Source of the DNA: Candidatus Hydrogenedentota bacterium
GTDB taxonomy: Bacteria; Hydrogenedentota; Hydrogenedentia; Hydrogenedentales; SLHB01
DNA length: 64,000 bases
Direction: 5' to 3'
NCBI GenBank assembly: GCA_963745075.1
Contig: CAVUWV010000024.1
Location: forward strand, 288,001 to 352,000
The notes beneath the pieces were generated by a model, which saw only the letters and a program-made list of their open reading frames with translations, was not told the DNA's origin and did no database searches. Shown here piece by piece: positions 1 through 64,000 of the stretch (the first letter of the stretch is position 1; each line of letters starts with the position of its first letter). Both the position numbers and the translations under genes were made by a program.

Positions 1-501
1 CTCCCGGTTCACGCGTTCGACCACGGCGCCGCCGATCCCGAAGTCCGCCACATTGAGAAAGTACTGCACCTGCTGCCGGCCTTCATCCGAGGGTGAGAAC
101 GTTACACGCCCGATATCCACTTTCGTCGTGTGCGCGCTGTTCAAGTGCGCCAGGGCGTCGGATCGATCGCGAAGGTCTAAGGTCCGGGCAAGGTCCGAGC
201 CGGTGCCATGCGGATAGATGGCCAAACTGGCGGCAGGGTTCACGGGGAGATAGTCGTCAAAGAATCCGTTCAAAACCTCGTGATGCGTTCCATCTCCGCC
301 GACACTGACGATTCGAGTACATCCCGATCGCAGGGCGTTTCGGGTCAAGGTTGCGGCATGCCAGGGGCGCTCGGTAATGAAGGCGTCGAACCGGGGAAGT
401 CGTTCACGAAATCGCTTCTCCAATTCGGGCCATGCTTCACCCGCGCGCCCGTTCGCCGCACGCGGATTAACAATGACCGCTACCCTCGACGTGGGGTCCA
501 T
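1..501 (-). CDS. Diacylglycerol/lipid kinase (DAGKc, YegS-like) family protein, 3' end runs off the window
   Basis: Manual translation: MDPTSRVAVIVNP...VSVGGDGTHHEVLNG...HGTGSDLAR...VDIGRV...YFLNVADFGIGG; starts right after the purB stop. Confidence 0.85.
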   Translation of the reverse strand, partial: MDPTSRVAVIVNPRAANGRAGEAWPELEKRFRERLPRFDAFITERPWHAATLTRNALRSGCTRIVSVGGDGTHHEVLNGFFDDYLPVNPAASLAIYPHGTGSDLARTLDLRDRSDALAHLNSAHTTKVDIGRVTFSPSDEGRQQVQYFLNVADFGIGGAVVERVNRE

Positions 502-502
502 C

Positions 503-1933
503 TCACACGCGCACGTCCGAACCGCGGCCCATTCGGCCGGGGTGGCGCGCCAACACCGGCAAGACCTCCTGCGCGATGAACTCGACGACCTGCTCGGGCG
601 CGCGGCCTACAAACTGCCGCATGTCGAGAACGGATTCAATCTCGGCAGCGGTCATGCCGATGGCTGGATCACCGGCCAGCCGTTCGAGCAGATCGTTATC
701 GGCGCCCTCCATCTTGACGCGCTGGGCCGCCGCCTGGGAATGGGTCCGAATCACCTCGTGGAGTTCCTGGCGGTCGCCGCCCTTCTTCACGCAGGCCATG
801 AGGATGTTTTCCGTGGCCATAAACGGCAGCTCGGCACGAAGGTGACGCTCGATAACCTTCGGGTAGACCGCTGGGTTTTCCATGACGTTGAGATAGAGAT
901 TCAAAACCGCGTCGCAGGCCAGAAACGCTTCTGGCAGGCTGATCCTTCGTATAGCGCTGTCGTCCAGCGTCCGTTCAAACCATTGGACCGCGGTGGTCAG
1001 TTCGCTGTGAAGCGGAGCGACCATGAGGTAGCGAGCCAGGGCGCAAGCGCGCTCGCAGCGCATGGGATTGCGTTTGTACGCCATGGCGGAGCTGCCAATC
1101 TGCTTCTTCTCGAACGGTTCCTCGATTTCCTTTAAGTTCTGTAGAAGCCGCATATCCGTGGCGAATTTGTGAACGCTCTCGCCGATCCCCGCCAATACCT
1201 GGAGCACATGCGTGTCGACCTTGCGCGGATACGTTTGACCGGTCACCGCGTACGCCCGGTCGAACCCGAGTTTTTCCGAGACGCGAGCCTCCAGCGCCTT
1301 CACCTTTTCGTGATCGCCTTCAAACAAGGCAAGAAACGAGGCTTGGGTGCCGGTCGTTCCCTTAACGCCTCGGCAACGCAGACGCGCCAAGATTCGCTCA
1401 ACGTCCTCGATGTCGAAAAGAACATCTTGCGCCCACAGGCAGGCGCGCTTGCCGACTGTCACGACCTGTGCCGGTTGATAATGCGTAAACCCGAGGGTGG
1501 GCAAATCCTTCCACTGTTCTGCGAAGGCCCGCAACCGGTCCAGGACGTTGACGGCCTTCGTCAGAATGATTTCGAGCCCTTCCCGGAGGAGTATCAGGTC
1601 CGTGTTGTCGCCTACGAAGCAGCTCGTCGCGCCGAGGTGGATGATAGGCTTGGCCTTGGGAGCGACAAGTCCGTACGTATGAACGTGCGCCATGACGTCG
1701 TGGCGCAACTCCCGTTCAAATTGTCTGGCGGCCTCGAAGTCGATATCGTCCACGTGGGCGCGCATCTCGTCCAGTTGTTCATCGGAGATGGGTAGTCCGA
1801 GTTCCTGTTCCGCCTCGGCCAGGGCAATCCAGCAGCGGCGCCACGTGGAAAACTTTCGTTGGGCGCTCCAAAGCTGGGCCATTTCTTTCGTCGCGAACCG
1901 CTCAACCAGCGGGCTGATGTATTCCGTGGTCAT
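503..1933 (-). CDS. purB: Adenylosuccinate lyase
   Basis: [16 protein letters not shown] and [11 protein letters not shown] signature; likely start MTTEYISPL. Confidence 0.95.
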
Positions 1934-2787
1934 TCTCGGTTGGTCTCCCCATACATGTTTTTGTCGAATTCCCGTCGCCAACGGCGGTGCAAATCATCCC
2001 GGCGAAACAGGCGCATGAGCCCGTACGTCAGTGAACCGCAGCGCCGCTGTCGTTCCAGCGCGAGTTCGTTGGTAGGTTCCAGTTCCATGACACGCTGATA
2101 GTAGAAAATTGCCTGCTCGTAAAACCGCAATTCACGAAAACTATCACCCAAACAAAGCCAACAGAGCGGCACGCGAGGGCTGAGATGAGCCGCCTCGGCG
2201 AGATGGCCGGCCGCCAACGCGTAAAGACCCGCATCCATCAGGATCCAGCCGGCGAGAAAGTACGGTTCCCAGGGATTCTGCGTCAGCAAAGTTGCCTCAT
2301 CAAACTGCTCGAGGGCGTGCGATCGAAATCCGGGCTCCATCCGCAAGAGCACTTCGCCCCGGATGCAGCGCGAGTACCAGGACCGGTCGCCTCCCTCGAC
2401 GCTCACGTCGGAACAGGCGAGCGCCTCATCGTACCGCCGGAGATGCGCCAATACCAGGGCACGCGACGCATAGAAAGGCCGCACGCGGCGGTAATTCTCG
2501 TAGGCTTCGTTCGCGGCGGTCTCCGCCTCGTCGACGCGGCCGGCGCGAATCAGCGTGTCGACCAGTTCAACCCGGGCGGCATAGTGTCGATCGTCGTAGC
2601 CGATTGCCTTTCGGTAGAAATCAGTTGCGGCCCTGAAGTGGCCGGATTCGCGCATCTCCCGCGCGGCGCGGTAGAAGGACGGCGCATCGTGAGGTTGCAC
2701 CCGTGGCGTCGGGGCCGCCTGGGCTTGCGGCGCCTTCTTTTCGATGCCGATCGTGCTGTCGAGTTCGAGCCAGTCAAAGCGATCCAT
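1930..2787 (-). CDS. Tetratricopeptide-repeat protein
   Basis: C-terminal part of ORF 1930..3348 from MDRFDWLE; repeated TPR-like helices ([26 protein letters not shown]). Confidence 0.8.
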
Positions 2788-4327
2788 CGTGCGGGCTTCC
2801 GATGCTCTCGATGCGCTGCAATGATGATACCGCGCGGGCACGGTCGCGTGACCAGTCGCGAAGGTCCTGGATTCGCTCCCGCATGGTTGTGGCCAGGGGA
2901 ACGGTTTCTCCGATTGCCTGGGTGATGTCGCCGGTTTCCACTTCGCGCTTTGCGAAGAAGCTGTCGTGCATGGCGGAAATGATGGCCTGTTCGATCTCCG
3001 CACCGCTGAACCCCTCCGATGCGAGGGCAAGGGCTTCCAAGTCGAACTTGTCGGGATCGCGGCCGACCCGGCGCAAATGAATGGCGAAGATTTCGCCGCG
3101 TTCTTTCGCGCGAGGCAGGTCCACGAAGAAAATTTCATCCAGCCGTCCTTTGCGCAACAGTTCCGGCGGGAGATCCTGCACGTCATTGGCGGTCGCCACA
3201 ACGAACACGGGCGCCGTTTTCTCCTGAATCCAGGTGAGGAAGGTCCCGACGACCCGGGCCGTGGTACCGGAATCGGAGCTTCCGGACCCGCCGACGCCAC
3301 TGAATGCTTTCTCGATTTCATCGATCCACAGCACGACGGGCGCGACACTTTCAGCGACTTGCACCGCTTTCCGCATGTTCTGTTCCGAGCTGCCGATGTA
3401 CCCTTCGAAGATTCGGCTCATATCCATGCGAATGAGGGGGAGTTTCCAGGAGGCGGCAATGGTTTTTGCCACGAGACTCTTTCCACAGCCTTGCACGCCC
3501 ATGAGCAAAATGCCTTTGGGTTGGGGAAGCCCGTAGCGGCGGGCCTCATCGGTGAACGCGCGCACCCGCTTGCTCAACCAGTCTTTGAGGATGTCCATAC
3601 CGCCAACGCCGGACAGACCGCTGGAAACGTCGTAGAACTCCAACACGCCGGACTTCCGGATGACCTGCCGCTTCTCGGCGGCGATGGCGTGAATGTCGCC
3701 GGCGTCCAGCACCTTGTCCAGGACGATGGCGTGGGCGAAGGCGTTCTCGGCTTCGGTCATCGTCAAGCCTTGCGCGGCTTTGATGAGGCGGTCCCGTTCG
3801 TCTGCCGTGAGTCGAACCTCGAAACGGCGCGATGTGCCCGCACTCTGGATCGTATGTTCGAGGAGCGCGCTCAGATCGGCGTAACTCGGCAGGGGGAGAT
3901 CCATGATTGTGACAGACTTCTCCAGTTCGTCGGGCAATTTCAAAACTGGCGAGAGGATGATGATAGTCTTTCGAGTTCGCCGCAATGCGATCGCGAGATC
4001 GCGCATTTGCCGGACGATCTCAGGCGCCTCCAGATAGCAGTGAAAGTCCTTTAAGATATAGAGAGCGGAAGCGTCGGACTGGAGAATCTCGTTTAGCACG
4101 GCCAACGGCTCCCGCGTGCGGCGCCGGTCGGGGCTGCTTTGGCGATTCCCGTCCATCGACCTGAGCCCGTCCGTGATGCTCCATTCAAAGAGGGACTTTT
4201 TGAGGTTCGCCGCCAGATCGATGAAAAGTTTTCGCGCACGGTCTTCCTCCCACGTGACGAGATAGACGAGGGAGTACCGCGCCCGGATCAGATGCTCCAA
4301 ATCTTTCAGGAACGGTATCGACATCAC
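2774..4327 (-). CDS. AAA+ ATPase, Ycf46-like
   Basis: Walker A GVQGCGKS, Walker [29 protein letters not shown]-terminal [14 protein letters not shown] region. Confidence 0.9.
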
Positions 4328-4974
4328 CCCACGACGGCGTCTTTCGTGGCAAGTTCAAAACCGTCATCCCTTGCCACCGCGGCGACGGCAGTAACCGGGT
4401 TTGAACGCGCCGCAAAGATCCCTGCTCCCAAAACGAAGTCGCAGGCCGCCTCGGCCGAATCCACGGAGAACGAGCCGCCTTGATCGGCGGCGAGGTCATT
4501 CTCCTCGTACGTGGCGACGTAGCGAAACGTGCCCGGTTCGAGCGTCACTCGGGCGACGGTTAGTCCATCTTCCCGCACGGTCCCCAGCCATGCGGCCTTC
4601 GTGCCCTTATCCAGGACCGCGCAAATCCGTGGCGTATTGTATTGATCGTGTTCGAAATCCAGCGCCAGCAGGGAAAGTACGAGCGCGTCCCGTGGGGACA
4701 TGCCGGCCGCAATCTTCTCGGCAATCGGGTCGGTCTGACTCCCGTTGGTCACGACCGCAACGTCTCCTTCACAGACGACGCGTGCGCAGTTATACGCAAT
4801 ATAGGGGTTCTTCTCAACGTCGGACTCGAAACCCGGTTTCGGGATGATGCTAACCGAGTCCTCGCGTGCCACGGCATACCGATTCGGGAATGAACGGCTC
4901 GATACCCGATAGGCGGCATAGAGACGCTCATCCTCCGTCACTCCCACACAAACGATTCGCCCTACATAGATCAT
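4324..4974 (-). CDS. purO: IMP cyclohydrolase, archaeal PurO type
   Basis: YVGR, YRVSSRSFPNR, NPYIAYNC, VTNGSQTD and YNTPRI motifs; same operon as purB. Confidence 0.85.
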   Translation of the reverse strand: MIYVGRIVCVGVTEDERLYAAYRVSSRSFPNRYAVAREDSVSIIPKPGFESDVEKNPYIAYNCARVVCEGDVAVVTNGSQTDPIAEKIAAGMSPRDALVLSLLALDFEHDQYNTPRICAVLDKGTKAAWLGTVREDGLTVARVTLEPGTFRYVATYEENDLAADQGGSFSVDSAEAACDFVLGAGIFAARSNPVTAVAAVARDDGFELATKDAVVG

Positions 4975-5066
4975 GCCATTCCCCTTCCCAGCCAATACCT
5001 TCGTGCAAAGCGGTATTATAGCGCGGGGCGCAGGCGAACGGCGAATGGACCAATACCATCAGAGCG

Positions 5067-5645
5067 CTACGGTTGCAACGGCGCGTTTTCCGCTTCCGGC
5101 GCGCGCTTGATGTCATCCCAGTCGCTGTACGCGTCCTCATTATCAATCCACTTCAGAAAGAAACGCTGCATGCGCTTGGGCTCGGCGGTGAAGACAAACC
5201 AGTCGTCAAGCTTTTCGTGGGATACCCAGAGGCGGCCCTTCTCGAGTCGGTCATTCATCCAGTCGTAGTCGAGGGTGCGGAGGCGAAACGTATCGCCGTC
5301 GCGCTCGTACTGCCAGATCGCATGGGCCGGAATAAGCATGAACGACGCAAAATCACCGATGCCCGATACCTCCGTGGCCTGTAAGTCGAGGAACTGGTAT
5401 TTCTTGAGTTGCACCAAATGCGCCGAGAGGGTGACGGGGTCGTCGTCCCCCGAAAGCACGGTGAGCGTATACTCGTTCTCGCCGGCCTTCTCGAATATCC
5501 ATCGGTCATCTTCCTCGCCCCAGGTACCCTCCAGTCCCGGGTCGTAGACAAGGTCTTCGTCCGTGTACAGCGGATGCAGGGAAAGCGGGATACAGCCGGA
5601 AACGGAAACGAACAGCAGAATGGATAAGGCGTTTCGCGGTTTCAT
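5067..5645 (-). CDS. Hypothetical lipoprotein
   Basis: Signal peptide with lipobox VSGC followed by SLHPLY. Confidence 0.7.
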   Translation of the reverse strand: MKPRNALSILLFVSVSGCIPLSLHPLYTDEDLVYDPGLEGTWGEEDDRWIFEKAGENEYTLTVLSGDDDPVTLSAHLVQLKKYQFLDLQATEVSGIGDFASFMLIPAHAIWQYERDGDTFRLRTLDYDWMNDRLEKGRLWVSHEKLDDWFVFTAEPKRMQRFFLKWIDNEDAYSDWDDIKRAPEAENAPLQP

Positions 5646-5756
5646 GGCAAGAACCCTCCGTGTGGCATAGGATGCCCCCCGTGCGAGGCGCCCCCCACTA
5701 AATATTCATCCTTATGGAACGGATTAGGTTGCCTTTCGGATTCCGAAATCTGTCGG

Positions 5757-6452
5757 CTACACGCATGGATCGCTCATAAGGTCACAGCCACCGGCGCTGT
5801 TCTCAGTACAGTGGAAATCTTCATTGCCGTTGTATTCACAATTCAACCCGATGCAGCAGTATTTGTTTCCCTTCGTGGAGGCGATTACCGTTCCGTCGGG
5901 TGCGGTGGCCATCCGCGAGGGTCGAATCACGTTTGCCTTCTTCGCCTTGGTAATCGTCTTGATTCGCTGGCCGTGTGATGGTCCGGAATAGCTCTTGAAC
6001 GCCGTCGAGAACAGCGCGTGGACCTTGTAGGTTGCCCATCCATTCGCGGCATCCAGAAAGCCTTCGGACACGAGGTCATTCACCTTGGCTTTGTCGCGGG
6101 CGTGGAAGTAGGGCACGAAAATGCCCGCTTCATCGACTTTTTCCGTCGCGGTCCAGACGGGATCTGCAGGATCAATTACACGCTTGCACAGGTCGATTAT
6201 GGGCTCCTTCTCCCACCCGTTCTGTTTGATCGCATCCACCAACGCCTGTAGACGGGCTTGCGTGTCCGGCAACCCGAGGGGGAACTGGATTTCCGTCGGA
6301 GCCTGCCCAACGCGCTCGGCGTGTTCCGTGAGAACCTCCGTGTACGCTCTTGACGAAAAATACTCGTCAAAAGTCATTTGGTGTATGAGATACAACATCC
6401 TCCGTTCGAGCATTCCAGTTTTGGGGTCTGTAGGTACGAAATAGTCTGCCAT
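5757..6452 (-). CDS. Hypothetical protein with six-cysteine C-terminus
   Basis: 231-aa ORF with upstream RBS-like GGAG; no recognisable family. Confidence 0.65.
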   Translation of the reverse strand: MADYFVPTDPKTGMLERRMLYLIHQMTFDEYFSSRAYTEVLTEHAERVGQAPTEIQFPLGLPDTQARLQALVDAIKQNGWEKEPIIDLCKRVIDPADPVWTATEKVDEAGIFVPYFHARDKAKVNDLVSEGFLDAANGWATYKVHALFSTAFKSYSGPSHGQRIKTITKAKKANVIRPSRMATAPDGTVIASTKGNKYCCIGLNCEYNGNEDFHCTENSAGGCDLMSDPCV

Positions 6453-6495
6453 GATCTCCCGCTCCTTCCCTTGATTGTTCGTGTCCCCATATTCG

Positions 6496-9400
6496 TCAGC
6501 GGGCGGCGATAGCGAGGCGCACCCGCTGAAACGGTCCCCGCATCAAAACGATTTCCACAGTCGCTCTTTCGCTTGATTTCAGTCGGTCGATCGTGTGTGC
6601 CAGGCTCGACTGTAAGTCTTCAAACGAGGAGACGACTTTATCGTCGATCTGTATAATCCGGTCTTGGTACTGAAGGTGCAATGCAGCGAGTGCACGGTTC
6701 TCCATCGCATTCGATCCGCCCGACATTTCAACTCCCGGCCCCGCAATCGTTCCCTCGGGGAGTTGAGCTATACGCGCCCTGATCGCGTCGCTCTGCTGTG
6801 CGTCAGTGATCTTTGCTCTAGTCTGGACGGTCAGGCAATGCATCAGTGCTTCGCGCAGTTCCTCGCCGGAAAGATCGACTCTATCCTCGATATCGGCGAC
6901 AGCGAGAACGTCGTACACGATGTGCACGGACCGGTCACCGCGTTCGAGGTCAAGCGCGACGGTGGACCGGGTGCGATCTGAAACGTCTTGCCGGATCCTC
7001 TCGATCGTGCGGGCGCCGTCGGGCGACAGCAGGGATACACCGTCGAGTTCGATGGGACGGTCTCCGGAGCGTATCCCGAGGTATTGAAGGTTCACGGCCA
7101 ATTGCGGATTCACCGCGGGAGGGCGTTGGGCTTTGGCTGCGGGCGTGGCTTTGTACATATCATCGATCGCTTGGATCACATACGCGAGAACCGTCCGCGG
7201 TGTGGCTACCACAAACGCCGTAGCACCAGAGTAAGGGAGCGGGGGCGCCCCATCGGATTCTATGTTTCTGCGATATATTTCATAGCGGTCGCGCCAGGAC
7301 AAAGCAGGCTCGCCGGGCAAGCTGTCGAGCCTCCAGGGCGCGGCCCGATCGGCGCAAACCGTCCCGTCCAGGCTCGCCGTAAGAATCGCCGATTGGTCGG
7401 CGTCATAGTACATTCCTGAGTGTACCTGACGATATCCGCCGATTGCGACAAGCTCGCGTGGATCCGCGAGAGTCCACAGACGACCCACCCGCGAACCCTT
7501 GTCCAAGCCGTACATGCGGCCCAATTCCGGAAGCAACGCGATGTAAGTACTGTGAATTGGGCTCGTGACCGGGGGCCGAGCGGTCCCTGAATCAAGCGTC
7601 CACACCAGTAGGTCGTCATCGAGGGCCGCAATGTATACGGCTTGCCCATTCGGCATCACGGCAATGCTGGAGATCTCCGCATCGTGCCCCACAAGTTCGC
7701 GTGACCTCGCGCCGGTTGCCAAATCCCAGATTGACGCGGATCCATCATGTGCTCCGGAGATTAGACCTGTACCGTCCGGCAGGAACGTCAGGGCGGTCAC
7801 CCTATCGCGGTGGCCGGCAAACTGGAGGAGTTCCGCGCCCGTTGGATGCGTCGAACAACCGCAATGCGCCGTCCCAATACCCGATAGCGAGTCGCGTCGA
7901 GTCCGGCGAGAATGCAAGCTGGCTGATGCGGCGCGACGAATTTGTGATTCGAACGGAGACTTTTCTTTCGTCGATACGCCAGAGCAAAGGCGTGAACCAA
8001 TCGTTTGCCGTACATAACAACGTTCCATCAGGACTCAGCGCGAAAACCGGATAGGGTTGGATGTCGAACGACGAGAACGCGGCTAGCCCCGTATTTGTCT
8101 TATAGTTAAATATATGCACAATATCATCGTGCGTCCGAAGCGCGATGCGATTCAGTTTGCTGGATACACCCATAATTGGCAGGCCTTCACCAATATCCGC
8201 CAAGACGACTTCATCGGGAGCCCGGCGCGCGTTCCAGACATGGACCACGTGGTCCAGGCCAAGGGAAAGAAAGTGGGTGCCATCCGGGCTGAATTCGGCT
8301 CTCTGCACCAGCCCGGTGTGACCGGCGTATCGGGTAACCATCGTTCCCGTCGGCACGTGCCAGATTGTGAAGTCTCCAGTCTTGGTAAAGGTCAACAGGA
8401 GCGTGCCGTCAGGGCTGAATACCGCGTGTGATTCCGTATCGCCATGATTCAACTCAGCAAGCACTTGTCCGTCGGCGGCGTTATAAATCCACGTATTTCC
8501 ATTCAGACCGCAAAGAGCGAGTTTCGTCCCATCGGGACTGTAGCAGGCGAATTGAATGGGCGAAGACTGGCTCAGCCTGAGGCCGGTTTCGCTCCCGGTG
8601 TCGGCATCGTAGCACCTGGCTCGAGAGCCTTGAATAATGAGTAGGTCGTGCGTACCGGGTCGAAAGACGGGTGATTGACCCTGAAGAACGAGATTTGGGT
8701 TCTCCGAATCCTGCTCCCACACCGAAGTCGAATCGCGGTCCTCAATAAAGATCAGCGAGCCGTCCGAACAAAAGGTGACCCGTGGAATCAATTCGCACTC
8801 GTTTGGGATCTTCCTGCCCCGTGCTTTGGTTCGTACATCCCAGAATTCAACGCTGCAATCCAGGGCAACAACGAGCAGCTTCGTCCCGTCCTCGTTAAAT
8901 ACGATGGATTTGATTACGCTGGGGCTTGGACCCAGGGTTGCAACCAATTCGCGGGATTCCACGTCCCACAAACGAATGTCGCCGTCCATTCCACCCAGGG
9001 CGAGGAGGGAACCATCGGGACTGTAAGACATGGCCAGTGTCCGGCCTGCGCTCGCAACTTCTATTGTGCCAAACGGATTGCCGGTCTGTGCGTCCCAGAT
9101 CTTCGCGCCTTCTTCGCGGGACAACGTCGCGATTTGCTTGCCGTCCGGACTGAAGGTTCCGACGGCACACCCGGGTAGCGTGAACGTGGGTTCGTTCGCG
9201 CGATTGAGGAGATAGCCCCATTCCCAGTTCCGAAGGTGCTCCGGCGTGGACCACAACGCTTCATTCGCCTCCTCCCGGTGATGGGAATCGAGGTATTCCG
9301 CAGCAAGCCGAATGGTCGCGACGTACTGCTGGCGTTCGGCCCGGTCCCGGGCTTGCTCTGCGTTGACGCGCTGAATCTGTTCTCGATTGCGTGAGACCGC

Positions 9401-10852
9401 GAGTTGCACGTTCTTGTGCTGAAGCGTCAGCACGTACACGACCGTCAGCGCGACGATGAGCAAGGCGGACGCTCCGGCCGTCAGGGCGACCGTCTTGTGA
9501 CGCTTGACCCAGCGACGGAGATAATCTCCCAGCGAGTAGCGATAGGCCGCGACGAGTGAGCCGGTTTGGAAGCGGGAAATCTCAGAAGCCAGTTCTTTGG
9601 CGTCCGCGTACCGGCGCGTCCGATCGCGCTCCATCGCACGATCGCAAATGGCTGCAAGCTCGGGCGGCGCCAGCGGTTCGACGCTGAGAACGGGAGCGGG
9701 TCGATCGGAAAGGACCTTTTGGAGAACCGCTTTGGGTTTGCCGCGTTCGTAAGGGCCTTTCCCCGTCAAGATCTCATACAGGACCGCGCCCAGCGAATAC
9801 ACGTCGGAGCGTTCATCGATCTGATCCAGGTCGCCTTTTGCCTGTTCAGGCGGCATGTACACCGGGGTTCCGAGCACTTGGCCGTACGTCGTTTGCGTGG
9901 CCTCGACCGACGACGACATTCTAAATGCCCGCAACGTCTCGGCAAAGTTGTCGGGTCGCTCGGTGTCGTCCTGGAGTGATTTAGCCAGCCCCCAATCCAG
10001 TACGACGGTCTCGCCAAACTCGCCGATCATGATATTGCCCGGTTTGATATCCCGATGGATTATCCCGCGGCTGTGGGCGTAGGCCATGGCTTGGCACATA
10101 TCCAGGAAGTGCGGCAACAACGAGAGCCGACCGGTAAGTGAAGGCGTTTCCTTGAGAACATCCAAAAGCGTCCGGCCGCGGACCAGCTTCATCGTGTAGT
10201 ACATCGAGCCATCTTCATGGCGGCCTAATTCGTATACCGGAATGATCGCGGGATGCTCGAGTTGACCGGTCAGTCGCGCCTCCTGAAGGAAACGGGAAAC
10301 GACCGTCAACGCTTGATGGCGGGGCGTGAGCGTTTCGTCTTCCTGCGCGGCGAAGGGGAGCAACTCCTTCATGGCGACTTCACGGCCGATATGCTCGTCG
10401 TACACGAGAAGCACCCGGCCCATTCCGCCGCGGGCGTACTCGCTTACGCTCGTATACCGGCCGGGCGTCTCATCGACCGCGGGGACGGAGTCGTCGAGTT
10501 GGCCAAGTGGGATGCCTCTCCGTTCGATCGTGACATCCTCATCCCCGTCGTACGGCGCCTGCCCCATGAAGGTTCGATCGATGCACTCGGCGCCGCCGAA
10601 ACCGGCGAGCGTTGCCTGCACGTCGCCGCTGTGGGCGGCAATAGCCTCGTCCACCAAGCGGTTCAGGAAATCGCAATCGGACTCTTGCAGAAATCCGGAC
10701 GCAACGAGATAATTGGATAAATTGCGGCTGCGATCGAATGCCCAGGAAGATGCACACTGGGCCAATTGAGCGGGCGACACCCCCCGGAGCTGCATCGCCA
10801 GTACGCCAAAGAGAAGATCTCGGTCGTCTTCGATGCTCATTTCGGAAGCCAC
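6496..10852 (-). CDS. Hanks-type Ser/Thr kinase with TM helix, WD40 repeats and C-terminal PDZ-like region; one frameshift near 7839
   Basis: ARGGMGRV, HRDIKPGN, DWGLAK, GTPVYMPPEQ; many FSPDG repeats; ORFs 7802..10852 and 6496..8028 join as DASNG-AELLQFAGH if one base is removed. Confidence 0.9.
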
Positions 10853-11003
10853 ACCTTACCGAACAAGGAATAGACTTTGTTCGTCGGAAACCGATATCGT
10901 GAGCACGCGTGTATCCTCCCACCAACTCCATCGTGGTAGCACAAAAGGCTATCTACGTTCAATACGCGTGCCGGATTACGAGGTGCGGCGCAGCCGAACC
11001 GCC

Positions 11004-11984
11004 TCAGAGCACTTCAGGATTGACGCAGTTGGGCGGCTTCTCACCGTTCAACCGCGCCACGATGTTGCTGGCGGCGATGTGCGCCATTTTGCCCCGGGTC
11101 TCCAGCGTGGCACTTCCCAGATGGGGGAGCAAGACGGCGTTCTCGCACTCGAACAGGCCGGGATGGACCTTGGGCTCTTCCTCGTACACATCGAGTCCCG
11201 CCCCCGCGATTTCGCCGGACTTGAGCGCTTCGACCAGCGCCGCTTCGTCGATGACCGGCCCTCGGGAGGTGTTGACGAGGTAGGCCGTTCTCTTCATGGC
11301 CTGGAAGTCAGCGGCGCCAAACGCGTGGGTTGTCTCTGGAAGCAGCGGACAGTGGATGCTGACGAAATCCGACTCGGCCAGTAGCGTCTCCTTGTCCACC
11401 TCGGTTGCGTGGTATTCGTGATCGATCTCGGGATCGACCGTCTCGCGGCTCGTATACAGGACCTGCATATCAAAGGCTTTGGCCCGGCGTGCGACCGCTT
11501 TGCCGATTCGACCGAATCCGAAAATGCCGAGCGTCTTGCCGAAAACGTCCGAACCCATCAGTTGCATCGGGCCCCATCCGGTCCATTTGCCGGCTCTCAG
11601 AATGCGTTCGGATTCACCGAGCCTGCGCGCAACGGCGAGAATCAACGACCACGTCAAGTCGGCCGTGGTTTCCGTCAACACGCCGGGCGTATTCGTCACC
11701 GGGACCTTGCGTTCGGTGGCGGCCGGAACGTCGATGTTGTTGTAACCGACCGCAAAGTTGGCGACGATCTTGAGCTGCGGGCCCGCTGCGTCCAAGACTT
11801 CCCCGTCAATGCGATCGGTCAAAATGGGCAGAAGCGCATCGACGCCCTTGACAGCGGCAAGCAGCGCTTCCCGCGGAATGACCTGGTCTTCCGGATACAC
11901 GGTCACGGCGTCTTTGCCGAATGTCTCGTACAAAAGATTCAATCCCTTATCCGGGATGCGACGGGCGACGAATATCTTGGCCAT
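11004..11984 (-). CDS. D-2-hydroxyacid dehydrogenase (glyoxylate reductase / D-glycerate dehydrogenase)
   Basis: GIFGFGRIG, VNTSRGPVIDE, GLDVYEEEP, LPHLGSA. Confidence 0.9.
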   Translation of the reverse strand: MAKIFVARRIPDKGLNLLYETFGKDAVTVYPEDQVIPREALLAAVKGVDALLPILTDRIDGEVLDAAGPQLKIVANFAVGYNNIDVPAATERKVPVTNTPGVLTETTADLTWSLILAVARRLGESERILRAGKWTGWGPMQLMGSDVFGKTLGIFGFGRIGKAVARRAKAFDMQVLYTSRETVDPEIDHEYHATEVDKETLLAESDFVSIHCPLLPETTHAFGAADFQAMKRTAYLVNTSRGPVIDEAALVEALKSGEIAGAGLDVYEEEPKVHPGLFECENAVLLPHLGSATLETRGKMAHIAASNIVARLNGEKPPNCVNPEVL

Positions 11985-12093
11985 GATTTCCTCCTTCGCG
12001 TGTTATGAGCCGAGTGAGGCTGCGGAATCGTGATGAAAGGACAACGGGCCTGCGGACAACGGATGATGTGGTGCCGCAGGCACGTTGATACCG

Positions 12094-13002
12094 TTAGACG
12101 AGCTTCCAGGCTTCTTCCAGTTTGCGCTTGGACTCTTCGACTATTTCCTCCGAGGTTTCGCCGGCCATCGGCTTGACCTCAAAACTGAGTACCCGCCGAT
12201 TCTCCCGGGAAAGGTATCCGGTGTCCAGAAGCACCTTCAAGTATTCGACGAGTTCCGGGACGTCGTTGCGCGTGCCCGGCGCGCCAAATCGCGGATGATT
12301 GTCCCCGTACGCGGGATGATCTGGATCGTCCATGGCGCAATTGCCCATGTGCGCGTGCACAAGATGAGCGCCGGCGGTGCGAATACCGTGGTCGGGCGTC
12401 TCGCCCTGCAACGGCAGGTGGCTCAGATCGAGCATGAGGCCGAATTCCGGATACTCTTTGCGCACTTCCTCCGAGACCGTGACTGCGTCCACGGTTGGCC
12501 CGATGAGACAATTCTTTCCGTAGGGTACCTGGTCAAAAGTCTCCAGGACGAGCGGCAATCCTTTTTCCAGCGCGTACCCGGCCAGTTGACGCAAAGAATC
12601 CACGAGACGCGCCATGGCGGCGTTCTTATCGGGGCTGACCGTGCCGCTTAAGACGGCCACGCCTTTCGCGCCGAGTTCCTCGGCCTGATCGATGCCAATC
12701 TTCACGGCTTCGATGGCTTTGAGACGTTCGTCGTTTTCGGGATGATTCAGGTTCAGCTTCCCGCCGAGGAGGATGGGTTGCGCGCCGAGGCACAGTTCGA
12801 CGTTCAAGTCTTCTGCCAGCGCCCGTGCCTTCTTGCGCACGTCCGGATCGTTGATGCGCGTAATCTCGATCGCGTCGAAGAGCGGGTCCTTGCCCAACGC
12901 TTCCAGGCTCTCAATAATCGGGCCGTCCCCGCCGCCGCACGCGGGATAGGCCATGAAGTGTACGATGCCGATCTTTGCGTAGTCCTGAATGGAACCATCC
13001 AT
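12094..13002 (-). CDS. Sugar phosphate isomerase/epimerase (xylose-isomerase-like TIM barrel)
   Basis: LETFD, LDLSH, HAHMGN, GDNHP, SFEVKP metal-binding pattern. Confidence 0.8.
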   Translation of the reverse strand: MDGSIQDYAKIGIVHFMAYPACGGGDGPIIESLEALGKDPLFDAIEITRINDPDVRKKARALAEDLNVELCLGAQPILLGGKLNLNHPENDERLKAIEAVKIGIDQAEELGAKGVAVLSGTVSPDKNAAMARLVDSLRQLAGYALEKGLPLVLETFDQVPYGKNCLIGPTVDAVTVSEEVRKEYPEFGLMLDLSHLPLQGETPDHGIRTAGAHLVHAHMGNCAMDDPDHPAYGDNHPRFGAPGTRNDVPELVEYLKVLLDTGYLSRENRRVLSFEVKPMAGETSEEIVEESKRKLEEAWKLV

Positions 13003-13041
13003 GGGTTTTACGATCTCCTCATGGTTTTGATTGCGATTCTC

Positions 13042-14495
13042 TTAGACCACGTACGTGGATGCAGAGGTCGCGCCGCCGCGGCCGGTCCAGTTGGTGTGGA
13101 AGAACTCGCCGCGCGGTTTGTCGACTCGCTCATAGGTGTGCGCGCCGAAATAGTCGCGTTGCGCCTGCAACAGGTTGGCCGGCAGCCGTTCGCAACGGTA
13201 GCCGTCGAAATAGGCCAGCGCGGAACTGATGGCCGGTGCGGGAATGCCCATATTCACCGCGGTCGACACGACCCGCCGCCACGCTGCCTGGGCCTTGGAC
13301 ACGGCGTCCTGGAAGAACGGATCGAGCAGCAGGTTGACCAGGTCGTGGTTATCGTCGAAGGCTTCTTTGATCTTGCCCAGGAAAGCCGACCGGATGATGC
13401 AGCCGCCGCGCCACATCAGTGCGATACCGCCGTAGTTCAGGTTCCAGCCGTATTCCGCCGCGGCCGCGCGCATAAGCTGGTAGCCCTGCGCGTAACTCAC
13501 GATCTTCGACGCGTAGAGCGCCTGGCGAAGGTCGTCGACAAACGCTTTCTTGTCGCCGTCAAAGGCGCTCACCTGCCCCTTGAGGTGTTTGGCCGCTTCG
13601 ACGCGCTCATCCTTGATCGCGGAGAGACAACGCGCGAACACGGCCTCGCCGATCAGCGTGAGCGGTTGTCCCGAGTCCAGCGCCGCCACGACGGTCCATT
13701 TGCCCGTACCTTTCTGGCCGGCGCGTGTCCAGAATCAGATCGACCACGGCATTGCCGTCGTCGTCCTTGTGCCCGAGGATGTCGCGGGTGATTTCGATGA
13801 GATACGAATCCAGTTCGCCCTCGTTCCATTCGGCGAAGACCTCGTGCATTTCCTCGTTCGACATGCCGAGGCCCTGCTTCATGAGCTGATAGGTCTCGCA
13901 GATCATCTGCATGTCGCCGTATTCGATGCCGTTGTGGACCATCTTGACGAAGTGGCCCGCACCGCCTTCGCCGACCCAGTCGCAGCACGGCGTCGCCGTC
14001 TTCGGTCTTCGCGGCGATCCCCTGGAAGATCGGCTTCACGTGCTCCCACGCCGCCGGCGAGCCGCCCGGCATGATGGATGGTCCCTTGAGGGCCCCTTCT
14101 TCGCCGCCGGAAACGCCCGTGCCGATGTAAAGCAGGCCCTTGCTTTCGCAGTACTTGGCCCGCCGGATCGTGTCCGGGAAGTGGCTGTTGCCGCCGTCGA
14201 TGATGATGTCGCCCTTCTCCAGGTGCGGCGCCAATTGCTCGATGAAATCGTCCACCGGTTGGCCCGCCTTGACGAGCATCATCACCTTCCGCGGGCGCTT
14301 CAGGCTGGCGCAAAGTTCCTCGATGCTGTGGCAACCCTTAAAATTCTTGCCCTTGCCGCGGCCCTCGATGAACTTGTCCACCTTCGCCACGGTTCGGTTG
14401 TATACCGCAACGGAGAAGCCCTTGCTCTCCATGTTCAACACCAAATTCTCGCCCATGACGGCGAGGCCGATGAGTCCAATATCCATTTCTGCCAT
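13042..14495 (-). CDS. gnd: 6-phosphogluconate dehydrogenase (decarboxylating); two frameshifts near 13994 and 13724
   Basis: [40 protein letters not shown] and [12 protein letters not shown] spread over three frames. Confidence 0.92.
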
Positions 14496-14642
14496 GAGTA
14501 GCAATCTCCTTAACAGGTCTGTGTACCGAATTCCCCCAACGCATGCATTTCCCGCGTGTCGGATTCTCGAATGCCCGCACCGGACGTGGAGGAAACGCAC
14601 AATGAGCCGATTGTACTACAAAACGGGGGGCAGAACGAAGGG

Positions 14643-15557
14643 TCACATCGCCAGAATTTGCTGCCAGCACTCTACGATGCTTTGCTGTTCACGCTCCGGG
14701 GAGTACCGCTTGGCGATGAAGTCCGCCGCGGCCTGGGCCGTTTGACGATGGTCCCCGGCCAGCAGTTCCTCGGCGGTCTGGGCGAATCGAATGATGTCGC
14801 CCTGCTCCACGGGAAAGGCGTAGGGCTCTTTCAGGTACTCCCTGCCGCCCATGGCGTGATAGCCGGCGACGATGCAGCCGCAGCCCATGGCCTCGCAAGG
14901 CGGTAGCCCGAACCCCTCCGGATAGCCGAAGGAGAAGAAGTAGCGGGACTTGCGCAGCACCGCCGCCGCCTCCTCGCGGCTCATGTCGATCATGGGCACT
15001 GCCGGCATCTCGATGCCGCGTTCCCGCAGGATGCTGAACACCTGCTTCGCGTCCTCCATGTTCTTCGACGGCACGAAGGCGATTTGATCGAGCTTTTCCG
15101 CGGGGTCGTAGTAGTAGAGATCCGGGTCGATGCCGTGCGTGGTGCGTAGGATGGGCACATCGGGGAAAACGTATCGGAGGTAATCTTCGTTGTCCTCAGA
15201 CACCACGATGGTCGCCAGCGCGTCCTGGTAATGGTAGGGCCCCGTGAACCCGAGCGGGTAGGGGAAGAACGTCAGGTACGCCCCCTGATTGAAAATCACC
15301 TTGCGCAGCTCAGGGAACAGGTTCGGCCACTGGTGCTCGATGATCGCCGACACCACGACGATGGCATTCGTGTGGGCGACCACTTCCTTCATGTTCTCGA
15401 TGCGGGTCGTGTTCGGGAACCAACTCACCCGGAACCCCGGCTCCACGTGTAACACCGCCGCGTCGATGCCGTGGGCATTCAGCACGTCCACATGGCGATA
15501 ACAGGCCCACATGCCTCCGGATGGTTCGTCGTAGTCTGTGGCGTAATATAAGATCAT
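14643..15557 (-). CDS. Glycosyltransferase, GT4-like
   Basis: PSGG N-terminus and EGFGLPPCEAMGCGC motif. Confidence 0.85.
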   Translation of the reverse strand: MILYYATDYDEPSGGMWACYRHVDVLNAHGIDAAVLHVEPGFRVSWFPNTTRIENMKEVVAHTNAIVVVSAIIEHQWPNLFPELRKVIFNQGAYLTFFPYPLGFTGPYHYQDALATIVVSEDNEDYLRYVFPDVPILRTTHGIDPDLYYYDPAEKLDQIAFVPSKNMEDAKQVFSILRERGIEMPAVPMIDMSREEAAAVLRKSRYFFSFGYPEGFGLPPCEAMGCGCIVAGYHAMGGREYLKEPYAFPVEQGDIIRFAQTAEELLAGDHRQTAQAAADFIAKRYSPEREQQSIVECWQQILAM

Positions 15558-15695
15558 CCATGAATGGAGCCACGCAAGACGTGGCCGATGTAGATTAATC
15601 GCGTGAGCGGTTGTCGGACCGTTTTGTCGATGACTCAGTGTAACGGAGCCTCAGGGAGATTCCAAACCAATGCGCGGTACTGCTTGTGTCTTCTT

Positions 15696-15771
15696 CCTTC
15701 GTGCCCTTCGCGGCTTCGTGGTGACTCTTTTGAATTCAGTATCCACCGCGAAGGCGCGAAGACCGCGAAGG
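15696..15771. repeat. Imperfect inverted repeat built from 9-bp units (CTTCGyGsC / GCGAAG)
   Basis: ccttcgtgcccttcgcggcttcgtggtg ... caccgcgaaggcgcgaagaccgcgaagg. Confidence 0.7.
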
Positions 15772-15786
15772 GGTCTGGTGAACGGG

Positions 15787-17046
15787 TCATCTGATCGTTA
15801 TGGTCACCGCCTCTTTCACTTTGAGCCTCTCGATCGTTTCCTCCAGCTTCTGGAGCACATACTCCCGTGCGGGTGATTTGGGTTGGTCACGGTATTTTGT
15901 CTCAATCTCGCGCTGTATTGACTCAAGCACGTCGAAGCGCGCCTGATTCTCCGGTTCGGGCAAGTTCTCGTACACACGAAGCACCTCGTTGAAGCTGTTT
16001 TTCGCGGCTTGCTGGTCCGCCGGCGAATGTGTCTTCATGGCGTTATCCGCCACGTCGTACAGGACATCCCCCACCATAATCCTCTTTCGAACGAAGTCAA
16101 CTACGGCTGACAAAGCGGTCTCTCCGCCAGGGCGGCAAGCATCTTGAATCAGTTTCGCGAACGCGTGCGTAGCGAGCGGAGCATACACCGGAGGTCCCTG
16201 GAGCTTTGATTCCACAATTGCTGCGAGTTCTTCGGGGGAGGCCGTGTCGATGGCAAGGTATTGGCGCTCGCTGTATGTTTCCTCAGGTTTGAAGCCCAGA
16301 AGGTTGTCAACGTCAATACCCACGACCCGCTTCGCGGTTAGCACGGCACGCAACTCGGGAGCCTCTTGAATAAGGTGCTGGAGTATTTCGTCATATCTGG
16401 AGTGCCACACATAGCCCATGAATCGAAGCCTCGAGCAGGCGAAATCGTGAACGATGGGGTCCGTATCGGGCACGTAATCCTTAAACAAGTCAATTACCGC
16501 ATTCCCGCCGTCATGTGGCACTATGGATGCGCCATAAAACGTCGTTCGGTAAGCGGCGTCCAAGAACCCTCGGACCTTATCCGCCTCACTTGTTCTTTCA
16601 AGTCGATCCTTCACAACCGCAAGGATTCTCTCGCGTTGCTGCGAGCGCACTTCCGGTTGATCGAAGAGCATGCGCTTATTGCATTCCGCAACCCAGCAAA
16701 GACTCTGCATTCGCGCATCCCGAGCAATTTCGGTCAAAGTTCCTTTCTTCTCTATGATTCCCCAGATTGCCTCGGACAAGAAACGCCTTTCGCACTTCTC
16801 GGCCAGCACGGCGTTGTCGTAGGCGTCAACCCCGCCGGGAGGCGTCTCCAAGATGGTATCAAGGTTCTCGATCAGCAGTGGCCCCGTCGCAGTCATATCG
16901 ATTAGGGTTTGTGTCGCTTCGCGGCTACCGAGGTCTTGCGCTTGCGTGGCAGGAGAATCGCGCTCTTCGGACAACGATGTTGCAGCGATTGCCATGAGCG
17001 AGAGGATTGTTGCTATGTATCTCATCGCTATTGGCTCCCTGTTCAT
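15787..17046 (-). CDS. Hypothetical secreted protein, probably alpha-helical
   Basis: 419-aa ORF with signal-peptide-like MRYIATILSLMAIAATSLS. Confidence 0.7.
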   Translation of the reverse strand: MNREPIAMRYIATILSLMAIAATSLSEERDSPATQAQDLGSREATQTLIDMTATGPLLIENLDTILETPPGGVDAYDNAVLAEKCERRFLSEAIWGIIEKKGTLTEIARDARMQSLCWVAECNKRMLFDQPEVRSQQRERILAVVKDRLERTSEADKVRGFLDAAYRTTFYGASIVPHDGGNAVIDLFKDYVPDTDPIVHDFACSRLRFMGYVWHSRYDEILQHLIQEAPELRAVLTAKRVVGIDVDNLLGFKPEETYSERQYLAIDTASPEELAAIVESKLQGPPVYAPLATHAFAKLIQDACRPGGETALSAVVDFVRKRIMVGDVLYDVADNAMKTHSPADQQAAKNSFNEVLRVYENLPEPENQARFDVLESIQREIETKYRDQPKSPAREYVLQKLEETIERLKVKEAVTITIR

Positions 17047-17230
17047 TGAACGAATTTTGCCGATGCCACAACGAAAAGTATGAACGAGGTCGATATCTGA
17101 CCCGGCTTTATCGTGTCAGCGCGCGCCGTGGGCCATTCCAGTTCCCCCGCGAGTCATATGGACGCCGCCCTAAGGTTCTATGCTTTATAGTATCCTATGT
17201 CGTGAAAATCTGCAATGGGAACCGCCAGAA

Positions 17231-17284
17231 TTGTGGTGCAAGTTTCCAGCCTGAAAAACGGCAGGCTGGAAGCCTGCACCACAA
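17231..17284. repeat. REP-like inverted doublet
   Basis: ttgtggtgcaagtttccagcctg ... caggctggaagcctgcaccacaa. Confidence 0.75.
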
Positions 17285-17399
17285 AGGGACCGCAGCTTGG
17301 TGAGATACGAGCGACGTTGCCCCGGCCCTTGAACCCCGGCAAGTGTTTTGCTTGAATGGGCGGACGCACGGGGGCCGTCAGCACCAAGGGAGCCAATAC

Positions 17400-19515
17400 G
17401 TGGAGAACACCGTAAAGAATCCGTTGTGGAAAGTGTCGAGCATTTTTCTTATCGCGCTGTCGCTGTCGATGGGGTGGGGGATACGCGGCAATTACGGGCA
17501 CGAGTCCGGCGCGTGGATTCCCGGCGCACTCGCGGCGATGGCGATCGCGATCTTGTCGCAGCGCGAGGACTGGCGGCAGCGGGTTCATTACTTTGCGCTG
17601 TTCGGCGGGCTCGGGCTCGGGTTCGGCGGTTCCATCTCGTACATGTATGCCCTGTCCTTTTCGAGTTCCGGCTATCTGCCGTCCGCGTGGTATGGGTACA
17701 TGCTGGTCTTCTTCGAAGGTGCGCTGTGGTGCGGGCTCGGCGGCGCAGGGATGGCCCTGGCCGCCACCGCGAAGCGCGACCGGCTCACGGCGCTCATCGT
17801 GCCCCATGTGTTTTGCTATTGCCGCGCTGATTCTGCACAAATTGATCGAAGAGCCCGTCGCGGCGTTTCTGAATCCGCCCGCGGCGGAAGTGATGGACGC
17901 CACCTGGCACCGGCAGAAGAGTCCGCTCTACTGGTTCGACGCGGACTGGTTCTCGGCGTTGATGGTGTTCTTGGGCGTGTGCCTTTACGACCTGTGGAAC
18001 CGTCGACGGGATGCCCGATATGCCATGTCGGCGCTGCTGCTGGTGGCATTTCTCGCGGGCGGCGCACTGGTCGGCTGGGGCGTGCAACAGGGCGTGCGCG
18101 CCGCGGGGATGGAATCGCAGGTCAGCAGCTTCTTGGATGTTCCTCTCGCCGACCCCAGCGCCATCAACCCCACGACGGGCATCGCCTACGGCGATGAGAT
18201 CAACGAGCGCACGGGTGAGCCCTGGGGTTTGGACAACTTCCTGACGAACTGGCCGCAACCCTTCAGCGACTATTCCCAACACGTCGGCTGGGGCGTCGGA
18301 CTTTTCCTGGGGTGGATGCTGTACTTCCTCAACTTCGGGAAGTGGCGCAACGACAGCGGGCTGTTCCTGTACATGTCCATGGGGTGGATGGTGGGCTTCA
18401 TGCTGTTCCCCGTCTTCGGGACGGTCGTGCTCTACCACGTGGGCGTGGCCCTCAAGAACGCGGGCCACGACGTGTACGTGCCGCTCTTCGGCGGGTTCCG
18501 GTTCATGCCGCCCCGGAGCGACGACTGGGCGGGGATTCTGGGCGTGTTCGTTGGCGCCATTATTTACTGCGCGCGCAAGGGGTGGAAACCCGTCGCGCTT
18601 GGCGCGAGCCTCAGCGGGCTCATCGGCGGCATCATGTTTGCCTCGATGAAATTTTTCCGGTTCCTCCTGCTCATTCCGGGCAACAAGTGGCTTCACGAAG
18701 GTACCGTGCCGTCGGACTGGGCCTTCTACCAGAGCGCAAACTGGCACAGCTTCCTCGAACAATCCCAGGGCTTCGGCCACGGCATCGCCTTCGCCGTCAC
18801 GGCGGCGGTGTTGTGGTCCCGCGTGAAGGTCCATCGCGACGAGCCCCGCGTACGGCTCTGGACTGAACCCTTCGCGGTCGGGTTCGTCGTGCTGTTCATG
18901 ACCTACGCAAACATCTACAAGAACGTAGCGGAGTGGACCGGCGGCCAGACGAAGGTCGTGCCTGAATCCATGAGGCCGCCGCTGATCGCGGAACTCTTCA
19001 CTGGCCCGAACCATCCGATTACCTTGAGCGCGCTGACCTGGTTCAACCTCGCGTGGATCGCGGCGGGACTGGCCTTGATCGGGCTCATGATCGTTCACCT
19101 GCGCGGCCGGCGCGTCGAGATGCTGCCGTCCAGTTGGGTCGGGCGCGGCCAACTCATGTACGTGCTCGTGCTGTGGATCATGGTCCTCGGCAATTTCGAA
19201 CGTGCACTGCCCAACTTCGACGAAAATCGTCTGATTACCGAATGGGTGATCCTGATCAACGCGTGCATCGCCACCTTCCTGCTCGGATACCTCCCGAAAC
19301 CGACCGTGGAACTGAACGTCGAAGAGCCGGCGCCGTTTCGTCCCGGCCTCGCCCGCGTGTGGGCCATCGGTCTGCCCGTCGCTTTCGTCCTCATGACCCT
19401 GTACACCTTCGCCGAGCGCGGTGTCCTCGGCAGCACGCCCGTCTATCAGGACCGCTTCGGCCCCAACGCCGAGTGGGCCATCAAACCCATTCTGAAGGAG
19501 GGGAAGCATCGGTAA
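17400..19515 (+). CDS. Large polytopic membrane protein of unknown function; frameshift near 17804
   Basis: GWGIRGNYGHESGA N-terminus (frame of 17343) joins ORF 17593..19515 at VP-MCFAIA; many hydrophobic segments. Confidence 0.75.
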
Positions 19516-19731
19516 GAGGCTGGAGTCCGGAGGCTGGAGGCGGGAGACTGGAGGGGCGCAGGAGAGTGAAGGGTGAAGACGTGCGTTTCGGTCGGGCTGG
19601 GGCGGCTCAGTGGGGCACGGGCGTCTCGCCCGTGGAGGGGGTCGAGTCGTAACGGCGGCTGGCGATGGGCTGTGTAATGGATCAAGACTGGGGAGGGGTA
19701 AAGAGCCAACGGGCGAGACGCCCGTTCCCCG
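19516..19731. repeat. Heptamer-like tandem repeat followed by a REP-like inverted pair (GGCACGGGCGTCTCGCCCGT)
   Basis: ggctgga-type units 19516-19575; 19610-19635 and 19708-19731 are inverted copies. Confidence 0.7.
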
Positions 19732-19892
19732 TTGAGCCCGCCCTCCCTGGAAACCCACAGCGCGGCGGTTGGAATTGCGTGACATCAACTTCGCGAAGTA
19801 GATTCAGCGTGGAGGCGACGCGCGGGGCCATGTAATTTCAGTTTCCTGTGGCGTTTTGCAGTGGTGCGATTCAATGGATGCATGAGGTGGTG

Positions 19893-20996
19893 ATGCGAAG
19901 TTTCTTCCTTGCGCTTGCTTTGGCGATCCCGGTTGGCACATTCGGTCAAGGACCCCCCGTACCGGAGGACCGGATCGTATCGTGGATGCAGGAACTCAAA
20001 CCGTTGCCGAAGATCCATTACTCATGGCCGCTTCCCTACGAAACGATTTCTGACGACGTGTTGTTCGAGTACGTACGTTTGACCCACGCGTCGTCGCTCA
20101 GTGGCGAGTGGAGCAATCAAGAGGCGATCGATCGGGCGGTTGCGGTTTGTGGCCGGGTGAACGCCACCAAGCCGGAGATCCCGGCAACCATCGGCGTGAA
20201 CTATTCGGTCTGGCACAGGCGTTTTGGCAAGGAGTTGCCACCGACCGATACCGGGCCAACCTGCGAGGCGGAACTCGATCACCTGCGAACGCGCATGGAA
20301 GCCATTCGGGACGGGGTGGCGGAAGCGATCGAGAAGCATCAGGTCAACGTGACGGTCAGCGCCATCCTGTTCGACTCGGAACGGTTCCATACGAAGAAAG
20401 ACGATGCGCAGTGGAACGCGGCGATCACACAGAAATACAATGCGGCCTACGAGGTTGTTCGTGATGTTTTCCCCGAGGTGCGCGTCGAATGGTATGCACG
20501 CGGAGCCGTCCAGCCGGGGGCCTCGGCCACCGGCTGGAGCGAGTCAAAGTATTTCACGCTGGACGAAAAGGGGGAGTCCTTTGGCTGCTCGCTGTACGAG
20601 GTGCCGGAGATCGGATACACGCGGGCGATCTTTCGCCGGACCGCTGAGAACGCAGCACGGCATGGCTGTGAGGAGGTGACGCCGTGGATTGCGTTGGCTT
20701 CCGGGTATCGGCGTCAGACGGACCAGTATGATAAATGGTCGATCGATTGGAATTACGACCTCATTTACTCCTGGCAACTTGGGCGGGAACTGAATAATTC
20801 GTGGTTCGGAGTGCCCGAACGGGCCGAGCGCTTCGCGCCGTGGAACAAGGCGACGATTGCGGTCTTCTATCCCGAGCCGTTTGGCCGGTCGCCGCACTGG
20901 GGGCAGCACTTCGTCGCGTACGTCCGTGGCGCGAACGGAATCAAGGAACTGCCGGAAGAAAACGTGTCCGCAGATGACGCAGATTCTCAGAGTTGA
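19893..20996 (+). CDS. Hypothetical secreted protein
   Basis: Signal peptide MRSFFLALALAIPVGTFG, RBS GAGGTG; Trp/Tyr-rich. Confidence 0.75.
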   Translation: MRSFFLALALAIPVGTFGQGPPVPEDRIVSWMQELKPLPKIHYSWPLPYETISDDVLFEYVRLTHASSLSGEWSNQEAIDRAVAVCGRVNATKPEIPATIGVNYSVWHRRFGKELPPTDTGPTCEAELDHLRTRMEAIRDGVAEAIEKHQVNVTVSAILFDSERFHTKKDDAQWNAAITQKYNAAYEVVRDVFPEVRVEWYARGAVQPGASATGWSESKYFTLDEKGESFGCSLYEVPEIGYTRAIFRRTAENAARHGCEEVTPWIALASGYRRQTDQYDKWSIDWNYDLIYSWQLGRELNNSWFGVPERAERFAPWNKATIAVFYPEPFGRSPHWGQHFVAYVRGANGIKELPEENVSADDADSQS

Positions 20997-21130
20997 ACAC
21001 AAGAGCTTAGCGGTCCACCGATTGCACTGATCCACAGCGATTTCAAGATAGCCTCGGACAGAAGACCGCGTGACCAGTATAGACGCCATATGTTCCTCTG
21101 CGTCCATTCCAAAGCATGATATGATGCTCT

Positions 21131-21228
21131 GCGAATACGGGTCTTATGCCCGCGTTGCCGGAGGGGTCTCTTGCCGCAATCGTGCGGCTCAAGGGTGTTA
21201 TCAAGAAACCAGATAACCGTTGTTCGGT
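21131..21228 (+). mobile_element. attI-like integron recombination site, copy A
   Basis: Similar to 22055-22151 up to GTT; ends ccagataaccgtt-GTTCGGT; similarity stops at the G|TT point. Confidence 0.6.
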
Positions 21229-21241
21229 GGGGGAAACGACA

Positions 21242-21700
21242 ATGGAACCACGAATCAGCATCATTACTCTGGGCGTCAATAGCATGCCGGTGTCGATCCG
21301 ATTCTACCGTGACGGGCTCGGATTCCCGACCGATGCGACGGACGACCGGAACTGGGCGATTTTCCGTACCAATGGAACGCGTCTCGCGCTTTACCCGAAG
21401 GCTGAACTCGCAAAGGACAGCGGCCCGGACACCACCCCTGCGGGCGGATTCTGCGGGATCACGCTGGCGCACAACGTCTCGAGTCGGGAGGACGTGGACA
21501 GGATCATTGAGCAGGCCGTCGCCGCCGGCGCCAGCCGGCTGAAGACTCCATCCGAAACGGAATGGGGGGGATACAGCGGGTATTTTGCCGATCCCGACGG
21601 ATATCTTTGGGAGGTCGCCTGGGGCGATGTTTGGGAGTATGACGAGAACGGAACCCTCTGGGGTGGATCACTGGGACCCAAACCATCACCGAACAAGTGA
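21242..21700 (+). CDS. VOC/glyoxalase family protein carried as an integron gene cassette
   Basis: MEPRISIITLGV...ITLAHNV...WGGYSGYFADPDGYLWEVAW; stop codon lies inside the attC. Confidence 0.9.
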   Translation: MEPRISIITLGVNSMPVSIRFYRDGLGFPTDATDDRNWAIFRTNGTRLALYPKAELAKDSGPDTTPAGGFCGITLAHNVSSREDVDRIIEQAVAAGASRLKTPSETEWGGYSGYFADPDGYLWEVAWGDVWEYDENGTLWGGSLGPKPSPNK

Positions 21701-21752
21701 GTCCACGTTTTTTGTCGCCGACGCGCCAAGACCGTGATTCATGACATTCGCC
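21688..21752 (+). mobile_element. attC site of the VOC cassette
   Basis: R'' ACCGAAC is the exact complement of the cassette start GTTCGGT; 5-bp spacer, L'' AGTCCACG, L' CGTGATT, 6-bp spacer, R' ATTCGCC. Confidence 0.75.
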
Positions 21753-21801
21753 GCGCAGAAAGGAGGCATCCCAACCGAGAAGTGCCTTCCGCTCTTCTGA
21801 T

Positions 21802-21887
21802 TGATTTGCAATTCAGATATTCGGGGCTTCGGGTTGCACGCCGCGGTCAAATTCCAAATCCGAATCACGAAATCCGAAACAAATCCG
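21802..21887. repeat. Loosely inverted heptamer-period repeats (AAATCCG-like)
   Basis: gatttgcaattcagatattcggggcttcgg ... caaattccaaatccgaatcacgaaatccgaaacaaatccg. Confidence 0.6.
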
Positions 21888-21993
21888 GATGGCCGAGAGG
21901 AGAAGGACCGAAACGTGGTATCGTGAATTTCCGAGCATGCACGCACGGTCTCGGCGGTGCAATGCAGCCTGGGTACGAGCGACCAGAAGCTGC

Positions 21994-22031
21994 GATTTCG
22001 ATCCCGATAGCGATCCCGATTTGGATGGGAA
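21994..22031 (+). repeat. Orphan copy of the hexamer (nnCGAT) repeat of the four-helix-bundle cassette
   Basis: gatttcgatcccgatagcgatcccgattt is identical to 22601-22629. Confidence 0.85.
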
Positions 22032-22054
22032 AGCGGAGGATGATTGAACATTTT

Positions 22055-22151
22055 GCGCATACAGGCTTTCGGTCAACATTGCCGGAGGGGCTGGTGCTGC
22101 GATCACGGGGCCTGAAGGTGTTATGATGAATCCCGAAAACAGTTGTTGGGG
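22055..22151 (+). mobile_element. attI-like integron recombination site, copy B
   Basis: ttgccggagggg...gtgttatgatgaatcccgaaaacagtt-GTTGGGG aligns with copy A; the end resembles the class 1 attI core CCCTAAAACAAAGTT. Confidence 0.6.
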
Positions 22152-22161
22152 CTGAACATCG

Positions 22162-22635
22162 AAATCGAAATCGGGATCGCTATCGGGATCGAAGAAATAT
22201 GGGACTTGGACACGAAAAGCTTGACGTTTACCGGCTTTCCATTGGCTACGTGGCGTGGGTCTACGAGAAGGCCGACAGCCTGAACGGCGTTCATCGAGCG
22301 GCAAGGGACCAATGGCTGCGTGCCAGTCAGTCGATCCCGTTGAACATCGCCGAAGGCAACGGCAAGACGGCCGCCGCGGATCGGCGGAGGTATTTCGAGA
22401 TTGCGCGAGGCTCGGCATTGGAGTGCGCGGCGATTCAGGATGTTCTGGTTGTCGGCAAGGCCCTGGATAACGTCGAGAGCCAAAGCCGCAAGGGGGAATT
22501 GGATCGTATGGCCGCAATGCTCAGCCGGCTGGGCGGAAGGGGCTACCAAGTCGGCGAGGAGATTGCCACGTACGGAAGCAGCGAAGACGCGTTCGATGCT
22601 GATTTCGATCCCGATAGCGATCCCGATTTCGATTT
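22162..22635. repeat. Perfect 32-bp inverted repeat (22162-22193 / 22604-22635) enclosing most of the four-helix-bundle ORF
   Basis: aaatcgaaatcgggatcgctatcgggatcgaa is the reverse complement of ttcgatcccgatagcgatcccgatttcgattt. Confidence 0.9.
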
Positions 22636-22678
22636 AGATGGGAAGGAATCCCAACATAGCGGATGCGCTGGACGCTGA
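22199..22678 (+). CDS. Four-helix-bundle protein (23S rRNA IVP / Avd-like family) carried as an integron cassette
   Basis: HEKLDVY, DQWLRASQSIPLNIAEG and FEIARGSALEC motifs. Confidence 0.9.
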   Translation: MGLGHEKLDVYRLSIGYVAWVYEKADSLNGVHRAARDQWLRASQSIPLNIAEGNGKTAAADRRRYFEIARGSALECAAIQDVLVVGKALDNVESQSRKGELDRMAAMLSRLGGRGYQVGEEIATYGSSEDAFDADFDPDSDPDFDLDGKESQHSGCAGR

Positions 22679-22709
22679 TTCTTCGCGTCAGCGATCCTTG
22701 TCGCTGCCA
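22649..22709 (+). mobile_element. attC site of the four-helix-bundle cassette
   Basis: R'' TCCCAAC matches the cassette start GTTGGGG at 6/7; ggatGcgctgGacgc pairs with gcgtcagcgatcc leaving two extrahelical bases; R' degenerate (GCTGCCA). Confidence 0.75.
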
Positions 22710-22825
22710 AATTTGCCATTCCCTCCCCCTGCATGCTAGGCTATCGTGTTTGTTTTCAACGCCCAAGCATTCCAACACACCTCCTACCGGGATCGATGGA
22801 AGTAGGGTAGAAAGGGGTTTCAATT

Positions 22826-23581
22826 TTGAGAAGGCCGCTCGTAGCTGGAAACTGGAAGATGAACCACCTCGTGGGGACGGCGGTGGAGACTACCAACGCG
22901 CTGAAAGCGTTGGTGGCGGATGTGGATTCGGTGGACATCGTGATTTGCCCGGTGTTTACGGCGCTGGACGCGGTCGGGAAGGCGGTGGCCGGGTCGAATA
23001 TCCAACTCGGCGCGCAGAATTGCTATTTCAAGGAAAGCGGCGCGTATACGGGCGAGCTTTCGCCGCAGATGTTGCAGGACGTGGGGTGCACGTGGACCAT
23101 TATCGGCCACAGCGAACGCCGGCAATACTTCGGTGAAACCGATGACGTTCTTAATCAAAAATTAAAGTTTGCGCTGGGTGCGGGGCTCAAGGTCATGTTC
23201 TGCATCGGCGAGACGTTGGAAGAGCGCGAAGGCGGCAAGATGAACGACGTGCTCATCCGCCAGGTGACCAACGGATTGCAGGGCTTGGCGGAATCGGATT
23301 TCGCGAACATTTCCATCGCCTACGAGCCGGTGTGGGCCATCGGCACGGGCGTGACCGCTTCGCCGGAGCAGGCCCAGGAGGCCCACGCCTTCGTGCGCGG
23401 GTTGGTCAAGGATCAGTTTGGTGCAACCGTCGCGGACGGTTTGCGGATACAATATGGTGGCAGCGTCAAACCGGACAACGCCGCGGAACTCATGGCGAAG
23501 CCCGACGTGGACGGTTCCCTCGTCGGCGGCGCCGCCCTCAAGGCGGAAAGCTTCGCGGGTATCGTGAAGGCGTCGATCTAG
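22826..23581 (+). CDS. tpiA: Triosephosphate isomerase
   Basis: AGNWKMN, IGHSERR, AYEPVWAIGTG, YGGSVKP. Confidence 0.97.
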   Translation: MRRPLVAGNWKMNHLVGTAVETTNALKALVADVDSVDIVICPVFTALDAVGKAVAGSNIQLGAQNCYFKESGAYTGELSPQMLQDVGCTWTIIGHSERRQYFGETDDVLNQKLKFALGAGLKVMFCIGETLEEREGGKMNDVLIRQVTNGLQGLAESDFANISIAYEPVWAIGTGVTASPEQAQEAHAFVRGLVKDQFGATVADGLRIQYGGSVKPDNAAELMAKPDVDGSLVGGAALKAESFAGIVKASI

Positions 23582-23597
23582 GAGGCTGATAGCAGCG

Positions 23598-24206
23598 ATG
23601 CTGAATCTCATCTTTTCGTGGAATACCTTGTGGGTCATCATGTGGGCCCTTTATTTGCCGGCGTCGATCGGCCTGATTATCATCGTGCTTCTCCAGAAGG
23701 GGAAAAGCAGCGGGTTCGCGGGCGCCTTCGGTGTCGGCACGGGATCGGAAACCGTGTTCGGACCCCGCGCGCGCAAGAGTCTGCCGGTGAAAATGACCTA
23801 CGTCATGGCGGGCTTGTTCATGTTCTTGGCGATGAGCATGTCGTTGGTGGCCGGTCGCGTACACCGCGGTGTCGCGCCCGGAGAGGTGAAAGTCAGCGAG
23901 ACGGATACGGCGAACGACATCTACAACGATCTGCTGGATGGCACCTCCTCTACGGAAGCGCCGGCGGAGTCGACGAGTACCACGCCGGAAACGGCCGGTG
24001 GCATGGGCGCTGCGGAGACGACGCCCGAGAGTGCCCCGCCGATGGAGTCAACGGGTGAGGCAAGCCCGGAACAAGCCGCGACCCCGGAGGCGTCGTCTGA
24101 GAGCACAGCGCCAGCGGAAGCTCCGGCCAAGGCGGCCCCGGGGGAACCGGCGCCTTCCGAGCCCAGTGCCGCCTCTGGCGATGACGGCGCCAAGAGCGCC
24201 AACTAA
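23598..24206 (+). CDS. secG: Preprotein translocase subunit SecG with long Ala/Pro/Glu-rich tail
   Basis: VLLQKGKSSGFAGAFG; two TM segments; conserved tpiA-secG order. Confidence 0.9.
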   Translation: MLNLIFSWNTLWVIMWALYLPASIGLIIIVLLQKGKSSGFAGAFGVGTGSETVFGPRARKSLPVKMTYVMAGLFMFLAMSMSLVAGRVHRGVAPGEVKVSETDTANDIYNDLLDGTSSTEAPAESTSTTPETAGGMGAAETTPESAPPMESTGEASPEQAATPEASSESTAPAEAPAKAAPGEPAPSEPSAASGDDGAKSAN

Positions 24207-24231
24207 GTTATCGCATTTTATGTCATTAGTT

Positions 24232-24271
24232 CCGGCCCAAGGCGCACACTGGCTTTGGGCCGGTTGTTTTT
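24232..24271 (+). terminator. Probable intrinsic terminator after secG
   Basis: ccggcccaa...ttgggccgg followed by ttgttttt. Confidence 0.65.
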
Positions 24272-24326
24272 CATCTATATGAGGTTGACGAAAGTGCCGG
24301 TGAGCGTGAGAAATCCCGAGAAATCG

Positions 24327-24483
24327 ACATCCCCCTTGATCCCCCTTCAAAGGGGGAGGGGGCCGGCCGAGTTTATTGGAGTTTTTGGGAGTGCTGAGCC
24401 AGGCCTGGATTCTCTGTGGTGCGCTTCAAACGGAGGTCCGACACTTGTCGGTTCCCCCTTTGGAGGGGGATCAAGGGGGATGT
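24327..24483. repeat. REP-like inverted pair (ACATCCCCCTTGATCCCCCTTCAAAGGGGGA family)
   Basis: 24327-24357 and inverted 24452-24483; same family recurs at 42419-42587. Confidence 0.8.
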
Positions 24484-24549
24484 TTTTAAGTTCCCCTCAC
24501 CAGTCGCAACCTGAGTCCTCACGACCTTCGGGGGAAGGAGCGCGCGTCC

Positions 24550-25803
24550 GTGGATAGGATTCTGATTCGGGGCGGACGACCGTTGCGTGGCTCGGTGCAG
24601 GTGCGCGGGGCCAAGAATTCCGCTTTGCCACTGATGGCTGCATCCATCCTCGCGGAAGAGGCCTGCACGCTTCACAACATTCCGTGCCTCCACGACGTGT
24701 TCACGATGGACAAGCTTCTGTCGTCCTTCGGGGCGAAGATCGAGTTCACCGGCCGCTACATGACCATCGACGCGTCCACCCTCGAATCTTGCGTCGCCCA
24801 TTACGATCTCGTCCGCAAGATGCGCGCGTCTTTTTTTGTACTGGGACCCTTGCTTGGGCGCTTCGGCAAGGCCCGGGTTTCCTTGCCCGGCGGTTGCGCT
24901 ATCGGCACACGTCCCGTTGATATCCATCTCAAAGGATTGGAGGCGCTCGGCGCGTCGATTGCCATCGAAGACGGTTACGTGTCCGCCGAGGGGACGCTGA
25001 AAGGCACGGACTACTCGCTCGACTTTCCCAGCGTGGGCGCGACGGAGAACCTGATGATGGCCGCGAGCCGCGCCCGCGGGGTCACGCGATTGAACAACGT
25101 GGCGCGGGAACCCGAAATAACCGACCTCGCCCATTTCCTCAACGCCATGGGCGCGCAGATTTCCGGCGCGGGCACGGACCTGATTACGATTGTCGGCGTG
25201 GACGCCCTCGGCGGCACGGAACACGTGGTCATTCCGGACCGCATCGAAACCGGCACCTTCCTGATCGCGGGTCTTGCGACCGGCGGAGACGTGACGGTCA
25301 TGAACGCCAATCCCGATCATCTGCCGACCTTTTTGAACAAGCTCCGGGAGGCCGGCGGCGACGTGGAGGTCCACGGTACGCGCATCCGGGTTACCGGCAA
25401 AAGCGGTCTCAAGGGCACTGACGTGACCACGCAGCCATTCCCGGGGTTTCCGACTGATTTGCAGGCCCAGATGATGTCCATGCTTTGCGTGGCCGAAGGG
25501 GTCAGCATCATCCGGGAATCGGTGTTCGAGAATCGCTTTATGCAGGTGGCCGAATTGATTCGGATGGGGGCTGAGATCGATCTCGACGGCAACGCTGCGA
25601 TCGTACGCGGCGTGAATGCGCTTAGCGGCGCCCCGGTGATGGCGTCCGACCTGCGGGCGAGCGCGGCGTTGGTCGTTGCGGGTCTCGCAGCCGCCAAGGG
25701 GGAGACCTCCATCGCGCGGGTTTACCATATCGACCGCGGCTACGAACGGATTGAAGAGCGCCTCGCCAGCATCGGCGCCGATATCGAACGCGTCCGCGAC
25801 TGA
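24550..25803 (+). CDS. murA: UDP-N-acetylglucosamine 1-carboxyvinyltransferase
   Basis: GAKNSALP, PGGCAIGTRPVDIH, PGFPTDLQ, DLRA, HIDRGYE. Confidence 0.97.
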   Translation: MDRILIRGGRPLRGSVQVRGAKNSALPLMAASILAEEACTLHNIPCLHDVFTMDKLLSSFGAKIEFTGRYMTIDASTLESCVAHYDLVRKMRASFFVLGPLLGRFGKARVSLPGGCAIGTRPVDIHLKGLEALGASIAIEDGYVSAEGTLKGTDYSLDFPSVGATENLMMAASRARGVTRLNNVAREPEITDLAHFLNAMGAQISGAGTDLITIVGVDALGGTEHVVIPDRIETGTFLIAGLATGGDVTVMNANPDHLPTFLNKLREAGGDVEVHGTRIRVTGKSGLKGTDVTTQPFPGFPTDLQAQMMSMLCVAEGVSIIRESVFENRFMQVAELIRMGAEIDLDGNAAIVRGVNALSGAPVMASDLRASAALVVAGLAAAKGETSIARVYHIDRGYERIEERLASIGADIERVRD

Positions 25804-25873
25804 GACGGTGTGCATGGGGCAGGGAATGTGTGGCCATGCGCGGTTTTGATTCAACGATAGCTTTCCATAGAAC

Positions 25874-25954
25874 GTCGTCCTGAACGCGAGCGAAGGATCT
25901 CCAGCCAGTCTCAATCAGCGGCTTTCAGATCCCTCGTTCCGTATCCAGCACGAC
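25874..25954. repeat. Degenerate palindromic intergenic repeat
   Basis: gtcgtcctgaacgcgagcgaaggatct ... agatccctcgttccgtatccagcacgac. Confidence 0.5.
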
Positions 25955-25975
25955 GGAAAACGAGCAGGTACGGAC

Positions 25976-27283
25976 ATGATAAAAGTAACGGAAATCCGAG
26001 ACGATGCTACCTTCGAGGCCGTGGTCAAACGCATCACCGGCCGCGGCGAGGACAACGAAGCCGATGCCCAGGAAGCGGAGAGACTCGACGCGACTCAGGC
26101 CATCGTCGACGACGTCAAAGCGCGCGGCGACGCCGCTGTCGTCGATCTGACCGAACGTTTCGACGGCGTAAAACTCGAACCGGATCAATTCGAGATCACT
26201 GTCAAGGACATGGACGCGGCCATGGCGGGCGTCGACAAGGAAACGCTCGCCGCGCTCGAACGTGCCCATGACAACATCTCGAAATTCCACAAGAAGCACC
26301 TTAGGCAATCTTGGGAAGAGACGGCTCCCGACGGGACCATCCTCGGCCAGCGGATCACGCCAATCGAAAGTGTGGGATTGTATGTCCCCGGCGGTACGGC
26401 CTTCTACCCCTCGTCGGTGCTGATGAACATCGTGCCTGCGCGTGTGGCCGGCGTGAAAGAGTTGATCATGGTCTCGCCACCTTCGTATGAAGGGAGCATT
26501 CATCCGCTTGTCCTGGCGGCCGCCCGGATTGCGGGGGCATCGCGCGTCTTCCGCATCGGTGGAGCGCAGTCTATCGCCGCGCTCGCCTACGGCACGGAGT
26601 CCATTCCATCCGTGCTCAAGATCGCGGGACCGGGGAACATTTACGTGACGCTCGCGAAGCGGCTGGTGTCGTCGATCTGCGATATCGACAAGGACGCCGG
26701 ACCGTCCGAAGTCGTGGTCCTGGCAGACGCGACCTCGGATCCCGACCAGGTGGCCCTCGAGCTTCTTGCGCAAGCCGAACACGATGTCGACGCGCGCGCC
26801 ATGCTCGTTACGTCGTCGGCGGAATTGCTCACGTCCGTGCGCGAGTCCATCACGAATCACCTCGATACGTTGTCCCGGGCGACCATTATTCGCAAGGCGC
26901 TCAAGGAATGCGGGGAAGTCTTTATCGTTCGGACCATCGAAGAAGGCGCGCAGTTGACCAACTTAATTGCGCCCGAGCACCTGTCCATCCAGACCGAGGA
27001 TCCCCGCGCCCTGTTCGATGCGATTCCGAACGCGGGCTGTGCGGTCCTCGGCGGCGGCACCTCCGTCGCAGTCGGAGACTACTACGCAGGGCCGAATCAC
27101 ATCCTGCCTACGGGGCGCAAGGCGCGCTTTTCCTCGCCCTTGACGGCGGAGGATTTCCGTAAGGTTACCAGTATTATTTCCTTTTCGCCGGAGCGTATGA
27201 AAGAAGTGGGGGACGACATCATCCGGCTTGCTAAGGCCGAGAAGCTCGATGCCCACGCCCGCGCCGTGGAGATTCGCAAATGA
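25976..27283 (+). CDS. hisD: Histidinol dehydrogenase
   Basis: GLYVPGG, GGAQ, GPGN, AGPSE, QAEHD, APEH, GPNHILPT. Confidence 0.96.
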   Translation: MIKVTEIRDDATFEAVVKRITGRGEDNEADAQEAERLDATQAIVDDVKARGDAAVVDLTERFDGVKLEPDQFEITVKDMDAAMAGVDKETLAALERAHDNISKFHKKHLRQSWEETAPDGTILGQRITPIESVGLYVPGGTAFYPSSVLMNIVPARVAGVKELIMVSPPSYEGSIHPLVLAAARIAGASRVFRIGGAQSIAALAYGTESIPSVLKIAGPGNIYVTLAKRLVSSICDIDKDAGPSEVVVLADATSDPDQVALELLAQAEHDVDARAMLVTSSAELLTSVRESITNHLDTLSRATIIRKALKECGEVFIVRTIEEGAQLTNLIAPEHLSIQTEDPRALFDAIPNAGCAVLGGGTSVAVGDYYAGPNHILPTGRKARFSSPLTAEDFRKVTSIISFSPERMKEVGDDIIRLAKAEKLDAHARAVEIRK

Positions 27284-28354
27284 AGTACGGCCGCGAAATC
27301 CTTGCCAACGTAGAGGGCTATGTGCCCGGCGAGCAACCGTCGGGTTCCGTCATCAAGCTGAACACCAACGAGAATCCCTATCCGCCGTCCCCGCGCGTGT
27401 TGGACGCGCTGTGGTCTCTGGCCGCGGAGAACGTGCGCAAATACCCGGATCCGGTGTCGCTCCGTCTGCGCCAAGCCTGCGCCGAACGGTATGCGTATGA
27501 GAGCGCTGATTGGGTGATTGCGGGCAACGGGATGGACGAGTTGCTGTCGCTGGTGATTCGTACCCTCGTCGATCCGGGCGACACGATACTGTCGCCCTAT
27601 CCGACGTACACGCTTGTACGAGACGCTCGCGGCCCTCCATGGCGCCAAGTATACGACCGTGGATTTGGGTGATCGCTTCCAATTGCCGGAAGAATTCTTC
27701 TCGACGCCCGCGAAACTCTGTTTTCTGCCGCGCCCGAACGCGCCCTCAGGTGTCTGTGCGCCGCGCGAGGCAGTGGAACGGCTATGTGCGTCTTTCGATG
27801 GGGTGGTCGTGATTGACGAAGCCTACGTGGATTTTGCAAACGACAACTGCATGGATTTCCCTCAACGTTACGAAAATGCCATCGTGATGCGAACGTTCTC
27901 AAAGTCGTTCAGCCTGGCGGGAATGCGTTTGGGAGTCGCCGTTGCGCGACCGGAAATCATTGCGGAGTTCTTGAAGGTCAAGGATTCGTATAACCTGAAT
28001 CTTGCAACGCAGTCCGCCGGCCTCGCCGCGATTCAAGACTACGACTACATGCTTTCCAACGTGTCGCGGGTTAAGACCACGCGCGATCGGCTTTCGGCGT
28101 CGCTGCGGGATTTCGGGTTCGACGTCCCCAAGTCGGAATCGAATTTCGTGCTGGCCCGGTGGAATCGTGAGCCGTCCGCAAAGGAAATCTTTGAAAGGCT
28201 GAAGGAGCGGTTAATCTACGTGCGGTATTTCGACGCGCGCGGATTAGACAATGCCCTTCGGATCACGGTCGGCACCGATTCGGAAGTGGACGCCCTGCTC
28301 GATGCTCTGCGCGGTATCCTTTACGGAAAGCCGGATACCACCACTGGCGAATAG
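27280..28354 (+). CDS. hisC: Histidinol-phosphate aminotransferase; frameshift near 27613
   Basis: KLNTNENPY, GNGMDE, IDEAY, RTFSKSFSLAGMRLG, LRITVG over two frames. Confidence 0.92.
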
Positions 28355-28366
28355 GTCGAGCAGCCG

Positions 28367-29797
28367 TCAGATAACCTCCCACTCCTCGTTGGTCGATCCC
28401 TGGAAGATCCGGCGACGATCGGATTCAAGCACGTTGGGTCGCCGCTGCAAAGCCGTTTCGACAGCGGGAAATTCGTCGAAGCGCGCCTCACCTTGCGTGT
28501 AGCGCAGAATCAGATGCAGGTACAGGATCAGCCGCGCGGTGCGGAACTGGCGCGGGGAACTGCAATAAATCAGCAGGCCCTGTTCCATGGCGTGGCGTAG
28601 TCCGTCCGTGAAGGCGCGCGGCCGCTTCGCATCCAGTTCCGACCAGTCGAACAGATCCAGGTCCGGCGTCGCGCTTTGTTCGGCCTGGGCTGCCGCCTCG
28701 AACTCGGCTCCCAGCCGGCCGTACAACTCGACCAACCGATCGAACCAGTAGAAAATTGCGCGGTATCCTTCGTCGGAGAGGTCCAGCTCGATCCGTGCTT
28801 CATCGATGGTCGCGCAGGTCTGTTGCGCCAGATAGGCCTGCCGTTCCTCGTCCCCCTCGGGGATCATACGGACCCGGGCCTTTTCGGACGCGTCGCCGTA
28901 GTTAAAACTCTCGAGTACCGTCGCCAGCTCGAATTTACCAGTCGAAAGCAGTGCCAATTCCGTGAACAGCGGACCGGCCACGGCATCCTGTTCGAGGATG
29001 GCCTCCACCGGTGGCTGCGGCGCGAACAAGCCGGCGCCCCACTGGTCAAAGAGCTCGCGGAACAGAGCCGTTACCCGTTCGCCGCACCCATCCGCCGCTC
29101 CACTGGGGGGCGGGGCGAGGCGGCGCTTGATGGGGTTGGGCGGCGCGCCGGGCCTCCGAAGGATGTCGTGCTCAGCCAGGAACCGCAGCATGACCAAGCG
29201 GTCCATGGCCAACCACGCCGCTTCTTCCGGCGCGCGCCAGTCACCCATCAGGGTCTCCGTCCAGCGATGAATCCATTCGCGTAACTGCCGGGCCACGTAG
29301 CTTCGCGGTTGCCGACGAACTTCGTCCAGCGTCCCGGATTCGACATTCGAGCGCGCTAAGACATCCCCGAATTCAGCAACAAACGCCGCGGGGGTGTCGG
29401 CGTAGAGCAACAAGTCGTCGGACTTCGCGTCGTATAGATAGGATCGGAAGAGGTCCGTAACAAAGGCATAACGCGCGCCGAAGACCCGGTTCATGTCCGT
29501 CAGAGCCCGGGTGATAGGGCAAAAATCGAGCGCCTTCTTGACGACATTGCTCGGCGGGTCGAGCACGCCGGGTAACACGAAGTAGGCGACCATCGTGCTG
29601 TGGCCGCCGGAACGGATCACGTACGACAGGGTCGTCGGGTGACCCGGCACCGCCGCCGGCTCCAACTCCTCCGAGTCGCCCCATCCGAGCAAGGACAGGA
29701 ACTCTTCTGCGTAGAGATGCTGGTCTTCGCGGGTGGAATCCGCCAGTTTCTCCCACCACGATTCACACAGCCGCTGGATTGCGCTGGTTGTTCGCAT
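28367..29797 (-). CDS. Hypothetical protein resembling a degenerate Type IIG restriction-modification enzyme
   Basis: Segments YAFVTDLFRSYLYD, LAMDRLVMLRFLAEHDI and LLIYCSSPRQFRTARLILYL parallel Eco57I-like proteins (judged by eye); catalytic motifs absent. Confidence 0.55.
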   Translation of the reverse strand: MRTTSAIQRLCESWWEKLADSTREDQHLYAEEFLSLLGWGDSEELEPAAVPGHPTTLSYVIRSGGHSTMVAYFVLPGVLDPPSNVVKKALDFCPITRALTDMNRVFGARYAFVTDLFRSYLYDAKSDDLLLYADTPAAFVAEFGDVLARSNVESGTLDEVRRQPRSYVARQLREWIHRWTETLMGDWRAPEEAAWLAMDRLVMLRFLAEHDILRRPGAPPNPIKRRLAPPPSGAADGCGERVTALFRELFDQWGAGLFAPQPPVEAILEQDAVAGPLFTELALLSTGKFELATVLESFNYGDASEKARVRMIPEGDEERQAYLAQQTCATIDEARIELDLSDEGYRAIFYWFDRLVELYGRLGAEFEAAAQAEQSATPDLDLFDWSELDAKRPRAFTDGLRHAMEQGLLIYCSSPRQFRTARLILYLHLILRYTQGEARFDEFPAVETALQRRPNVLESDRRRIFQGSTNEEWEVI

Positions 29798-29798
29798 G

Positions 29799-30404
29799 CT
29801 AAGCCACACCTTTCCCTTTTTGGACCGAATAGCCCGCGGCTTCGATTCGCCGCCAGATCACGTCGTCTCGTTTCCCGAGCAAGTCCAAACCTCGCGAGAG
29901 GTAATCGTCGATTCGTGCTGTCCTTTCCCGGAGTTCCTCCGCGAAATTTTCCCGGGACAGCGTTTCTACCGTGATGGATGGCGGGAGCGACACTTGCGGT
30001 AGCGTCGGGCCCGCTGCAACCAACAGGACCGTATTCGTATCTTCCCGATGAAGGGCGAGCAGAACATTCGGGTCGATGGCAACCGCTCCCCGTAGACGGT
30101 CCAGCGGAGTGGCCGCTTTTAACACGAGTGCCCGAAGTTCCTGAAACAACGAGAACATCACGTCGACCTGGTAGTACGCCCGGTTGCCTTCCGAATGCCG
30201 GTACAGCAATTCAATTGACTGTAAGCGCTCCAGCTCCCGCTGAACCGCCCGGATAGGTAGTCCCGTTGCGGCTTCGATCTGCCGCTGGTAGTACGCTCGC
30301 GTCGGGTCGACCATGAAGAGTCGAAGAATTGCCGCGCGCGCCTTGGAAGCGAACAATGTCGCTAACGCGGCGCCCGGCGTTTTTTCCCGATTTTGGGCGC
30401 TCAT
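29799..30404 (-). CDS. Winged-HTH protein fused to a degenerate nucleotidyltransferase (MNT)-like domain
   Basis: LFASKARAAIL...YYQRQI...VQRELERL...GNRAYYQ typical of wHTH-MNT fusions; no GS..DxD motif. Confidence 0.7.
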   Translation of the reverse strand: MSAQNREKTPGAALATLFASKARAAILRLFMVDPTRAYYQRQIEAATGLPIRAVQRELERLQSIELLYRHSEGNRAYYQVDVMFSLFQELRALVLKAATPLDRLRGAVAIDPNVLLALHREDTNTVLLVAAGPTLPQVSLPPSITVETLSRENFAEELRERTARIDDYLSRGLDLLGKRDDVIWRRIEAAGYSVQKGKGVA

Positions 30405-30450
30405 CTACCCTACGGTACCCCTTACCCGAACGTGCCAACTGCGCTAGCCC

Positions 30451-30515
30451 GCATTTCTCACCGCCCGAGAGCCCTCGTCGTTCGGACCCACTTCCCTGGA
30501 AGCGGTGAGAAATGC
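30451..30515. repeat. Perfect 14-bp inverted repeat
   Basis: gcatttctcaccgc (30451-30464) / gcggtgagaaatgc (30502-30515). Confidence 0.8.
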
Positions 30516-31109
30516 TTGCCAGAAAAACTGTAGGCTCACTGTTGAGGAATTCTCACGCGCACTCCGTAACGCCCAAAGGCTCGGACCGGCATCTGAAGCT
30601 CCAGTACGGGTTCGGTTGCCATTCTACCTCCTGGTGCGTATGAGAATTCCGGGCTAGATGCGGAATCGGCCCTAACCCGACCTGCAGGCAATAGTATACA
30701 GTTCGTAGTCATCATTGTCAACAGCGATCCCAAAACCATTCGAGGTCGGATCGTCAGCAGCGGCAACTTGAGCGCTTGCACTCGATTCCGGCCTGTTTTG
30801 TATCCCTCCGTACTCGCGGAATTCGGGGATTCGGAGAATTTGAGCCAGCAAGTCACAGATTTCGCCCGAACCTTGCTTCAGACGGCCCCATGGAAATGAA
30901 AAAGTACCAGACGGTAGAATTGGGAGTCTTCGATATTACCGAAATGTATGATTTTGGGCGACGGCACACCATGACGTAATCCACGGCATTTTGTCCTTCG
31001 AGGTTGTCGGCCGGCGCACGCGGGACGACCTAATGGAATGACCGGCAATGTCTTAGGGGTGCGCCATCGCTGCTTTAGGCAGCTCCCCGCACCCGCGGCA
31101 TGTCCTACT

Positions 31110-31125
31110 TGGCATATTGCTTGCT
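31110..31125 (+). promoter_or_regulatory. Sigma54 (-24/-12) promoter of glnK-amtB
   Basis: TGGCAT-ATTGC-TTGCT matches TGGCAC-N5-TTGCW. Confidence 0.8.
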
Positions 31126-31195
31126 CTTCTTCCTCGCCAAGTGCACTTATCCGGACGAAGACGTAGGAATGTCACTTACGGACATTTCGACTTAA

Positions 31196-31567
<372 letters not shown>

Positions 31568-31671
31568 TGCGCGCGAGCACTGGTCCGGAGCGGCGTGGCG
31601 AGCGCTCGCGGCCGGCACATGGGGAGCCTGGAGCGCAATCGCGCTCAACCGAAGAAAGAGGAGATCCTGTA

Positions 31672-33057
31672 ATGGGCTTGTTTCGTAAGATGACTTTCAC
31701 GTCGGCGGCTCGGTACGCGCGGGTTTTGCTACTGCTGATGGTGTTGTGCGCCCCGGTCCTTTCCGCAGCGGCCCAGGAGGCGACGGACGTTACCGTCGAC
31801 GTCGTTGAAAACGTCCCGGTTGCCGACACGGGCGACACGGCCTGGATGTTGACGTCCACCGCACTGGTGTTGTTCATGACCATTCCCGGATTGTCGTTGT
31901 TCTACGGCGGGCTGGTGCGAACCAAGAATGTCTTGTCGGTGTTGATGCAGTGTTTCACAATCACCGCCCTCGTGACGATTCTATGGTTCGCCTATGGATA
32001 CAGCCTCGCCTTCGACACGACCGGCATGGTGAAGGGCACGCTGAATTTTCATTCGTTCGTCGGTGGGTTTTCCCACGTGTTTCTCCGGGGTGTCACTCCA
32101 GATGCGGTGTCCGGCACAATTCCCTTATCCGTATTTGTTTGTTTCCAGTTGACCTTCGCGATCATCACGCCGGCGCTTATCGCGGGCGCCTTCGCCGAGC
32201 GCATGAAGTTCTCCGCCGTTCTGTTGTTTACGGGACTGTGGTTTACTTTTGTTTACGCGCCGATCTGTCACATGGTATGGGCTGGAGACGGTTCGCTCCT
32301 GGGCGACCTCTGGGGCGTGTTGGACTTTGCCGGCGGCACGGTCGTCCATATCAATGCCGGTGTCGCGGCCCTCATCGCTGCGCTTCTGGTCGGGAAACGC
32401 AAGGGGTATCCCACGACTGCCATGCCTCCGCATAATATGACTTTGACCGTCACCGGCGCCGGCATGCTCTGGGTCGGTTGGTTCGGGTTCAACGCAGGCA
32501 GCGCGGTCGCGGCGAACGGTTCTGCAGGCATGGCCATGCTGGTCACGCAGATCGCGACAGCGGCGGCGGCCCTGATCTGGATGTTTATTGAATGGGGCAA
32601 ACACGGCAAGCCCAGCGCCTTGGGTACGGTCACCGGCGCCGTCGCGGGACTGGTCGCCATCACCCCGGCTTCGGGTACGGTGGGGCCGTTTGGCGCGCTG
32701 ATCGTCGGCCTGGCATCCGGCGGGATTTGTTTCCTCGGCGCTACCACGCTGAAACGCGCTATGGGATACGACGATTCGCTGGACGCCTTCGGTGTGCATG
32801 GAATCGGTGGGCTCGTGGGCGCGTTGTTGACTGGTATCTTCGCGTCGACGACCTTGGGCGGCTGGGAAGACATCAATATCGCCGCGCAATTCTTCCAACA
32901 AATCAAGGGTGCGGCGGTCACCATTGTGTACTGCGGCGCACTGAGTTTCATCCTGTTGAAGATCGTCAACGTCGTTGTAGGCTTGCGCGTCGACGAACAA
33001 CAGGAAACGCAGGGTCTCGATATCTCGCTCCACGAAGAAGCGGGTTACAACCTCTAG
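31672..33057 (+). CDS. amtB: Ammonium transporter
   Basis: DTAWML, FQLTFA, DFAGGTVVH, WFGFNAGS, DDSLDAFGVHG. Confidence 0.97.
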   Translation: MGLFRKMTFTSAARYARVLLLLMVLCAPVLSAAAQEATDVTVDVVENVPVADTGDTAWMLTSTALVLFMTIPGLSLFYGGLVRTKNVLSVLMQCFTITALVTILWFAYGYSLAFDTTGMVKGTLNFHSFVGGFSHVFLRGVTPDAVSGTIPLSVFVCFQLTFAIITPALIAGAFAERMKFSAVLLFTGLWFTFVYAPICHMVWAGDGSLLGDLWGVLDFAGGTVVHINAGVAALIAALLVGKRKGYPTTAMPPHNMTLTVTGAGMLWVGWFGFNAGSAVAANGSAGMAMLVTQIATAAAALIWMFIEWGKHGKPSALGTVTGAVAGLVAITPASGTVGPFGALIVGLASGGICFLGATTLKRAMGYDDSLDAFGVHGIGGLVGALLTGIFASTTLGGWEDINIAAQFFQQIKGAAVTIVYCGALSFILLKIVNVVVGLRVDEQQETQGLDISLHEEAGYNL

Positions 33058-33088
33058 GAAAGAAGTACCCCCGCAGGGCTGTGAAGGA

Positions 33089-33121
33089 TGTGGCGCGGAC
33101 ACCGCGGGTGTCCGCGCCACA
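33089..33121 (+). terminator. Perfect 15-bp-stem hairpin after amtB
   Basis: tgtggcgcggacacc-gcg-ggtgtccgcgccaca. Confidence 0.7.
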
Positions 33122-33204
33122 CGGTTTATGGAATTTCGTGCGAATTCGGGCATTGATGGCCCATTCCCCCGTGTTATACTCAAAAGAGACAGGAGGGATG
33201 TGCC

Positions 33205-33990
33205 ATGCGCGCGCTCAAACTTGCCCTGCTGGGCCTAATTCCATTGCTGACAACGGGATGCATGCTCGATATGCTCATGTCGACGGCCGTTCAGAGCGAA
33301 TTGGAGGCACAGCAACTCGGGACGTTGAAGAAACAACTCGACAACGCCAAACAAACCACGTCCGATATCTCGATCAATCAGGCGATCCAGGCCTACGCGG
33401 CCGAACACGGTTCCTATCCCGCGTCACTTCAGGACTTGGTGCCGGACTATTATTCCGAGGTGCCGACTCAGCCGGACGGAACGCCTTACGGCTACGACCC
33501 TTCAACGGGCAAGTTACTCGATGGTCCGGTGACGCCGCAGCCTGCTCGTCTACCCCAAGTGTCGAACACAGACAAGATTGCACAGATCCGTGCGGCCATC
33601 GATAAATACGGAAGGGCAACAGGCTATTATCCGACGTCGTTGGATCAACTCGCGCCGACATATATGCCTGAGGTTCCCATGGCCAACAACGGAATGCCGT
33701 TTCGCTACGATCCGCAGACTGGAGCCGTCTTCGAACCGCAGGGCCAGACGCCCAACCAAACCATGCCGTATGGTGGCCAACAGCAGCAACAAGCGGGTCG
33801 GCAGCCCGCCGCCGGTGGCGGCGGCCTCATGGGTGAAACAGTGACCGGCATCGGCATCCAGAACGAGCTGAACAACATGAGCAGCGCCGGTTCGAACGCC
33901 GCCGGCAGCCGTGCCCGTGCGGGCGCCCACGACCTCGGACAGCAAGAAACCCAGCGCCAAGAACAGGTGATGGATAACCTGGGTCTGTAG
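33205..33990 (+). CDS. Lipoprotein with two tandem pseudopilin(GspG)-like modules
   Basis: Lipobox TTGC; repeats AIxxYxxxxGxYPxSLxxLxPxYxxEVP...YDPxTG. Confidence 0.7.
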   Translation: MRALKLALLGLIPLLTTGCMLDMLMSTAVQSELEAQQLGTLKKQLDNAKQTTSDISINQAIQAYAAEHGSYPASLQDLVPDYYSEVPTQPDGTPYGYDPSTGKLLDGPVTPQPARLPQVSNTDKIAQIRAAIDKYGRATGYYPTSLDQLAPTYMPEVPMANNGMPFRYDPQTGAVFEPQGQTPNQTMPYGGQQQQQAGRQPAAGGGGLMGETVTGIGIQNELNNMSSAGSNAAGSRARAGAHDLGQQETQRQEQVMDNLGL

Positions 33991-34111
33991 TCCGGAGGCT
34001 GGAGTCTCCCGGGATGAGGTCAGATTCCGCCCTGGCAGTGAAGGTGCGTTCGTCTCTGGTGTCGCTGTTGTCCCTGGGTCTAAATGAAATACCGGCTTTG
34101 AAAGCTCCAGC

Positions 34112-35449
34112 CTATTCCAAACCCACCGGTTCCACATTCGTGAGCCGCACCACCACCGGGTTCGGCCATTGGTGGTCGTTGTAGAGACGCTGCCCACGAA
34201 TCACGCTTATATGCAGACCGTCGTCGCGTTGCTCGAAGCGCGGGGTGGCGTCCGCATCCGGCTGGTACTCGACGATGGTGCCGCTGTGACCGAGGACGGC
34301 AATCTCCGTTTTGTCCGTCGCGTGCGCCGTGGTTAAGATAAACTCCCGCCGCTCGCCGCGTTTCCAAGGGTCTTGTTTCGTCAGGAACGCGTAGAGGGTG
34401 TTCGCGTCTTTCGCTTTGGTGAACCAGATGTCGCCCTCGCGGATTACGCGCCACGGGCGTACTTTGTAGATCGCTTCACCGTTCACAAACATCCACAAGG
34501 CCAGTTCCCGGATGATCCGCTCCTGTTCGAAGGGAATAACGCCCGACGGTTCCGGTCCCACGTTCAGCAGAAGGTTGCCGCCTTTCGCGCGAATCTCGAT
34601 CAGCATTTCGATAAGTTGCGTGCCGGATTTGTATTCCTCGTTCGTGGGTTTGAACTGCCACTGCGTGCCGAGCGTATAACATGCTTCCCACGGCGGTGGC
34701 AGGGGAGCGTTCGGCGTGGTCTGCTCCGGGGTTTCCATCACGCCGCGTGTAATAACAACGTTTCGATCGATATCCCAGATCGTATTCACCGCGTCGGCGT
34801 TGTCGGGACTGTCCAGAAAGGCCAAGTTAATCGGGCCATAATTCGTAAACAGTTCATGAAGTTGCCGCCGATTGTGTTCCAGCATTTCCGGGTTGTTCGC
34901 GGGCAGGGCATAGGGACGTTTGCGCGCGACGACGTGCCCCTGTTTGTGCATGATCCACGCGTCCTCCGGCGAGAAGTACAGCCCTACGGCGATATCTTCA
35001 TTCCGGAAAGCGTCGACAATCTGGCGGGTGACGTCGCGGCCGTACGGCGTGTGCATGATCGAGAAGTCCGTGGTCTCCGTGTCGAACATGCAGAATCCGC
35101 TGTGATGTTTCGCCGTAAACATGAGGTAGCGCATCCCCGCGACACGTGCCAGCCGTGCCCAATCCGTGGGATCGAATTGTTTCGGCTCGAACGTTTTGGG
35201 GAGTTCGGTGAAGAAGCGGTCGGCGTACTCCTCTGATGCTCCGGCCAGTGAGTGGCTGATCACCGAACCCAATTGGGAATCGACGCTCCAGTGGATGAAC
35301 ATGCCGATGCCGAGATCCGAAAACCATTCCTCGCGTTCCGGCAGATTGCGAGGGATGGTTTCTTCTGCGCAAACGCCAACTGCGAGCAGCAGAGATACTA
35401 CGACACATCCAATCCGCTTCGAGCGTTTGCATGCAAAGACATCGATCAT
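34112..35449 (-). CDS. Alpha-L-fucosidase (GH29)
   Basis: GMFIHW, TAKHHSGF, KGGNLLLNVGP, NGEAIY. Confidence 0.9.
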   Translation of the reverse strand: MIDVFACKRSKRIGCVVVSLLLAVGVCAEETIPRNLPEREEWFSDLGIGMFIHWSVDSQLGSVISHSLAGASEEYADRFFTELPKTFEPKQFDPTDWARLARVAGMRYLMFTAKHHSGFCMFDTETTDFSIMHTPYGRDVTRQIVDAFRNEDIAVGLYFSPEDAWIMHKQGHVVARKRPYALPANNPEMLEHNRRQLHELFTNYGPINLAFLDSPDNADAVNTIWDIDRNVVITRGVMETPEQTTPNAPLPPPWEACYTLGTQWQFKPTNEEYKSGTQLIEMLIEIRAKGGNLLLNVGPEPSGVIPFEQERIIRELALWMFVNGEAIYKVRPWRVIREGDIWFTKAKDANTLYAFLTKQDPWKRGERREFILTTAHATDKTEIAVLGHSGTIVEYQPDADATPRFEQRDDGLHISVIRGQRLYNDHQWPNPVVVRLTNVEPVGLE

Positions 35450-35509
35450 GATCCCCCCTTGAGTCGGATTTCCGGTAACGACGCAGAGAAGCCTGCCATC
35501 GTGGAATGA

Positions 35510-36313
35510 TCAGCCCTCCTGCGTGGCATCGTCGACGCCGTACATGCCCAGGATGTTGTAGCCACTGTCGACGTGGAGGACTTCCCCCGTGACGCCCGAT
35601 GATAGATCCGAAAGCAGATACACGGCGGTCTGGCCGACCTCGTCCTGGGTCACATTCCGGCGGAGCGGCGCAAACTTCTCGGTCGTGCGGAGCATAAGCT
35701 TGACGCCGGCAATCGCGCTTGCGGACAGGGTGCGGATCGGTCCGGCGCTGATGCAATTCACCCGAATGCCCTTCTCGCCCAAGTCAAAGGCCAGGTACTT
35801 CGCACACGATTCCAGCGCCGCCTTCGCGACGCCCATCACGTTGTACCGGGGGACCACCTTTTCTGCGCCGTAATAGGTCATCGCGACGATACTGCCGCCC
35901 TCGTTCATGATCGGCGCCGCCTCCCGTGCGACGGCTACGAGCGAATACGCCGAAATGTCCAACGCCAACGCAAAGTTCGCGCGGCTCGTCGTAACAAACT
36001 GGTTGGCAAGATCTTCCTTGTTGGCGAAGGCAATGGAATGGATGATGAAATCGATCGAACCCCATTCCTGCTTCACCGATTGGAAAAACGCCGCGATCTC
36101 ATCGTCGTTCTGAACGTTGCACTGAAATACCGGCGACCCCGGCATGTGTTCATCCACGAGTTTGCGCACACGCCGCTCGAGGGTCTCCAGGTAGTTGAAC
36201 GCGAGCGTTGCGCCGGCCGCGGCGCACGCCTGTGCGCACCCCCATGCAATCGACTTCTCGTTTGCTACGCCGAGAACTACCCCGCGCTTTCCACTCAGTA
36301 ATCCTTCCGCCAT
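35510..36313 (-). CDS. fabI: Enoyl-ACP reductase
   Basis: GVANEKSIAWG, HSIAFA, YNVMGVAKAALE, ISAGPIRTL. Confidence 0.95.
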   Translation of the reverse strand: MAEGLLSGKRGVVLGVANEKSIAWGCAQACAAAGATLAFNYLETLERRVRKLVDEHMPGSPVFQCNVQNDDEIAAFFQSVKQEWGSIDFIIHSIAFANKEDLANQFVTTSRANFALALDISAYSLVAVAREAAPIMNEGGSIVAMTYYGAEKVVPRYNVMGVAKAALESCAKYLAFDLGEKGIRVNCISAGPIRTLSASAIAGVKLMLRTTEKFAPLRRNVTQDEVGQTAVYLLSDLSSGVTGEVLHVDSGYNILGMYGVDDATQEG

Positions 36314-36642
36314 CGTACCTCCTGTTGTGCAGTGCAGCGCAAAACGAATTTGCATTTCTCGTTTGTCAGACCTCACGCGCGAGTCAATTTTGATGCGCGG
36401 AGCGGCTCATTGTAATTGAACCCGCGATTCATTGCGACTTGTGCGTCATCCGAGTCCGGCCAAAGACCGGGGAGCGCGGCCGCTCGAAGTCGGGGAAGAT
36501 ACTGAAATGTACGTTTTGTCATGTTTGCATACATGAACGTAGCACTCGAGTTCGAGTCCTAGATCGTCTTTTTGCGCGCTTCTTGTGTGTAAGTGACGGC
36601 CTTGCATTGGTTTGCCGATCTCTTATCGATTCGTATCGCCCT

Positions 36643-36657
36643 TGGCACGGCAGTTGC
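36643..36657 (+). promoter_or_regulatory. Sigma54 (-24/-12) promoter facing the NagD-like gene
   Basis: TGGCAC-GGCAG-TTGC, exact consensus spacing. Confidence 0.7.
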
Positions 36658-37165
36658 CTCCCTTTGTGTGAAGATTTAATTTCGTTACTATCGGACAACG
36701 GAGAGAGAAGAGGACATCATGCACAGCCAACGCGGTATTCATCACCCCCCATTCATTCGTGGGGCTTCTCCTCCAGATGAATCGTCGAGATGCTTCTAAA
36801 CCATCACGCTGGTGCGCATTTCTCCAGCGCGCGACACAAGGCGGCGGCCGGACATGACCCTGGGCTCATCCCGCAGTATGCGTCAGCACGCGAACGGCGG
36901 CTATCGCGCGCGGGCAATCCGTCGGGACCGTGTGAGCGGAACTTCGGAATAGGCGCACGGGGCTCGGAGCCCTTGGCGCCGTGTCCGGTTACCCTGATGG
37001 GATTTGCTCGGCGGCGTTTGAAATCTGTGCCGCAAACTCACCTCGAAATAACCTGATTCAAATCTTCACGCGGTACGGTATCTTCGCGTGCAGTTTGCGT
37101 AAGGCAAGCAGAAAACCAAAAACAACGAGCACGGCTGCACCCCGTACTGGAAAGGATTGAACGCG

Positions 37166-37954
37166 ATGAGACAGGGGTTCTTGATCGACATGGACGGTGT
37201 CATCTACCGGGGACACGAAATGATCCCCGGAGCGGACACGTTCGTTCGTCAGTTGCTGGAGCGGAATATACCGTTCCTGTTTCTGACCAACAACAGTCAA
37301 CGTACCGGACGCGACGTGGCCACGCGGTTGCGTCGCATGGGCATTCCCGTGGAGGAGCGCCACATCTTCACCTGCGCCATGGCCACCGCGCGATTCTTGG
37401 CGCACCAGAAGCCGCACGGTACCGCCTTCGTTATCGGCGAGGGCGGACTTACCCAGGCGATGCACCACAACGGGTATTCGATTGTGGACAGCGATCCCGA
37501 CTACGTGGTGGTGGGGGAGGGGCGCACCTTCACCTTCGAGCACATCGAGAAAGCGGTGCGCATGATTGTGGGCGGCGCGAAACTCGTGGCGACCAATCCC
37601 GATCCCAATTGTCCCACGTCGGAAGGGCTTCGCCCCGGCTGCGGCGCCATCGTCGCCATGCTGGAGCGCGCCTCGGGAATCGAGGCCTTCAGCGTGGGCA
37701 AACCGAGCCCGGTCATGATGCGCGCGGCCCGGAAGGTGCTCGACCTATCCGCCGAAGAAACGACGATGATCGGCGACACGATGGAAACCGACATCCTCGG
37801 CGGCGTGCAGATGGGCTACCGGACAGTGCTCGTGCTCTCGGGCGGTACGCAGGAACACGACCTCGCACGATTCGCTTACAGTCCCGATGTCATTGTGGGA
37901 TCGGTTGCGGAACTTTGCGAGTCGGAAATGTTGCGGACCGAGCACGCGGCCTGA
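37166..37954 (+). CDS. HAD-IIA (NagD-like) hydrolase
   Basis: DMDGV, LTNNS, GKPSP, IGDTMETDI. Confidence 0.92.
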   Translation: MRQGFLIDMDGVIYRGHEMIPGADTFVRQLLERNIPFLFLTNNSQRTGRDVATRLRRMGIPVEERHIFTCAMATARFLAHQKPHGTAFVIGEGGLTQAMHHNGYSIVDSDPDYVVVGEGRTFTFEHIEKAVRMIVGGAKLVATNPDPNCPTSEGLRPGCGAIVAMLERASGIEAFSVGKPSPVMMRAARKVLDLSAEETTMIGDTMETDILGGVQMGYRTVLVLSGGTQEHDLARFAYSPDVIVGSVAELCESEMLRTEHAA

Positions 37955-38056
37955 AAGGAAACCGAGGACTCCGAAACGGGACCGTGAGCGTTGCCGGGTA
38001 AGAAGGTCCGGCCGCTTCGCCGTTCCGGTTGCCGATAGAGGCAGTGAACACGAGTA

Positions 38057-38836
38057 TTACTTGTTGAAAACCGGTGGCCGCCCTTCCAAAAACGCCGTAA
38101 GGCCTTCGCCAAGGTAATCGGCGGTCAGAAATTGTGCGAACGCCTCGCCTTCCGACTCCGTTAGCATGCCGGTCGTTTTTGCCAATACCGGTGCGCGCAG
38201 CGACGCCTTGCAGGCCTTAACCACGTCGCAGCTCAATCGGGACAATCGCGCGACTTGCGTGGTCACGAGTTCTTCCAAGCCATCGGACGGCGCGATACCG
38301 TCGACAAGCCCTGCGGCCAGCGCTTGGGCGGGGTCCAGTTTTTTACCGAGCATGACAACTTCACGCAGCATGGCCGGCGAACAGACGCCCGCGATCACCG
38401 ACGCCAACCCTTCCGGCACCGGCACGCCGACCTTGGCCTCCGCAAAACAAAGCGCCCCCCGTCCCTGATCCATATAGCGAAAATCCGCCGTGATGGCGAA
38501 GACCGCGCCGCCGGCCATGGCCGGACCGTTTAATACGGCGATATGGGGTTTCTTCAACGCATACAGCCCATGGACCAGTCGTCCTACGGCGGCGAACATC
38601 TCCTTGCGCCCTTCCAGGTCAGCTTCCAATACGGTCATCGGATTCAAACCGTTGCAGAACATCCCGTCTATCCCGGAGCGCGTAACAATCGCGCGCGTTA
38701 CGGAATGCGCGTCCGCCTCGTGATGGGCCGCCACGAGCGCGTCCATGATTTCGATGTCCAATAGGTTGAAGGGCGGATTGGTGTACATCACGGTCGAGAC
38801 GAGGCCGTCATGCGTGACGGAGATTGCGTCGCTCAT
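38057..38836 (-). CDS. Enoyl-CoA hydratase/isomerase family protein
   Basis: FCNGL, LNGPAMAGG, FAEAKVG, AGLVD. Confidence 0.88.
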   Translation of the reverse strand: MSDAISVTHDGLVSTVMYTNPPFNLLDIEIMDALVAAHHEADAHSVTRAIVTRSGIDGMFCNGLNPMTVLEADLEGRKEMFAAVGRLVHGLYALKKPHIAVLNGPAMAGGAVFAITADFRYMDQGRGALCFAEAKVGVPVPEGLASVIAGVCSPAMLREVVMLGKKLDPAQALAAGLVDGIAPSDGLEELVTTQVARLSRLSCDVVKACKASLRAPVLAKTTGMLTESEGEAFAQFLTADYLGEGLTAFLEGRPPVFNK

Positions 38837-38934
38837 GGAAAACTCCCTCGAAGTTCGGTGGAAACCTTGCAGCGTTCGAGGGGAGTTTACCACAGCACCG
38901 TGCGGAAAACGGACGATGCGAGCCAGCGGCCATA

Positions 38935-39180
38935 ATGTCTATACCGTGCACCATTCATCTCAAACCGCTTGATAAGGGTGGCTACCTTGTGACGGTTCCC
39001 GCATTACCTGGATGTGCGACGCAGAGTGAAACGTACGAACATGCCGTCGAAATGGCGAAAGAGGCGATCCATGCGTATGTAGCAGTCCTGATCGAAGATG
39101 GAGATCCAATTCCGAAGGAAACCGATCCGTCGCGAGTAATCGTCGCAGGAGTAAACGTCGAAGTCTCTGCCGCTCCATGA
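38935..39180 (+). CDS. hicB: HicB-family antitoxin
   Basis: GGYLVTVPALPGCATQSETYEHAVEMAKEAI. Confidence 0.88.
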   Translation: MSIPCTIHLKPLDKGGYLVTVPALPGCATQSETYEHAVEMAKEAIHAYVAVLIEDGDPIPKETDPSRVIVAGVNVEVSAAP

Positions 39181-39401
39181 CGGAAATCTCTGCGTCCGAG
39201 CCGGATAAAGTAATCAAAGCACTTTTGCGTCTCGGCGTTATGGAACGAAAAGAGCGAGATAGCCATTGGGTCTTTCGACATCCTACGAGCAACCGAATGA
39301 CGGTGACCCCGATTTACGCAAAGGAACGCGCTCCCGAATTTGTGAAGGAGATTATCAAACAATCCGGCATCGCCGTTGAAAAGTTTTTGGACGAACTCTA
39401 A
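39177..39401 (+). CDS. hicA: HicA-family toxin
   Basis: VIKALLRLG...DSHWVFRHP...IIKQSGI; overlaps hicB (ATGA). Confidence 0.8.
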   Translation: MTEISASEPDKVIKALLRLGVMERKERDSHWVFRHPTSNRMTVTPIYAKERAPEFVKEIIKQSGIAVEKFLDEL

Positions 39402-39407
39402 TCGAAT

Positions 39408-40871
39408 CTACCCGCGCCGCAGTTTCCCCGCGACCACGGGCTCGTAAATCTCCGCGATGTATTGCTTGGCCGCCTTTTCCCAGGTAAACCGCTGTTTGAA
39501 CCCGCGCGCCTGGAGGTCCCGATAACGATCCGGCGCGTTGACGTACAGGTCCCGCGCTTCACGGACCGTGTCGACCAGGTTCCGGAGCACCTTCTTGTTC
39601 GTCGCGCCATCGAACACGAAGCCAGTACCGTTGCGTCGCGTATGGGGGATGACCGTATCCACGAGCCCGCCCGTGGCCCGGACCAGGGGCGGCGTCGCGT
39701 TGCTCAAGGCCTCCATCTGAGTGATGCCGCAAGGTTCGTACAGGCTCGGCATCAGGAAGAGGTCGCTGCCCAGACTGATCGCCCGCGCCTTGTCCGGTAG
39801 AAAGGCCACCGTGGCCGAATAATTCTTGCGGTTCGTATAACGTTTGATGAACCGCTCGTACCTGGCGAGACCGGTCGCGAGTATGCAGACGTTGATGCCC
39901 TCCAGGTCCAGGAGGTGTTCCAGCACGGGGCGCCCGTCGAGTTTCTCGGTCAAGAGTTTGAACTTCTGTTCGACCGCACGCCCCACGAATCCCAGGATAA
40001 ATGCGTCCGGTTCCGCGAAGTCAGCGCTGATTTCGCGGCGGCTTTCGACTTTCGCTTCGAAGCACTTTGCGAATTCGGTCTTGGTCGGCTTGCACCGGTA
40101 ACTAAAGCCATTGAGGATACCGACGAGCTGTCCCTCGTCATGGAGGCGATTCGTTACTTCTTCCAATCCCTTGCCGCCCTCGAAATACCGCTTGGGGTCC
40201 TCGGGCTCCAGCATTTCTTTGGCGTATTGCGGGCTGACCGTGTGGGCGCAATCGCACAATTCCAAACCCAACCGCAAAGCGTTCACGCTTTTCCATTCCG
40301 GTCGCGGATCCCGATACAGCGGTTCGAGAGTCGCGGTGTCCAGTATGGTCTCCATTTCCGTGCCCTTGAGTCTTGAACGCGCGATGTTTCCCTGGTAGCC
40401 AATATTGTGAACGGTGATGACCCGGCCGCATGAAAGTCCCGCGAGTTCCAGGAATGCAAAGACGTACGCGAGCCCCCAATCGTTCACGTGAACGATGTCA
40501 GGCTTCTTCTCGCGAATGAGTTCCACGCAGGCCTTCGAGAAGAAGGAAAATCGTAAGGTATCATCGTAAAAAGGGACCTTCGCGCTATCTACATAAACGC
40601 TGCCGTATTTGCCTTCGAAATAGTCGGGACTCTTCACGAAATTCATTCGTACGCCGCCCAAGTGGGAGGGCACCACGCCGACGGAAACCGCTTTATTGCC
40701 ATGGATCGGGATCTTGCGGTCCACGATATTCATGCTGCCGTACCACGGTGTGACGATCTCGATGTCCACCCCCATCTTCTTGAGCGCCGGCGGCAGTTCG
40801 CCGGTGACATCCCCGATGCCGCCTGCCTTTGAAAACGGTTTGCACTCGGTCGCGAAATACAGAATTTTCAA
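39408..40871 (-). CDS. glgA: Glycogen/starch synthase (GT5)
   Basis: ECKPFSKAGGIGDV, HVNDW, TVHNIGYQG, MPSLYEPCG, TGGLVDTV. Confidence 0.88.
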   Translation of the reverse strand: MKILYFATECKPFSKAGGIGDVTGELPPALKKMGVDIEIVTPWYGSMNIVDRKIPIHGNKAVSVGVVPSHLGGVRMNFVKSPDYFEGKYGSVYVDSAKVPFYDDTLRFSFFSKACVELIREKKPDIVHVNDWGLAYVFAFLELAGLSCGRVITVHNIGYQGNIARSRLKGTEMETILDTATLEPLYRDPRPEWKSVNALRLGLELCDCAHTVSPQYAKEMLEPEDPKRYFEGGKGLEEVTNRLHDEGQLVGILNGFSYRCKPTKTEFAKCFEAKVESRREISADFAEPDAFILGFVGRAVEQKFKLLTEKLDGRPVLEHLLDLEGINVCILATGLARYERFIKRYTNRKNYSATVAFLPDKARAISLGSDLFLMPSLYEPCGITQMEALSNATPPLVRATGGLVDTVIPHTRRNGTGFVFDGATNKKVLRNLVDTVREARDLYVNAPDRYRDLQARGFKQRFTWEKAAKQYIAEIYEPVVAGKLRRG

Positions 40872-41052
40872 AACGCGTTACCTCCATCTGACATTTCTCA
40901 AAGGGTAGCACGTGTGAAGGGGGTCATGCTGTACGGGATTTTTTTGCCGCCGTGAGTCGCTCCGCACCAGGTGCTCCGCACCAGATGCATTTCGCCGCTT
41001 CCGCATGCTACCCTGCATGCCTTGGCAACTCCGAGTCCTGGAGGGAGACGTA

Positions 41053-42333
41053 ATGCGACGAGACAGACTGAGCCGAAGACAGTTCTTGACCCGGAGCGCG
41101 GCGGGCGTCGCTGCCGGTGTGGCAGGCGCGCGTGCGGCGCGGGCGACGGTCGGACCGAACGACAAGGTGCGGCTGGGCGTCATCGGCTGCGGAGGCATGG
41201 GTAGCCGGCACATTGCAGCGCTGGCGAAGAATCCCAATTGCACGATGGTCGCGCTATGCGACGTGTACAAGCCCCGGTACATGAAGGCCTGCGAAGCGGT
41301 GGGGGAGACCACCGGCAGCAAGCCGGACGGGTATCAGGATTATCGTTACGTGCTCGACCGCGCCGATGTCGACGCGATATTCGTCCCCACGCCGGACCAT
41401 TGGCATCCCTTGATTACCATTCACGGGTGCCAGGCCTGGAAAGACGTTTACGTGGAAAAACCCGCGTGCCCGACCGTCGCGGAAGGGCGGGCCATGGTCG
41501 AGGCGGCGCGCCGTTTTGGCCGCATCGTCCAACTGGGCACGCAACAGCGCTCCATGCCCATCTTTCAGGAAGCCATCGAGATCGTAAAAAGTGGCGCCTT
41601 GGGCACGATAACTTCTGCCGGTTGCTGGATTGGCACGAACGATTGGGGTGAAGGCTACGAAGTTCAGCCCGTGCCCGAAGGCCTCGATTGGGACCTCTGG
41701 CTCGGCCCATCACCGTATGAACCGTTCAGCCCACAGCGGTTCTCCGGGTTCATGGGCTGCCACGACTACGCCCGCGGCGGCCAGTTGACGAATTGGGGCG
41801 TCCACCTCATGGACATCGCCCAGTGGGGCATCGGCAAGGATCGGCCGCTCAGCGTTCAATCCATGGGGAACAGCAACGGCGGCGCCCCCGGCAGCGACAA
41901 CTATCACGTCATCGAGGTTCTACTCGAATACGAGGGCTGCAATGTCACGTGGGAACAGCGTCCCTCTGACATCCGATCAGGCAGCGGCTACGGGATCCGA
42001 TTCCAGGGTGAAAAGGGCCGGCTGTATGTGGACCGTAACCGCTACATTGTCGAGCCGGCCGACCTCGGCTACGGCGAGAAGATCGGCGCTCCGGAACTCA
42101 GTTGGGCCAACGACGACCATCACAACAATTTCTTCGAGTGCGTTAAGACCCGAAAGCGTCCGGTCGCAGAAATCGAGCAAGGCGTGCACTCGACGATCCC
42201 CGTGCTGCTTGCGGGCATCGCATTGAAAACTGGACGCAAAATGTTCTGGGACGGCGATGCGGAACAGTTCATTAACGACGACGACGCCAACCGGTACCTG
42301 ACCCGCTCGTACCGGTATCCGTGGCGGTTTTGA
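41053..42333 (+). CDS. Tat-exported Gfo/Idh/MocA oxidoreductase
   Basis: SRRQFL Tat motif; GVIGCGGMG, TPDHWH, YVEKP, WGVHLMD. Confidence 0.9.
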   Translation: MRRDRLSRRQFLTRSAAGVAAGVAGARAARATVGPNDKVRLGVIGCGGMGSRHIAALAKNPNCTMVALCDVYKPRYMKACEAVGETTGSKPDGYQDYRYVLDRADVDAIFVPTPDHWHPLITIHGCQAWKDVYVEKPACPTVAEGRAMVEAARRFGRIVQLGTQQRSMPIFQEAIEIVKSGALGTITSAGCWIGTNDWGEGYEVQPVPEGLDWDLWLGPSPYEPFSPQRFSGFMGCHDYARGGQLTNWGVHLMDIAQWGIGKDRPLSVQSMGNSNGGAPGSDNYHVIEVLLEYEGCNVTWEQRPSDIRSGSGYGIRFQGEKGRLYVDRNRYIVEPADLGYGEKIGAPELSWANDDHHNNFFECVKTRKRPVAEIEQGVHSTIPVLLAGIALKTGRKMFWDGDAEQFINDDDANRYLTRSYRYPWRF

Positions 42334-42418
42334 GGGACGCGTCGATGTTGAATCGTAATAGACGGAATTTCATTCAGTCATCGTCTTTGTTCGTGGCTGC
42401 ATCTGAAAACATGAAAAG

Positions 42419-42587
42419 AACATCCCCCTTGATCCCCCTTCCAAGGGGGAATGTCGCTCGCCGGCTTCTCTCGTCATTCGCTACGCGTTTGCGACCCACG
42501 TTTAGCCAGGGCAGCGATACGCGCCGCGGAGCGCGCGCGAAAATTCCCCCTTTGAAGGGGGCAGACGCGAAGCGTCGAGGGGGATGT
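42419..42587. repeat. Second REP-like inverted pair of the CCCCCTT..AAGGGGG family
   Basis: acatcccccttgatcccccttccaaggggga ... ttccccctttgaagggggcag...gagggggatgt. Confidence 0.75.
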
Positions 42588-42625
42588 GAATTCGGGGAAA
42601 CTGACGTCCATAAGGAGAGCAACTG

Positions 42626-44716
42626 ATGTTCCTGGCATCCAAGCGCCACTGGGTACTCGTGGCCTTCACGTTGATACTCGCAACAACGTCATTGGCCGAA
42701 GATATCCGCCAACTTGTGGCCGACATCTCCGGTCCCGACATGACGAGGCGCATCCGGGCGCGTCAACTGCTTCCGCGCGAAGGCGTCGAAGCGCTTCCCA
42801 TGCTGTTGCCCATGCTGACAGCGGAAGACCAGGGTGTGCGATACACCGCGCGCAACGTTATCGCCGATATATTGAATGGCGCCGCGGCGCCGGGGCACGA
42901 CGCGGATCAGCTTCTAGCCGCGCGGCTCATGATGGACTGTCTGGCGCCGGGCAGTCCCGACGAGCAGATCCGGCTTGCCTTGCGACTCATTCCCATCGTT
43001 GTGCCCGAAGGCTTTGACGTCGGTCCTGTGGCGGCGTTGCTCATCAATCCGGATTGGAGCGAAAAGGCGCGCGAATGTCTTCAAGCGATCGGGACAAACA
43101 ACGCATGTGTCGCACTAGTGAACGCGCTTCCAAACGCGGACACGGATTTCACCGTTGCTCTTTTGAACGCGATCGGCAAGTTGGAAAAGGCGGATTCGGT
43201 TAAACCGGTGAAGGCGCTCACGTCACATAGCGATCCAGCCGTGCGAGCGGCCGCGGCTATGGCATTGAGCTGGACCGGCGACCCCGACTTGGTGCCCGCA
43301 CTGCGAAGTGTAGCTGCCAAATCCACGCCCGATACGCAGTTCGAAGCCTACGACGCTTTGCTTCGTCTCGCCGATGGTATCGTACGAAATGGCGGGAATT
43401 GGGACCTCGCCATGTCCGTCTACCACTCGGTGCTTGATGCAGCGCCGTCCGGGATCATCGAGGCGGCCGCTGTCAGCGGGCTGGGCCGGTACGGTGACGC
43501 CACCGCGGTCGATGCCATCGTCGGCGCTGCGAAATCGGGCAATCCGCATATGGCCGATACCTGCGTCCAGGCGCTTGCGAGTCTGCAAGGGCGTGAAGCG
43601 GTCGACGCCGTGATTGGTGCCTATCCGAGCCTGCCGGAACCGATGCGCGTCGCCTTGATCAAGGTGTGGGGACAGCGCCACGAGGGTGCGGCGCTGGACC
43701 TGATGAAGGAAGAATTGAATAGCGGCGCTCCTGCGTTGCGCGATGCCGCATTGAAGGCGCTGGCATCCATGGAAAGCATGCAAGCTTTCGCAGCGCTCGT
43801 AGATGTCGCTAAGAACGGAAGCGGCGACGAACAAACCTTCGCCCTGGCATCGGTGAAGAATATGGCGGGTTCAATGGGCGAGGCCGGCGACGCGCACGCC
43901 GCGGGGAAGGCTTACATGCAGCTCTTTGACCTCGCGGACGACGACGCGTTGCGGAACACGTGCCTGCAAGGGTTGGCGCGCTACCCGGTCGCCGACGCCT
44001 ACGACATCGTCAAGACCGCCCTCGGCAATCCTGCTCTTAAGGACGCCGCGGCCAACGCTATCGTTTCGGTAGCCGGTGTCGTGGCCGCTACAGACAAGAA
44101 TCGCGCCAAAGAGGCCATTGACCTTGTGCGCAGCTCCAATGCATCGCCGGAAGTCCTCGTCCAGCTTGCACAGCGATTGCAGGGCGCCGGCGTTCCCGCC
44201 GACTTTGCGAATCTGCTCGGCTTTGTGCGCGGTTGGTACGTCATTGGGCCCTTCGACTGGAAGGACGATGCCGACTGGGATCGTGCCTTCGTAAACGAAC
44301 CCAACGTCGATCCAACGACCACTGTCCAAGCCGGTGACAAGACGCTGAAGTGGAAGACCGTTCGCACGCTGGATCCGCTTGGGATGGTCAATCTCGCCGG
44401 GGAAGTCGGACAGTTCGACCGGAAGTTTGCGTATGCCTACGCGGTGATCGACGTGCCCGAAGAAACCGACGCTCAACTCCGTCTCGGTTCCGATGACGGC
44501 GACAAGGTCTGGCTCAACGGGAAAGTCGTCTGGGAGAACCGCGTAGACCGCGGCGCCGCGCTGGATCAAGATGTCGTCGACGTTCACCTCGCGAAAGGTC
44601 CGAACCGGATCCTTGTCAAGATCAGCCAAGGCGGGGGTGGCTGGAATTTCAATTTGCGCGTCGCCCAAACCAACGGCGGTGGCGCGGAGTTTACGCAGGT
44701 CGACCCGAAGGGGTAA
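42626..44716 (+). CDS. Secreted HEAT-repeat protein with C-terminal beta-sandwich domain
   Basis: Signal peptide; VRAAAAMAL-type repeats; WYVIGPF and GSDDGDKVWLNG. Confidence 0.82.
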   Translation: MFLASKRHWVLVAFTLILATTSLAEDIRQLVADISGPDMTRRIRARQLLPREGVEALPMLLPMLTAEDQGVRYTARNVIADILNGAAAPGHDADQLLAARLMMDCLAPGSPDEQIRLALRLIPIVVPEGFDVGPVAALLINPDWSEKARECLQAIGTNNACVALVNALPNADTDFTVALLNAIGKLEKADSVKPVKALTSHSDPAVRAAAAMALSWTGDPDLVPALRSVAAKSTPDTQFEAYDALLRLADGIVRNGGNWDLAMSVYHSVLDAAPSGIIEAAAVSGLGRYGDATAVDAIVGAAKSGNPHMADTCVQALASLQGREAVDAVIGAYPSLPEPMRVALIKVWGQRHEGAALDLMKEELNSGAPALRDAALKALASMESMQAFAALVDVAKNGSGDEQTFALASVKNMAGSMGEAGDAHAAGKAYMQLFDLADDDALRNTCLQGLARYPVADAYDIVKTALGNPALKDAAANAIVSVAGVVAATDKNRAKEAIDLVRSSNASPEVLVQLAQRLQGAGVPADFANLLGFVRGWYVIGPFDWKDDADWDRAFVNEPNVDPTTTVQAGDKTLKWKTVRTLDPLGMVNLAGEVGQFDRKFAYAYAVIDVPEETDAQLRLGSDDGDKVWLNGKVVWENRVDRGAALDQDVVDVHLAKGPNRILVKISQGGGGWNFNLRVAQTNGGGAEFTQVDPKG

Positions 44717-44721
44717 ATAGG

Positions 44722-44799
44722 AACAATAGAACGCGGATGACGCGGATTGAACGGATTCGCGCCGATCAATTAAATCCGCGTCATCCGCGTTCTATTGTT
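44722..44799. repeat. Perfect 27-bp inverted repeat between convergent genes, 9-bp internal period; probable bidirectional terminator
   Basis: aacaatagaacgcggatgacgcggatt / aatccgcgtcatccgcgttctattgtt. Confidence 0.85.
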
Positions 44800-47252
44800 T
44801 GTGAAACTCCAGCGCCACGAGCGTATCCAAAAGTTCGCGACGGACTTGGTCCGCCACGGTGCGGTCACATTTCGCCTTCCACCAGAAGCCCGCGTCGGAT
44901 TCATACGCCGCGCACACACGTTTGGGCGCTTCGTCGAGTAGCTTTTCCGCGTCGCTGATAGTCGTTTGATTGACGCCACGCTGTGCCGCACCGGCGATCG
45001 CTTCCTGCAGCATCGCCAAGTATTCGTAATCCTCAACGCTTTCCCGGATCGCTTCCATATGCTTCCCTGCGGTCACCGAGGTCGCATCCAGGAAGACGGG
45101 CGTGTATGCCGTCCGTTGCCCTGCGTATTCGTTCCACGAGGAGCCGCCGCCGTCGTCCCCGAAGGCCCAGAAGTACGACGCCTTCGCGCTGTATTGCCAA
45201 CACGTCCACGCCTGCAACCGGCAGTACAGATAGGGATCGAGCAAGCGCATCGGCCCGCTGCACGAGTAGAATTCGAGCGTCCGCCCGTTCTCCCGCTGCG
45301 TGACATACAGTTGGCGCGACGCCTCGCTGCACCGCAAGAAGATGGGGCGATTGGGACAGAGCACGTCGCACAGTTCCAACATCTCAGGTGTGGCTTCTGT
45401 GATTTCACGATAGGTCGGATCTTCCCAGATGCGGATGCCCGTGTTCGCCTCGCGCAGCGCTTTTCCCCACGCGATAATGACCGCGTCCTGTTCCGCCGCA
45501 TGGGGTTCGTCGACCAGCAACACCGCAAACTGTTCCGGCTTCAGGCCACGACTCTTGATGTGATCCGCCCAGAACGTGAACCACGCCTGTGCCGCGCGGT
45601 TAAACTCCGGCGACCCCATGGGCATCGAACTCAGGTGGTCGCCTACCGACGCAAACACGCAATACTGTGCTGCGCCCGGCCACCGGTCGATCCATGCATC
45701 GAAGTGGCTGGTATCCGGCGGTTCCGTCATGTTGCCGTCGGAATCAAACGTCCCGCGCGGCATGGTCGCGCTCGTTCCCCACGGTGAATCGACAAAGTGC
45801 GCGCGCAGATGCGCAATGAGCGCTTCGCGGTTTTCCGGCGTAACCATGTACTGGCTCGGCTGGTCGGTATAATCCCAGCCGCCCACGTGCAGCCGCGGGT
45901 GCACGGGAAACTGGAACGGATAGACCGTCAACGTAACCGGAACGCGGAGCGCAGGAAGGCCGTTCGCCTCGACAACGATTGCACCTTCGTACGTGTCCGG
46001 CTTTAGGTCGGTCGGATGAAAGGTCAGCCAAACCTGTTGCGTTAAGCCGGGCGTAACGTCGATGCGGTAACCGTTATTCGTCCGATTTGCTTCCGGCAAG
46101 GCCGCGGCAACGGGTACCATCGTCTTCGTATCGGTCCATACAACCTTGTGCACGGTGATGTACGGTGGCATCGCACCGCCCGGCAACCCTTCGAACCGAA
46201 TGGTTGCGGCGATCGGTTGTTGTGTTGCGTTGCTGAGATTAAAGGAGCCCGCGCGGAATTCGCCGTTCATCGTGCAGACCTCGACATGTGGGGACGGACC
46301 GTCAGAAATGGGACCGAGATAGGATAGGGTATCCCACAACGGCGACTGCCAGACGGATAACGGCTTTTGTCCGGCGGCCTCCCATAAGCGCGCCTGCACG
46401 TCAAACACCCGCGCGTGGAGATCGTTCAGCGGAAGTATGGCTTTGAAATCCGGCCCGAAATCGGCGGGCAGGTCGTTGAGCCCGGCTGCTACGGCATCCA
46501 ATTCCTTCTCAAGCGTCGTTCGTAACGCATCGTCCAGGTCCGCATCATTTACCGCGGTTCGCATATCCGCCACGTCCTGCGAGATGCGCCGCTCCACGGA
46601 CACGCGCACGCTCAGCCGTTTCATATAAGCCGGAATGTCTTTCACGCCCTCACCGGTAAGGGGAGCGGCAGTTCCACGCCGGATCACCCGCGTACACCTC
46701 GACCTCGTCTACGAACGTGTACGGTTCCGCCAACACGGCGAAGGCGACGTACCGGCCATGGGTATGCAGCGCATCCGTCCAATACCGGTGTGTCGCGTAG
46801 CCTTCTTGCGGCGGCGTGGACTCGTTTGCGCTCAGCGATACGAGATCCCCAATCCAGTGGAAAACGTGGTCCTCGTCTGCAACAAAGAGATAGATGCCTG
46901 CCGGCCAGAATACACCCGCCGTGCCGGCGGCCGTCCGCAGCGAAGCCCCGCGAATCGGCTGAACCGAACCCAGGTCTACCGTGATCACGACCGGTTTTGC
47001 GTGCTGCCAACCCACGGTCGAGGGTTGCGTCCAGAAGTATCCGTTTGAATACACACCGTCGGTGAGTTGCGTCGCGTCCCCTTCGTCCGTGCAGTACCGG
47101 TAACTCGGCCGCGGCGTCATTGTGTAGGGTTTGTGTAGCGCGATGTTCTCCGACGGTCGCGCATATGCGGCCGGATCGTCGGCTGCCTGCCCGAAGGCGT
47201 GCGGCACGATAGTGGATAAGAAACAAATCGTAATTGCAGCTGTTCTTAACAT
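44792..47252 (-). CDS. Large secreted putative glycoside hydrolase (discoidin-like N-terminus, DUF4091-like C-terminus); frameshift near 46670
   Basis: ENIALHKPY, LTDG, VDLG; LVDEP; IRESVEDYEYL; ORFs 46650..47252 and 44792..46687 join. Confidence 0.65.
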
Positions 47253-47363
47253 GGTATTATGCTCCCCTGGATATACCAGTCGCTTGGGTCAAGCGGGCAG
47301 CCGAGATTTCGTTTCCCAGCATGACAAGCCGCTCTGCGCCCGGCAAAACAGTATGATATACTG

Positions 47364-47381
47364 AACGTGCAATTGCACGTT
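47364..47381. promoter_or_regulatory. 18-bp perfect palindrome, likely operator of the TA operon
   Basis: aacgtgcaattgcacgtt just downstream of a TATGAT -10-like box (47352-47357). Confidence 0.55.
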
Positions 47382-47403
47382 GGTACGAACGAGGTGTGGA
47401 CCC

Positions 47404-47604
47404 GTGAGCGAGCTTGAACAACTGGAGGAACGCGTGCGGCTGCTGTCGCGAGCCGACTTGGCAGTTTTTCGCAAATGGTTCCTGGACTACGACGAACACA
47501 TCTGGGATCAACAGATCGCGCAAGACGCCGAAAGCGGTCGGCTCGACGCTTTCGTGGAAGAAGCCAAGGCGGAGTATAAGCGGGGGGATACCCGGGAACC
47601 GTGA
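47404..47604 (+). CDS. Small putative antitoxin
   Basis: FRKWFLDYDEHIWDQQIAQDAESGRLD; overlaps the toxin start. Confidence 0.75.
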   Translation: MSELEQLEERVRLLSRADLAVFRKWFLDYDEHIWDQQIAQDAESGRLDAFVEEAKAEYKRGDTREP

Positions 47605-47858
47605 CTCATCGTACGACCTCCCGGTTTTGGGCTTGTTACGAATCGCTGCCCACAGACATACAAAAGCTTGCCGACAAGAACTTCGAGTTACTCAAATCCG
47701 ATCCTGCCCACCCGTCGCTACATCTGAAGCGTATTCAGAACCTCTGGTCCGTGCGAATCAGGCAAGGCTATCGAGCGCTCGGCATCGCGACAGACAACGG
47801 GATCTGCTGGCACTGGATCGGCACCCATGCAGAATACGACAAACTCCTCGCACGGTGA
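47601..47858 (+). CDS. ParE/RelE-like toxin
   Basis: FWACYESLP...HPSLHLK...WSVRI..GYRALG...WIGTHAEYD. Confidence 0.85.
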   Translation: MTHRTTSRFWACYESLPTDIQKLADKNFELLKSDPAHPSLHLKRIQNLWSVRIRQGYRALGIATDNGICWHWIGTHAEYDKLLAR

Positions 47859-47896
47859 CGGTGTTTGTCGGTCAATTTGAGGATTGGGTCCGAGAC

Positions 47897-50800
47897 TTAT
47901 GAAGTCATGTTGCCGCCCTTTAGCCAACGATCCAGCCAGTCGAACGCTTCCGCCTGCATCGCCGCATTGAATTCGTGCGGCACCGGCCACAGTTTTGTGA
48001 CCAGCCGGTCGTCCACGCCTTGGGATGTCCAGACATCGTGCATCTTCTTGTACGCGTTATCCACTCCCGCGACGGGAAACAGCCCATCCTCCGTGCCGTT
48101 GAAGAACAGCATCGGTTTCGGGCACGCGATGGACGCTACGTCCGGGTAGTCCAGCGCATCCCGAATGCCGGGATGTATCATGCTGTAGCTGGAGTACCCT
48201 TTGGTCTGGTTGTTTCCCGGGCTCGTCAACGTAGGCGTGTCGCCCATCCAACAGATGGCAACGCCCGCCTTGATGATGTCCGTCGCCGCCGCAAGGCTCC
48301 ATGACCGGTGCGAACCCATGGATAGCCCCATACATCCGATGCGATCCGGATCGACTTGCGGGAGACTCTGCACAAATTGCGCGCTGCGGATGTCGTCCCA
48401 AACCATCGATCCGGCCCAGGACTGGCCCAGTTGCAGCATGTTCGCGCCCAGTGCCTGTTGGTCTTCGTACTTGACGCCACCGTACCGCCCGCGATCGCCC
48501 CAGAACAACGCATCCGTTGCGAATACGATGTAGCCGCGCTTCGCCATCTCGTCGCCGATATACCTTCCCTCGTAGCATTTGCCGACCCAGTCCTCCGCGT
48601 CGGCGATGCGCTCGCCTGGCTCGTCAAAAGGTCGAATAACCTTTTCCTTGCCGATGGAGAAGTGTGCGCCGTGATCGTGGAGCGCGACAACCGCAGGAAA
48701 TGGACCTTGGCCTTTCGGAATGAGCAGGTACGCCTTGACTCGCTCATCCGCGGAGATGTTGAACGCGAGCTTTTGCGCGATGTAGCTGCCACGATCCTCT
48801 TCGCCGATGACCTCCGGTGCAAACGGCGCGCGTGGGGGAGGAGGCTGCAAGGTTTTGAGATAGGTGCTTCGCGCGCGTTCTCGCCATTCATCGAACGGCA
48901 CGTCCGCATGCTCCCACGCCAGCGGATACTTCATGCGCTGGACCCGGGGCGTGTTGAAGGAGGGAAGAAAATCGCGAACCCCATAATCCGCCGTCCGCGA
49001 GAGTTCTTGCGGAGCCGACGGAAGCGTATCGTGCCAGCGCGTTACGTCGTGCTCGTAACGCGCTTTCACGTCATCGAGTGATCCTTTGAACAAGTACACA
49101 TTCACCCGCATCGTCGTTGGTCCATCCGGATTCAGCGGCATCGGCCCCTGCGAATGCATGCACCGATGCGACGCGGCCGCATTGTTGCAGATGCTGTTTG
49201 CGTGCTCACCAGCCGTGGCGACAGTCCAGGCACCGTCCGAACTCACGCACGCCATAATCGGCACGTCCGGACGCGGATTCTGTATCGTCTTCCAGCCGCT
49301 CTTCGCCATGTCCCCGGTCATATCGGGAGAATCGACGCCATTCACGTACTGCACGTTCCGGGGGTTCCCATCTGCGCAGGATGCGAGACTGGTCCACGCG
49401 CCGTTTGAAAGAAACCACATGCGGCTCATGAGATCCGCTTCGTCTCCCTCGAATAGTCCGCCCTTCATCTGTAGACACGGTCCCACGGCAAACGAGTCGG
49501 GGGCTTCCGCATCTGGTTTCGGCCAGACGGTGTACGCGCATTCGAGGTAGTCGATGTGCGGGGTGAACTGGGCCGTGAACGTGGCTTCCGGCCTGTCGAT
49601 CGTGTACGCGACCGCGCTCGTGTGCTCGTCGTGTTTCCAGTCGATGGCCATGCCGCCGAGTTCCTCCTGCGCGTATCCGAGATTTGGAAACGACACCCAC
49701 TCCGGTCCCCAGAGGGTGATGCTTGCGTTCGGATCAGCGGGGCGTTCTACCCGCAGGAAGGAACCCGCTTCCTGGGGCGTCAGTTTTAATCGACGGTCAT
49801 CGACCCGCGCTAATACTTTGCTTAGCGCGTCGTTCCGTATGGAAGAGCCGTTCTGCCGGACGGTGCGCGAGGTAGAACCGTAACACCTCGCCCCAGTAGA
49901 CTAGCCCTTCCGGTGGGGCGCCTCCAACACTAACGCCACCTTCGGTGTAATCGCGCGACGGATCGCGGTCCGCGGGCTTCTTGTAGAGGTCGTAGATAGT
50001 CTTGCCCTCGGGGATCGCGCCGGTCGTTCCTTCCCACCCGGACAGCCCACTGAGGATTGCGCCCGTTTTACGGAATCCCTCGATTCGGCCCTGCAGCATC
50101 CGTTCGATTGCGTTCAGCAAGTTACCGATATCCTCGCCGCGTTCCTCGAGCACAGTGGCCGCCCGGACCAGTTGGGCGGAATGCTCCATGCCTTGACTGA
50201 TGATGACGCCGCTGCTGCGGGGATGCGGATACCGCCAACCGCCCACGGGGTCCTGCGACTCCGCCATGAAATCGGCGACCGCGCGGATCACGTCGTGGAG
50301 TTTGGGCTCGTCCGGGTAGTCCTTCAGTAATTCCGGAAGTCCAGCCAATCCGTAGCCGATGATGTACGGTTTGGCGAACGGCGCCTCGTAGCCGTGCTGA
50401 TCGTCGTCAATGAACGGACCGTCCTTCACAATCGGCTGTCCGCCCTGGCTGAACAGATCGCCTTCCGATAATTTTTCACGCAGTTCGCGAAACAGTCGCA
50501 ACGCTTCGTCCTGGTACATGGGCGCACCGGTGAAGCGATACAACCGCATGAAATCGATGACGTCCCCGATGTTCCGGCACTCGCCCGTGTTGGTGTGAAT
50601 GAAACCCTTTGCGTAATTGACCTGCGCGTTCAGGGCGGTGAGCATGCGCGGGTCGCCGGTTTCTTCGTACGCGTAGAAGAAGGAGTCGTAGCCTTTGGTG
50701 CAGAAGTGTGACGACCAGTTCGTGCGCCACAAGTAGCTCGTGTCGCCTTCGTGCTGTTTCTCATTAGCTGCCACCGCAGCGTTGTACCGTGTGCCGCCGA

Positions 50801-52184
50801 AGTCTGGGGTATCGCCCCACCAGATGCTCGCGTCGTACATGTTCGAGCACCACAGCACCGCCGTCTCGCGCAATGCTTCGCTGGAAGCGCGATAGGATTC
50901 TTCAAAGATCGCAGGACAGTGATTCAGCCGGTTCATGCCGTAGTAACTGGCTGGTCCGCCAAGGTTGAACGACGTTACGTTCCCGTAGTCGTCCCCGCGC
51001 AGAGCGCTCGCTGCAATCGCGTTCCGGTGGAAGATTTGCGCGTCGTCAAGCAAGGGATACAAGGCCAGGTCCGGTGATTCACCCATGTTGTATATCGCGT
51101 CGAAATGTCCCGGCGCAATGCGCGTTTCCAAACCGGGTTCCAACAGTGCGTTCATTGGCGTGTGGTCGGCTTTTCCTATGGCGAATGCCGCCCGCCGCCA
51201 TGCCGTGGATTGAAACGGGACCTTGTCAGCTTCACTGCACCGCACATATTTGAGCACGCTCTTGCCGTCGACACTGTTAACTGCGACATGGCCCTTTAGT
51301 GTCAAGGGCGCCACGGGGAAGTCGACTTTCATGGCGCCGCCATTCACGGTAACGGCGTACGGTTGTCCATCGGCGAACCCATGGTCCGGACAGTCGGGAA
51401 GACTCAGCCCTTCGATACGCCAGCCAAGTTCCGGCGCGTATTCATCGCCTTCGGCCATCCGTTGGATGTGGGCTTGCACGACAACGGTACCTTCGCTGTC
51501 CATCCGAATCTCGATAATTCGCGGCCATGTTGCATCGGGCACGAGCAGACGTGCCCAGACGTAATTTGAACCGGACTCGACAATCTCACACTCTCCTGGA
51601 TCGGCTTGCGTTTGTTCCGGGGCCACGAGGTGTGCATTCCACGAGGTACCGTTGTCGCTCTGACACGAGATGGAATCCGGGCGGAGCACCACGGACGTGA
51701 CGCCGAGGCGAAAGGAGTATCCCTGATTCACCGGCGTGGGTGTGATGGTCGTTGGCGGAGTGGTGTTGCGCAGCGCAAGTTTGAAAATGACCGGGCTCTC
51801 GTCGGTAAACATGTAGGGAAACGTCACAATACCGCGCCGAACGCTCTGCGGTTTGCCGGGGTGCAACGTCAAGACGCGCAGGTCTGCGTCGATGGTTATG
51901 TCACCGGAACGCGCGGTTAGCCCCATCCCTGCCGGAAGTGCCGCCGTCGCGAAGGGCAGCGATATGCGCACGAGGCGGTTACCGGGCCGGTCAGGGACTA
52001 CCGTGAATGATGGCAGGACCCCGACTTCCCCGGCGCAAACGCCGGAATCCGCCACGAGCGGATCTCCGAAACGAAAATGCTCCAACCACTGTTTAGCGTG
52101 CTGCTGTTCGGCAAGACTGGTTTCCAAAGTGAATGCCGACACTGCGGCGAGCAGCGCCATGAGTCCAATGCCTTGTACTCGCAT
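47897..52184 (-). CDS. ~1430-aa secreted multidomain protein with C-terminal alpha/beta hydrolase (esterase); frameshift near 49836
   Basis: ORF 49797..52280 continues into the frame of 47897..49696 (NDALSKVLARV...); GLSMG nucleophile motif, LHDHG, VPHEF. Confidence 0.75.
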
Positions 52185-52348
52185 ATAGAATTCTCCAGCC
52201 CAAGTACTTTGACACGATGATAGGGGTTTTGAACTCAGGATGGAACTCTTGCGTCGGGCGACGCGCTCAGCGCATAGCAATGCGAGCCGGACTTCGGAGA
52301 GAGTTTAAGGACAATCTGCCGGTATGATATGTTCCGTTGCGAGGAGAC

Positions 52349-53530
52349 ATGTCTATGAACAATTTATGCTTAAGTCTGGTGCTAGTCCTTTGTGCGTGCG
52401 CGGTTGTTGCCGTACCGGATGCCCGCGCGGAAGACCCGAAGGGAGCCGAAGCGTCCCCCTCCCCTGACAGCGGTTTGGTAGACCCCAACCTCGACGAACG
52501 CGACAATGGCTACCTCGACCGCCAAGACACGGCCTTGCTCGACGAGGTGGCGAAGACCCTTGCTGCCGTTCCGCCGCAGCTGCCACAGCCGCCCGAACGG
52601 AAACTGGCGCTATATCTTTTGGACGCGGTGCTGCACGATGTCTACGCGCCGAATCGCATTCCGGTGCAACAGTTCTATCATTCCCAAATGGAACGGCTCG
52701 CCGACGAACTGGAGCATACCAAGGTCGAGGACGGCGCCGTCATATGGAAACTCTATAACCACGGATTCATTGTGCGCACGGCTTCCGTGACGCTTGCGTT
52801 TGATTTCTATCGGGGCGTGGAACGCTTCCGAGTGGAGGACCCCGTGAAGGGGCGACAGATCGTTGATAGCCCCGGATTCCCCATTTCGGAGACGTTGATG
52901 AAACGTATCGTCGACCAATGCGACGTCCTCTTCATCAGCCATCGCCATAGCGATCACGCGGACCCTGTAATTGCACAGGCGATCATCAACCAGGGAAAGC
53001 CGGTGGTCGCGCCGGACGAAGTGTTCAAAGGGCAGGACCTCCAGGCAAAGATCACGCACTTAGATAGAGTGGTCAATGAGGAACAGTCATTGGCGATCAA
53101 GAACGGTGCGTTGGAACTTCGACTCGTGGTCTACCCCGGACAACAGTATCAGGACGGGGGCATCCCGAATAACGTCGTGCTCGTGTTCACACCCGAGGGC
53201 ATGTCGTTCGCCCACAACGGCGACCAGATCAACGATCCCTATCCCGAGTATCAGGAAGACTACAAGTGGATCGACCACGTTCACGAACATTACAAGGTCG
53301 ACGTGCTCATGACCAACTGTTGGCTCAACGACATCATGCGGTTTACCCGCGGGTTCAATCCAAAGCTCGTGCTGCCCGGACACCAGAATGAATTGGGACA
53401 CGCCATCTGGGACCGGGTCCCTTACTGGGGCGATTCCGAGTATTTACACTTGACCTACCCGCAACTGCTGGTTTCGGACTATCCAGTCCTGGTGATGACA
53501 TGGGGCGAGTCGTTTCACTATATGCCGTGA
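52349..53530 (+). CDS. Secreted metallo-beta-lactamase-fold hydrolase
   Basis: SHRHSDH, HNGD, PGH; signal peptide. Confidence 0.85.
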   Translation: MSMNNLCLSLVLVLCACAVVAVPDARAEDPKGAEASPSPDSGLVDPNLDERDNGYLDRQDTALLDEVAKTLAAVPPQLPQPPERKLALYLLDAVLHDVYAPNRIPVQQFYHSQMERLADELEHTKVEDGAVIWKLYNHGFIVRTASVTLAFDFYRGVERFRVEDPVKGRQIVDSPGFPISETLMKRIVDQCDVLFISHRHSDHADPVIAQAIINQGKPVVAPDEVFKGQDLQAKITHLDRVVNEEQSLAIKNGALELRLVVYPGQQYQDGGIPNNVVLVFTPEGMSFAHNGDQINDPYPEYQEDYKWIDHVHEHYKVDVLMTNCWLNDIMRFTRGFNPKLVLPGHQNELGHAIWDRVPYWGDSEYLHLTYPQLLVSDYPVLVMTWGESFHYMP

Positions 53531-53579
53531 AAGCGCGTTTCCCCGTTGACGCCGATGCCGGCTGCGAAAGGAAAAGGAT

Positions 53580-54398
53580 ATGAACGCGGCCATTTACGTG
53601 GCGGTCGTATGGGCAAGCGTCGCGCAGCCATCCTTCGAGTTCTTCAAGACCGACACACCCGCCCGGCCCTTCGCGGTGATGGTCCATCGCGGACGCATGG
53701 ATCTCGCTCCGGAAAACACCGCGCCTGCGATCGAGGCATGCATCGAGCGCGGCTACGAATGGGTCGAGATCGACGTTCGATTGACCAGGGATCATCATCA
53801 TGTCGTCTTCCACAACGGCAAGGTAGACGGCAAAACGGACGGTGCGGGCGCGGTATCCGACCTGACACTGGATGAGATCAAGAAACTCGATGCCGGCATC
53901 AGGTTTTCCGAAGCGTTCAAAGGCGAAAAGATATTGACTTTTCCCGAATTGCTGAAGCTTGCCAAAGGCCGGATCAACATCTACGTCGATTGCAAGGTTA
54001 TCGATCCGGAGCTTTTCGCGGCGGAAATCCGCGATGCGGGAATGGAGCGGCAAGTCGTGGTCTTCGACGATCCGGACGTCCTGGCCGAGGTCCAACGCTT
54101 ATCGGAAGGCACAATTCCCATCATGCCCAAGTGGCATCCGGAATTTGGAATCGATCCGTGGGTCGCGCGACTCCAGCCCGCAGCCGTCGAAATCAACGCC
54201 GATGAAGTCACCGAAGAACGGTGTCGGCACTTCCAGGGTTTGGGGATTGTCGTTCAAGCCAAGGTGCTGGGCGATGACGATCGACCGGACGTGTGGCGGC
54301 GAATGCTCGAAGCGGGCGTGCAGTGGTTCCAGACGGACCGGCCGGACGAACTTATCGCTGTGTGCGTCGACTCGATAGATAAGGCGCGTTCGAACTAA
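53580..54398 (+). CDS. Glycerophosphodiester phosphodiesterase
   Basis: HRG, PENT, EIDV, QTDRP. Confidence 0.9.
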   Translation: MNAAIYVAVVWASVAQPSFEFFKTDTPARPFAVMVHRGRMDLAPENTAPAIEACIERGYEWVEIDVRLTRDHHHVVFHNGKVDGKTDGAGAVSDLTLDEIKKLDAGIRFSEAFKGEKILTFPELLKLAKGRINIYVDCKVIDPELFAAEIRDAGMERQVVVFDDPDVLAEVQRLSEGTIPIMPKWHPEFGIDPWVARLQPAAVEINADEVTEERCRHFQGLGIVVQAKVLGDDDRPDVWRRMLEAGVQWFQTDRPDELIAVCVDSIDKARSN

Positions 54399-54596
54399 TC
54401 AGGCGGCGTGGGCGGTGCGGATGGCTTTGACGAGGACGAGGGTCATTCCAAACATGTCCAGGGTGTCCAGGTAACGCGTTGCGCATTCCGGACAATACGT
54501 GTGGACGCAATCATCTTTGCCGACGGGGGAAATCGTCAGTTCGACCCAGGATTGGTCGAGGTCACGGCGGCCACAGACTTGGCAACTTCGGTTCAT
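54399..54596 (-). CDS. Small putative zinc-binding protein
   Basis: CQVC...W...HTYCPEC; RBS GAGGAG upstream. Confidence 0.65.
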   Translation of the reverse strand: MNRSCQVCGRRDLDQSWVELTISPVGKDDCVHTYCPECATRYLDTLDMFGMTLVLVKAIRTAHAA

Positions 54597-54848
54597 CGGT
54601 CACTCCTCAATTCACATCCCCTCTCAGGCCCCGAATCGATCGCGGCCATTTCAATAGTAGACAATTGACGGAGACAATTTATTCATTCTAACCAATTGAT
54701 AATTCATGCGTTGTCTAAACCGTCCGGTAGGTATATTTGCGCAACCATCGACCGACCAGCGATTTCTGCACGTTCCGCTCTATGCTACCGGGAAACGATA
54801 CTCAACCGTTTGGGACGCCATGCGCACCTGTGTTACGGTGGATTTCGC

Positions 54849-55271
54849 ATGGGGTCGTCATTGGTAGAGAGCAAGCCCGCGCGCCCGGTCGCCGTGGTCC
54901 TGGCCATCGGAATCTTCGTGGGGTGGGAATTCGGCGTGAAATCCACCCTCGCCAAGCGCCAGGCTTGGGAAGGCAAGGTGCCAAACGTCTACCGGCAGCG
55001 CGAATGGCTGCGCGGTTTCCGCAAGTCCGGCAAAGCCGAGTACCTTTACTACGATCATTACTGGACCGTCGCATGCACCGACGGAGAATCCCGCACCGTC
55101 GAAGTCCCCCATACTCTCTGGCAGGGCGCGACGGTTGGTACTCCGCTCCGCAAGGTCGAAGGCGAGCGCTACCCCGTTATCGACACGCCCGAAGGTGCAT
55201 CGCGCCGTGAGATGAACGAACGAGTCGTCAATACGCTCGTCGACGAAGTGAAACGCGCGGTTACGGAGTAG
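54849..55271 (+). CDS. Hypothetical membrane-anchored protein
   Basis: One N-terminal TM segment followed by AWEGKV and a beta-rich region. Confidence 0.6.
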   Translation: MGSSLVESKPARPVAVVLAIGIFVGWEFGVKSTLAKRQAWEGKVPNVYRQREWLRGFRKSGKAEYLYYDHYWTVACTDGESRTVEVPHTLWQGATVGTPLRKVEGERYPVIDTPEGASRREMNERVVNTLVDEVKRAVTE

Positions 55272-55280
55272 CGGAACCGC

Positions 55281-55820
55281 TCAATCCTCGGCATGATATT
55301 TTTCCATGCACTCCGGGCAGATGGCGTGAGAGAACTCCGCATGGGTCCGATCCCGCACGTAAGTTTCGACGGCTACCCAATCTGGATTCTCGGACTCCTG
55401 TGCAGAATCGGTTTGAATCTTTTTGCAGTAGCAACAGATTGGCAGAATGCCTTCGAGCGTTCGAATGCGATCGAGGGCGGATTGAAGATCGCTGTTGCGC
55501 CGTTGCAAGTCCAACTGCGCAGCTTTGCTTTCCTGCAAGCGGCGGTAGGCGAAGATGAACGCTGCGACCAACAGAAAGAGGGCGACGCTGACCAGTTCAT
55601 CGACTTCCCAGGCCTCGTAGCGGTGTGCGAATCGGTCGAGCGTTTCCAGTAAATCAACGGCGTGCGCCACGACAAACAGCAATGCGGCACAAAAGGCGAT
55701 CGCAATCAGTTCCCCCACCACGTGTCGAGACTGGACCTGCGTGTCGCGCGGTTGAAATCGATCGTCGGATGGTTCGCTCGGTTCCTCGATAAATGACAAA
55801 CCCGTATTCCCCCTGGACAT
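55281..55820 (-). CDS. Two-TM protein with C-terminal Cys-rich zinc-binding domain
   Basis: LEGILPICCYCKKI...W...FSHAICPEC. Confidence 0.75.
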   Translation of the reverse strand: MSRGNTGLSFIEEPSEPSDDRFQPRDTQVQSRHVVGELIAIAFCAALLFVVAHAVDLLETLDRFAHRYEAWEVDELVSVALFLLVAAFIFAYRRLQESKAAQLDLQRRNSDLQSALDRIRTLEGILPICCYCKKIQTDSAQESENPDWVAVETYVRDRTHAEFSHAICPECMEKYHAED

Positions 55821-55878
55821 TCCAAACCCCCGCCGGAATTATACCATCAAGTTCTCATCCCCGAAATGGAGAAAGCGC

Positions 55879-57525
55879 CTATTCTCTCGAAATCGACCCT
55901 TCACCACGGAGTCGCGTCAGCGCATCTTTCCCGTAGCCAAGTACGATCGATCCTGACTCAATTCCTTTGTAGGCAATTACATAGCCTGTTGAATGGGTGG
56001 TCGTGTCAACCACCATCTCCGTGTCCAATACGCGGATAAATCGCGACCGGGGATTGGTGAAACGGACCTCAAACGTTCGCTCAGACTGGCTCCACTGCAC
56101 GTCCACCGCTTCGCCGATGGATTGAATGCTGTGAGCGGACAACGCGTGTACGCGGCTGGCGGTATCCGTATTGGACAGCAGGCCCACCGCCTCCGGAAGT
56201 CCGTTCTGAAACACGTAGGCGCCGCGTAGGTCCGCGGGGACGTTAACGACGATGACGGGCGCGTGCGCCGTTTCCGCCGTTGCGGTGACCTCGCGGGCAA
56301 TCTCTTCGCTCAAGAGACCGGCCTGGCGCCATACGTCGTAGATATTACTGCTCAGGAAACCAAAACAGACGATTGTGTATGTGACGATTGCTGCCACGCC
56401 CACGTAGCGTCGTTTGAAAACCTGGACGAGGAACAAGGTCACCCCAATCGCCGCAAACACCGACGGAAAATAGAGGAACCGATCCCCTTGCGTATTGACC
56501 GTGCTCACGGTAAGGGTAAATACGGGGATGAGTGCAACGAGAAAACACGCCGCAAAGAACAACATGGCGCGCGCGAGACTACGAAGCCGCCATCGCGAGA
56601 ATGCCGCCGCGACCAACACTCCGCCGAGAACCGTATACCCGAAAAGCACGGTGCGCCAATGCGTTTGCAATGCCGGGCCGAGGTCGATCCCGAGGGGGGG
56701 AGCGGCGACCCGGAGCACGTGCCGCGTCAACCGGTCCGCTATGCCCGGAAAGTCGATTGCGAGATGACCGTGCGCACCGTACCCGCCTAAGGGGGTTCCC
56801 AGGGTAATGTATCGAGCAAGGAGATATCCTGCGAGGACCAGCGCGTACAAGCCAATCGATCCGGCCAGGCTCCGCGTGCGCCACTCCCCGGGCCGTTGCA
56901 CGATTGCGACCAGAATCAGAATCGCCGGCAGAGACAACACGGATTCTTTTGCCAGCAACGCAAGTCCAAAGCTGAGACACGACACAATCAGATACCGAAA
57001 GGTCTCGCGCTTCAAGAACCACAAGAAGGCAAGAATCGAGATGAGTCCGAAAAACGTCGCGATTAGATCCGTCCGGCCGGAAATCCACGCCACCGGCTCC
57101 GAATGGCAGGGCAGGACGAGGAAGAGAATTGCCGCCGCGTAGCTCATGAGCCATCGTTTCGTCGGGTTCGGTACGAATCGTTCGAACAGACCCCACGCCA
57201 ACACTCCGACGAGAAAGGCGTTCAACCCATGCAACGTCAGATTCGTGAGATGGAATCCGTCCGGGTTTAATCCCCAGACCGCGTAGTCGAGCCAAAAGGT
57301 TGCCACCGTCAACGGTCGCAGAAAGCCCCCGTGCGTTTCGCCCCACGTCGCAAAGAACGAACCGGACGCCACGCGCCCGATCAACCCGAAGTCGTCGGAG
57401 AGAAAGAACGTTCCGAGCACCTGCGAGAATGCGAAATAGCTAAGCGTCACGCATACCAACGCAAACAGAGGCACCATGCGCAACGGCAGGGGGAAACGCG
57501 AATCTGTCGTCGCAGTCTCATTCAC
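55879..57525 (-). CDS. GT-C (PMT/TMTC-like) membrane glycosyltransferase
   Basis: SDD, RPL, HSEPVAWISGR, LLAKE, DRFLY. Confidence 0.8.
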   Translation of the reverse strand: MNETATTDSRFPLPLRMVPLFALVCVTLSYFAFSQVLGTFFLSDDFGLIGRVASGSFFATWGETHGGFLRPLTVATFWLDYAVWGLNPDGFHLTNLTLHGLNAFLVGVLAWGLFERFVPNPTKRWLMSYAAAILFLVLPCHSEPVAWISGRTDLIATFFGLISILAFLWFLKRETFRYLIVSCLSFGLALLAKESVLSLPAILILVAIVQRPGEWRTRSLAGSIGLYALVLAGYLLARYITLGTPLGGYGAHGHLAIDFPGIADRLTRHVLRVAAPPLGIDLGPALQTHWRTVLFGYTVLGGVLVAAAFSRWRLRSLARAMLFFAACFLVALIPVFTLTVSTVNTQGDRFLYFPSVFAAIGVTLFLVQVFKRRYVGVAAIVTYTIVCFGFLSSNIYDVWRQAGLLSEEIAREVTATAETAHAPVIVVNVPADLRGAYVFQNGLPEAVGLLSNTDTASRVHALSAHSIQSIGEAVDVQWSQSERTFEVRFTNPRSRFIRVLDTEMVVDTTTHSTGYVIAYKGIESGSIVLGYGKDALTRLRGEGSISRE

Positions 57526-57697
57526 CGTCGTGCAACCCTCGATAACCGTCCTGCCGTAAAGCGTCGGCCCTGCTTGGCTTCATCCATCACACGCGATTAG
57601 ACCGCAGCCACGATACCCGGCGCAAGACGCGTTGTCCGAGTGCGTGTATTGTTTCTTAGGTCCTTTACGTTCTGAATGCCCGGCACGTCTCATCTGA

Positions 57698-57723
57698 CCC
57701 ATAGGTCCTATACGTCCTATGGG
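57698..57723. repeat. Short palindrome with 9-bp period
   Basis: cccataggtcctatacgtcctatggg. Confidence 0.55.
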
Positions 57724-57783
57724 ACCCCTTGACGCCCCGCCCCACGATCGTGCAGGCTGCCAGAAACGAGCAGGAGTCACCCT

Positions 57784-58961
57784 ATGACATTCACCCGCCG
57801 CGAATTTCTGCAATCAACCGCCACGGCTGCCGGTCTTGCGCCCCTGGCAGGCATCGCCGCCGCGCCGGCTGCGGCCGGTCCCACGCCGCTGCTGAAACCC
57901 GTCCACGACTCCGTCGTGTGCCCGTGGACGCCCCAGCATCCGCGAAATGATCACCAGCTCATCTTTCCTCTCGACGACGCACGGCTTATGCTGGTCTGGA
58001 GCGAGTATTACGACAACAACGCCGACCCGAATGCCACCATCGGCAGCGCCAACGCGACCGACGAAGTGCCGTGCCAGATTGCATCCATGATTTCCACGGA
58101 CCGCGGCCGCACTTGGGGCAACCGCCGCGTGCTGCAGCCGAACGTGTGGAAACACAACGTCAAACACCCGAACCTCATCCGGCTCTCGGACCGGGAAGTC
58201 CTTTTCTTCTACGTGGGCTGGGACTCAAACGTGAACCGCAACGTGTACATGCGGCGTTCGCTGGACAACTGCGAGACCTTCGGTGAACAGATTCAGATCT
58301 CCGAGCCGGGTTGGTACTGCAACAACGCGGACCACGCCCTGCGCCTCAGCACGGGCCGCGTTATCCTGCCCGCCCACGGTCCGTACGCGGAGAACTACAT
58401 CGGCGGCGCGCCGTACAAGGGCGGTGATCTCCACGCTTTCGTCTTTTACTCCGACGACGGGTTCAAGACCTGGCAACGCAGCAGCGACAGCATGACGGCG
58501 AAGGGGAGAGGCTGCCACGAACCCACCATCGTCGAGTTGAAAGATGGCCGCCTTTACTGCCTCCTGCGCAACACGAACCAATGCCAGTACTACAGCATCT
58601 CCGAAGACGGCGGCGACCATTGGACCCAACCCGCGCCGACGACCCTTGCGTCCCCCGAATCCCCGGCCCTACTCAAACGCATCCCGACGTACCGGCGACA
58701 TCCTCGTCCTCTGGAACAACGTCGCCTCCAAATCCAACTGGCCCCGCATCCCCCTCACCGCCGCCATATCGACAGGACGAATGCCAAACCTGGACTCACT
58801 ACCACGACATCGACAACCGCACCGACCACGATGCCGCCTACCCCTCCTGCACCTTTGTCGGCGACGAAGCCCTCATCGCCTACTACTCCCGAGATACCAA
58901 GTGGAAACGGGATGCGGAGGTGACGCTGCGGATTTATAAAGTGGGGCAGTTCTACACGTAG
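57784..58961 (+). CDS. Tat-exported sialidase-like (BNR/Asp-box) protein; frameshifts near 58690 and 58774
   Basis: TRREFL; STDRGRTW, SDDGFKTW, SEDGGDHW; C-terminus DAAYPS in the frame of 58581..58961. Confidence 0.85.
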
Positions 58962-58984
58962 TGAATGCTAAACGTAATGACGAA

Positions 58985-59002
58985 TTCCCGCGAAAGCGGG
59001 AA
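58985..59002. repeat. REP-like GAAA-loop hairpin
   Basis: ttcccgc-gaaa-gcgggaa. Confidence 0.6.
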
Positions 59003-59062
59003 CCCATCTTAGAAGTATGCATAGAGCCGTACACGTGCGGAAAGAATCCCAGGGATTGAGGA

Positions 59063-59910
59063 ATGAGAATCATCTCCGAATACAAGGATTACTACGACTC
59101 CGCGCAGAGCTACGGTTCCGATCCAAATCTGATCTACGTGCGGAAGCAGGAGAGCTTCGAATTCGAGCTGCGGTACTCGTTACACGAAGACCGAAAAGGA
59201 CTCTTGCCGAAGCAATTAGACAGAATCCTCAGTTTACCGCTTGAGCTTATCAAAGGATTCCCACATGCGATTAGAGAGCCGCTCGGGCGATGGAAAACCA
59301 ACGAGTTGGAGATCCCAGTTACGGTCAAACTCATAGGGTTCTGCGGTATTTTGTACCCCGCGATTGAAATTGCCGGTACGACATTCTACTCTACGCACGA
59401 TATCGTGGGCGGATTGGTCGAATCCTACTTGAATCGGTATGGACGAACAGGAAAGCATTGGGGGCCGCACTTGGTCGGAAGGTCAGGCCACGGCGTGGCT
59501 TGTATTGGTGGTCTGATCCGCTTACGCACGGGACTTGGGACACCGCCGCCGCAAATGTCCTGAACAAGCGGTTCGATGATATCTTCATCGAGCTGGCGAT
59601 ACCCGCTTTCAAGGTCGAATACATCGCGCTCAACAGACTCAAGAGCGTTGACAAGATTCGCTGTACCCTCAATCCGTTTCTAAAACCAGATGGGTTTCAA
59701 AGGATCAAAGGTCCGGCGGAGGCTTTTCAAGAGATCTCCATCTATCTTGGTAACCAACTTGCGCACCAGCCCGATCCAATCGCCAACATCTCCGACGAAG
59801 TCCTTCGAGACGAAAAGGGCTTCGACGAATGGTCCTTCCGCCGCCACCAGGAGGAAGACAAGAAGTATAAGAAGCGAAAGCGGGGTAAAGGGGAATCACC
59901 GACCGCATAA
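59063..59910 (+). CDS. Hypothetical protein, possibly phage-related; frameshifted near 59440-59465
   Basis: MRIISEYKDYYD N-terminus and AFQEISIYLG...KGFDEWSFR C-terminus in two overlapping ORFs. Confidence 0.6.
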
Positions 59911-59936
59911 TAGGCTTACTGAAGTCTGCTCGTTTG

Positions 59937-60644
59937 CTACTTGATTCTGGTTTCATAGACATAGCCATATGAAAACCATTCCCCGTTCCGTTGAAAGATC
60001 TGAATGATTCCATCTGTATTCAGTTGGCGGTAGAAATCGATGTTCTCCTTAACAAATGGCTTGGCGGGTAATTCGCTAAAGCCAACCAGCCGCAATTGGT
60101 AGTCCTTCAGGGCTGCTTCCAGGGTCTGGTGATAATCCGTTAACGAATGAATAGGCAAATACAGTCGGGAATTGGAATGCATGTACTGCTTCGCTGAATT
60201 CAGAAGCTCCAGAATGAGATCGTTCCCGAATTCCCCTCCAGAGAACACCTCGATGTCCTCACTTTCCATCCGTGCCAAATGCGATGGAGCCACAATTTCG
60301 TTTGGAAGATTCGCAATAATCACATCGAACGCCGGGGTCGTGTCCGCAAAAAGGGAACCTTGGTGGCAGCAGATTTCAACACCGTTCAGTAGTGCGTTCT
60401 TTTTCGCCGCTACAATGGCTCGCGAATCAGTATCGGTTGCTTCAACAGATGCACCTCTCTTGCTTGCCATTACTGCCAAAAGTCCCGATCCCGTACCGAT
60501 ATCGATTGCTCTTTCTCCCTGATGAACGGTAATGCTTTCCGCATAGAATAAGCCGTTGGGTGAAGGCATGAAGACTCCGTCAGCAGCCTCGATCAGAACT
60601 TCTGTATTTCGAATTTCAAAACACCGCTTGTTCTCTTGAGACAT
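59937..60644 (-). CDS. Class I SAM-dependent methyltransferase (HemK-like)
   Basis: IDIGTGSG, FDVIIANLP, SGGEFG. Confidence 0.85.
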   Translation of the reverse strand: MSQENKRCFEIRNTEVLIEAADGVFMPSPNGLFYAESITVHQGERAIDIGTGSGLLAVMASKRGASVEATDTDSRAIVAAKKNALLNGVEICCHQGSLFADTTPAFDVIIANLPNEIVAPSHLARMESEDIEVFSGGEFGNDLILELLNSAKQYMHSNSRLYLPIHSLTDYHQTLEAALKDYQLRLVGFSELPAKPFVKENIDFYRQLNTDGIIQIFQRNGEWFSYGYVYETRIK

Positions 60645-61054
60645 ACGTGCCTTCCTGGTGCGCAGCCGTTGGAAAGAGAGTTCTTAGACAAAGCCCAATC
60701 AGGTACCCCTGCGCAGCATCCCCATGCAGCTTTCCGTGTGCGACAATTGTTCTGCCGAGACTCTGTCTCAAATACTGTCTCTGGTTTAATCGAGGCAATG
60801 TTTGTGTGTCAAATCCGGATCGTCATGACGCGCTTCATCAGGGCGATAGGCGAAACCGTGCACTTGCTGTCCTTCACCCTGGTTTGCCCATGATTCGGTT
60901 CTGGCTATGCGCTGCCATAGGTTGCGCGTCGCGATAAGACGCGGTTGCTGCGGTGCATCTTGCGATTGCCCCAATCTTGTGGTGGTTAGGCTCAAGGTAC
61001 CAATCCTTGCTCTCGATTCGGCATCCCGGCGAAATATCCCCCTAAAAATATACC

Positions 61055-61083
61055 TTGCTATCCCCCTGAGAATATGGTATAAA
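61055..61083 (+). promoter_or_regulatory. Sigma70 promoter of RRM gene 1
   Basis: TTGCTA-N17-TATAAA with TG extension; same boxes at 61714-61742. Confidence 0.75.
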
Positions 61084-61287
61084 CATGTTCCCTGAAGGGG
61101 AAGACGGGTTGTCGTGCCTTGTGGCGTGGCGGTTGCCCGGTGTTCCTGGCCTTTGGATGACGATGCTGCCAATGACTCCGCTGGATGCTTGATGTACTGC
61201 TTCTTGCCTTTCACTTGGTCCCTTCGTTCCCCCGACGTCTCGAACCATCTCCTGAAAACGCAGTAGAACTGCAAAAGGAACCAGTGA

Positions 61288-61584
61288 ATGAATATCTATG
61301 TAGGCAATTTGGCGTACGAAACCACCGAAAACGACCTGAAACAAGCGTTTGAGGTCTACGGAAAAGTCGACACCGCGCGGACCATCGTCGACAAGTACAC
61401 GAACCAGTCCAAGGGCTTCGGTTTTGTGGAAATGCCGGACAGCAGCGAGGCCCAGGCGGCCATCAGCGGCATGGACGGCAAAGACATGGGCGGTCGCTCG
61501 ATCAAGGTCAACGAAGCTCGCCCGAAGACCGAAGGCGGTCGTGGCGGCGGCGGTGGTTACGGCGGCGGCGGTCGCTCCTGGTAA
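61288..61584 (+). CDS. RRM RNA-binding protein with Gly-rich tail, copy 1
   Basis: IYVGNL (RNP2) and KGFGFVEM (RNP1). Confidence 0.95.
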   Translation: MNIYVGNLAYETTENDLKQAFEVYGKVDTARTIVDKYTNQSKGFGFVEMPDSSEAQAAISGMDGKDMGGRSIKVNEARPKTEGGRGGGGGYGGGGRSW

Positions 61585-61616
61585 CCGGTTAAGACCGTTT
61601 CATAAGTGTACACTTT

Positions 61617-61654
61617 CGGGGGTCGTATGGCGCAAAAGGGCCATACGACCCCCG
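61617..61654 (+). terminator. Hairpin after RRM gene 1
   Basis: cgggggtcgtatgg...ccatacgacccccg. Confidence 0.7.
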
Positions 61655-61713
61655 GTTCTGTTGTTCTCCTTCCCGTCCCGGTCGCGGCGGGATATCCCAC
61701 TAAAAAATATACC

Positions 61714-61742
61714 TTGCTATCGGCCTCAAAGTATGGTATAAA
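61714..61742 (+). promoter_or_regulatory. Sigma70 promoter of RRM gene 2
   Basis: TTGCTA-N17-TATAAA with TG extension. Confidence 0.75.
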
Positions 61743-61933
61743 AGGACTTCCAGAAGGGGAAGATGGGTTGCCTCGGTTGGTGCCCGGTGTTCCTGGCCTT
61801 TGGATGACGATGCTACCAATGACGCCGCTAGATGCTCGCTGTACCGCTTCTTGCCATTCGCTTGGTCCCTCGCTTCACCTAATGTCTCGAACCATCCCTG
61901 TAAACGCAGCAAAACTGCAAAAGGAACCCGTGA

Positions 61934-62245
61934 ATGAACATCTACGTAGGTAACCTGCCGTACGAAACCACCGAGTCCGACCTGAAAGAGGCCTTTGAGG
62001 CCTACGGCAAGGTTGACACCGCGCGGACCATCGTCGACAAGTACACGAACCAGTCCAAGGGCTTCGGTTTCGTGGAAATGCCGGATAGCGCCGAGGCTCA
62101 GGCGGCCATCGCCGGTCTGGACGGCAAAGACATGGGCGGCCGCGCCTTGAAGGTCAATGAAGCTCGCCCGAAGACCGAAGGCGGTCGTGGTGGCGGCGGT
62201 GGCTACGGCGGCGGCGGCGGTGGTCGCGGCGGCCGCTCCTGGTAA
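61934..62245 (+). CDS. RRM RNA-binding protein with Gly-rich tail, copy 2
   Basis: IYVGNL and KGFGFVEM; close paralogue of copy 1. Confidence 0.95.
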   Translation: MNIYVGNLPYETTESDLKEAFEAYGKVDTARTIVDKYTNQSKGFGFVEMPDSAEAQAAIAGLDGKDMGGRALKVNEARPKTEGGRGGGGGYGGGGGGRGGRSW

Positions 62246-62276
62246 CCAGGTAAGACCACACTACACAGCTCACAAC

Positions 62277-62323
62277 CGGGGGGCGTATGGCATACGAAGG
62301 CCATGCGGCCCCCGAGTCTTTTT
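62277..62323 (+). terminator. Intrinsic terminator after RRM gene 2
   Basis: cggggggcgtatgg...ccatgcggcccccg followed by a T tract. Confidence 0.7.
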
Positions 62324-62341
62324 CTGCCCGGTGACATCCCG

Positions 62342-64000
62342 TCACTCCTCCCCGAGCCACGCCCCCGAGTTCGCACGAAACGTTTCGTGCGGGGCGAACC
62401 ACCGTTTTTCCATCGTTACGGAACGCAGACCGATACCCAGGGTCCGGTGGTCTCTCGATTCCTTGTTCAGTTGCGCGGGTACCCAGCCGGGAACGCGGAC
62501 AGTCAACACGATGCGATCTTCGTCCACGCGCGGTAGTTTCACCTTGACGGTTGTAAACCCCGGCTCGTTTGGCAATGGCGCCACCAACTCGTCGCCATGA
62601 TACAGACCCGCGTCGGGGCCGACGGCGGCCTGCGGCAGGTTGATGTCTAGCGTGATTGTGTACCGCTTATGCGGCAGCACCGGGAGCCGCAGTTCGGATT
62701 CCGCGGTGGACCAACGCTTTGTGCCGTTCCCATCGGGCCATTCCCCGGCGGTTTCGGGCCCGTGCCATTGCCGCACGTAGGGACGGTCGCCGACCTCGCC
62801 GACGTCCACTACGTAATGAGATAGGCTTTTCCGCGTCCATTCCACGGGATTCTTCTCGTTGGCAACGAGCTGCGTCTTGTCCCCGGCCTGATTCTCGACA
62901 TCCAGCCCGCCCGAGGCCTGATTGCCCATGATGATGGCGGACTGGACCGCTTTGCCCACCAGCACGTGCGTGTCGCCGGGGCCGAAGGTGTTTCCTTGGA
63001 CGATGGACTTGCCGGTATCAAGCTGAATGGCCGGGGCGCCGGTGGCGTTCTTATCGAAATGCACGAAGTGACACGCGTTGGCCGTGAACTGCGTGCGGGG
63101 CGACCGCGCCCATACGCACCGGTCAATCGGTCCCCAGAACGAGCAGTTGACGAGGCTGACCTTACCCGCGCCGGAGCCTTCGGCGATTTCGACGCACACC
63201 GAATCGTCGCTTTCCCAACGTCCCACGAACTCACCATTCGTGATGAGGAGCCCCGGCTCTTGGCAATCCTCGACCAACACCGCCCGGCGGCACGAGTCCG
63301 CGCCGATCCCGAGGAAGTTGCCGTTGCAGGACCCGTTCTTCGTCTTCGAGAACTTGTATCCCACGCCGTAGCCGAAGCAGAACGTATTCATCACGTACTG
63401 CCAGTCCGTCCGCGCAAATTCAAAGGCGACGCCCTGCGTGTTCACCCAGTGGCAATACGGATCGTCGGGTTTGTAGGCCACGCCGAAGGGCCAGAAGTGG
63501 CAGTTTTCCACGCGGCCGATGTCGTAACACGCGTCCACGTACAGTCCGCGATAGCTCGGATACCCGAACACGTTCCGCACAATGAACCGCGCAGTCCCGT
63601 CGAAATGAATGCCTTCGTACGCGTTTACAATGAGACAATCGAGAATGGCCACGTCATTGACGCCCGTCGCGCCGATCGCGGGCGGGTAGGGGACTGGCGG
63701 CACGTCTTCCTGCCGCCATTCCGGGTAGTAAATGATGACGCCGGAAACAGTCGCCATCTCGCCACCGAGCCGGATAAACGGATCGCCCTCTGCGTTGCCG
63801 CGATTCGCGTACGCCTCCAGCACCGTGCCGTCCAATCGCAGCGGACGTCCGCCCCGATCCGTGGGCGGCGCATGGAAGACCCCCTGCAATGTCACCGCGC
63901 GCGGAATCGTCAACGAACCCGCGATACGGTACCGCCCCGCGGGAACCTGTACCACGCCGCCACCTGCGTTGCCTGCTGCGTCCAGGGCTTGTTGAAACGC
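62342..64000 (-). CDS. Right-handed beta-helix (pectate_lyase_3 / GH28-related) protein, 5' end outside the window
   Basis: AFQQALDAAGNAGGGVVQVPAGRY; repeated ENCHFW/VNCSFW beta-helix turns. Confidence 0.8.
   Translation of the reverse strand, partial: AFQQALDAAGNAGGGVVQVPAGRYRIAGSLTIPRAVTLQGVFHAPPTDRGGRPLRLDGTVLEAYANRGNAEGDPFIRLGGEMATVSGVIIYYPEWRQEDVPPVPYPPAIGATGVNDVAILDCLIVNAYEGIHFDGTARFIVRNVFGYPSYRGLYVDACYDIGRVENCHFWPFGVAYKPDDPYCHWVNTQGVAFEFARTDWQYVMNTFCFGYGVGYKFSKTKNGSCNGNFLGIGADSCRRAVLVEDCQEPGLLITNGEFVGRWESDDSVCVEIAEGSGAGKVSLVNCSFWGPIDRCVWARSPRTQFTANACHFVHFDKNATGAPAIQLDTGKSIVQGNTFGPGDTHVLVGKAVQSAIIMGNQASGGLDVENQAGDKTQLVANEKNPVEWTRKSLSHYVVDVGEVGDRPYVRQWHGPETAGEWPDGNGTKRWSTAESELRLPVLPHKRYTITLDINLPQAAVGPDAGLYHGDELVAPLPNEPGFTTVKVKLPRVDEDRIVLTVRVPGWVPAQLNKESRDHRTLGIGLRSVTMEKRWFAPHETFRANSGAWLGEE

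Follow-up and report, generated by a model that had tools for sequence, protein, structure and literature searches.

Two stacked attI-headed cassette units without an integrase gene in a Hydrogenedentota genome, probable remnants of an island-borne integron

The window analysed here is a 64-kb stretch of a Candidatus Hydrogenedentota genome (G000:C24:288001-352000; G000 denotes this genome), and it carries two units stacked 920 bp apart, all of whose features are given on the forward strand. Unit 1 begins with a repeat that we call attI-1 (21078..21224, crossover at G21222|TT), whose left arm corresponds to the spacer between intI and the crossover in integrons of the inverted-integrase type. 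A hybrid attI/attC R box, GTTCGGT (21222..21228), forms the start of cassette 1 and is the exact complement of the R'' box at 21688. The cassette contains an intact ORF of 152 aa from the VOC/glyoxalase family (21242..21700; PF00903, E 3.7e-17) and ends in the hairpin attC-1 (21688..21752). Next come a 95-bp stub of an ICE-like island (21746..21840), which consists of a hairpin and the 3' end of a small reverse-strand gene, and an abundant dispersed short repeat (21849..21940) with 58 BLAST matches in the genome. These are followed by the 3' tail remnant of another four-helix-bundle-type cassette (21959..22033), which carries a 33-nt repeat of 22601-22633. The remnant has no attC and lies directly before attI-2, and the segment 21747-22144 is a mosaic. 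The second repeat, attI-2 (22034..22147, crossover at G22145|TT), is 5'-truncated at about -114 and heads an intact ORF of 159 aa from the four-helix-bundle (23S rRNA IVP) family (22199..22678; PF05635, E 2.3e-18). This ORF is flanked by 37-nt inverted repeats (22157-22193 and 22604-22640), and cassette 2 ends in attC-2 (22649..22709). The upstream region of the host gene tpiA (22703..22830) adjoins it, with likeness to congeners starting at the attC-2 crossover.

Both repeats terminate in AAC-N4-G|TT, and their likeness ceases after the GTT. They are 74% identical across a 73-nt BLAST core (E 9e-5 against the genome) and 68% identical across 112 aligned nucleotides. An earlier note on this DNA had reported a repeat that occurs twice, stops at G|TT and is followed each time by one ORF and a hairpin; we find the same arrangement, with both ORFs intact and both copies longer than described there. 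The note had also called the copies duplicated. As a recent local duplication this is not supported, given that each copy is closer to one from another genus (G092:C23; 83% for attI-1 and 75% for attI-2) than the two are to each other. Its suggestion that such heads are dispersed is borne out by five in G000, namely the two in the window, clear copies at C13 and C31, and a weak fifth at C33 that is followed by an attC scoring 35.9 bits with our covariance model.

Among the G000 copies, the final 32 nucleotides are 81% conserved versus 64-65% for the remainder, and differences from the G092:C23 copy amount to 16% in the last 32 nucleotides versus 23% upstream (p = 0.067). The crossover region therefore has no significant excess of conservation, which points to decay, while the better-conserved last 32 nucleotides leave room for continued use. 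We considered and rejected the possibility that the element is a folded attC-like or RNA structure; its consensus fold has a positive covariation term and few two-sided changes. An Rfam search returned nothing meaningful. A sigma-70 scan of 20900-22850 returned 0 promoters, and thus no Pc was identified in the window copies.

The identity of the repeat emerges from its position in other integrons. Our independent test set comprised 80 loci of the matching IntI clade, 71 with a mappable IntI C-terminus and 60 with at least 250 nt beyond it. A profile built from only the four G000 copies matched 159-171 nt after the stop codon of a co-oriented intI in 8 of the 71 unrelated loci. With a wider profile there were nine matches (one in the training set), every one at the same 159-171 nt position and none elsewhere in those loci. 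Most of the remaining printed loci show, by eye, a diverged layout of box, spacer and GTT, with the G|TT about 170 nt after the stop. Conversely, a profile from intI-linked loci only matched attI-1 at positions -146..0 (E 4.5e-20) and attI-2 with E 3.8e-7; the value of 6.5e-21 for attI-2 comes from a model that includes attI-2 itself. Every one of the 99 attC-model matches in these 80 loci has the orientation of intI. One protein of the phylum, encoded at G093:C9, reaches 462 bits with TIGR02249, above the cut-off of 265, and shares 82-86% identity with proteins of the 80-locus set. Judged by sequence and position, the repeat is the true attI of an integron clade with an inverted integrase, in which intI points toward attI; the earlier note had already read it as attI-like from the letters of the window.

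Other features of this clade were seen in the same loci. Throughout (L059-L138), the attI box motif is also present 20-40 nt after the intI stop, 130-150 nt before the crossover and often in a dyad-like form; a further locus (L052) has a deletion between two such boxes. In 4 of the 80 loci (L063, L116, L123 and L137) an attC is located upstream of intI on the same strand, so the intI-attI platform can sit within a cassette array.

The two hairpins rank first and second of six covariance-model matches in the 64-kb window, on the expected strand, with weak scores of 13.2 bits (attC-1) and 13.0 bits (attC-2), E being about 0.5 for each. The earlier note had called for a check with an attC model; with the present one the geometry of both hairpins fits, at low scores. 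The model was made from 37 sites chosen by hand among 79 rule-based candidates behind intI genes. It was used in place of the rule-based detector because the latter is too loose, reporting a candidate at 141 of 150 random GTT sites. The bottom strand of attC-1 folds, and bottom-strand folding z-scores are -1.2 for attC-1 and -2.4 for attC-2. Both R' boxes are damaged and lack the GTT, a point overlooked in the note: that of attC-1 reads ATTCGCC (A|TT), and that of attC-2 reads GCTGCCA (G|CT) and is made of host sequence.

Complementarity between each R'' box and its own cassette start had been noticed before and was confirmed, with 7/7 positions in cassette 1 (ACCGAAC/GTTCGGT) and 6/7 in cassette 2 (TCCCAAC/GTTGGGG). 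The property extends to 23 attI-attC pairs, hand-picked among the 37 copies whose GTT is intact and that have 400 nt or more downstream, and kept where a correctly oriented model match was present. In these pairs 72 of 92 variable R-box bases are complementary versus a permutation mean of 40.8, and none of 20,000 permutations was as high. By their sequence anatomy, both window ORFs are integron cassettes inserted by IntI at G|TT, in agreement with the earlier proposal. The damaged attC ends would probably lock both intact cassette genes in place now.

Homologues of cassette 2 have G|TTGGG at their start, and in 21 of 80 the ORF ends in an attC match. Three overlapping loci (L257-L259) carry such a homologue at an attI, and the end of intI is visible in two of them. 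In the 16 of these 80 homologous loci (L256-L335) that were read by eye, four-helix-bundle cassettes often stand at G|TT behind unrelated upstream DNA with a damaged R' box, a pattern resembling that of a frequent lone, SALIN-type cassette. At C13 of G000 (L006:4555-6696) the cassette is 2.1 kb long with a 7/7 R'' match, and by eye its content resembles restriction-modification genes interrupted by stops and frameshifts. At C31 (L007, about 5300-6382) the attC of the first cassette is trimmed to its R'' box and fused to a second, VOC cassette, which shares 91-92% identity with copies that G103 and G104 carry at other loci.

The earlier note found no integrase in the window, and there appears to be none in the genome. 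In G000 (89.7% complete), window included, the best TIGR02249 match scores 88 bits versus the cut-off of 265, and a search with 57 clade proteins and a DNA profile returned only weak tyrosine-recombinase matches of ~30% identity. Neither window copy adjoins an intI gene as in a complete integron, and the flanks of both are assembled. Three public DNA runs with small shares yielded no contig that spans the units. A 42-nt intI stub that retains the final intI codons is present at C31. The search for the element in other genomes that the note had recommended yielded further copies, including those beside intI in the test loci. Of 135 genomes of the phylum, 29 contain the element (49 matches) and 6 an IntI above the TIGR02249 cut-off. 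Of 48 copies examined, the remaining one being under the local threshold, 0 lie behind an intact intI. These look like enzyme-less landing sites scattered through many genomes of the group and now mostly fossils. At another locus (G131:C587:7149-7343) we observed a 77-aa open frame that encodes only the C-terminal catalytic part of IntI and has its own start.

The orphan copies have ragged left ends, from -55 to -348, with no common junction, and several retain C-terminal codons of intI. Internal deletions that fuse 5' parts or flanks of intI to its 3' part are found at six loci (L009, L035, L038, L058, L140 and L143). Tandem heads are likewise found in L009, L141 and L145 and, less clearly, in L152 and L057. 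The ragged ends, intI stubs and internal intI deletions give the heads the appearance of deletion remnants of complete integrons, and their cassettes may therefore have been captured in cis before intI was lost. Capture in trans, which the earlier note inferred, seems the less likely course. A common G|TT left boundary for the orphan heads and a conserved 5' flank of intI across the clade were both looked for and not found. A tree of the 150-nt element groups both window copies and that of C13 with representatives of other genera in a clade of nine (bootstrap 95), none of them linked to intI; the underlying alignment is short, and support for inner branches is poor. The crossover is lost in several relatives' copies (G093), and the attI that goes with the intact IntI of G093 belongs to another subfamily. 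Comparisons with empty sites for C13, C31 and C33, at base level only for C13, place the insertions in variable intergenic regions with unclean boundaries, and no tRNA target was found near the heads in seven loci.

Four orphan heads from three genera (G000:C13, G093 twice and G092:C19) share a promoter-like motif, TTGCCT-17-TATACT, directly left of the intI stub. The motif was not found upstream of the 80 intI genes, and the deletion junctions behind it differ among the four copies (-170, -216, -204 and -126). In addition, the box motifs of orphan copies are more conserved than their spacers (0.82-0.84 versus 0.60-0.66).

The right end of unit 1 leads to a second element. Longer copies reveal the stub as part of the small reverse-strand gene, which in intact islands follows a DUF2201/VWA-like gene and is present in 25 of 135 genomes, often twice. 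A stub also follows the attC at C13 in G000 (66/92 identical), where the dispersed short repeat again stands behind it. A model of the stub gave 13 matches in 9 of 135 genomes (five being training sequences), and in 8 of the 13 the stub starts at the R' box directly behind an attC-model match. Pattern scans for it gave one match in genome contigs and 0 in metagenome contigs. As a universal right arm of the clade's attI the stub was rejected, with 0 matches in 93 loci that include all 80 intI loci.

All 13 island regions fetched from other loci are free of attC, attI and intI matches, and in these the operon continues, where the contig allows, into a MoxR-type ATPase gene. Integron remains occupy the space between the start of the ATPase gene and the hairpin in three relatives (G131:C587, G088:C51 and G086:C96). 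In the last of these a 3.6-kb block with a weak attI lies between both island flanks, and G130:C119 retains the left flank. Pfam matches in the 47 of 82 ORFs scanned include GP88, an AEP primase, MoxR-VWA, weak TrwB/HerA-like ATPases and defence-like cargo. We call the island ICE-like on account of the GP88, primase and weak TrwB/HerA-like matches and the defence-like cargo; the same ORFs, from one-sided regions, gave no match to an island integrase or relaxase, and the ends of the island were not found in them.

Unit 2 lacks the stub and ends differently. The site corresponding to the attC-2 junction reads G|TT in two congeners (G105 and G106) of the five compared; G107 differs, and G103 and G104 are too distant. 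Alignment with these two congeners establishes the junction itself. The congener sequence to the left of the tpiA target site is absent from the window, which fits either a deletion made by IntI or an insertion at a secondary site. Both attC x attG insertion and off-site excision have been demonstrated in the work described in 10.1101/2022.09.11.507474.

We favour, as the rather probable explanation, that the units are decaying heads, stacked one behind the other, of an integron that was carried by an island and had its intI deleted. The integron would have sat inside the ICE-like island between the MoxR-type ATPase gene and the small gene next to the DUF2201/VWA-like gene, a context that comparison of the flanks establishes in the three relatives. 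Mobility of the island is suggested by its patchy, multi-copy occurrence (25 of 135 genomes) and by the weak TrwB/HerA-like and primase matches, and the island may have arrived repeatedly at several loci. Cassettes would have been captured in cis, most likely while intI was still present, and varied deletions of intI and most of the island DNA may have left heads that consist of attI, one to a few cassettes and sometimes the stub. Two such remnants would then have become stacked in the window, unit 1 still ending in the island stub, with the host G|TT before tpiA presumably left by IntI acting on a secondary (attG-type) site of the chromosome. Several results speak against this account: no intact island was found to carry a complete intI-attI-array, the integron block meets the island on its left at something other than a clean G|TT, G000 has no other trace of the island, and the stub is absent from the 80 intI loci. 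The tpiA junction could also be explained if attI rode on a cassette-like circle, IntI excising the segment between an upstream secondary site and attC (or making a delta-attI-type cassette) and placing it in a chromosomal G|TT. On this view unit 2 would have come as a passenger, which is compatible with the island model. The fusion of attC-2 to the host G|TT, the truncated 5' end of attI-2 after a cassette-tail remnant, the attC upstream of co-oriented intI in 4 of 80 loci and the block with a weak attI between island flanks at G086:C96 all agree with this, and there are precedents in 10.1101/2022.09.11.507474 (attC x attG, off-site excision) and PMC12901181 (delta-attI cassettes). We nevertheless regard it as unlikely, since the window has no G|TT junction on the host's left side and the congeners' sequence left of the target is absent, the left ends of orphan copies share no GTT, and attI1 itself is reported in 10.1101/2022.09.11.507474 as not inserted into the genome above background.

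The shared promoter-like motif, the trend in conservation and the intI-free clade keep alive a reading in which IntI acts in trans. Heads composed of promoter, intI stub and attI would spread as non-autonomous mini-integrons, be selected, and load cassettes through the IntI of a passing element. The motif does occur in four copies from three genera with different cassettes, the nine-copy attI clade with both window copies has no intI-linked member, and boxes are better conserved than spacers in the orphans. However, the deletion junctions behind the motif differ, conserved boxes may be a matter of inheritance or of having been picked with a profile, several copies in G093 have lost the crossover, both window attC are damaged, no IntI was found in G000, and the intact G093 IntI goes with another attI subfamily. 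On balance we think this improbable. We would give a similarly low chance to its extension to the phylum, that Hydrogenedentota possess a non-autonomous promoter-attI head without intI, spread by an ICE-like island, that provides distributed capture and expression pads whenever an IntI passes; if true, anaerobic lineages would contain many small CALINs and SALINs that are in fact pads headed by an attI and invisible to current tools. A further reading, an ordinary dispersed repeat or promoter beside chance hairpins, draws on the 13-bit scores of both hairpins and on a genome rich in short repeats. It is refuted by the linkage to intI, the element holding a fixed position behind intI in other phyla, and we give it next to no credence; the R-box permutations, the cassette 2 homologues at true attI sites and the empty sigma-70 and Rfam searches also count against it. 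As to the decaying heads that we favour, damaged attC ends, destroyed crossovers in relatives and the lack of a significant excess of conservation at the crossover (p = 0.067) make present activity doubtful, and the window units are probably inactive.

Inverted-integrase arrangements are described for the Treponema type (PMC3607928, PMC4889954), and archaeal integrons also have attI downstream of intI (PMC9668308). The units described here resemble inverted-integrase integrons in an attI about 170 nt downstream of co-oriented intI in the clade, a G|TT crossover and attC-ended cassettes. They differ in that intI is deleted and that several attI occur per genome, two of them in tandem, whereas the description in PMC3607928 has one attI per integron. 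With two attC within 1 kb and no intI nearby, the window conforms to a small CALIN (at least two attC, no intI nearby; PMC4889954), albeit with weak attC scores. One end, an attC joined to a chromosomal G|TT, is like a SALIN (10.1101/2022.09.11.507474). That definition excludes other nearby att sites, and here each cassette lies behind an attI; unlike in CALINs and SALINs, its own recognisable attI heads each window cassette. As described in PMC4889954, IntegronFinder (2016) seeks only exact class 1-3 attI, and heads such as these are thus invisible to it.

The truncated attI-2 recalls the second, truncated attI within arrays of class 1 and 2 integrons that arises with delta-attI-type cassettes (PMC12901181). 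In those clinical integrons delta-attI replaces the cassette attC and intI is present, whereas the two window cassettes have each kept an attC, their attI copies share 68% identity and no intI remains. Eroded Xanthomonas integrons (10.1101/2025.06.18.660453) have likewise lost or inactivated intI repeatedly, leaving their cassettes frozen, there at one ancestral locus (ilvD) and here at many unlinked loci tied to an island. Already published, then, are CALINs from intI loss (PMC4889954), attG insertion (10.1101/2022.09.11.507474) and truncated attI in class 1/2 arrays (PMC12901181); PMC10127599 and PMC9892861 provide background only. Our literature search, which reached few subscription journals, found no publication that describes several integrase-less attI heads in one genome or any Hydrogenedentota integron. 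An integron inside a mobile island is familiar from genomic islands of the SGI1 type, for which tandem island integration is known. The present case differs in its integron clade and its island, and comprises only decayed remnants of a putatively mobile island.

How small CALINs and lone cassettes originate is an open question in the field. According to 10.1101/2022.09.11.507474, no recognisable intI pseudogene lies near 95% of CALINs, and insertion at attG is proposed there. In this phylum the attI head outlasts intI and is more widespread (29 versus 6 of 135 genomes). Because the head survives the loss of intI, a clade-specific attI profile separates a decayed integron from a cassette dropped at attG. 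For an environmental integron clade that is widespread, the analysis defines the attI and points to a carrier island.

Several other features were observed in the window. At 13042-14600, 17343-19515 and 27280-28354, genes lie in pieces across different frames, suggesting indel errors in the assembly, and caution is thus needed for single-base claims; by eye we take the broken genes to be similar to a 6-phosphogluconate dehydrogenase-like and a hisC-like gene. A 35-bp inverted repeat with an 8-nt loop (44722-44799; z-score -10.6) has no attC-model match. Paired intergenic inverted repeats of 31-36 nt (24320-24487, 42413-42451 and 19599-19743) form REP/MITE-like families that are common to congeners at other positions. 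Finally, 61044-62257 holds two tandem copies, 81-88% identical and spaced about 646 nt apart, of an upstream region and a short gene with a glycine-rich tail, perhaps a duplicated RNA-binding protein gene.
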